This document shows, piece after piece, positions 1-64,000 of a stretch of DNA of 64,000 bases. Origin of the DNA: an uncultured Bacteroidales bacterium (GTDB lineage: Bacteria; Bacteroidota; Bacteroidia; Bacteroidales; Bacteroidaceae); contig CAWBPN010000001.1 of NCBI GenBank assembly GCA_963790715.1, positions 11,902 to 75,901 of the forward strand, in the 5' to 3' direction. Each line of letters starts with the position of its first letter. Position 1 is the first letter of the stretch. A program made the position numbers and the translations under genes. Below the pieces are notes generated by a model. That model did no database searches. It saw nothing but the letters and a program-made list of their open reading frames with translations, and was not told where the DNA came from.

Positions 1-365
1 TCGCTTACTCAAATATCACGATGGAAGGAGTTAAGTACCCTATTTTCATAGCAAGCTATTATCCCAAACCACCTAAAGAAGCATCAGATGCTGATCAGGT
101 GTGCAATGTAGATGACAAAACTCCGGGATGGAAAAACATTACCATTCGCAATGTGAAAGCGACAAATTGCGCAAACAACTTGTTTATCTGGGGATTACCT
201 GAATTACATGTAAGTAATATCCTGCTTGAGAATGTAAAGATTGAGTCGACAAAAGGTATCACTATCAATTATGCCGACAATGTAAATATAAAGAATTCGA
301 AATTCTCGGTAGCAGACAAATATATTATTCAGATATTCAAAAGTACCGTTAACGGATTAAATTAA
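1..365 (+). CDS. 3' end of a parallel beta-helix (pectin-lyase fold, GH28-like) glycoside hydrolase; the 5' end lies outside the window
   Basis: The frame is open from base 3. C-terminal repeats such as NVKIESTKGITINYADNVNIKNSKF are typical of right-handed beta-helix hydrolases. The family call rests on motif recollection only. Confidence 0.45.
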   Translation, partial: AYSNITMEGVKYPIFIASYYPKPPKEASDADQVCNVDDKTPGWKNITIRNVKATNCANNLFIWGLPELHVSNILLENVKIESTKGITINYADNVNIKNSKFSVADKYIIQIFKSTVNGLN

Positions 366-2197
366 AAGTTTTGCATATTATAGAGCTTCTTGTATACTCC
401 GTTGAGTACGAGAAGCTCTTCATGTCTTCCGCGTTCAACGATCTTCCCATCCTGCAATACACATATCTCATCCGCATTTCTGATTGTTGACAGGCGGTGT
501 GCAATGGCAATAGTAGTACGATTTTCCATTAACCGGTCAAGAGCTTCCTGCACCATAAATTCCGATTCGGTATCCAATGCCGATGTGGCCTCATCCAATA
601 TAAGTATTGGCGGATTCTTTAATATGGCGCGTGCAATACTTATGCGTTGGCGCTGACCGCCAGACAACTTACCACCGCGATCACCTATATTAGTATCATA
701 ACCCTTCTCCGTTTCCATGATAAATTCATGTGCGTTGGCTATCTTGGCAGCCTCGATAACTTCTTCTCTGGTTACATGTTCCATACCGTATGCAATATTA
801 TTGAAGAATGTGTCGTTGAACAAAATAGCTTCCTGGTTTACATTACCCATCAAGTTACGCAAATCCGATAATGATACATCCTGTATATTCACGCCGTCAA
901 TCAATATCTCTCCCGAATCAACATCTCGAAAGCGCGGCAACAAATCAACCAATGTAGATTTACCGGAACCTGATTGTCCGACCAAAGCCACCGTAGTACC
1001 TTTCTTAATATTAAGATTAATATTTTTCAATACGTCATTACTGCTGCCATCATACGCAAACGACACATTGCGATACTCGATTTTATCATTCATCTCCTTT
1101 AAAGGCACCGGATGTTCGGCTATCTTCATGTTGTTTTTTGCCAACAAAATACGGTCGACACGTTCCATTGAAGCCAATCCTTTCGGTATATTATACCCCG
1201 CTTTTGAAAAGTCCTTCAACGGATCCAATATGCTATATAAAATAACCAGATAAAAGATGAACGACGGTGCATCTATGGTAGCCGAGTTTCTCAACACCAA
1301 CACTCCACCGAACCACAATACTATAACTATTAGGATAGTGCCAAGCAATTCACTTAAAGGATGAGCCAACTGCTGACGAACCTCTACCTTGTTTAATGTA
1401 TGGCGATATTTTTCATTGCTGCCTTCAAAACGGCCTTTCATCTTTTTCTCAGCAATAAAAGCCTTCACTATACGCAAGCCTCCCAATGTTTCCTCCAGTA
1501 ACGACATCAAATCGCTCCATTGGCTCTGAGCATACAAAGAACGTTGTTTTAGCCGCTTACCGACTTGCCCTATAATCCATACCATACCCGGAAGCACTAC
1601 AATAGTAAACAGCGTCAACTGCCAACTGATTACAATCAATGTGCCGAAATAAAACAAAATCAAAATAGGGTTCTTGAACAACATGTCCAACGAACTCATT
1701 ATGGAATTATCCACTTCCTGCACATCACCGCTCATGCGGGCAATAATATCACCCTTGCGTTCTTCGGAAAAGAAAGATAAAGGTAACGATAATATTTTAC
1801 TATAAAGCTGATTGCGTAAATCCCTTACCACACCGGTACGGATAGGTATCATTGCAGCCGAAGAAATAAAATAAGAACCGGTCTTGAGAAACGTCATACC
1901 AACCAGGAACAAACCTAATATAAGTAGAGTGGAACTTGCTCCATAACTACTAATAAGCCCCTCAACATAATAATAGAAATTATTAACTGCTATGGTTTTT
2001 AAACTGGCATGAGCACCCCATGGAATAAAGCTGTAATGTGTATTATTTATCTTGAATAGAATCTGTAGAATAGGAATAATCAACGTAAAAGAAAATACAT
2101 TCAGGAGTGCTGATAATATATTAAAAATCACAGATAAAAAAAGATATTTTTTATATGGTGGCACAAATCGCCGTAGAATACGAAGAAACTCTCTCAT
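362..2197 (-). CDS. ABC transporter, fused permease/ATP-binding protein (MsbA-like exporter)
   Basis: 611 aa with a hydrophobic N-terminal half (about 6 TM segments). Carries Walker A GQSGSGKST, ABC signature LSGGQRQR and Walker B ILILDEATSALD. Confidence 0.9.
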   Translation of the reverse strand: MREFLRILRRFVPPYKKYLFLSVIFNILSALLNVFSFTLIIPILQILFKINNTHYSFIPWGAHASLKTIAVNNFYYYVEGLISSYGASSTLLILGLFLVGMTFLKTGSYFISSAAMIPIRTGVVRDLRNQLYSKILSLPLSFFSEERKGDIIARMSGDVQEVDNSIMSSLDMLFKNPILILFYFGTLIVISWQLTLFTIVVLPGMVWIIGQVGKRLKQRSLYAQSQWSDLMSLLEETLGGLRIVKAFIAEKKMKGRFEGSNEKYRHTLNKVEVRQQLAHPLSELLGTILIVIVLWFGGVLVLRNSATIDAPSFIFYLVILYSILDPLKDFSKAGYNIPKGLASMERVDRILLAKNNMKIAEHPVPLKEMNDKIEYRNVSFAYDGSSNDVLKNINLNIKKGTTVALVGQSGSGKSTLVDLLPRFRDVDSGEILIDGVNIQDVSLSDLRNLMGNVNQEAILFNDTFFNNIAYGMEHVTREEVIEAAKIANAHEFIMETEKGYDTNIGDRGGKLSGGQRQRISIARAILKNPPILILDEATSALDTESEFMVQEALDRLMENRTTIAIAHRLSTIRNADEICVLQDGKIVERGRHEELLVLNGVYKKLYNMQNF

Positions 2198-2225
2198 CTT
2201 TTTTTACAATTATTGGTACGTGCCG

Positions 2226-2233
2226 CAAAGATA
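2226..2233 (-). promoter_or_regulatory. Bacteroides -7 promoter motif (TATCTTTG) for the MsbA-like gene
   Basis: The minus strand reads TATCTTTG (consensus TAnnTTTG), 28 nt upstream of the ATG at 2197. Confidence 0.55.
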
Positions 2234-2282
2234 TAGTTTTTTATTTGCATTTTCCGTTCTATTAAGCTTATTTATTGTTACA

Positions 2283-3554
2283 TTACTCCTGAACATTGGA
2301 TAATGACGTGTATCCGGCCTTTTTCATCTCCTTATATTTGCGAATAACATGTATCCTACTGTTAAGTATTTGCCAACGATAAACCACACATGTAGTAATA
2401 AAATAAAAGCCTGCTTGCAACCATAAAGCCTGATACTCTAACTTAACTTCGCTTAATGTGGCACCCATACCACTAATGCGTGCAAAGCCGTTAATACCGA
2501 ATGTTGACGGAAAAACATAAGAGACAATTTTCCAAAATGGAGGTACGGCTGTTCCGGGCCATGAAATACCGCTTATAAACAATAACGGAACAGAGCAAAA
2601 AAGAAATATTAAGAAACAAACTTCCCTAGTACGGACGAATATTGAACATGTCATCGCAAAGAATATACATGCTATTAAAAATGGAACTATAAACCCTATT
2701 AATGTCCATGGTTGAGCTATTTGATCCAACTTAAACACCCACGGAATAAACCTTAGCACATAAACCGCATCCAAGGCATATATAATAAAATAGCATAACC
2801 CCTTACCGAAAACGATACGCAAGGTACCATTGTAATGATTGTTGATAGGCACCAAATCTTTAAACTGATTCTTTTCACGGGCTGTTCCGGCCGACAATCC
2901 CACACCTAACACTAAAGTTTGTTGTATAACCAATATCAACACCGCAGGGATTAAGAATGTTGCAAAACCGTTTTGCGGATTAAACATCGTTACCGATTCA
3001 TAGTTAATAGGATAACGTGTCACTTCATCTTCTCTTTCGGTAGTATTTCCAGACCTTTCAACCTTAATATCATTATTCATATCCAACGACACTGCATTGC
3101 AAGCCATAAGAATAGCCCTGTAATAAAGCAAACCGCTCATATCGTAATAAATGCTGATGTGAGCCTGCTCCATTCTATATATATCTTTAGCAAACGTCGT
3201 CGGTATATATATGATACCGTAAGCACCCTTTTCACGCATTATTTGCCGAGCCTCCGACATATCGGCAGCATAACATACGACCTTAACATCAGACGTAGCA
3301 TCCACCTTGCGTATATACTCACGGCTTTTGAATGAATGAGAATTATCTATAACTACAACAGGTACATCACGAACCACTTCCGGGTTATATATCAAAGTAT
3401 AAATAACAGGGTAAATAAGAGGTACTATGAAGAAAAATATCCTTATGCCCTGGTCCTTCAATACAGTCTTTAATTCGTTCCCCCAGATGTAAAGTACATC
3501 ACCGGCACCCTGCTTTACAGTATTAAAGAAGCTAAATCTTTCATCTTTGCTCAT
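2283..3554 (-). CDS. ABC-2 type transporter permease (YbhR/YbhS-like)
   Basis: 423 aa with one N-terminal TM, a large soluble loop and a C-terminal bundle of about 5 TM segments. Overlaps the upstream permease gene by 4 nt, at the end of the TolC-HlyD operon. Confidence 0.75.
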   Translation of the reverse strand: MSKDERFSFFNTVKQGAGDVLYIWGNELKTVLKDQGIRIFFFIVPLIYPVIYTLIYNPEVVRDVPVVVIDNSHSFKSREYIRKVDATSDVKVVCYAADMSEARQIMREKGAYGIIYIPTTFAKDIYRMEQAHISIYYDMSGLLYYRAILMACNAVSLDMNNDIKVERSGNTTEREDEVTRYPINYESVTMFNPQNGFATFLIPAVLILVIQQTLVLGVGLSAGTAREKNQFKDLVPINNHYNGTLRIVFGKGLCYFIIYALDAVYVLRFIPWVFKLDQIAQPWTLIGFIVPFLIACIFFAMTCSIFVRTREVCFLIFLFCSVPLLFISGISWPGTAVPPFWKIVSYVFPSTFGINGFARISGMGATLSEVKLEYQALWLQAGFYFITTCVVYRWQILNSRIHVIRKYKEMKKAGYTSLSNVQE

Positions 3555-4735
3555 GGCATATATGTATAATAAAGCATAGCCTTTTTAAGCCTGCCGATAA
3601 TTATAAAAGGTAAAAAGATAAAAATCATCAAAGCAAGGTAGCTACTCCATGAATATATCATCGGATAACCGTTAAGTGCCTGATCTACATAAATCAAAAA
3701 ATAGTGCCTCAAAGGAAACAATGCAGACAGCCCTTGTACCCACGGATACATAGCCATACATGGAAATGTAAAACCGCATATAGAGAATGAAACCACCCCC
3801 CAAAGTGAAGCGAAACATAGTCCGTAACGCAATGTAGGGAACGTACCTATCATAACAACGCCGGTTGCTTGCGAAGCCAACACCATACACAGCATTGCAA
3901 ATAACATCGGACCTAACCCGCTGTTACAAGGAAATTGTAAAAATTTATACAAATACACATCAATGGCAGCCCCTACAATAAAAAATACAATCGTATACGG
4001 TAGAATCTTACCCCAAAGAGAAAGGAGAATTGAATTGTTTCCTGCCCGCAACCATTCACGCGAAGTACGCTCTTTCAATTCAACGCCTATGGAATAGACA
4101 GTTACCTGAAAAATCACTAACATCAACATACCCGGAATCAAGGTGTTACACAAATAAACCGAATAGTTTAACCATGGATTATTTATAGGATGCGAATCAA
4201 TGACAATAGGTTGCAACAAACTTTGTATCACATCATCTGTATAACCTCTTGCCCGCAAAGACTCGCGCGAAATAGCACCGTTAGCCAATTCCGACATGGT
4301 TTTCATATCACGATAAAGTAAAGCTCCGGAAATGAACCATGAATTATTGGTATAAAATGAAATCGTCGGGCGACGGCTTGAAAGAGCTTTTTTTGTGGTA
4401 TTCTTCGGAATATAAAAAAAACCGTAAATGTCTCCCTTTTGCATGGATCTGCGCGCTTGAGATACATCTGGGAAATGTTGAGTAATGGCAATCTGTTGAA
4501 AGGCGTCAAGGTTACGCATCAATTCCCGCGACACTGAAGTTTGATCCTGATCTACTACACCTATCGGCAAATCGGTAGGCAACCCTTTATTCATTAATGA
4601 GGCATAAAAAAAAGTACAAAATATCGGCACACCAATCATACAAAACAGATTGATAGGACGTGTGACAAGAAGTTTACACTCTCTTATAAACACGTCATAC
4701 AAGTATGAATATCCTTTTTTGTGCTCTTTTTCCAT
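3551..4735 (-). CDS. ABC-2 type transporter permease (YbhR/YbhS-like)
   Basis: 394 aa with the same architecture as the neighbouring permease. Starts 4 nt after the HlyD-like gene. Confidence 0.75.
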   Translation of the reverse strand: MEKEHKKGYSYLYDVFIRECKLLVTRPINLFCMIGVPIFCTFFYASLMNKGLPTDLPIGVVDQDQTSVSRELMRNLDAFQQIAITQHFPDVSQARRSMQKGDIYGFFYIPKNTTKKALSSRRPTISFYTNNSWFISGALLYRDMKTMSELANGAISRESLRARGYTDDVIQSLLQPIVIDSHPINNPWLNYSVYLCNTLIPGMLMLVIFQVTVYSIGVELKERTSREWLRAGNNSILLSLWGKILPYTIVFFIVGAAIDVYLYKFLQFPCNSGLGPMLFAMLCMVLASQATGVVMIGTFPTLRYGLCFASLWGVVSFSICGFTFPCMAMYPWVQGLSALFPLRHYFLIYVDQALNGYPMIYSWSSYLALMIFIFLPFIIIGRLKKAMLYYTYMP

Positions 4736-4738
4736 CTA

Positions 4739-5738
4739 TTAGTTCTCCTCCTTGATGATAACCGACATACCCGGACGCAAATTCGGAACTTGTGCAAACG
4801 GACGGGCTTTAACTTCAAAAGTTTTTAAGTCGAATTGCCCCGTAGTTTTTGTCGCTTTCCAAGTGGCATACGTACCCAAGTCTTTCATATAAGTGACATG
4901 CAATTTCACACGCTCATTATTCAACGCCGGTATAAAAGCCGTAAATGTTTTACCTACTGTTAGCCCTTTCAACAAATCTTCGCGAACATTGAACGTTGCC
5001 CACATATCATTCATTTCAGCAATGCTCATAATCGGAGCGCCGGTACCGACCAGTTCACCCAACTCCGGATAAATCTCGGTTACTTCTCCGGCGGCCTGGG
5101 CAATCAGGTAAGTCTCATTTTTATATGATTTCACCTCAGCAACCACACCTTTGGCTTGATTAACCAAAGCGGCGGTAGCCATCTTATCTTCGCGCTCGTG
5201 CACCGTGAATCGCCATATCGTATTGCGACTTAGCAGCTTTTTCAGTAGCAATGGCTGCATCACGTTGGGCACTTATTTCATCAAACTTTTGTGCGGCAAC
5301 CACTCCTTGTTCATATAAGGTCTTAATACGTTTATACGATTTCTGCGCAATAGTCACACCAGCCTTAGCCTGTTGCCACTGTTCAAACGCACCCCTTATT
5401 TGCTCGGAACGTGTACCTTTATCAGCTTTTTGATTCTGAGCCTGTGCTGCCTGTTCGGCCGACTGAGCCTGTTTCATCTTTGCATCCACATCCGGAGCCT
5501 CCAGCACAGCCAATGTATCTCCAACCTCCACTTTGTCACCTTCGTGCACCGGCAACCGCAATATACGTCCAGGCACTTTGCTTGACACTCTGTATTCCGT
5601 CACGTCTGTCTGACCTTGTATCATTTCCGGTCCTTTCTTAAGCAAAAAGAAACCTATCAACGCGACTATTATAATTACGCCCATTAACGTTATGAACGCT
5701 ATAAGCAAATTAGTGTTTTGTGATCTTTGTGATACCAT
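4739..5738 (-). pseudogene. HlyD-family periplasmic adaptor (YbhG-like), split by one frameshift
   Basis: ORF 5184-5738 holds the N-terminal TM, lipoyl-like hairpin and coiled coil. ORF 4739-5272 holds the second half. The frames read ..SQYDMAIHGARARR* and ..HEREDKMATAALVNQAKG.. across 5195-5215, which is consistent with a 1-nt indel. Confidence 0.75.
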
Positions 5739-5740
5739 GA

Positions 5741-7156
5741 TTATTTTGTATTATTTGTTAACGTACCTAATGACTTCTGTAAGTATAAATCAGTCAATTT
5801 CACTTCTATTTCAGCATCTATCTTTTCAGATTTGGCTTGCAACCACGCCGTATGAGCTTCCAAAGCAGTACTTGCCGGAATAACGCCCGCATCAAACCCT
5901 ATTGTTGCCGAACGCAGGTTTTCTTCGGCTTTCTCCATATTCTTATTTGCCATCGTCAACTTCTTGCCGGCCTCATTAACCTTAAACACCGACTGGTTGA
6001 CTTGCAACTCTATCTTCTCGCGGGCATCGGCCAACTCATATTGGGCGATACGCGCATCAGCTTTTGCCATATTCACCTTGTAACGGCGGGCATCCCAATC
6101 CCACAACGGATAAGTTACGTTCACTCCCACATTCCACATGCCTGCAAACTTCTTTTCAAACCCATCCTTAAAATTCGGATTAGTTACAATATAATTGCCC
6201 ATAGCCACCACGGTAGGCAAATAATTAGCCTCTTCAAGCTTTACTTTTTGATTCTGAATATTTATATTCAAACCCAAACTTTTCAACTCAGGTCTGTTCT
6301 GATATGCCGTTTCCACATCCACGGCAGCCTTATTATACCTTGCAGACAAGTTATCCAAATTTTCATCTGTCAGTTTGAATTGAGTACTTATAGGTATTCC
6401 GCATATCTCACACAGCAGCATCTTACTTAAATCCAGTCCGTCTTCAGCCTTTGTCAACGAGATCTCAGCCTCATTTTTCTTTACGGCCACCGACAAACCG
6501 TCAGCCTTGGTAGCCACACCCTGAGCAATCATCTTTTGAATATCACTATCCATCTTTGCAAGCAAATTCAAATAGCCGTTAGCCAACTTCACCTTGTTTG
6601 CCAAAGAAACCACTTGCCAATAAGCCTCATCCGTATTTACGATTACATCCTGGTTTTTCTCCTCATGCATCTGTATGGCAAGTTGCTCGGCATACCTCGC
6701 TATTTCATTATAAGCCTTAATGCGCCCACCCATGTACACAGGTTGAGTCACATTAAGCACACCCGCAAAAACGTTACGAGTATCAAAATCGGTGGCGGAT
6801 TTTAATTTACTGCCTAAAGGAGACAAGTCGATAGTTTGTTGGCTCAACTTACTCAGCAACCCCGACATTCCTGTCAAAGCCGTATTAAGCTGTGACAAAT
6901 CGCCTGAACTCATGACTTTAGTACCATATTGATTACGCATATAATTGCCGCTTACGGTAAATTTCGGCAAATATTCAGTATGAGCTTCGTCTTTCAGATT
7001 AGCAGCACGATTGATATTTTCTCCGCTGATAAGCAACGACTTATTATTAGCGATAGCCATACGTCGACAGCTATCAAGGCTATAGGTTTGTGCTTGTAAA
7101 GTCATCAGTCCGTTTAAACACAGAAACAAACCAACCATATTTTTATTTATCTTCAT
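5741..7156 (-). CDS. TolC-family outer membrane efflux protein
   Basis: 471 aa with a signal peptide and two long helical/coiled repeats typical of the OEP family. First gene of the efflux operon. Confidence 0.85.
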   Translation of the reverse strand: MKINKNMVGLFLCLNGLMTLQAQTYSLDSCRRMAIANNKSLLISGENINRAANLKDEAHTEYLPKFTVSGNYMRNQYGTKVMSSGDLSQLNTALTGMSGLLSKLSQQTIDLSPLGSKLKSATDFDTRNVFAGVLNVTQPVYMGGRIKAYNEIARYAEQLAIQMHEEKNQDVIVNTDEAYWQVVSLANKVKLANGYLNLLAKMDSDIQKMIAQGVATKADGLSVAVKKNEAEISLTKAEDGLDLSKMLLCEICGIPISTQFKLTDENLDNLSARYNKAAVDVETAYQNRPELKSLGLNINIQNQKVKLEEANYLPTVVAMGNYIVTNPNFKDGFEKKFAGMWNVGVNVTYPLWDWDARRYKVNMAKADARIAQYELADAREKIELQVNQSVFKVNEAGKKLTMANKNMEKAEENLRSATIGFDAGVIPASTALEAHTAWLQAKSEKIDAEIEVKLTDLYLQKSLGTLTNNTK

Positions 7157-7187
7157 ACCTTACAATTCAGTTTTATTGTTCAAACAA

Positions 7188-7195
7188 CAAAGATA
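7188..7195 (-). promoter_or_regulatory. -7 promoter motif (TATCTTTG) for the efflux operon
   Basis: The minus strand reads TATCTTTG, 31 nt upstream of the TolC ATG. Confidence 0.55.
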
Positions 7196-7290
7196 GAAGA
7201 ATTAATCAGAACACCAACAAGATTTTACTTTTTTTATTACTAAACTAACAAAAAAGTACACGTCATCCTAATGAGCTAATTTAAAACGAG

Positions 7291-7320
7291 AAAAGAATGG
7301 ATTTACAAATCCATTCTTTT
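7291..7320. terminator. Perfect hairpin, likely a bidirectional intrinsic terminator
   Basis: AAAAGAATGGATTT-ac-AAATCCATTCTTTT, a 14-nt perfect complement with A/T runs on both sides. It separates the ATPase fragment from the efflux operon. Confidence 0.6.
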
Positions 7321-7528
7321 AAAATATATATTATTTTGTTAGGTCAGGGTAAAGGTAATCGATTAATCACCAATAATTCAGCTTTCCATTTACGTTTATT
7401 CCACCCAATATAGTACATCTCAATGTCGGTATGAGCTTTTGAATAGTTCAAACATACAAAAAAATTAAATACGTTAGTTTATATTTGCCTTAAAAATACT
7501 TAATGCATCAATCTTTGTCCGGTTAATC

Positions 7529-8155
7529 TTATATCACACCGCTTTTACTAATAATCTGTATTTCACTCAGCCATTCGGCCGCAGAAATGAATTGAATAGT
7601 ATGGCCATTCTTTTCCTCCTCTCTGTCTTCATCAAAATTGATAAGAAGCAGATTCTCACATTTAAATTTTTCGGCAGCCTTTACCAATCCGTTGATTTCG
7701 CGTTTCAGTGTTTTCTCCGAACTTATATCATAAGATACCTGTATCAACTGTTCCACCTTTCCATCTTTAGCCACTATAAAATCCACCTCCCATTGCTTAT
7801 CTCTATAATAAAAAACATCTGCATATTTAGGACGATTACGTCGAAGAAGTTCAATATAAGCTACATTCTCAAGCCTCCATCCCAGATTTTCCGTCGAGAA
7901 TGTTCCTTCCCTTTCTGAAACAAATGCAACATCCACCACGTAAACCTTTTCATTGCGAACGCGATCCTTGCTTTTATACGAGAACATCGGAACGCCAAGC
8001 AACATATACGCCTCCTTCAAATAAGAATAATAGTTTCCTGCCGTATGATCGGATATGCCAAACAATTTTGATATTGCGAAGATAACTAAACTTCGATAAT
8101 ACGCCAAATAATACCATATTAAACTTCGATATTTTCCCCAATTTTTGTTAAACAA
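7529..8155 (-). pseudogene. C-terminal fragment of an AAA+ ATPase with DUF4143 (PD-(D/E)xK-like) domain
   Basis: 208 aa with no P-loop half. It aligns with the C-terminal halves of the intact paralogs at 11255-12487 and 51080-52363 (..WEVDFIVAKDGKVEQLIQVSY..). Confidence 0.6.
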
Positions 8156-8375
8156 CTTCGATATTTTCCGGTTTTCATGGCAAGATTTTGAGAGATTTTT
8201 ATATTTGGAATCCTGATATACTATTCATTTCCGTTAACTTGTTATCTTGACTCTCTTGTATTAAATCGTCTAGCAATGAAATATCATTTACTACAGAGGT
8301 ATAACCATCCTTAGGTTTTTTGAGCAATTTATTCAAAGCTTCGCGAAATGCTGAAATAGAGTAGTATTGCAAAAT

Positions 8376-8810
8376 TTATAGAGAGTTAAGCTTTTCTGAA
8401 ATTGTATTGAAGTGATTATTGTCCGGAAGCTCAACTTTAAATACGACTAAATCATTATATATTTCTTTTATATCATCAATGCTTTCACGTAAATCCTTAA
8501 GATGAGTTTTAATTCCTGAATAGAATTTTGATTTTTTCAGTCTAATATATAACTCATCCAAATTGGTCATTGTGCGTTTTAAATCCTCTTTGATATATGC
8601 CACATCAAGAGATGACATACTATTGTAATTGTCATAAATAATTTTATACAATCTATTATTCAAAGAATTAAGTTCACAGATGTCACTTTGGATTTTTAAT
8701 ATGGTATCCAAGAAAGAATCAATATCAGATGATACATTCTTAATCATACATGTCGATTCATGATGAACCGCATTGATCTCCTCTTTTATTTCTTCAATAC
8801 ATGTACACAT
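8376..8810 (-). CDS. Hypothetical helical/coiled-coil protein; the frame stays open for 58 codons past its TAA stop
   Basis: 144-aa ORF in AT-rich DNA. Checked codon by codon: the same frame continues without a stop from 8375 down to 8202, and the next stop is at 8199-8201. Confidence 0.4.
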   Translation of the reverse strand: MCTCIEEIKEEINAVHHESTCMIKNVSSDIDSFLDTILKIQSDICELNSLNNRLYKIIYDNYNSMSSLDVAYIKEDLKRTMTNLDELYIRLKKSKFYSGIKTHLKDLRESIDDIKEIYNDLVVFKVELPDNNHFNTISEKLNSL

Positions 8811-8953
8811 ATTATCTTCCTTTTATTTGTCCACAAAGATAAATACAATTAAGATATAACGCAAAATATTATCATAAAAATCATAGATTTGGGGATTTAA
8901 ATGTTCAGGGCATTGTCATTCCAAGTGAAGAGACGAGCATCAACAGGTATAAG

Positions 8954-9367
8954 ATGTTCGTATGTGACACAGGTCTGTTTACAACATTGGCATTTAAGGA
9001 CAAAGACTTCACAGAAAATGTCATATATCAAAAGCTCCTTAGTGACAAGTCAGATACAAACTTAGGTTATCTTTATGAGAATGTCGTTGCCCAGATGCTT
9101 CGGGCATCAGGTAATGAATTATTCTATTACACCTTCCCCAAAGAGACAAGCAATCATAATTATGAGATAGACTTTCTGTTAGCCAGGAAAAATAAGATTT
9201 GTCCGATAGAAGTTAAATCATCAAATTATAAGACCCATGCATCAATGGATGCTTTCACCAAGAAATATTCAGGCAGCATTTTAAATAGATATTTGCTATA
9301 TACAAAAGATTTGCACAAAGAGCAAGATTTAATGTGCGTGCCTATGTATATGACTCCTTTCCTATAA
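8954..9367 (+). pseudogene. C-terminal fragment of an AAA+/DUF4143 ATPase
   Basis: 137 aa containing ..YEIDFLLARKNKICPIEVKSS.., the nuclease-like tail of the family. There is no ATPase domain upstream. Confidence 0.6.
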
Positions 9368-9372
9368 GATGT

Positions 9373-9858
9373 CTACATCATGTACGCTTTTACAACTTTA
9401 TCCACTATCTTGCAAAGCCTAATTTGTATAGCCATTATCCATGCAGGAGTCAATTCACCATATCCTTTATTCATATAGGATGTACCGTCACCTTGTAAAT
9501 AATGTATACCGGCATGAGGTTTATTGTTTTCTTCATAGTGAGATCTCAAATCAATCCTTTCTGAAACGCATCTAATTTTCCTTGCATTCAACAATATGCA
9601 ACCATAATACTTATCCCCTTGCTTACACCATTTCTTTATTTGAGGTCCGAAACCCATAAAGTCATTCATAGAAACATATAATTCTCTGCTTACCGAAACA
9701 TAATCTTCATTTTTGTGATATAATGAAAACACATCAAGAGACAAATGGTTCTCTTCATCAAAGCATCCAGGGTACGATATTAATCGAAACAACATTTCAT
9801 CATCACCAATTGCATACCTCACATCAACTTCATCGCTCATATCTTTAATGCCATTCAC
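9373..9858 (-). CDS. Hypothetical protein, third gene of a 3-gene operon
   Basis: 161 aa. Its start overlaps the upstream stop by 4 nt (ATGA). No motif recognised. Confidence 0.5.
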   Translation of the reverse strand: MNGIKDMSDEVDVRYAIGDDEMLFRLISYPGCFDEENHLSLDVFSLYHKNEDYVSVSRELYVSMNDFMGFGPQIKKWCKQGDKYYGCILLNARKIRCVSERIDLRSHYEENNKPHAGIHYLQGDGTSYMNKGYGELTPAWIMAIQIRLCKIVDKVVKAYMM

Positions 9859-10388
9859 TTTAATAAATCATAGAATTGATGAATAGCGTCTGCATTTTTA
9901 ATCCCCGCCTCATTACATTTATCATTATCGGAATTATCATTTACTATTGCGTATGAAAAGGCATTGCGACCTATATTTACGCATGCAGTAATACTATTAA
10001 CATAGAATTGAATAAGCACTGTACCGTTTGGTCTTAAAAATGCGCTGACAGATTTAAATACATTGTCATTGTTGCATTGATTTATAAAGGATATCACATT
10101 ATTTATTATCAAAGCAGGCGGTTTCACCATATCACATTCTTTCCATTTATATTTGGTAGATAAAGCTCTCACTTCCGATATCAAATGCTGTTTGTATGAT
10201 ATAATATTATCATTAAAATAATATTTTGCTACATGCCATTTTGATTTACTGAGATTTATAGGTTTAATATTGTTTTTTGAATAGAATAATTGAATTCCAT
10301 CCACATTACTTTCGCGCAATAATGTATCATTTATATTATATAATTCTTCATCCGCCAATTCCACGTCACAATATTGATCAGTTCTCAT
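9855..10388 (-). CDS. Hypothetical protein, second gene of the 3-gene operon
   Basis: 177 aa. Begins 3 nt after the upstream stop. No motif recognised. Confidence 0.5.
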   Translation of the reverse strand: MRTDQYCDVELADEELYNINDTLLRESNVDGIQLFYSKNNIKPINLSKSKWHVAKYYFNDNIISYKQHLISEVRALSTKYKWKECDMVKPPALIINNVISFINQCNNDNVFKSVSAFLRPNGTVLIQFYVNSITACVNIGRNAFSYAIVNDNSDNDKCNEAGIKNADAIHQFYDLLK

Positions 10389-10391
10389 AAT

Positions 10392-11126
10392 TCATCCCTC
10401 CATTATTTTTACTATCTTCTCACATACAGCCCAATGGTATGAGTCAAATAAAATTTGATTTAATTGTCGGCAATTATCATCTACATCATCAACATTTATA
10501 GTCCCATCTCTTTCTATCGTTGAATCCAAAATGATCTGTCCTTCATCTTTTGCCTTTACGTCAGTACCTTTTATGAATCCGTATTTTAATTTTAATGCAA
10601 TTTGCTCATCAATATCAAAAGACTTTTCACTTATACATTGTATTATATTCTTATTTTCAGATGAATTAAACATATCATTTGATAATAACTCTTTTGAAAA
10701 TATGCTCTTTAATAAACATTCCATTGAAAGTTTTTGATCTTTATATGGCCACACATCATATTTTCTGATAATTATTCCATTTAAAGAATTTCCGACCACA
10801 TTTCGAATAAAATCAAGTCCTATAGACAAAAAAGGGCTAACCGATTCATCAAAGCTTTTATAATTTTTTCTCCCAATCATCAGCTCAAAGAAGTTTTCGG
10901 TAAAATTGAGACTTGTTTGCATGTTGTTAGCAAATATTCTTAAACCATTTTTTGTATTATCATCAAGTTTCAAATTAAACTTATCTTCAACAAATGCTTC
11001 TAAGGCTTTTTGCTTATCCTTATTCTCATGATACTTAATAGGACCGAAACACAACTTTACTCTTACATTCTGTAAAAATGTATTCTTGTAAACTTTATGT
11101 TCTATTTTTTGAAAAGGATATTCCAT
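10392..11126 (-). CDS. Hypothetical protein, first gene of the 3-gene operon (possibly TIGR04255-like, unverified)
   Basis: The start was moved to Met12 (MEYPFQKIEH..) because a TATCTTTG -7 motif lies at 11145-11152, inside the longer ORF. Size (about 244 aa) and N-terminal pattern resemble the TIGR04255 family, but only by recollection. Confidence 0.45.
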   Translation of the reverse strand: MEYPFQKIEHKVYKNTFLQNVRVKLCFGPIKYHENKDKQKALEAFVEDKFNLKLDDNTKNGLRIFANNMQTSLNFTENFFELMIGRKNYKSFDESVSPFLSIGLDFIRNVVGNSLNGIIIRKYDVWPYKDQKLSMECLLKSIFSKELLSNDMFNSSENKNIIQCISEKSFDIDEQIALKLKYGFIKGTDVKAKDEGQIILDSTIERDGTINVDDVDDNCRQLNQILFDSYHWAVCEKIVKIMEG

Positions 11127-11144
11127 TATTAATATTTTATACCA

Positions 11145-11152
11145 CAAAGATA
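11145..11152 (-). promoter_or_regulatory. -7 promoter motif (TATCTTTG) for the 3-gene operon
   Basis: The minus strand reads TATCTTTG, 18 nt upstream of the ATG at 11126. Confidence 0.5.
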
Positions 11153-11254
11153 AATTCATTTATTCCAACGCACAAGTATTTTATGAAAAATATATAACGA
11201 AAACTCCGATAGAAGTTGATACGACAAACGTATCTAGAGTTATTTTTGTTTACA

Positions 11255-12487
11255 TTATAGTATCGTATGTGATAGAGTAGAAGATAAAAAATCACGTATA
11301 TATATGTGCTCAACGCCGTCATACGTGTTTTCAAATGTTTTTTCCCCTGAGACAACGATCTTCGGGTAATTATCTTTTATCGCCAGCAGATTGCCGAATT
11401 CTCTTTCGATAGTATCCTGTTTCGATAGTTCGGCAGCAACCTGCACATATAATGTTTCACCTTTACGGCGACAAACGAAATCAATTTCCTGCTGCCCGAA
11501 ACATCCCACTTTCACATCATAGCCACAATATACCAAATGGTTATAAACCAGATTTTCCAGTCTCATTCCTCTGTCCTGAGGCTTATATCCGGCAATAGCA
11601 TTACGTATACCCATATTTTCAAAATAATATTTATCGCCTCTTTCAAAAATCTTCTTACCTGCTATATCATACCTGCCAACTTTATGCACGATATAAGCAT
11701 CCGACAAAGCCTGTGCATAATCGCTAACCGCCATTGAAGAAACGCCGATATGTTGACTTTTAAGAAAGTCGCTTATGCTTTTAGCCGAGAAGATATTTCC
11801 AATATTACCGGCAAGAAAAGCTACGAGCTGCTCCAGAAACACGGTGTTACGTATTTTCTTTCTGTTTATCACATCCTTAAGTATAATCGTAGAATAAATG
11901 TTATTGTTATATTCCATTATGATATCTTCTTCTAAAGGCAAATGTATGATATAAGGCAGCCCTCCGAAATGAATATATTTTTCAAGAGTAGTGTCATCAT
12001 TAGGTAAATCCATGAAATCGATAAATTCCATGTATGACAAACTGTAAATAGTAAACTCTATATACCTTCCACCAAGCATATTTGCCAAGTCGGTAGAAAA
12101 CACCTCGGAATTGCTACCGGTCACATATATGTCATTATTTTCATCTAATGCCAGCGAGCGTATTGCTATTCTGAAATCAGCAATTTCCTGTATTTCGTCA
12201 ACAAAGATATAATTCATTTTGTTTTTCACACTGTTTGAAAGCACGAAATCATTTAAATCCTTAGCAGTTTTTAAGTCGGTAAAAGATATATCCTCCTTGT
12301 TTATATATATTATGTTGGCTTCCGGTTCTTCATTGCATATCAATTCCATGAGTTGAAAAAATATAAAACTCTTTCCGGCACGACGATGTCCGGTCAATAC
12401 TTTGACTATGCTTTTACGCATAAACGGCTTAATACGTTCAATATAACGATTGCGTTGTTTTATACATTTCGGAAATTTGATATTCAT
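11255..12487 (-). CDS. AAA+ ATPase with C-terminal DUF4143 (PD-(D/E)xK-like) domain
   Basis: 410 aa with Walker A GHRRAGKS, Walker B IFVDEIQ and the C-terminal motif ..QEIDFVCRRKGETLYVQV.. A TATATTTG motif lies at 12516-12523 (minus strand), 28 nt upstream. Confidence 0.85.
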   Translation of the reverse strand: MNIKFPKCIKQRNRYIERIKPFMRKSIVKVLTGHRRAGKSFIFFQLMELICNEEPEANIIYINKEDISFTDLKTAKDLNDFVLSNSVKNKMNYIFVDEIQEIADFRIAIRSLALDENNDIYVTGSNSEVFSTDLANMLGGRYIEFTIYSLSYMEFIDFMDLPNDDTTLEKYIHFGGLPYIIHLPLEEDIIMEYNNNIYSTIILKDVINRKKIRNTVFLEQLVAFLAGNIGNIFSAKSISDFLKSQHIGVSSMAVSDYAQALSDAYIVHKVGRYDIAGKKIFERGDKYYFENMGIRNAIAGYKPQDRGMRLENLVYNHLVYCGYDVKVGCFGQQEIDFVCRRKGETLYVQVAAELSKQDTIEREFGNLLAIKDNYPKIVVSGEKTFENTYDGVEHIYIRDFLSSTLSHTIL

Positions 12488-12742
12488 AAATTTAAATCAT
12501 AATTGAAATACATTGCAAATATAGCAATTATTTAAATCATAATTGAAATTCATCCAACAAATTGCTGTCATTTAAATTACAGTTTAAGTTAAGCGGCGAG
12601 CTTCTCGATCAGATACATAAGGTCAGAATGATTTTCGACGGTTTGGATTTAAGTCCTTTAGCACTAGAGGTCTTTGAGTATCACTTCTTTCAAAATTGTG
12701 AAATATTTATCATGTTTTTTACTTATGTGCGACTATATTAAG

Positions 12743-12750
12743 TATCTTTG
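12743..12750 (+). promoter_or_regulatory. -7 promoter motif (TATCTTTG) for the 12780-13606 gene pair
   Basis: The plus strand reads agTATCTTTGcagaaag, 29 nt upstream of the ATG at 12780. Confidence 0.5.
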
Positions 12751-12779
12751 CAGAAAGAAAACAAAGAGGAGGATTTATC

Positions 12780-12968
12780 ATGGGAATAGATAATTCAAAA
12801 TATTTTGCTCAAAAAGCTGCTGATGAATTGAAGCAGAAGCAAGAAAGAGAAGAGAAAAGGAAAGCTTTTTATGATAAAATTACATCTTCAAGAAAAGAAG
12901 CAGTTAAGTCTCTTCAAGAAGCTGGTATATATAATAGAAGAGGTCATTTAGCGAAAGAGTATAAATGA
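12780..12968 (+). CDS. Small charged helical protein, putative antitoxin/partner
   Basis: 62 aa and Lys/Glu-rich. Its stop overlaps the start of the next gene (ATGA). Confidence 0.4.
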   Translation: MGIDNSKYFAQKAADELKQKQEREEKRKAFYDKITSSRKEAVKSLQEAGIYNRRGHLAKEYK

Positions 12969-13606
12969 AAGAAGAAAGCCTTTATTCTATTCGTCCTAAT
13001 TTATTGTTAGGTTTTCATGGTACCGATATAGAGACGGCTACGAAAGTTATTGAGGGTAATAATGATTTGATTCCAAGTATGAATACGTATGACTGGTTAG
13101 GTCATGGAATTTATTTTTGGGAAAATAATGAGAAGCGGGCTTGGGATTTTGCAGAAAAAATCGTAAAGGAAGGTAAAACTCCAGCTGTAATAGGAGCAGT
13201 TATTGATTTAGGATATTGTATGGATCTAATAGATTCAGCATATTTGGAGGAACTACAAGAAGATTATTCTTTTTTCAAAGAGGCGATTGGTGATGGTGAT
13301 ATGCCTCAAAATAAGGTAACAAAATCAGGAGAAGTAATGAAAAGAGATCTTGATTGCGCTGTTATCCAGTATGCTCATCTTATAAATTTGAAAACAGAAC
13401 AACCTGCATATGATTCAGTACGTGGAGTTTTTTGGGAAGGAGATATCCTTTATCCAGGTACTACATTACGTGAAAAGAATCATATACAAATTTGTATAAG
13501 AAATTCTAATTGTATAAAAGGTTATTTTTGGCCGAAAATGAAAACCTGTGGACAAATAGAAGATTTAAGAAATGAATTAGAAAATAAACTGAACAAAGGA
13601 GAATAA
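12965..13606 (+). CDS. DUF3990/PARP-like (H-Y-type ADP-ribosyltransferase fold) candidate toxin
   Basis: 213 aa. The motifs GFHGTD and GHGIYFWEN resemble the HGS...GxGxYF core of DUF3990 and PARP-type folds. No clear catalytic Glu was identified. Confidence 0.4.
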   Translation: MKEESLYSIRPNLLLGFHGTDIETATKVIEGNNDLIPSMNTYDWLGHGIYFWENNEKRAWDFAEKIVKEGKTPAVIGAVIDLGYCMDLIDSAYLEELQEDYSFFKEAIGDGDMPQNKVTKSGEVMKRDLDCAVIQYAHLINLKTEQPAYDSVRGVFWEGDILYPGTTLREKNHIQICIRNSNCIKGYFWPKMKTCGQIEDLRNELENKLNKGE

Positions 13607-13696
13607 GCTTTATTCTTTACAAAAATATTACATCCAATAAATTACAGTTTAAGTTATCTTTAGCCGGGAAAAATAAGATTTGTCCTATAGAAGTTT

Positions 13697-14068
13697 TTAC
13701 ATGTTAAGCTTAGACAGAAAATTATTCAAATCATCAACATTAGTGAAAGATACTACGGATGCATTTTGAGAAGAACGTTTTTTATTTTCTCCGTTCTGTG
13801 TATTACTTACAGCATTGAAGATAGCTTGTATATCACTTGATATATTTATGTTTTCTACATGAATATTATTTTCAAGTGTATTATGATTTTTAATGAATAT
13901 GTTGTAGTATTCATCAATGAAGCTACGGGTGGCATAAGTAACTTTTGAAAAGTCGACCTTAACATCATTCATATTGAGGTTCTTTATATAAAGAGCAAAA
14001 TCACTTACATAAGAACGTGATTTTAATTCTTGCCCAAGTATTGCTGTTATATCAATTGAATTATTCAT
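13697..14068 (-). CDS. DUF4325 (STAS-like) domain protein
   Basis: 123 aa. ..VKVDFSKVTYATRSFIDEYYN.. matches the DUF4325 core pattern (xDFxGVxxxSxSFxDE). Confidence 0.45.
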   Translation of the reverse strand: MNNSIDITAILGQELKSRSYVSDFALYIKNLNMNDVKVDFSKVTYATRSFIDEYYNIFIKNHNTLENNIHVENINISSDIQAIFNAVSNTQNGENKKRSSQNASVVSFTNVDDLNNFLSKLNM

Positions 14069-14101
14069 GATGAATACAAAAATAATAATTTTTTATGAAT
14101 A

Positions 14102-15595
14102 TCACAACACCCCGCATTTTCTAATTGTCAGCATCACGCCTGTATTATTCCCCATCATGCTGCCACGATCCATCCCTGCAGAGCCGATAAAGCTCCATCC
14201 GGCCATCTTGCGAGGATTATATGTCATCTCAAATAGAGTAGAAACATCTCTCTTTACGGCAGGATATGCACCATGAGTTGTCGAGAACAGATGCTCATAT
14301 CTGCCCCAGTTGCGAGTGTACGATGCCAGAATGCGATATGACAGCTCATCTGTAGGATTGCCTGATATGCCTATATGGCGTGCAGTTAACCTGTTACTTT
14401 GAAAAGTTAATGAATGATCATCATTATATATTGGCGACATAAACAGAGGATTACCTAATGCCATTCCCCAATGAGCCCAACTCATGTAATATCCATGATT
14501 GTAGTAGTCATCACCTCCTGCTATGCGAATATGCTCATTTCCGTTCTTGTCTTTCACAAATAGAGGTCCCGATTGATCCATGCTACCGAAATATTCCATC
14601 ACTACTTTACTTACGATTCTGTTTTTCGGAAAAGTTACTTCAAGACCGATTAATCCGTCTCTCCACGGATATTTGCCCGACATCATCGATTGATCCTCAT
14701 AATAATGTTCGTAATACGGATGAATTTCCCAGTTGCCTATCTTGTCTTCTAATGAAAGGTGATAGCATCCTAGCATATTACCTTCAATATTTTCTTGATC
14801 ACTAACGGTAGTGTTACTCCCTCCTTTACCCGGAAATAACGCCTTGAAATAATCGACAAGCCCTTCAGGCATTTTTTCTTTTGTACCGTTGCTGCAATAA
14901 TGTGTACCTCCAAATTGACAATACATAGACATTCCCATTTCAAAACTCAGTGACAGTCTTTTTGGATCTGCAATTTTCAGAAACAGTGCTTTAGAGTGGT
15001 ATAGCACATTTGATACATGATCTCCATATAAACCTGCAAAATGCTTCTGCCAGCCGCCGTCAGTGAACCATCCGTAAGCTATATGTCCTCTGGCGCTTAG
15101 CCAACCTTTGGTATAAGGCACCGTGACATAATCCGGAAGTTCGACTCTTATTTGCGGTATAGGGCGTGCATTGCCCGAGAAGTCGAGTTCTCCGCTTGAT
15201 AGTTGTTGGTTAACCAATTCCCCGTTGCGTTCCTTGCTTCCCATGCTCAATTGCATAACACGGTATTTCAAATCCAGATACGCCTGCTGCACAAACATAT
15301 CGGCATTCAAGTTGTGAGCACCTACAAGTTCAAGTCCATAAGCATAGCTTATTTTTTTATTGTTTTGTGGCGTCATAGGTTTAAATATACCTGCATCTAT
15401 ATATGCGTTATTCTTTTCTATTGACGACAACCCTTGTTTATTGGCGTTCAACCAAAGCGGAGAATGATCTCCATGACTTACGTTTACTTCACCCTCAACC
15501 TTATAAGTTATTTGAGCCGAAGCATTCGAGAAGTTCGATAGAGACAGTGCAAATAATATGTTTATTTGCATCATTGTTTTTGTTTTTAATTTCAT
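14102..15595 (-). CDS. Capsule assembly Wzi-family outer membrane protein (probable)
   Basis: 497 aa with a signal peptide, the N-terminal pattern GDHSPLWLNANKQGLSS, and beta-barrel-like alternating sequence. Lies just downstream of the CPS operon terminator. Confidence 0.55.
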   Translation of the reverse strand: MKLKTKTMMQINILFALSLSNFSNASAQITYKVEGEVNVSHGDHSPLWLNANKQGLSSIEKNNAYIDAGIFKPMTPQNNKKISYAYGLELVGAHNLNADMFVQQAYLDLKYRVMQLSMGSKERNGELVNQQLSSGELDFSGNARPIPQIRVELPDYVTVPYTKGWLSARGHIAYGWFTDGGWQKHFAGLYGDHVSNVLYHSKALFLKIADPKRLSLSFEMGMSMYCQFGGTHYCSNGTKEKMPEGLVDYFKALFPGKGGSNTTVSDQENIEGNMLGCYHLSLEDKIGNWEIHPYYEHYYEDQSMMSGKYPWRDGLIGLEVTFPKNRIVSKVVMEYFGSMDQSGPLFVKDKNGNEHIRIAGGDDYYNHGYYMSWAHWGMALGNPLFMSPIYNDDHSLTFQSNRLTARHIGISGNPTDELSYRILASYTRNWGRYEHLFSTTHGAYPAVKRDVSTLFEMTYNPRKMAGWSFIGSAGMDRGSMMGNNTGVMLTIRKCGVL

Positions 15596-15729
15596 AAACT
15601 TTCGCTTTCTTTTATTGTCTAGTATAGTCTGTTACTATTCATACTGATACAACTTATTAATTATTTCAAGCGCAAATTTACGATTAGTTTGAATACTTGC
15701 AAAGAATATGGTTGTTTTTTATAACATAA

Positions 15730-15767
15730 AAAATCCGATAAGCAGTGTTGTTAGCTTATCGGATTTT
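15730..15767. terminator. Intrinsic terminator ending the CPS operon
   Basis: AAAATCCGATAAGC-(10 nt)-GCTTATCGGATTTT, a 14-bp stem. On the minus strand it is followed by a T-run. Lies 47 nt after the gmhB stop. Confidence 0.7.
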
Positions 15768-15813
15768 ATATTATAAATGTTTATGCTATTTTATAAAAGT
15801 TGTATAATGGATC

Positions 15814-16284
15814 TCATTTACATTGTATTCCATTAATTCCGCAATTCTTGGCAAACAGCATATCGCTTTTGCTGTCACCTACCATTAGTGATGTCTCGCG
15901 CTTTATGTCAGAGAAATCCTTAATAGCATGGAGAAACATCCCCGTATTAGGCTTTCTGTCAGGGTCAGCATCTGTTAGAGCTGTGCAATAATATATCTTG
16001 TCAACACGTCCTCCGTGACGTTCTATTTCAGATACCATCATGCTGTGAACATCATTCAAGTCATCTTCGCTCATTACACCCTTACCTATTCCGCGTTGAT
16101 TAGTCACGATTATTATGTGTTTGAAATGTTTATTCCATTTAGCGAAAGCATCAAACACGCCAGGTAAGAATTCAAACTCCTTACGGCACTTCACATAATC
16201 GCCAAGTAAATGTTTGTTTATCACACCGTCACGGTCTATGAAAAGCGTGTCATATCCGTCTATCTCTATATCCTGTAAATTCAT
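15814..16284 (-). CDS. gmhB: D-glycero-D-manno-heptose 1,7-bisphosphate phosphatase (HAD-IIIA)
   Basis: 156 aa with DRDGVIN, VTNQ and GDSKSD HAD motifs. Sits with the gmhA/hddA/hddC genes. Confidence 0.8.
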   Translation of the reverse strand: MNLQDIEIDGYDTLFIDRDGVINKHLLGDYVKCRKEFEFLPGVFDAFAKWNKHFKHIIIVTNQRGIGKGVMSEDDLNDVHSMMVSEIERHGGRVDKIYYCTALTDADPDRKPNTGMFLHAIKDFSDIKRETSLMVGDSKSDMLFAKNCGINGIQCK

Positions 16285-16994
16285 TTGTCGGTAAATAAAA
16301 GCGGAAAATCCGCCTGAGCCTTTGAGTAATCCTTAGGAATACCTATGTCAATGAAATAACCGTCATATTCAAAACCATATATGTTGTTGCTTTTAATGCC
16401 GGGTTCCAACACTTCTGTTTCAAAAGAGAAGCTATCCGGCATTTCATTCATATCGGTTTTTGACTTATTGACCATATATACTCCACCGTTTATCAAACCT
16501 TTTTCGCAGTATGCCTTTTCATGAAACTCCTTAATGACGTTTTGCGGGTCGGTTATAACCTTACCATAACGGTCAAACTTTTCCATAGGTTTCAATGCAA
16601 TGGAAACTGAAGCGGAGCATGACGTATGTTGATTATAGAATTTATCCAAATCAATATTAAAGTAGGTATCGCCATTTAAGATGCAAACATCATTGCCCCT
16701 GGTTTTCGATAAGGCCAGCTTTATACCCCCGCCCGTACCTAACGGCACGGTTTCAACAGCGTATGTATATTCAAATGGAAAATCGCTTCCTGCCTTATCC
16801 ATCCAATCAATGATTACAGAACGTAAATAGCCTACTGACAGAATTATGCGGTCGATTCTATAGCGTGACAGATATTTCAATATGTACCAAAGGAACGGTT
16901 TGCCTGCAACCGGTGCCATACATTTAGGTATTTCATTACCTATGGCAGAACGTAAACGAGTACCCAATCCTCCGGCCAATATTATGACTTCCAT
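16281..16994 (-). CDS. hddC: D-glycero-alpha-D-manno-heptose 1-phosphate guanylyltransferase-like nucleotidyltransferase
   Basis: 237 aa with the N-terminal ILAGGLGTRL sugar-nucleotidyltransferase motif. The operon context supplies the rest of the call. Confidence 0.7.
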   Translation of the reverse strand: MEVIILAGGLGTRLRSAIGNEIPKCMAPVAGKPFLWYILKYLSRYRIDRIILSVGYLRSVIIDWMDKAGSDFPFEYTYAVETVPLGTGGGIKLALSKTRGNDVCILNGDTYFNIDLDKFYNQHTSCSASVSIALKPMEKFDRYGKVITDPQNVIKEFHEKAYCEKGLINGGVYMVNKSKTDMNEMPDSFSFETEVLEPGIKSNNIYGFEYDGYFIDIGIPKDYSKAQADFPLLFTDK

Positions 16995-17596
16995 TATTCT
17001 TGGTTTGAGGGATTCATGTCGCCGAAGATATTCTCCTCAACGATGCAGCAAATGATATGTCCAATCAGAGTTTGGCATTCCTGTATACGCGGAGTTTCTG
17101 TGCTGGGAACCTTTATTACGATGTCGTAATCATCCATTTTGCAAGGATTAGCACCTGTCAATGCCACAGTTATAATACCTTTTTCCTTGCATACAGGCAA
17201 AGCTTCAACCAAGTTCTTTGAATTGCCTGAAGTGGATATTCCGATAAATACATCACCTTTGTTGCCTTGAGCCTGAACTTGGCGTGCAAAAAGCTTTTCG
17301 TAGCCGTAATCATTACCGATGGCAGTCAGTATTGATGTGTCTGTCGTTAAAGCGATAGAAGGTAGTCCCGGTCTATTAAAATAGAACTTGCTTACCATTT
17401 CACCTGCCAGATGTTGTGCATCGGCCGCACTACCGCCATTACCGGCAAACATCGTTTTATGACCTTCTTTATATGCTTTTGTGCAAGCGTCGGCTGCTTT
17501 TGCTATCAATTGCAATGTCACTTCATCATGCAGCAAAGCATTTTTGGTTAGCATTGAATCCTCAACCTGCTTTTTTACTATATCTAATGCATTCAT
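16994..17596 (-). CDS. gmhA: Phosphoheptose (sedoheptulose-7-P) isomerase, SIS domain
   Basis: 200 aa with GNGGSAADAQH and ISTSGNS motifs. Confidence 0.85.
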   Translation of the reverse strand: MNALDIVKKQVEDSMLTKNALLHDEVTLQLIAKAADACTKAYKEGHKTMFAGNGGSAADAQHLAGEMVSKFYFNRPGLPSIALTTDTSILTAIGNDYGYEKLFARQVQAQGNKGDVFIGISTSGNSKNLVEALPVCKEKGIITVALTGANPCKMDDYDIVIKVPSTETPRIQECQTLIGHIICCIVEENIFGDMNPSNQE

Positions 17597-17609
17597 TGTT
17601 TCCTAATAT

Positions 17610-18656
17610 CTATTTTTGTACTTTATCAGTAGGATAAATCTTCCAACCATGGGCACCACCTTCCGTGAACTGGAACGGTAATACAAATCCCTGTAATTTG
17701 TTCAGAGCCTTTACAACCGCCACTTTCTTTATCGGTTTCACCACAAACATAATGAAACCGCCACCGCCTGCACCTGAAACTTTTCCGGCGATAGCTCCGG
17801 CTTCAATAGCCGTATCCATAACTTCTTGAATCATGGTGTTGGTAATTGCGTCAGCAGTTTTCTTTTTGTTCTCCCAAGCCTGTCCCAGAATATTGGCAAA
17901 TTCGGTAATATCACCCTTCAACAATGCCATTTTCATATCCCTTGCGCTCTGTTTTATTTGGTGCATAGCCTCTATTACCTGTTGATTCCCGGAAGAGGTA
18001 TTTTTCTTTTGCTCGTCGATAATTGCCGCACTGCTGCGAGATGCACCCGTATAGTACAGAATCATCGAAGCCTCCAATTCGTCAATTATCCATCGCTTTA
18101 TTTTCAGTGGATTAACGAGAACCAAGTCATTCTTCAGGAACTCCATATAATTGAATCCCCCGAATGCGGCAGCATATTGGTCTTGCTTACCACCGGATAG
18201 TCCCAAATCTATCCTTTCTATTTCGTATGCCAGGCGAGATATTTCATAATCGCCCAAAGGCAAGTTCAGCCATTCCACAAAAGCTTTCAGTATGCACACC
18301 ACCATTGTTGACGAAGTACCCAACCCCGAACCGACCGGAGCATCATTGTATGTGGTAATTTTAAAAGATAACGGCTCCAGGTAATAGTCTTTGATTATCC
18401 TGTTGTAAACGCCCTTTATCAAATTAGCCTTTCCGTCAATAGGCAGCACTTTTGTCGACGTCAAAGTGTCGTGAACATCGTTATCAAAAGCGTCTATGAT
18501 GATTTGATTACCGTTCAATTCCTCAATAGTGCAATAAGCATACAAGTTTATAGTGGCATTAAGGATTAATCCTCCATACGTGTCGCTGTAGGGCGAAACA
18601 TCCGTCCCGCCTCCCGCCAAACCCAAACGCAGAGGAGCTTTACTTCTTATTATCAT
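17610..18656 (-). CDS. hddA: GHMP-family D-glycero-alpha-D-manno-heptose 7-phosphate kinase
   Basis: 348 aa with the GHMP motif [10 protein letters not shown], plus operon context. Confidence 0.75.
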
Positions 18657-18697
18657 AGATAAATGTAAATTTAAATTTTGTGTATATTATATGTTTT

Positions 18698-19660
18698 TTA
18701 TTTCAATCCATTACAATCATTATCTTTATACCAATCTTTCAAAGCTTCATCAAAGGTATATTTAAATTTATAACCACTATCAGCTAACTTTTTACCACTT
18801 ATATTTGTAGAGATCATCAGCTTTCTAACTCTTGCTGGGCATATACCCATCGGTGCACCCATTGCTCCAATCAAGTAAGCTATAGGCATAAGCATCCATG
18901 ATGGTATCATAATAAGATGTCTACGCATATTTGTTGTTTTCATCATTGCATTACATATTTGTTCTATTGTGAATGCAGGTTCAAATGTACAATTATATAA
19001 TTCAACACCATTATGGGAGTTTTCGATTTTATACATCATAAAGTGAACTAATTCTTTAACATATATGCAAGCCTTGATTGTATCTTTGCGGCCAGGATAT
19101 AAGAATTTATGTTTACGAATACTCCAATATAAACGGGTAAAGTTGCCGTTTTCCCCTTTCCCAAATACAACACCGGGTCTCAATATTGTTAATTCACGAT
19201 TATTTGTATCTTTAGCCTGCCATATCATATGTATCTTTTCAGCCACTAATTTTGATATTCCGTATGGAGTATTTGGAGTCGGTAATATATCTTCTTTTTT
19301 TAGTTCTTCTGCTGCTCCGTAAGGTGCTATGGAACTAGTGAATATAATTTTTTTTATATTATGTTGTTCCGCAAAAGCTGTGACATTTTCGGCACCTAAA
19401 ATATTTGTCTCAAAATAATCATGGTCAGGATATCCTGGAGTACGATGTACAGCAGCAAAGTTAAATATAATATCATCCGGGGTGACATTAAAAGTAGTAT
19501 GTATTTCTTTGCGCACATCGCATTCAATGTATTTTTGCTTGGAATTATTGCTTTTGACTATATCAAGGTTATATACAATAGCTTTGGGATATAGTTCAAC
19601 AATTATGTTAGTTAAATGAGTCCCAATAAAACCTGTACCACCAAAAATTATATAGTTCAT
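18698..19660 (-). CDS. NAD-dependent epimerase/dehydratase (SDR)
   Basis: 320 aa with GGTGFIG Rossmann motif and YGISK (YxxxK). Confidence 0.8.
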   Translation of the reverse strand: MNYIIFGGTGFIGTHLTNIIVELYPKAIVYNLDIVKSNNSKQKYIECDVRKEIHTTFNVTPDDIIFNFAAVHRTPGYPDHDYFETNILGAENVTAFAEQHNIKKIIFTSSIAPYGAAEELKKEDILPTPNTPYGISKLVAEKIHMIWQAKDTNNRELTILRPGVVFGKGENGNFTRLYWSIRKHKFLYPGRKDTIKACIYVKELVHFMMYKIENSHNGVELYNCTFEPAFTIEQICNAMMKTTNMRRHLIMIPSWMLMPIAYLIGAMGAPMGICPARVRKLMISTNISGKKLADSGYKFKYTFDEALKDWYKDNDCNGLK

Positions 19661-19661
19661 A

Positions 19662-20789
19662 TTATTTTGAATTTAGAAGTTGCTTATATTGATTATTTAA
19701 TATTTGAATTTCGTTTTCTACTGAAAATTCATTTTTTATTCTTTCATGAGCAGCCAAAGAATACTTTTTTCTTAAATCGTCGTCATTTAATAATGTATTT
19801 ATAGCTTTAGCATATTCTTCGATATTTCTGTTTTCTACTTCTATGCCAGTTATGCCATTTAAAGAAACCCAATTAACGCCACTTCCTTTTATATTAAATG
19901 TTATAGGGGCGCAGTAGCAATACATAGCTTCCGCAAGAGCTAATCCAAAAGCTTCAGCTCTTGTATACGAAGGAAATGCATAGATATCAGCAGCATAGTA
20001 ATAGCATTTAAGGTCACTATTTGATAAATGCCCCAACCATTTCACTCTTTTTGATTCACAGCCATCCATGATCTTTTTGGTTATAGGGCCATTGCCTGCT
20101 ATAAAAATGGATGAATCTTTGTCTATCAATGGTTCTGATTTAATAAGTTCCTCAATGCCTTTATGTAATACATGTCTTCCTGCATATAGAATTATTTTTC
20201 TCCCATTAGCATTGTCTTTTATTTCTTGAACTTTTTGCTTCTCATTTTCTGTTAATTCATAATTTTTGAAATCAATAGCACTTGGAAGTATTTGAACTTT
20301 ATCAATATATTGTTTTAATGGTATAGAAGAATCTCGGTAATTTGGACTTGTTGTAACTATTAAATCCGCTCTTCTCAATAAACGAGTTTCTATATTTTTA
20401 ATAAGTGGATATATACTTTTTTGTTTTGTTATGTCAAGATGCCAATGAATATATAATTTAGTTTTATCATCAATAAGTGGAAGTAATATAGATGTGACAA
20501 ATGGATTCGGGTAATGAAAATGAATAATATCAGGTTGAAACTCTGTTATAACTTTCTTTAGTATCTTATGGTATGAAATAGATAATGATTGACGCATTAT
20601 ATTAAATTGTACGCCGGCTTTATATACTTTTATACCATTTATGTTCTCAATTTTATTCTTTTTATCTTCACTAAAACAAACAACCCTTACATCATAATTC
20701 CTTGTTCCTTCAGCTAAATATTGACATGTTTTTTCAATACCGCCTGTATGAGGAAAATAATAATTAGGTATGTGTAAAATCCTTCTCAT
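19662..20789 (-). CDS. Glycosyltransferase family 4 (GT-B)
   Basis: 375 aa with the C-terminal E-x7-E type region ..AEAFGLALAEAM.. Confidence 0.85.
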   Translation of the reverse strand: MRRILHIPNYYFPHTGGIEKTCQYLAEGTRNYDVRVVCFSEDKKNKIENINGIKVYKAGVQFNIMRQSLSISYHKILKKVITEFQPDIIHFHYPNPFVTSILLPLIDDKTKLYIHWHLDITKQKSIYPLIKNIETRLLRRADLIVTTSPNYRDSSIPLKQYIDKVQILPSAIDFKNYELTENEKQKVQEIKDNANGRKIILYAGRHVLHKGIEELIKSEPLIDKDSSIFIAGNGPITKKIMDGCESKRVKWLGHLSNSDLKCYYYAADIYAFPSYTRAEAFGLALAEAMYCYCAPITFNIKGSGVNWVSLNGITGIEVENRNIEEYAKAINTLLNDDDLRKKYSLAAHERIKNEFSVENEIQILNNQYKQLLNSK

Positions 20790-20850
20790 TGCTATTTTAT
20801 TATACTTGTAACTTTAAAATACGTAACTTCATATATAACCAATTTATTAA

Positions 20851-22089
20851 TTATTTTACAGTTACTATACAATCTTTTGTTTTTGAATAATAAATTAAAA
20901 TCATATAAAATAATAAGCAATTTACAGCTGTTATAGTGTATACATCAATAAAACAGTTCACAATAATATAACAAATGTATATCGCTTTTATGTTCATCAA
21001 TATCATATCGTTCCCCGATTGTCGTTTTAGTACTTTGAATAAATTAATTATATAAAGCATAAATAATATAAAAGAAATAATGCCAGAACTTATAAGTGTA
21101 TATAAATACCCATTATCACATAATGACCATAATTTAGAAGAAGAGACCTTGTATCCATTGCCAAATAATAATATACTTGCATCAGGGGTATCATAAAATG
21201 TTTTAAGTAGCCACATCCATCTTTCTGTACGTCCTGAACTTACATCGTTTACATTATTACTATTCAATTGAAGTAAAATAGACATTCTATCTATTACTGT
21301 TTGAATTTCTGGAATATTACAATATGCATTTATAATATATAAACATATATATATTATTATTATTATTAGGATTAATTTTATCGCGATTTTTCTTTTATTT
21401 GTAAATAAAATATACAACGTTCCTAATAATAATGCTAATGCGGAAGAACGCGAGTAAGAAATAAAAATTGAGATGGTTGTAAATGCAATTCCTACAATAG
21501 ACAATATTACTGGAATCTTGTTATGTGTTTGACGTTTTTTTGATAATAAATAATTCAGGCAAATAAAAAAGAAAATAGCTGAAACTAGACCAAAGGCATC
21601 CGCTTCTTGAAATACGCTTCCTGCTCTATATACTACAGAGCCTATATCCATCATTTCTTTTGCACTAAATATATCTAACTGGTAGTAATATCCTATAAAT
21701 CCTAATAATGAACATATTATAGAAGATATCATTAATATATAAACAACCCTTCTTTCATCTATTCTATTCAATTTTCCAGTAAAAAAATGGATAAAAATAA
21801 GCGGATATGTTAATCTAAAAAATTTAAGGTAAGCAGAAAATAGATAATCTTGATTTCTTATTGTTGCAATAAATAATGAAATGAATACACTAAAAATGAA
21901 CCATTTCCAATATTTTGATATTCGACGTATATTAAGATTAAAATATTTTTTCTTCTGAAATATCATTATTATACCAATCATTATAAAATATATGTCGTAA
22001 CCTTGTATTTTTACATCTTCAGAGATCTCTATACTTGGTATACAGCATAATATAATCGGTAAAATATAAAATAAGAATCTAAGTACCAT
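20851..22089 (-). CDS. wzy: O-antigen polymerase/ligase-like (Wzy) membrane protein
   Basis: 412 aa with about 10-12 TM segments and one larger loop. Very AT-rich and located inside the CPS operon. Confidence 0.65.
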   Translation of the reverse strand: MVLRFLFYILPIILCCIPSIEISEDVKIQGYDIYFIMIGIIMIFQKKKYFNLNIRRISKYWKWFIFSVFISLFIATIRNQDYLFSAYLKFFRLTYPLIFIHFFTGKLNRIDERRVVYILMISSIICSLLGFIGYYYQLDIFSAKEMMDIGSVVYRAGSVFQEADAFGLVSAIFFFICLNYLLSKKRQTHNKIPVILSIVGIAFTTISIFISYSRSSALALLLGTLYILFTNKRKIAIKLILIIIIIYICLYIINAYCNIPEIQTVIDRMSILLQLNSNNVNDVSSGRTERWMWLLKTFYDTPDASILLFGNGYKVSSSKLWSLCDNGYLYTLISSGIISFILFMLYIINLFKVLKRQSGNDMILMNIKAIYICYIIVNCFIDVYTITAVNCLLFYMILIYYSKTKDCIVTVK

Positions 22090-22096
22090 TTTATTT

Positions 22097-23269
22097 CTAT
22101 GAATTATACATTTGTATAATTTTTATAATGAAATTTTCCCAATTGTAGTTTGATTTTACATATTGGTTCAGTCTTTTGGATAAATCATCTTTTATATCTA
22201 TAACTTTTATTATCATATCAGCCATTTGATGCTTATCAATATCAACTAAAAAGTCAGGTGTAATGCCACTTAATATTTCTATATTTGCACAAACTTTTGT
22301 AGCTATTACAGGAGTACCACATGCCATAGCTTCTGCAGTTGTAAGTCCAAAACCTTCTAAATCTAAAGATGGTACGACACATACATCACATGCAGCATAA
22401 TATAGGGGAACTATATCATCTTGTATGAAACCTAAAAAGCATACATTCTTTTCAATATTTAGTTTTCTAGCTTTATTCTTTAATATATCTATATAATCAC
22501 CCTTACCTCCGATTAATAAGTGATAGCTTGGATATTTATTCACGACAATGGCAAATGCTTCCAACAGTACATCAATACCCATACGTTTCTTTAATCGTCG
22601 CAATGTAAATATATATTTATTATTTTCTATAAAACCATATTTGTTTTTAAATATGTATAGCTCATTTTTAGGAAAAAGATGAAATTTTTCTAAATCTATT
22701 GCATGTGGAAACTGTTTAATTTTATTCATATTTCCGTACAAACTTATTTCTTCATTTTTCATGTATGAACTAGCCACCTGTATACTATCGCAATTTTTCA
22801 ATACAGAATTCTCTATATGTTTTACTATTGAAAGAAATACCTTTTTTATAATAAAATTTTCTTTTAGTTCATACGAATATTCTCTGCATGTAGGACCGTG
22901 AAAAGTATAGATAAGACGAATTGGTAATTTTTTTAGTCTTATATATTTAAAAATGAGATAACATGTAAGTGGCCAGTGTCCATGTATAATATCCAGATGA
23001 CATTTATTTTCTGATATAAATAACTTATATGGCTGAATTATAAAATCAATAAATGAATGCACTTTCCCCTTATGATGTTTATATCTTTTGATAGTGAATC
23101 CATTTATTACTTCATAATTTGTTGACGTTTTCGACTGCTTAGGTGAATAAACTGTCACAATATATCCTCTCTTGCTAAGATTCGTGCTTAAATCATAGAT
23201 ATGTCTATGGGAACCACCCATTGTATCAGGATATACTGAATCACCTATCATTAATACTCTTTTCCCCAT
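22097..23269 (-). CDS. Glycosyltransferase family 4 (GT-B)
   Basis: 390 aa with ..LEGFGLTTAEAMACGTPVI.. Confidence 0.85.
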   Translation of the reverse strand: MGKRVLMIGDSVYPDTMGGSHRHIYDLSTNLSKRGYIVTVYSPKQSKTSTNYEVINGFTIKRYKHHKGKVHSFIDFIIQPYKLFISENKCHLDIIHGHWPLTCYLIFKYIRLKKLPIRLIYTFHGPTCREYSYELKENFIIKKVFLSIVKHIENSVLKNCDSIQVASSYMKNEEISLYGNMNKIKQFPHAIDLEKFHLFPKNELYIFKNKYGFIENNKYIFTLRRLKKRMGIDVLLEAFAIVVNKYPSYHLLIGGKGDYIDILKNKARKLNIEKNVCFLGFIQDDIVPLYYAACDVCVVPSLDLEGFGLTTAEAMACGTPVIATKVCANIEILSGITPDFLVDIDKHQMADMIIKVIDIKDDLSKRLNQYVKSNYNWENFIIKIIQMYNS

Positions 23270-24243
23270 CTCTTAAGATTGATTTTTCTCATCATTCGAA
23301 TAAAAAATATTTTTAAATCTTCATTTAGAATATCATATATAAATGAAATTATTATTTGTTTAACTGATCGATTTTCATAGCCCATGTATAAATTATATCC
23401 TAATACTTTTTTAGAATAATTTTGAAATATAGATTTATAGGGATGTCTTGAGTTTTTAAACCAAGGTCTTGCATATGTGAATCCACTTGTAAAATGTATA
23501 ATTGTCGGAATCTTTTTTGCACTATCATATTCAATCTTACTATAATATATTTTACTGTTTCTATAAAACAATAGTGAGTTATATTTAAAAAATAGAGTAA
23601 TAGTAATGATATTGTATTTTAACGGTAATATCAATATTTTACCATGCAGTACTACATTGATTGCATCTTGATCTGGATAACGCACAATATTAGACGTATT
23701 TGAAAAAAAATCTTTGAATTTTTTTGCAGTTTCATTCTCTCTCATTTTTTTGAGATTCATCAGTAACAAACCTGAATTAATATAAATATCATTTTCATTT
23801 AATCCAATATCTTTTTTTAATGAATCGTCCATGCATTCTTGAACGCCTCCTATACAATAATTTTTTATATCAATATTCCATAATGACTGAATTTGTTTTA
23901 AAATTAATGTATCACAATCAATATATATTATTTTATTTATGTCATTAGATAAGACTTGATCTATAAATAACCTATAACATACTAATGCAGGCCAATTATA
24001 TTTGTTGAAACTAATATTATCAACATATTCAGAAAATTCATTTGATCGTATATATTCAATTTTTTTTAGTTTGGAGAATTCCTCCTTTATATGTGATAAT
24101 GAATTAATTCTTGATATTCCATTTTCTATAATGATATACAAGTTAATATCATCTACAATATATTTATTATTTTCTAATAAAGAATATAGAGATATTTCAA
24201 ATATCGGTATATAATTTGAATTTACGGAGTACAGTATATTCAT
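23251..24243 (-). CDS. Glycosyltransferase family 8
   Basis: 330 aa with ..IIYIDCDTLILKQIQSLW.. (DxD) and the later HF..G.KPW-like region typical of GT8. Confidence 0.7.
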   Translation of the reverse strand: MNILYSVNSNYIPIFEISLYSLLENNKYIVDDINLYIIIENGISRINSLSHIKEEFSKLKKIEYIRSNEFSEYVDNISFNKYNWPALVCYRLFIDQVLSNDINKIIYIDCDTLILKQIQSLWNIDIKNYCIGGVQECMDDSLKKDIGLNENDIYINSGLLLMNLKKMRENETAKKFKDFFSNTSNIVRYPDQDAINVVLHGKILILPLKYNIITITLFFKYNSLLFYRNSKIYYSKIEYDSAKKIPTIIHFTSGFTYARPWFKNSRHPYKSIFQNYSKKVLGYNLYMGYENRSVKQIIISFIYDILNEDLKIFFIRMMRKINLKRWGKEY

Positions 24244-25253
24244 TGATGCATATATTTATATTGATTAATATATAGGTCGATTTTTTTGTATATAATTATG
24301 ATATTGCATTCAACTTTTTTTATAAAAAAAGTTGGTAAAATGTATAAATTCAAATATAGAAATATTGTATATCTCTTATTTGGCATATAGTGCTTTAATT
24401 CACTAATAAGGGTTTTATACCTTTTGCGGTCTTCACATGTTGCACAAACTTCTAATAATATATTGAACCGTTGTTTTTTTCGATAATTCATCCAATTCTC
24501 ATATAATCCGTCACATTGTTCATTAAGATATTCAAACATTCTAGATATACTTATTAATGAATAGTATGACCAATTTTTTTTATACCCACATACACCGCTA
24601 TCTCTTTGTATTGCAAGAGGGATGAAGTAAAAAGCACATGGCATATCTATTATTCCACTATACATCTGCAATAACCAATTATATCCAGGACAATCATCTT
24701 TTTTAAATCTTTCACCTTTTATCCATACTTCACGTTTAAAGACATTAGATGACATAAAGCTAGGGCTACTATGAAACTGTTTTATAAAATCCTTTCCTTT
24801 CTTGTATTTTGTGATTAAACTATTACTTATATTGTTATTTAAATGTAATTTTACATATTCCATTTTATTGCCACAAATTAAATAATTAAAGTGAAATAGA
24901 TAAATTTCCTGATTCGTATTTATTAATTCTAATATAGAGGTAATAAAATTTGTTGATACTAAATCATCATCTCCAAGTAGATAAACATATTCGCTATTTG
25001 AATGAGTTATTCCATAATCGAAATTTAAATTGCTTCCAATATTAATCTTATGCTTATGATATCTAAGACAATCTGGATATTTTTCTATATAGTTCTTTAT
25101 CATTTCGTTTGTGCCATCTGTTGAAGCATTATCAACAATGAACATCTCTACATCCTCTTTATGTATAATAATTTGTGGTAATGTATTTTCTATATTTTCC
25201 CTAACATATTTACATCTATTATATGTTGGAATTACAATAGTCAGCTTCTTCAT
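24240..25253 (-). CDS. Glycosyltransferase family 2
   Basis: 337 aa with ..LTIVIPTYNR.. and ..VDNASTDGT.. motifs. Confidence 0.85.
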   Translation of the reverse strand: MKKLTIVIPTYNRCKYVRENIENTLPQIIIHKEDVEMFIVDNASTDGTNEMIKNYIEKYPDCLRYHKHKINIGSNLNFDYGITHSNSEYVYLLGDDDLVSTNFITSILELINTNQEIYLFHFNYLICGNKMEYVKLHLNNNISNSLITKYKKGKDFIKQFHSSPSFMSSNVFKREVWIKGERFKKDDCPGYNWLLQMYSGIIDMPCAFYFIPLAIQRDSGVCGYKKNWSYYSLISISRMFEYLNEQCDGLYENWMNYRKKQRFNILLEVCATCEDRKRYKTLISELKHYMPNKRYTIFLYLNLYILPTFFIKKVECNIIIIYKKIDLYINQYKYMHQ

Positions 25254-25921
25254 TACAATTATGAATTAAAATAAACATCAATTTTATTACTTATTTGCTT
25301 GACAAACTTGTTCTTCATCAATGGTTTTTCTATGAAATTAATTCTGATATGTCCTATTATTACTGTTAACATTAATACAGCAAGCGCTATTATATATAGT
25401 GTGTACACATAATGTGGTCCACTTATTGATTTTAGATTGAAGTAATCTGCCCACCAAGTTCCATCAGTTTTAGATAATGAGATGCTTAACAATGTATATA
25501 TATCAAATGTTGACATAGCGATCCAATTGATAATTTTATTTACTTTAATTTTTATACTTAAAAAGCAAAAAAATATAGCAAAAGAACCAGCGGCGCTTGG
25601 TATAGATGATAAATTTTCATAAAACGTATCACTATTTATATTGAACTTCGTAAGTAATTTAATTAGTGAATGGAATTTATTGGGATATAATATAAATATG
25701 GCCTTATTAAAATATAATATAAGATAAGATGCAATTGCTATAATGATACACCATACTAATACTTTATTTCTCTTTATTCTTAGAATATCTTTATAATATA
25801 TTTTTATATATCCTGTTATTATATACATAGCTATAAACCAACCAAGATTGCTATAAAAAGAAAGTGTTTTAGGGTCTATAGTTATTAAGATACAAAATAT
25901 ATATATTAATATGCAAACTAA

Positions 25922-26808
25922 GAAGCTGTTTTGAAATTATTGTATAAGTTTTTTAAGCATAATTTGGCAGAAAGTAATTTGTAGCATAGCTTCAGCCGAA
26001 TCAGTCTTATATTCGTAATCAGTAGTCATTCTTCTGTAGTTCTCGATCCATGAAAAAGTACGTTCAACGATCCATCGTAAAGGTAGCACCTTAAACTTTT
26101 TTGAAGATTCATTTGGCCTAAGCACAACCGATAAATTCCATCCGAATTCTTTTACAACATCAACTAATTTACCTCTATAACCACCATCAGCTATAATTTT
26201 CTTCAAACGAGGAAATTTATATTTAAGAAGTTCTATTGTATCAACTGCGCCAAGGCTATCATGTATATTTGCAGCATGTACTCTTATAGCCATTGGCAGT
26301 CCTAGTGTGTCAACAATTATATGTTCCTTCCTGCCCTTTATTTTCTTTCCTCCATCAATGCCATATTCTTTGCTGTCAATGTGATGAGATGTCCTTACAC
26401 TTCGAGAATCTATGAGACCTATACTTGGACTGATTTCTTTTCCTTTTATTTTCCTAACCGCTTGGCGAAGGACATGCATCAGTTCTTCAAAGACACCCTC
26501 TAATTTCCACTTACGAAAATAGAAATACACCGTTTGCCATGGACCAAAATCTTTGGGAAGCATACGCCACTGACTACCTGTTTTTGTTATGTACATCATT
26601 GCATTTAGAATATCACGCAAAGAATGTTTGCGCTTCCTTGCTTTGGGTTCTAATATATTTTTTATAACTTGCCACTGTTTATCTGTGAGGTCGCTGGGAT
26701 AATTAATCATAACTTATTGTCTTGATAACTATAAAATATGAATTTTATTCCTTTTGACCTCCTGATATCCTTTATTTATTACTCTTTTTTATAATTCAAA
26801 ACAGCTTC
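25922..26808 (-). mobile_element. IS5-family insertion sequence (887 bp) with TAA target duplication
   Basis: Terminal inverted repeats GAAGCTGTTTTGAA (25922-25935) and TTCAAAACAGCTTC (26795-26808). Flanking direct TAA at 25919-25921 and 26809-26811. A single DDE transposase ORF lies inside. Confidence 0.8.
25937..26710 (-). CDS. IS5-family DDE transposase
   Basis: 257 aa with N-terminal ..LTDKQWQVIKNIL.. (DUF4096-type), a DDE region ..DSRSV.., ..ADGGYRG.. and C-terminal ..RWIVERTFSWIENYRR.. Confidence 0.9.
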   Translation of the reverse strand: MINYPSDLTDKQWQVIKNILEPKARKRKHSLRDILNAMMYITKTGSQWRMLPKDFGPWQTVYFYFRKWKLEGVFEELMHVLRQAVRKIKGKEISPSIGLIDSRSVRTSHHIDSKEYGIDGGKKIKGRKEHIIVDTLGLPMAIRVHAANIHDSLGAVDTIELLKYKFPRLKKIIADGGYRGKLVDVVKEFGWNLSVVLRPNESSKKFKVLPLRWIVERTFSWIENYRRMTTDYEYKTDSAEAMLQITFCQIMLKKLIQ

Positions 26809-27290
26809 TAAAAACGAACAAACTCTTTTTGATGACTCTTTTAATAACTTATTTAATAGTGGTGAAATTAGTAATAATACAAGATATGGTTGGAAAAACC
26901 ATACTAGCCCAAATGATAAAGGTAGAAAAGCTTTTATAATATATTGCGTAGATAAGCCTCTTGTAAATTTTACAAGAAATGCAATTGGAATAGTATAACA
27001 TAATATAGCAGTCCATATTCGTATTAATCTTTTAGCATTAAATTTTTGATCAACTAAGAACCATGCTCCTACTATAACAAAAATATTAACTGCCATTCTC
27101 CCTCCAGGATAAAACAAGAAATAACAAAATGCCTTTTCATGAGTTGTTAATGCTGAAAAATTTGTTCCATAATTAATATAATGTAAAAAGAAAACCATTA
27201 TTGCTGCAAAGATCCTTAATAGTTCAATATTACTTTGTCTTTCATTTTTTAATGAACCATTATCTCGTCCTTTTAATTTAGAATTGATTA

Positions 27291-28652
27291 TTAATGCCAT
27301 TCTCTTTTTTTTGTTTTAAATATCCAATATCCCCATGGTGTAGCAATAAATGTTGTCAAGATACAATATCCTATACATATACCATACAAACCATATATAT
27401 GTCCCAACAGTAGTGTAGATAGCATTGTAAGAATACCCATTGTTATAGAATTAATTAAAAAAGGTTCTTGTTTATGGCAGCGTAAATAGGTAGCGAATGA
27501 AAATGTGAATTGGTTTACATATATCGGTATTATCATTAATAACATTGGAATATAATCTAAAAATCGATCACCTAATATATGACCGTTGAAACTTATATGT
27601 AGTATTCGTAATACATATATACCACTATAAAATACGACCAATAACAATAAACATACACTACTTTCTTGTAATACAGTTTTATTGAAGATTTTATCTAAAC
27701 TGTGGTAATCTTTCATTTCAATTTGCCGAGAAAATAATGGCACTTTAGTGTTAATCCAATTCATTGAAAAACCATTAATTGCATTCAGTACCTGAAGTGT
27801 CATCCCCATTTGTCCTGCTACTACAGCCCCTTCTGTAGCAAAAAGAACAGGATTAAATAATTGGAAAATAAAATAACCACTAATCCAACTGAGAGCAATT
27901 TTCCATTGATACGGGAAAATCTCTCTCATGTAATCGACACGAGCAGTAACTTTTATTTTCCATATATTTTTTATTATTGAACGAAATTGCGTTGATGCAA
28001 TATATGTTATTACATATAATGCAGTGCAAATACTTGCTATACCGACGACGTACAGTTTGAATCCTATTATAAAACCTGTCCATGATATTATTGGAATTAT
28101 TAGCTGTTTAATGAACAAAATCTTTGATACTTCCTTCACTTTTCCTAATCCAGACAAGAATGACATAATTGGAGCAAGAAAAAGATTAATAGATGTGCCT
28201 ATACATACAAGTACCCATGGAGTTTTCCATATAATAGATTCTCCCTTTCCATAATGTGAAAAGAAAATAAATCCTACAATGATTAATGTTATGAGTAGTA
28301 GTACAGATATAATTGCATACCATTTTACACAAAAATGCAGAAGATATGAAAGACGCGAGCGATATTTTTCTTCTCCTGTTAGTAATGTCCCATTTTCTGA
28401 CCACTGTAAATGTGCTTGTTCATGGGCAACATATTGAGTCATTATACCTGTTAAACCTAGGTCGAAAAATGTTTGTATAGCTACTAATGATCCAAATGTG
28501 AAATAATAACCTTGTTCATTTCCACTTAAATATGAACTAATAAAATAAATCGTTCCTAATCCGGCAAACGCAGCAAGCACAGTTGATCCCGATGAATATG
28601 CTATTGATTTATCAATGCCTATTTTATGAGCTATTTCCTTTATTAAATTCAC
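27291..28652 (-). CDS. wzx: Polysaccharide flippase (Wzx/MOP superfamily)
   Basis: 453 aa with about 12 TM segments, located in the CPS operon. Confidence 0.7.
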   Translation of the reverse strand: MNLIKEIAHKIGIDKSIAYSSGSTVLAAFAGLGTIYFISSYLSGNEQGYYFTFGSLVAIQTFFDLGLTGIMTQYVAHEQAHLQWSENGTLLTGEEKYRSRLSYLLHFCVKWYAIISVLLLITLIIVGFIFFSHYGKGESIIWKTPWVLVCIGTSINLFLAPIMSFLSGLGKVKEVSKILFIKQLIIPIISWTGFIIGFKLYVVGIASICTALYVITYIASTQFRSIIKNIWKIKVTARVDYMREIFPYQWKIALSWISGYFIFQLFNPVLFATEGAVVAGQMGMTLQVLNAINGFSMNWINTKVPLFSRQIEMKDYHSLDKIFNKTVLQESSVCLLLLVVFYSGIYVLRILHISFNGHILGDRFLDYIPMLLMIIPIYVNQFTFSFATYLRCHKQEPFLINSITMGILTMLSTLLLGHIYGLYGICIGYCILTTFIATPWGYWIFKTKKREWH

Positions 28653-28687
28653 GCTTTTGATTTAATTGATAAGTATTATTTATGCGT

Positions 28688-30391
28688 TTATTGTTTTAAT
28701 TTTGGTATCATATCAGCCATTGAATGATCAAATGGTAATTTGGGGCATACGGTTGTTAATCCTTCTGTATAATAATCAATAATACCATTTTTCATATTCT
28801 CAATTTTTGATATTGTTGATTCATTATCTAAATCTGTTGCTGACAATTTTAAATATGGTAATCGATAAGCCTTTGCTATTGATTCCATATCAGGTTCTAT
28901 ATATCCTCCATTAGCGGAAGTCGCTACTAAATTTCCATCAAAATATTGATATTGAAATTGCGTTATCATTCCTAATGATTCGTTATTGATAACAATAATT
29001 TTTATAGGTAAATTATATTGAGAAATTAATAATAAAGATTGTATAGCTATATGAAATCCTCCATCACCGTTAATGCTGTAGATTGTTGCTTTAGATTTAG
29101 CGAATGCAGCTCCGACAGCAGCCGGTAAGGAGTAACCCATCGGTGCAAAATTTCCACTTGTCAAATACAATTGTTCATGCTTCATTTTAAGTGTTTGTGC
29201 CACCCACATTTGATTTTGACCGATATCTGAAGTTATTATATCTCCTTCTTTTGTTATTTTATTCAACCATTCTACAAAAAGATATGGCGATTTATTATCA
29301 ACATAGTTACGTATTTCCTCTTCTTGGTTATATTTCGACTTTATATCTTTCAAATATTTATGCCACTCACTATTTTCGTTATAATGAGGTTTTAGTTCTT
29401 CTATTTGTATCAAGAAATCAAGTACATCCATTTGTACTTTTTCCCTATTTTCAATTCTGTTATAATCAAGTTCGTTTTTATCATTATTTACTTGTATAAT
29501 ATGGCTGTTTGGAAGAAATAATTTATAAATTCCTGTTTGCCTTAAATCTAATCTAGATCCCAATACAAGTAAAACATCTACTTTATCCATGGCTATATTG
29601 GCACATCTATTTCCATAGCTGCCAATCATTCCAAGGCATAATGATTCGTCTTCATTAAATGCACCTTTACCCATTAATGAATATACAAACGGGAAATTGC
29701 TGTTTTTAATAAATCGATAAAGTATCTTCTTTACTTCATTGTTTACACATCCTGCACCTAAAAGAATCATTGGATGTTTAGCCTCTTCAAACAACTTTAC
29801 AATTGACTTTATATCTGATATTTTATTTATGGCCTTATTCGGTGGCGTAAAATGTTTTAAGTTGTTGATGTCGATTTCGGCTCTTTGTATATTCATAGGT
29901 ATATCCAATAGCACAGGGCCTTTACGACCTTCATTTGCTATATAATATGCTTTTTCCAGTTCATAAGCTATATCACTTTCATTGTCAAGTAATTTTGCAT
30001 ATTTGGTTATTGGTGTCGCTATACTGACCGCATCTGTCTCTTGAAATCCTTGTTGACGTATGGGTTTATCATATTTATATTCATAAGAATTTACCTGTCC
30101 TGATACATATATTACAGGTACTGAGCCAAAATATGCGTCAGCGATGCCTGTTATCATATTGGTAAATCCGGGTCCACTTGTTGCCATAGCGACGCCTATT
30201 GTGCCTTTTGTTATAGCATAACCTTCTGCTGCGATAGCCGCTGACTGCTCATGATAAGTTTGAATAAAACGAACTTTATTACTCTTATCAACAGAATCTA
30301 CCAGGTGTACAATCATACCACCTATATATCCAAAAATGGTGTCTACACCTTTTGAGGCAAAAAAATCTATAATGTAATCAGAAGCTTTCAT
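28688..30391 (-). CDS. Thiamine-diphosphate-dependent enzyme (acetolactate-synthase-like), YerE-like candidate branching enzyme
   Basis: 567 aa with the ThDP motif GDGGF..(x24)..NN (..INGDGGFHIAIQSLLLISQYNLPIKIIVINNES..). Located directly downstream of rfbF/G/H and an SDR reductase. Confidence 0.7.
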   Translation of the reverse strand: MKASDYIIDFFASKGVDTIFGYIGGMIVHLVDSVDKSNKVRFIQTYHEQSAAIAAEGYAITKGTIGVAMATSGPGFTNMITGIADAYFGSVPVIYVSGQVNSYEYKYDKPIRQQGFQETDAVSIATPITKYAKLLDNESDIAYELEKAYYIANEGRKGPVLLDIPMNIQRAEIDINNLKHFTPPNKAINKISDIKSIVKLFEEAKHPMILLGAGCVNNEVKKILYRFIKNSNFPFVYSLMGKGAFNEDESLCLGMIGSYGNRCANIAMDKVDVLLVLGSRLDLRQTGIYKLFLPNSHIIQVNNDKNELDYNRIENREKVQMDVLDFLIQIEELKPHYNENSEWHKYLKDIKSKYNQEEEIRNYVDNKSPYLFVEWLNKITKEGDIITSDIGQNQMWVAQTLKMKHEQLYLTSGNFAPMGYSLPAAVGAAFAKSKATIYSINGDGGFHIAIQSLLLISQYNLPIKIIVINNESLGMITQFQYQYFDGNLVATSANGGYIEPDMESIAKAYRLPYLKLSATDLDNESTISKIENMKNGIIDYYTEGLTTVCPKLPFDHSMADMIPKLKQ

Positions 30392-46329: not shown

Positions 46330-48753
46330 TTACTTTTGATGACAATTAGCGGTTTTACGATATACTTCTTCGTCGATTTTCTCTAAAAATTTGCCCTTTC
46401 CGTTTTTGTCCTTCAGAAAATCTTGCAGATATCGGTATATGCTTGCCCGGCTTAACTTGATGCCTTTGCCTATTTCAAAGGCGACATATCGCGAAAAGAC
46501 TTCGGGCAAAAGGTTGAGGAATATGTATTTTTTAGACTTGGTGTTGATGATACTCAGGCGTTCGTCATTTTCATTGTTCAAGCGGCGGAATGCATATGTG
46601 GAATGTTGTTCCATCGTCTTTATCATCTCCAGCGATACTTCAAAGTCGACGTCTGAACATATGAGGTCGTGGTCGAAGCTGTCGACACCGGGTTGGCGCA
46701 GGGCTGTGAGCACCATTGCCAGGCGTGCGTGGGATATTCCCAGGCGGAACATCACCCCGTCGAACTGACCTTCGTAGAGCTTATAGTCCTTGATATACAT
46801 ACCGAGAAATTCGTCGTTGAGCTTTTCTATCTGACTGCCGGTGAACTTGAACTTGACGCCTTTATCACCTATGCATTTGAGCTTGGTGTAGATGACATAA
46901 ACATCCTTTGCCAACTCGTCGAACAGTTTGTAATCGGGTTCTTCGTCCTGATGTGCGTACGGGTTGCGCCACATGGGAGGCTGAGCCACATACCAGTAGC
47001 AGAAGCGACCGAACAGTCCGTCCTGCGTGTTGTGAATGAGGTTGGGCAGTTGATTGGGCGTACCTGTGAGCACCACCGATACGCACGGATGCTTTATGGT
47101 GTAGTTCTCGCTTTTTTCCTCGCCCTGGCGTGCCATGGTGTACTCTTCGTGGTGGGGTATCTTGCGCAGCAGGTCGGAGAAGTCGCCGTAGTCCTTACTA
47201 AGCATGTTTGCCAGCGTGTCGCTCTCGGTTTCAAGAATCAGTCCGCGTCCGCCGTTCATGGCAAGCATGCGCACGATGTAGGCGGCTGTGATGTTGCCCG
47301 GCAGGTGGAACAGTTTGACCGGCGGAACGGGTTTTGCTGCCAGTCTTTCGGCTTCTTCGGCTTTGTCTTTGCTATTTTTCAACTTATTGAGTTGCACGAT
47401 ATAATCGATGTACTCTTGCTTCGACTCCTCTTCGATTTTGTCGTGAATGGGTTGTACGAGGTGAAGGCTGCATTGCACTTTGCCTTTGCCGCTGCCGGAC
47501 GTGCCGATGAAGAAGAGGAAGAGGTTGGGCTCGATGAGTACGCCGTCGTAGTTGATGTTAAGGTTAGGCAGTACCGAGCTTATCGTACCGATGGATGAAA
47601 GCAGCATAAGGCATTTCTGTACCCTCTCGCTGTAGTTGTCGGTGATCTGCTTCAGCAGCGGCGGGAGATTGCAAAACACACGGTCGGAGAAGAGAGGCAG
47701 GCGCATGGGGTCTTCTATTTCCAATATGCGGTCGCCTATTGTCGGTTTGTCGCTCAATGGTTTGCTTACGTCGACGCCGGCGTTTTTGGCAAGATTGAAG
47801 TATGTGGCGATGCCGACTTCGCGATGAGGGTCTGCAACGTATTTGCGGAAATCCTTTGCCGGGTCGGTACGCTTGTGGTCTTTGTTGAACGAGCAGCATT
47901 TCAGAAAGACCGGTAGCCCGTTATCGCCCAAGTTTGCCAACGACTTGCCCAAGCGGTAATAATCATCGTATGTGGGAGCGATGTCTACGCCTTTTTTACT
48001 GATGCGGTCGAGTACGGTCATCACGTGGTCGAGCGTTTCCATATCGGCTTGTTGTTCTTTCTTGTCGGGTTTGGTGGTTGTAGACGGAGGTGTTTGTCTT
48101 TTTTTAGCGTCGGATTCCATGTCGAACGTCTTGCTCCAGTCTTCTATGGGTATTCCGCTGACAGGTTCTTTTTCGTTGTACATGACAACGGGGTCGTAGC
48201 TCATGAAGCAAGCGCGGGGTACGTCGGCACAATAGTCTACGTTGATGTGAAGAGCTTTTTTGAAGTACATCCAGTAGGCATTGAAGCTTTCGCGATAGGT
48301 GTATTTCTTCGTATCATAGTGGAGAAACACTTTGATGCCCGTGTGGGTGGGACTGTAGAATAGCAGAAAGGCGTGCATCCTGGAGTCGTTGAGACATGCA
48401 AGGCGCATTTCCTGAACTGTCTTTTGCGGATTGTCTTTGCCGTCCACATCCATGCAGACTACGCCGGAATAGTAGATGATGCTGTCGGCATTTCTTTTTA
48501 AGAACACTCCGGCAGGCAGGATGTAGTCCAGCTGCGATTTCAACTCTTTTCGCTTTTTTTCGTCTGTCTCGGTTTGAATGGCTTCAACCATTGCCTTGTA
48601 ATATGTGCCGGCGATGCCTTTTGCTATTCTGGCGAATAATACCGGTTTTTTCTCGGGGATGATGTGAGTGATTGATCCTCTGACGAATGAGCAGTTTAAG
48701 CCTGCTTTACTTTTTTGATTTGCCATCATTTTTGTTTTGTGCGGATTTTCCAC
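46330..48753 (-). CDS. VirE-N (BT4734-like) / DUF3987 primase-helicase-like protein
   Basis: 807 aa with an N-terminal BT4734-like region and P-loop GTSGSGKGK. The true start may be MANQKSKAGLN at 48726, as in the remnant at 50944-50985. A TACCTTTG -7 motif lies at 48809-48816. Confidence 0.75.
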   Translation of the reverse strand: MENPHKTKMMANQKSKAGLNCSFVRGSITHIIPEKKPVLFARIAKGIAGTYYKAMVEAIQTETDEKKRKELKSQLDYILPAGVFLKRNADSIIYYSGVVCMDVDGKDNPQKTVQEMRLACLNDSRMHAFLLFYSPTHTGIKVFLHYDTKKYTYRESFNAYWMYFKKALHINVDYCADVPRACFMSYDPVVMYNEKEPVSGIPIEDWSKTFDMESDAKKRQTPPSTTTKPDKKEQQADMETLDHVMTVLDRISKKGVDIAPTYDDYYRLGKSLANLGDNGLPVFLKCCSFNKDHKRTDPAKDFRKYVADPHREVGIATYFNLAKNAGVDVSKPLSDKPTIGDRILEIEDPMRLPLFSDRVFCNLPPLLKQITDNYSERVQKCLMLLSSIGTISSVLPNLNINYDGVLIEPNLFLFFIGTSGSGKGKVQCSLHLVQPIHDKIEEESKQEYIDYIVQLNKLKNSKDKAEEAERLAAKPVPPVKLFHLPGNITAAYIVRMLAMNGGRGLILETESDTLANMLSKDYGDFSDLLRKIPHHEEYTMARQGEEKSENYTIKHPCVSVVLTGTPNQLPNLIHNTQDGLFGRFCYWYVAQPPMWRNPYAHQDEEPDYKLFDELAKDVYVIYTKLKCIGDKGVKFKFTGSQIEKLNDEFLGMYIKDYKLYEGQFDGVMFRLGISHARLAMVLTALRQPGVDSFDHDLICSDVDFEVSLEMIKTMEQHSTYAFRRLNNENDERLSIINTKSKKYIFLNLLPEVFSRYVAFEIGKGIKLSRASIYRYLQDFLKDKNGKGKFLEKIDEEVYRKTANCHQK

Positions 48754-48906
48754 GTTTCGGATTTTTTATTCCGTTTCGGATCTTTCCGCGATTAAAATTT
48801 TATGACGGCAAAGGTAATGGGGGATGGAGGTAATACCTTCGAACCGATTTTTACGTTTTTTTAGTTCGAAGGTTTTGGCTTTGCTAATGGGGGTTTTGAG
48901 AGGGTG

Positions 48907-48926
48907 CTCAATACCTTCCGACTGAT
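48907..48926 (-). repeat. R repeat copy 10 (right-arm stub)
   Basis: CTCAATACCTTCCGACTGATG plus the same downstream TTTTTaCTCTTGATTT as copy 1. Confidence 0.7.
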
Positions 48927-49089
48927 GTTTTTACTCTTGATTTTTTTGTTTACACACTAATACAATACGGCAACATGCCACCTTGGTGAAATAATCTGAT
49001 AAGCTGTTTCATGTGGATACACAATTATTCTAATACTTTTATTTACTTTCTACAAACGAACAAAATATTGAATGGTTGAGCAAAAAACT

Positions 49090-50145
49090 CTATACATCAT
49101 CTCTAAATTTGGCTTCTAATTCCAAGATCCTTCCTTTTAATTGTTCAAATGTTAGAGGATTCTCGTTATATATGAAAGACTCTATCATCGCATTATAATC
49201 TTCCTTGAATAATTGCTCTATCTCTCCTATAGGCCATATTTTAATCAGCTCTCGTTTGTCGGATTCGTAATCTACAGAGCTAATATGATAGAATTTCTTA
49301 CGATGCTCAATAATATTTTTGTAAAGTTCCGCGTCATTTATAGCTGCATCCGAGTATGTGTCCATGAGCCTCTCTATATCATATAGATGGCGACTCATTC
49401 TTTCGCTTCTGGGTACTTTCTTCTGATATTCCTCATTTAATAATAATGCCTTTTCAAGAAAAGTTCTTATAGGAAGAACGGTTGGAATGATACATTGTGT
49501 CGCATCATCCACCTCATTAAAAGAGTCGTAAATTAAAGACGTTAAGTTTCTATTCTCATAAGGTTCGTCCATAGACATGCAGCTAATCTCTATCTTAACT
49601 TTAGGCTGTATATATTCATTCGTATCACCTAAGATACTTGGATAGACAATATTTATAACTACAGGATCACGGTCTGTATCGATAGGAACTTCAATACCAT
49701 CTTTAATAAAAGTTGTTACATTTTCAACCTGGAAATCCTTTACTCCCAAGTTCGTTAGCTGTGCATTTAGCTCTGGAGATAATTGTGCAAAGATAATTTC
49801 TCTTGATGCTTTACGTAAATTTTTAAGCTGATTATTATTATCACAGCTGGCAAAAGAATATAGTTCCTTCATTTCCTCTGTTTGGGTAAACCAGCTTCTG
49901 CTTAAAGATATATCTATATCTTCACTAAATCTTTGGAGATTAATGTCCTTCCATTTCCCTTTAGAGAGACTCGTACCTCCTTTGAAAAGTAAGAAGGACG
50001 AGAAAGACGTGCTAAAAAGTGCTTTAAGGGTAATTGTTACCCACCAGTCCTTTTCTATAGCTAACTCTTCTATATTTGTATTTTCTCCTGTCTTCTGTAT
50101 AATAGCGATACGCTCTTCTACAGTCTTATCTTGCCATATACTCAT
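49090..50145 (-). CDS. AbiEii/AbiGii-family nucleotidyltransferase toxin (type IV TA / abortive infection)
   Basis: 351 aa with ..LFKGGTSLSKG.. and ..RFSEDIDISL.. motifs. Confidence 0.85.
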   Translation of the reverse strand: MSIWQDKTVEERIAIIQKTGENTNIEELAIEKDWWVTITLKALFSTSFSSFLLFKGGTSLSKGKWKDINLQRFSEDIDISLSRSWFTQTEEMKELYSFASCDNNNQLKNLRKASREIIFAQLSPELNAQLTNLGVKDFQVENVTTFIKDGIEVPIDTDRDPVVINIVYPSILGDTNEYIQPKVKIEISCMSMDEPYENRNLTSLIYDSFNEVDDATQCIIPTVLPIRTFLEKALLLNEEYQKKVPRSERMSRHLYDIERLMDTYSDAAINDAELYKNIIEHRKKFYHISSVDYESDKRELIKIWPIGEIEQLFKEDYNAMIESFIYNENPLTFEQLKGRILELEAKFRDDV

Positions 50146-50737
50146 ACTTCTCTATGATTGGTTTAATATATTTACGAATCCAAACTGGTGCTACGCTTAA
50201 ATCTTCTTTTATTTGTTGTCTTTCTGCTGAATTTGAGACTATTTCCTCTATTCTATCAATGTCTTTAGGGGCAATATTGGATTTTCCTTTTGCTTTTAAT
50301 GCCAGTACAAGTAATGGCATTAATTGGCTCTTATATGAATATGAACTGGGAGCTCTATGTTTTAACCTTATTTTTTTATTTCCTATATTTATAATTCTTG
50401 GCGAGCCATTTGTAAGATAAACTGCTTTCATCGGGATTTGTGTTGAAAAGCCAAGAGCATTTAGGGCATATTCTCCAGTAGGTAATATCTCAGCATTTTC
50501 ATGTTCAGCTATTAGTCTTACTATTTTTTCCGCGGAAGGATATACGTTGCCATATTGTGTTATAATCGGTTTATAGTATATACCTTTTGCAAGACGTTCA
50601 AGTACCTCAAAGTCCTTTAATATAGATAATATCTTGCTAACGTATTCATTATCGAACTCCGCAAAATCATTAACAAAGAAGACCGTTCCCGGTTTTGCTT
50701 CGTCTATTCGTTGTTTTATTTGTTCTTGAATGGTCAT
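50126..50737 (-). CDS. AbiEi-family antitoxin (DUF6088-like wHTH)
   Basis: 203 aa with ..GTVFFVNDFAEFDNEYVSKILSILKDFEVLERLAKGIYYKP.. Overlaps the toxin gene by 20 nt. A TAACTTTG motif at 50756-50763 is duplicated at 50893-50900. Confidence 0.8.
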   Translation of the reverse strand: MTIQEQIKQRIDEAKPGTVFFVNDFAEFDNEYVSKILSILKDFEVLERLAKGIYYKPIITQYGNVYPSAEKIVRLIAEHENAEILPTGEYALNALGFSTQIPMKAVYLTNGSPRIINIGNKKIRLKHRAPSSYSYKSQLMPLLVLALKAKGKSNIAPKDIDRIEEIVSNSAERQQIKEDLSVAPVWIRKYIKPIIEKYEYMAR

Positions 50738-51079
50738 ATTAACATATTTTAGTCGGTAACTTTTGCAAAGTTATGGAAATTATCTATTATTTCCAACTTT
50801 AAACTAATATATTTTAGAATAATGGGGATAGGATTTTATAAAGCAGGTAGTTAGTCTATTTTATATTAACATATTTTAGTCGGCAACTCTTGCAAAGTTA
50901 TGGAAAAACACAATTTATGACCACCTAATTAAAAATAACAATGATAGATTTAAGCCTGCTTTGCTTTTTTTGTTTGTCATCTTTTTTGTTTTGTGCGGAT
51001 TTTTCCCGTTTCGGATTTTTCCGCGTTTAAAATTTTATGATGACAAAGGTAATGTCGGGATTCAACTATTTACTTTTCT

Positions 51080-52363
51080 CTATATTAAGCTAATGGCATA
51101 TAAAGGCAGGTTCGTCATCCAATCTTCTTGCCTGTAATCTGACATGGAAATCCTGTATGCTGTTTTCGAATGATTCTCCATTACAAACAGACTGAGGCTT
51201 TTTGCTTTGAGGTTCTCTTCTGCTTTTACTTCAATCGGTATAATTTTTCCATTTTGTTGTATCAAAAAATCTATTTCTTGCCTTGAATTTGACTTTGACC
51301 AATAGAAAGGATTCTTTGTAAGTTTCAATTGTTGAAGTACGTATTGCTCTGTCAAGGCGCCTTTGAATTCTGTGAAAATCTTGTTGCCTTGTACAATCGT
51401 TGTAGTGTCCAGATCGGTCATTGCTCCCAATAAACCGATATCTATTGCGTAAATTTTAAAGACTGATTTGTCTTCGTAGCTTTTCAACGGCAACCTTGGA
51501 GCTGAAACCGAACTTACTTTGTGAATCAACCCTCCGTCAATTAGCCACTGTAGCCCGATTTCATATTCGCGGGCACGTGCTCCTTCTTTTACAACACCAT
51601 AGATAAATTTTCTATTTTCCTTGCTTAATTGAGCCGGAATAGAATTCCATAACTGCCTTATGCGTGGAACAATTTCCTCAGGGGCATGTTTTGAAAAGTC
51701 TTTATCATAGCTTTTCAATATTTCATTCTGAATTTCCCTTATTTCCTGCCAATCTTTTACCTCGCTAAAGCTTAGTACTGCCTCAGGCATTCCTCCCACA
51801 TAATAATATTGCTTCAGCAGTTCTTTATATTTAGATGAAAAGAGTTTGATATTTGTCCAATCTCTATTGTTTAGCATATCAACCATGGCACTTTCGCCCA
51901 TAGCCTTAAGGAATTCTGTGAAGCTCATGGGATAAAGTGTGAAAAATTGAACTTTTCCGACAGGAAATGATATTTGTTTATATAATTCTATACCAAGAAG
52001 AGAACCGGCTGCAATAACATGATACTCAGGTGCGTTTTCACAAAAATACTTCAACGCTGTGAGTCCGTTTGTTGCTTCTTGTATCTCATCAAAAAATATC
52101 AGTGTTTCGCCGGCTACACATAATTGGTGTGTTGCAGCGTTTATAGCTGTCAAAATCCTTTTAACGTCGAAATCCGGTTCAAACAAGTTTCTTAAATATT
52201 GTTGTTCCTCGAAATTGATATAAGCCATATTCTTATAATATTGCCTGGCAAATTCCTTAACCAACCAAGTTTTTCCTACTTGTCTGGCACCTTCAATTAT
52301 CAAGGGCTTTCTCCTTTGTCCTTCTTTCCACCTAATCAAGTCATTTATAGCTTCTCTTTCCAT
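51080..52363 (-). CDS. AAA+ ATPase with C-terminal DUF4143 domain
   Basis: 427 aa with Walker A GARQVGKT, Walker B IFFDEIQ and C-terminal ..QEIDFLIQQNGKIIPIEVKAE.. Confidence 0.85.
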   Translation of the reverse strand: MEREAINDLIRWKEGQRRKPLIIEGARQVGKTWLVKEFARQYYKNMAYINFEEQQYLRNLFEPDFDVKRILTAINAATHQLCVAGETLIFFDEIQEATNGLTALKYFCENAPEYHVIAAGSLLGIELYKQISFPVGKVQFFTLYPMSFTEFLKAMGESAMVDMLNNRDWTNIKLFSSKYKELLKQYYYVGGMPEAVLSFSEVKDWQEIREIQNEILKSYDKDFSKHAPEEIVPRIRQLWNSIPAQLSKENRKFIYGVVKEGARAREYEIGLQWLIDGGLIHKVSSVSAPRLPLKSYEDKSVFKIYAIDIGLLGAMTDLDTTTIVQGNKIFTEFKGALTEQYVLQQLKLTKNPFYWSKSNSRQEIDFLIQQNGKIIPIEVKAEENLKAKSLSLFVMENHSKTAYRISMSDYRQEDWMTNLPLYAISLI

Positions 52364-52671
52364 GTTTTTTACCGTTTATCACAAAAAATGTACGAAATAT
52401 GCTACAAACATACACAAAAAATGTAGGAAAAACACGTACTTCTTACACAAAAAATGCAGGAAAGTGAAAATTGCCGACTCACAGCGTCTTTAAATGTTAT
52501 TTCCAATATTATTTGATTATGGAGTTATAATGTCATAACTTTGCAACATCTTTTTGTAAATGAAAAGATAATTCACAACCGCTTAATATAAACTCAAGAG
52601 GCCCTTTTAATAGCATTTTATAATGATAATACTGATTTTGTAATAATGATTGTTTTGAATTCGAATCGATA

Positions 52672-53208
52672 GTGAATAATAATAAAACTGAAATACGAAC
52701 TAAAAAGAAGAAGCCCTATAAATATCATACTATAGATTCGTTTAGCGAAATGAAGAATATTCTTTATAAAAAAGAAGTACAGGATCTGTTTAATAAATTG
52801 ACTAAAGAGGAATATGAAAAAGACGAAAAAGATGAAAGCCCTACTCTACCGCCGGAAAAAGCGCCTTGGGGATTAAGCACCCTATTAGTATTGCTATTGA
52901 ATATTTTTGAAGGCGTGGTCTGGATTACTTATAAAATAAAACTTGACAGTAAAACACTATATTGTTTCATTAACAAACAGTTCAATCTTAAACTACGCCG
53001 ATATTACAATGCAAAGAATGATGTCGACTCAAGCAATTGGAAACCTAAAGTGGAAAATGATATGAAAAAAGTGACCTCAATAATAATAGAAAAAAATAAT
53101 AAGTTCGGTCACCACCCCGATATGCAGTATGAGAACAATAAAAACGATGATAATAAGTGGGGAAATCATGAAGAAGAAGAAAATAAAGAAGAAGGTGATA
53201 ATTATTAA
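52672..53208 (+). CDS. Hypothetical protein (one TM, highly charged termini)
   Basis: 178-aa ORF with a non-ATG start in the track. AT-rich with low-complexity Lys/Glu/Asn content. Coding status is uncertain. Confidence 0.3.
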   Translation: MNNNKTEIRTKKKKPYKYHTIDSFSEMKNILYKKEVQDLFNKLTKEEYEKDEKDESPTLPPEKAPWGLSTLLVLLLNIFEGVVWITYKIKLDSKTLYCFINKQFNLKLRRYYNAKNDVDSSNWKPKVENDMKKVTSIIIEKNNKFGHHPDMQYENNKNDDNKWGNHEEEENKEEGDNY

Positions 53209-53370
53209 GATATAAGGCTTGTTTGCCAACATTGAAATTGCGGGTTTGTCAAAAATCGGTAATTATGCATATTTAATGATTTATTAGTACTATTTCGGCT
53301 AAAAAAAAACAAGAAATATATTCATAAATCCTTTGTGGTAAGCGATTTTATTTATAACTTTAAGGATTAA

Positions 53371-53628
53371 ATGAAAAAAGTTAAATATATTGTGGAACAT
53401 AATAATGAATTGAATTATAAAAAAGTACGTACTTTCGGCAAATCCGAGTTGGCACTGCTCTATAGCCCCGACTCTCAACCTAAGGTTGCCGTTGCCACAC
53501 TTAACAGATGGATACGTAGAAACAAAGAATTGGCAAAAGCTCTTGCCGCTATCGGATACAACAATAACCGCCATACATTTTTCAGTCGCGAAGTGGCTCT
53601 GATTTTCAAATATATCGGTGAACCGTAA
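53371..53628 (+). CDS. DUF4248 domain protein
   Basis: 85 aa. ..FGKSELALLYSPDSQPKVAVATLNRWIRRNKELAKALAAIGYNNNRHTFFSREVALIFKYIGEP matches the DUF4248 pattern (ELA.LY.P....A...L..WI.....L...L...GY...). Confidence 0.75.
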   Translation: MKKVKYIVEHNNELNYKKVRTFGKSELALLYSPDSQPKVAVATLNRWIRRNKELAKALAAIGYNNNRHTFFSREVALIFKYIGEP

Positions 53629-53929
53629 AATTACTATAACGCCCAATAATAATGGTTTTACAGTATCCGATAATAACCTCTGTAACCGTGGAACAATGTC
53701 CGGAAAACGTGAAACATAAAAAGCGATGTTGCCGGACAACTGTGAATCAAGACTAATAAATAGTGAAAGAATGTTGTTGTCAAATCCTGAATTTGTTGTA
53801 AATGACAGTCAATAATCGGTGAGAGACATGTAAAATTGTGGTTTTGATGAGCCGTCGTGGAACAATGGCGAAAAATCACGATTTTTCGACGATAATTGAG
53901 GTTCTGTGAAACGATCTTGCAAAACACTT

Positions 53930-53968
53930 GAAACGCTCTGGGAAGCAATGTGCTTCCCAGAGCGTTTC
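53930..53968. other. Perfect 18-bp-stem hairpin/palindrome
   Basis: GAAACGCTCTGGGAAGCA-atg-TGCTTCCCAGAGCGTTTC. A third, imperfect arm CTTTCCCAGAGTGTTTCAAG lies at about 53996-54015. Confidence 0.85.
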
Positions 53969-54108
53969 AGTCTGTAACTCAGAGTGTTGGCGATGCTTTC
54001 CCAGAGTGTTTCAAGCGGCATCTATTTGTATTGTCTTTTCCTGTTTCTTTTGCTCACTGTTAATGTAAGATATGTTCGCTTTTATTAGCATTATGAAATT
54101 TAACGCCG

Positions 54109-54641
54109 AATCTCAGTCTCAAATCAGTGCCTTTCCCCCTTTTTTGAACGTCATAACTCACATACCGTCAACACTTACCATTTTTCACCTCAAAATTCTC
54201 TTAGTTAATATCATATTTTTTATTTATCATATATATAATAATATTAATATAATATTATATTAGCAATAAATATAAACAAATAAGTATCAGTAGAATAAAT
54301 AGAAAAACAGAAAATAGCAACAGTAAAATTTAATTTACGTAGACATTATTTCCCAGTCTCAGTGAGACAAAATTGAGACAGCATAAAGGTTAATTTTACT
54401 AAAGTTAATTTAAGGTTGTCTCAGTTTGTCTCATGTGAGACAAAATTGAGACAATGACAGAAAATTATAATCACTTATAAATCAGAGGTATAGGTTTTTT
54501 GGCGAAGGGTTTATTAAGATATTGTTTGGTTTATTTAACACCGTATTTTATTCACTTATAACATCGATAAATAAAAGCATACGGCATGATTTCAGTGATG
54601 TATGGGGAAAGGGGGGAGGGGGTTGATTTGAGACTGAGATT
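54109..54641. repeat. 533-bp AT-rich segment bounded by perfect 18-bp inverted repeats and rich in GTCTCA/TGAGAC motifs
   Basis: IR-L is AATCTCAGTCTCAAATCA (54109-54126). IR-R is TGATTTGAGACTGAGATT (54624-54641). Internally, GAGACAAAATTGAGACA occurs at 54364-54380 and 54437-54453, and there are palindromes GTCTCAgTGAGAC and TGTCTCAtgTGAGACA. Confidence 0.85.
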
Positions 54642-55040
54642 TTATGGTTATATCCATTAATTATACAATTCTATAATTATATTTATCAACGCAAATATAT
54701 GTTGATTTATATGCTTTTGTATGAACTCTATCCCTCACATCATTAAACACATTCTCTTGAGGAAAAAGATCAGCATAACATATAAATAAGACGATAGTAG
54801 CTACGCTCATATAATATACTTAATCCATTGATTATTACTCAACCATTACGTATATTTTGCACTTTTATGTTATATAACTTTTCATGCTTAAAAATGAAAT
54901 AATTAATGATTAATTGCATCATAATATACATACATAAATCGATACAAAAAATCAAAGTTATATTTTCATTGTAGGGGTATTGTGGGAAAAAGATAAAAGA
55001 GAGAACTTTGTGTAAGATAAAATTAAAAAGATTAAAGATT

Positions 55041-55406
55041 ATGTCAGCACAGAGTGAAATTTATTCAAACTTCCTCTATCGTTACCAAACGGAGGGAGTT
55101 CCCAAAGGGATGTCAATAGAACATTACTGTTTTAAAGAAGGAGTTGAGTACCCGAAGTTCATGAGTTGGTATAGAGAAAACAAAACGAGGTTACACAAAG
55201 AAATTCAGGAAGAGCTAAAAGTTTTTCCGATCAAAGTGTTAGTCGAAAAGACAAACACACCGAATCTTAGTAAAACATCACAGGCGGATAAAATTACAGT
55301 GGAACATCTGTCGATGAAGCTAAGCAACGGCATAGAGATAAATAAAGAGCAAGTGAACTTGCAATCCGTAGTGGAGTTGCTTCAAAATCTATCGACAATA
55401 TGTTAG
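55041..55406 (+). CDS. tnpA: IS66-family accessory protein TnpA-like
   Basis: About 121 aa from MSAQSEIY.. It is the first of three overlapping or adjacent ORFs in the canonical IS66 order. Confidence 0.6.
   Translation: MSAQSEIYSNFLYRYQTEGVPKGMSIEHYCFKEGVEYPKFMSWYRENKTRLHKEIQEELKVFPIKVLVEKTNTPNLSKTSQADKITVEHLSMKLSNGIEINKEQVNLQSVVELLQNLSTIC

Positions 55407-64000: not shown

Follow-up and report, generated by a model that had tools for sequence, protein, structure and literature searches.

An inverted-repeat segment in a Bacteroidales genome is the core of a non-coding module paired with DUF4248 genes and possibly serves as an iteron-type protein-docking site

The segment and its flanks

The window, which is the whole analyzed stretch of 64,000 nucleotides, contains a 533-bp segment (54109-54641) with perfect 18-bp inverted repeats at its two ends (54109-54126 and 54624-54641). 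We found that this segment belongs to a larger non-coding module (~670 bp, 54040 to 54709), of which it forms the core, and that a gene for a small DUF4248 protein precedes the module. The features of the locus are as follows:

53371..53628, plus strand: DUF4248 gene, 85 aa, transcribed toward the module (Pfam PF14053, E=3.8e-27)
53929..54015, no strand assigned: REP-like perfect hairpin (19-bp stem) and a third arm, between the DUF4248 gene and the module
54040..54108, plus strand: left flank of the module, beyond the inverted repeat and conserved in alignments of the copies
54072..54263, plus strand: doubtful small frame of 63 codons (55 from the ATG at 54093), crossing the left arm
54109..54139, plus strand: left arm, with the tandem words ATCTCA and GTCTCA followed by AATCAGTG and the C tract CCTTTCCCCC
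54150..54350, no strand assigned: AT-rich arm, 11-22% GC, with AT-only palindromes
54356..54380, no strand assigned: central cluster 1, one forward word followed by two reverse words (GTCTCA g TGAGAC aaaat TGAGAC)
54416..54454, no strand assigned: central cluster 2, a four-word palindrome of two forward and two reverse words with 10-11-bp phasing
54455..54604, no strand assigned: spacer arm; the last word of cluster 2 and the first word of the right arm are 182 bp apart
54605..54641, plus strand: right arm, with the G tract GGGGAAAGGGGGGAGGGGG, then TTGATT, then the tandem reverse words TGAGAC and TGAGAT
54642..54709, plus strand: right flank of the module, conserved and beyond the inverted repeat; similarity to other copies and strains ends at ~54709

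Most of the architecture described in the first-pass annotation is present as claimed, including the inverted repeats themselves, the C-rich and G-rich tracts inside them (CCTTTCCCCC after the left arm and GGGGAAAGGGGGGAGGGGG ahead of the right arm) and two palindromes built from the hexamer, GTCTCAgTGAGAC (54356-54368) and TGTCTCAtgTGAGACA (54427-54442). Because the C tract lies inside the left arm and the G tract lies before the right arm, the complementarity of the two arms extends to 34 nt at 85%. The enclosed DNA is indeed very AT-rich, with the GC content falling to 11% at 54200-54299. The direct repeat was real but longer than the 17 bp given, with 19 nt (GTGAGACAAAATTGAGACA) at 54362-54380 and 54435-54453. 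The count of at least ten GTCTCA/TGAGAC copies was too high for exact matches, of which there are nine in the 533 bp, but holds when the two ATCTCA variants are included, giving 11 word sites. The terminal repeats hold the hexamer as described, each arm containing one exact word and one ATCTCA variant.

In the left flank, a TAnnTTTG-like box (54071-54078) is intact in six of nine copies, and an ATGAAAT motif is also present in the sister families described below. Only three variable sites occur between 54080 and 54109 among the aligned copies. The GGGGAA.GGAGGGG-type tract of the right arm is likewise found in the sister families. At least ten more copies of the REP-like hairpin (53929-54015) exist elsewhere in the genome, where the module is absent; the hairpin constitutes a dispersed repeat of its own and resembles a terminator on the minus strand. 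The contigs retrieved by exact-protein matches all break at this hairpin.

Copies, borders and orientation

Comparison of the whole element with the genome assembly (3.5 Mb, 93% complete) revealed that it is multi-copy. Besides the window copy (c1), the genome contains C18:206627-207419 (c2, 88-90% identical) and C18:1016747-1017489 (c3, ~81% identical), and the contexts of the three copies are unrelated. Nine further copies with 74-93% identity were recovered on metagenome contigs, eight by an orientation-neutral flank-plus-repeat pattern and one via a called small ORF. The GTCTCA module was found in none of 60 relatives, in none of 400 genomes of the same bacterial family, and in neither the one-genome-per-species contigs nor the viral contigs.

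In all 12 copies, homology continues beyond the inverted repeats, by at least 55-200 bp on the left and by ~55-68 bp on the right, and the left-side similarity covers both the module-specific flank (54040-54108) and the REP-like hairpin. The repeats are therefore internal to a larger unit and are not the ends of a transposon. The sequences immediately outside the two arms (...AACGCCG and TTATGG...) contain no direct repeat, and thus no target-site duplication, and an autonomous element with the same termini was present neither in the assembly nor in the viral or one-genome-per-species contigs. A search of the 3.5-Mb assembly with the arm sequence, allowing up to three mismatches, returned nothing beyond the six arms of the three copies. 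On these grounds, the reading of the segment as a MITE, offered in the first-pass annotation, was rejected. A multi-copy element with a 323-aa tyrosine recombinase, tried as a candidate sharing the termini, was dropped because it is an unrelated ~3.8-kb repeat.

In a wider sense of the term MITE, the ends could lie beyond the inverted repeats, and the module would then be a non-autonomous element moved in trans, with its words serving as transposase or recombinase sites. Its occurrence in several copies at unrelated intergenic sites, usually after the terminators of convergent genes, would suit such an element, as would two differences between genomes. A sister module with the word AAGTGCC, located after groEL, is missing at that site in the sister species, and one metagenome strain (L028) has a decayed DUF4248 gene plus module upstream of glmS, where the present genome has other cassettes. 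For the GTCTCA family itself, no clean empty site was recovered. However, the homology past both repeats in every copy, the missing target-site duplication at the repeats and the restriction of the genome to six arms all speak against mobility, and the outer ends are asymmetric and have no terminal repeats. The copies differ by 10-22%, so that any movement must be old. We consider a mobile element of this kind quite improbable.

The surroundings of the module also differ among strains. The sequence of metagenome strain L026 matches the window at 98% identity as far as 54709 and then enters a different capsule locus that ends with a WbaP-type gene. L024 lacks the IS66 copy (~54966-57668) and has, at the same site as the window, a module of the C type defined below. 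Together with the groEL and glmS sites, these differences among strains and species indicate that modules were gained, lost or exchanged over time.

The other proposal of the first-pass annotation was an invertible DNA switch, in which a trans-acting recombinase would flip the 533-bp segment between the 18-bp repeats. The perfect repeats, their concerted evolution and a compensatory change in copies L027 and L028 are in keeping with an inverton, and transcription could enter the segment from the TAnnTTTG-like box that lies just beyond the left repeat. However, the 12 assembled copies are all co-linear with their flanks, as are both copies of the AACCGCC sister module, and the search pattern for copies favored neither orientation. 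No serine recombinase of the resolvase-invertase type (PF00239) was matched in the 93%-complete assembly, and the 17 tyrosine recombinase matches (PF00589) in the genome are all off contig C1 and more than 100 kb away from c2 and c3. A positionally conserved TAnnTTTG (Bacteroidetes -7) box is absent from the interior of the segment. In most contexts the neighboring genes converge on the element, with wecA-like (the later IS66 insertion being discounted), PIG-L and argS genes on one side of the copies and DUF4248 and DUF3256 genes on the other. Furthermore, the word also fills the center of the segment, where it is not needed for inversion. The inverton reading was thus left without support, and we regard it as very improbable.

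The word, its sister modules and the DUF4248 cassette

The word is concentrated in the segment, with ~17 GTCYCA per kb compared with 0.41 per kb genome-wide (~40-fold), and clusters of at least four GTCYCA within 120 bp occur in the 3.5-Mb assembly only in the segment and its two paralogues. In an alignment of 10 copies, seven of the 55 sites that make up word positions 1-3, 5 and 6 are variable, whereas the remainder of the segment has 206 variable sites out of 467 (Fisher p=3.8e-6). Variation at position 4 affects all 11 word sites, and the exchange is exclusively between T and C. The T-type copies (GTCTCA) are c1, c2, L022, L023 and L029; the C-type copies (GTCCCA) are c3, L024, L027 and L028, several of which retain T at one or two sites; and the one mixed copy, L031, has C in the arms and T inside. 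The 10-11-bp phasing of the direct word copies and the A-tract spacers are conserved among copies. As judged from these alignments, the word is shown to be under selection, with its sites drifting in concert.

Paired positions in the repeats change jointly. In the palindrome pair 54431:54438, the two partners switch jointly from T-A to C-G in every copy, and the arm pair 54123:54627 underwent a double change from A-T to T-A. Arm mismatches on the plus strand are equally G.T (15) and A.C (15), without strand bias. The joint changes in the arms and palindrome, in combination with the absent strand bias, indicate a constraint on symmetric duplex DNA rather than on a one-stranded RNA.

This bears on the possibility of a small-gene or RNA locus, in which the module would encode a hydrophobic type I toxin-like peptide of 55-63 aa, with an mRNA closed by pairing of the repeats, or would give rise to a structured RNA. 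The statement that there is no ORF inside the segment needs qualification, for a single frame, of 63 codons at 54072-54263 and reaching across the left repeat, stays open in all copies (eight full copies), but its coding signal is weak and the sister families lack it. Its variable sites are distributed 16/6/21 over the three codon positions, so that position 2 is the least changed, and dN/dS is 0.2-0.7; the promoter-like box and the ATG are kept in the best-conserved flank. Chromosomal type I loci are typically multi-copy intergenic repeats of ~500 bp, a description that the module would also answer to. However, the frame stays stop-free by chance in ~10% of simulated-mutation trials, a protein database search with it returned a single similar protein, and in the AACCGCC family the same ATGAAATTT runs into a stop and the frame is lost. 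The small frame is probably spurious. On the RNA side, the repeats dominate the predicted folds of both strands (z = -8 and -7), and Rfam 15 gave only chance-level matches of miRNA models to the hairpins, far below the gathering scores. The arm pairing has no G.U strand bias, and the G tract varies without compensating change on the C side. Structured RNA was rejected as a candidate, and a small-gene or RNA locus is the least probable of the explanations that we weighed.

Modules with other words occur in the same genome. The genome has just one further DUF4248 gene (C10:64395-64595), and the AACCGCC module (C10:63480-64356) lies downstream of it. This module starts with two tandem words and a C tract, followed by ~180-210 bp at 13% GC and a four-word palindrome, and then continues with a second four-word cluster, a ~185-bp spacer, and the GGGGAAGGAGGGGGG tract with two tandem inverted words. 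An orphan paralogue (C18:77416-78291) is 91% identical to it, and a deleted relic lies at C10:29590-29840. AAGTGCC defines a third class (C18:48780-49400, after groEL), for which the assembly contains no home copy. The distances between the word groups in the three classes are:

Left pair to first cluster: GTCTCA 246 bp; AACCGCC 226 and 228 bp; AAGTGCC 244 bp
Last cluster to right pair: GTCTCA 182 bp; AACCGCC 185 and 184 bp; AAGTGCC 187 bp

The C and G tracts are common to all three classes, and among the four modules of the genome that were measured, the lowest GC content over 150 bp is 15% in the GTCTCA module and 12-13% in the sister modules. The AACCGCC and AAGTGCC backbones are clearly homologous (z=16 against local shuffles), and the AACCGCC backbone also resembles that of a GAAGTTC module of the sister species (z=4.9). 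The GTCTCA backbone can no longer be aligned to the AACCGCC and AAGTGCC backbones, yet the geometry is kept; the architecture therefore outlasts the sequence. In the general layout, 11-12 copies of one 6-9-bp word are present, with two tandem copies at each end in inverted orientation. The end pairs are backed by a C tract on the left and a G tract on the right; two central clusters, including a four-site palindrome, lie between them; and one arm of ~230 bp has a GC content of 11-15%. Other genera of the bacterial family have simpler opposed arrays, such as three forward words, 280 bp of AT-rich DNA and three reverse words, and one Prevotellaceae genome has four forward words, ~95 bp and four reverse words near DUF4248. 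These smaller arrays in other genera are located near DUF4248 or are orphans around an AT-rich core. The suggestion of iterons read by a dedicated DNA-binding protein was supported by five conserved word positions out of six, by sites that drift together and by the replacement of the word at identical geometry.

Within the genus, each of six DUF4248 genes (6/6) is followed by a module within ~200-480 bp. The sample comprises two genomes, that of the window with two DUF4248 genes and that of Bacteroidales bacterium UBA1794 (56% complete), the sole further genome of the genus, with four, each of the latter having its module ~200-330 bp downstream. A one-to-one positional link between modules and DUF4248 genes is thereby shown for the genus. 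The six modules carry six words, GTCTCA and AACCGCC in the present genome and AGAAGTTC, AGTCTAAG, AGTTCCA and AAGTATCA in UBA1794. The polarity is constant in all six, with the AT-rich arm proximal to the gene and the G tract distal. DUF4248 genes of other genera mostly have no large module downstream.

Both cassettes of the present genome contain a DUF3987 / BT4734-type primase-helicase, an HU-HIG protein and an amidase. In UBA1794, HU-HIG adjoins DUF4248 at one locus at least, and at least one locus has no DUF3987 within 16 kb. The module lies directly 3' of DUF4248 and 3-5 kb from the DUF3987 gene of the same cassette. The two cassettes of the present genome are strongly diverged, with an identity of 27% for the DUF3987 proteins and of 56% for the DUF4248 proteins, which would fit different specificities. 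A Foldseek search with a confident predicted model of DUF4248 (pLDDT 85.6) against PDB and BFVD gave no fold match (best E 0.7-1.6), the DUF4248 sequence had no match in PDB, and a PHROGs search with the neighbor proteins returned nothing; a ParB, RHH or HTH fold was not recognized in the DUF4248 searches. Since DUF4248 matches no solved or viral fold, its DNA binding is presumed. No DnaA boxes were found, which is neutral for a self-loading helicase. The C10 cassette has no other iteron array, and the cassettes scanned contain no ParA-type or terminase gene. For Porphyromonas gingivalis, a pleiotropic deletion phenotype is reported in a paper that mentions DUF4248 (PMC6231650).

Proposed role and comparison with known systems

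Our preferred reading, held tentatively at a probability of roughly 0.4, is an iteron-type protein-docking module that is paired with the DUF4248 / HU-HIG / DUF3987 cassette and is possibly a replication origin of the SaPI/PICI kind. The words are predicted to be binding sites for one sequence-specific protein that the neighboring cassette supplies. Its location makes the small DUF4248 protein the leading candidate for the reader of the words, and the helix-turn-helix-like C-terminal end of the DUF3987 primase-helicase is the alternative. Dimers would sit on the palindromes, and more copies of the protein would be bound on the phased direct repeats. The end pairs would be bridged with the central clusters, so folding the two arms into a fixed nucleoprotein complex. 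As the most likely consequence, and the least certain step, the AT-rich arm may melt and the primase-helicase may be loaded onto it, which would make the module an origin-like site of the SaPI/PICI type. The orphans are expected to answer to the same protein in trans because they carry the same word.

The origin-like role is favored because the short opposed iterons flank an extremely AT-rich arm, because the primase-helicase family of the cassette uses such origins in SaPI/PICI elements and phages, and because the C10 cassette has no other iteron array and DnaA boxes are absent. It is also the weakest step of the proposal, since the module is not beside the helicase gene, orphans are situated among housekeeping genes and the DUF4248 model matches no known fold. 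The orphan copies, two of which carry the GTCTCA word in this genome, are far from any cassette, an odd position for an origin.

The main rival is another cis-acting docking site for the same cassette protein, which would be bound and looped without starting replication: a partition-type centromere, a pac-like packaging site, or a boundary or insulator between surface-polysaccharide loci. Systems such as sopB-sopC and parB-parS are likewise laid out as a small gene with its own multi-repeat site directly after it, and the orphans among housekeeping genes are easier to understand as binding sites than as origins. In addition, c1 and c2 are located at the ends of polysaccharide gene clusters, and the capsule locus of L026 starts exactly at the right edge of the module. 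On the other hand, c3 and the AACCGCC and AAGTGCC orphans do not adjoin polysaccharide loci, every family has the 200-bp arm at 11-15% GC that a centromere or operator does not need, and a centromere or packaging site would be accompanied by neither a ParA-type nor a terminase gene in the cassettes scanned. We consider this docking site without an origin somewhat unlikely. Orphan copies are also located at the borders of variable regions.

An extension of the iteron-type reading, which we advance as an unlikely one, is that a DUF4248 gene together with its module constitutes, in each case, a private protein-DNA "address" pair. One cassette would then act at several chromosomal sites through orphans with the same word at the borders of capsule loci and other variable regions, either by local DUF3987-driven over-replication or by setting boundaries, and the system would be chromosomal, multi-site and re-addressable rather than a relic of a phage or satellite.

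The DUF4248 / HU-HIG / DUF3987 / amidase cassette lies beside capsule loci in many Bacteroidales, and DUF4248 is a family of unknown function. The pairing of DUF4248 genes with modules of private words provides a concrete candidate cis-site for the cassette and a natural word-swap system. Iteron-type cis sites are well known. The build found here, which combines inverted end pairs, tracts of C and G and two central clusters with arms of conserved length, strict DUF4248 pairing and dispersal of orphans, appears to be undescribed.

The origins of SaPI/PICI elements and phages, which are used by Rep or DUF3987-type self-loading primase-helicases, resemble the module in their opposed 6-9-bp words around an AT-rich stretch, in a word that differs between related elements as in initiator-iteron specificity pairs, and in the DUF3987 primase-helicase of the same cassette and the absence of DnaA boxes. 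Unlike these origins, the module adjoins DUF4248 at 3-5 kb from the helicase gene, has end pairs arranged as an inverted repeat 520-570 bp apart together with C/G tracts and two central clusters, and is also present as chromosomal orphans; its role in replication is putative. In the F sopB-sopC and P1 parB-parS systems, a small gene for a binding protein is followed by its own multi-repeat site. The module is similar in that a gene for a candidate binding protein stands directly before the multi-repeat cis site and in that the repeats are system-specific, with palindromic and direct copies mixed. It differs in its very AT-rich arm and in the absence of a ParA-type ATPase from the cassettes scanned, and the searches with DUF4248 gave no recognizable ParB, RHH or HTH fold.

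Iteron plasmid origins, such as those of R6K, F (oriS incB/incC) and pSC101, share with the module the separated iteron groups with inverted half-sites, a unit of 0.5-0.6 kb and an AT-rich region, and the geometry suggests bridging between groups (looping or handcuffing). The repeats differ: plasmid iterons are 17-22-bp direct repeats beside a rep gene, whereas the module words are 6-9 bp in both orientations, chromosomal and multi-copy. Compared with the Mpi- and Tsr-dependent invertons of Bacteroidales, the module has the same arrangement near surface-polysaccharide loci, with inverted repeats on either side of a non-coding stretch of a few hundred bp, but shows no orientation polymorphism among the assembled copies, no invertase and no internal promoter; the genes beside it need no promoter, and the repeat word fills the interior. 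MITEs and Correia elements are, like the module, small, non-coding, AT-rich and multi-copy with inverted repeats. In the module, however, the repeats are internal, target duplication and a partner transposase are absent, and only three copies, 10-20% diverged, are found in the genome. A MITE-like or inverton-like structure can therefore turn out to be neither, because its "terminal" repeats are merely the outermost pair of a set of putative binding words.

Strain differences and an insertion to the right of the module

The right edge of the GTCTCA module (window 54709/54710) is a recombination breakpoint in capsule-locus exchange. The L026 strain, which has 98% identity to the window on the left side of 54709/54710, carries a different capsule locus (L026:4210-7302) that begins exactly at this edge and ends with a gene encoding a WbaP-type sugar transferase. 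In the metagenome contig L024, the right flank of the module is separated from the AT-rich spacer by ~390 bp (L024:3209-3595) with no counterpart in the window.

Farther to the right, the window contains an IS66-family copy (~54966-57668) consisting of orf1, a TnpB-like gene, and a DDE transposase gene; this copy is a simple insertion. The IS66 copy is missing from L024, where window 54965 is joined directly to ~57666-57670, and this uninterrupted junction indicates that the right end of the IS66 copy adjoins the stop codon of the wecA-like gene instead of lying past that gene.

Elements to the left of the module

A REP-like element at window 53929-54015 forms a hairpin with a perfect 19-bp stem and contains a third arm able to pair alternatively, and it has a terminator-like score on the minus strand. 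About ten more diverged copies of this element are found without the module on contigs C10, C12, C13, C16, and C18 of the source genome (G000). Upstream of the DUF4248 gene, a 178-aa low-complexity ORF (window 52672-53208) is rich in Lys, Glu, and Asn and has a single hydrophobic stretch; searches of Pfam and PHROG gave no matches to it. L023, L025, and L030 conserve this ORF alongside the unit formed by DUF4248 and the module.

Sister modules and an unrelated repeat

Modules of the same build with a different word in G000
C10:63480-64356, AACCGCC module, home copy (beside the DUF4248 cassette)
C18:77416-78291, AACCGCC module, orphan copy (away from the cassette)
C10:29590-29840, AACCGCC module, deleted relic
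C18:48780-49400, AAGTGCC module, orphan after groEL

The left flank of the AACCGCC and AAGTGCC modules contains a direct-repeat array with GTCA(C/T)GC...ATGAAA motifs, the period of which is ~42-44 bp in the C10 AACCGCC copy. A Cas9-like ORF of 1511 aa (C10:58439-62974) directly adjoins the AACCGCC home module and its DUF4248/HU-HIG/amidase/DUF3987 cassette.

The same genome harbors a ~3.8 kb repeat (C18:622315-626141) with a tyrosine recombinase of 323 aa at its start; it has 4-5 paralogues (C9, C11, C13, and C18), with 85-91% identity among the copies. The repeat and the GTCTCA module are unrelated.

A simpler orphan module was observed twice in a different genus of the family, as L057 (G294:C12, ~1330-1660), which is preceded by a 330-aa gene, and as L065. 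In both, three tandem GCGTTGC words are followed by ~280 bp of nearly pure AT and then by three inverted copies of the word.
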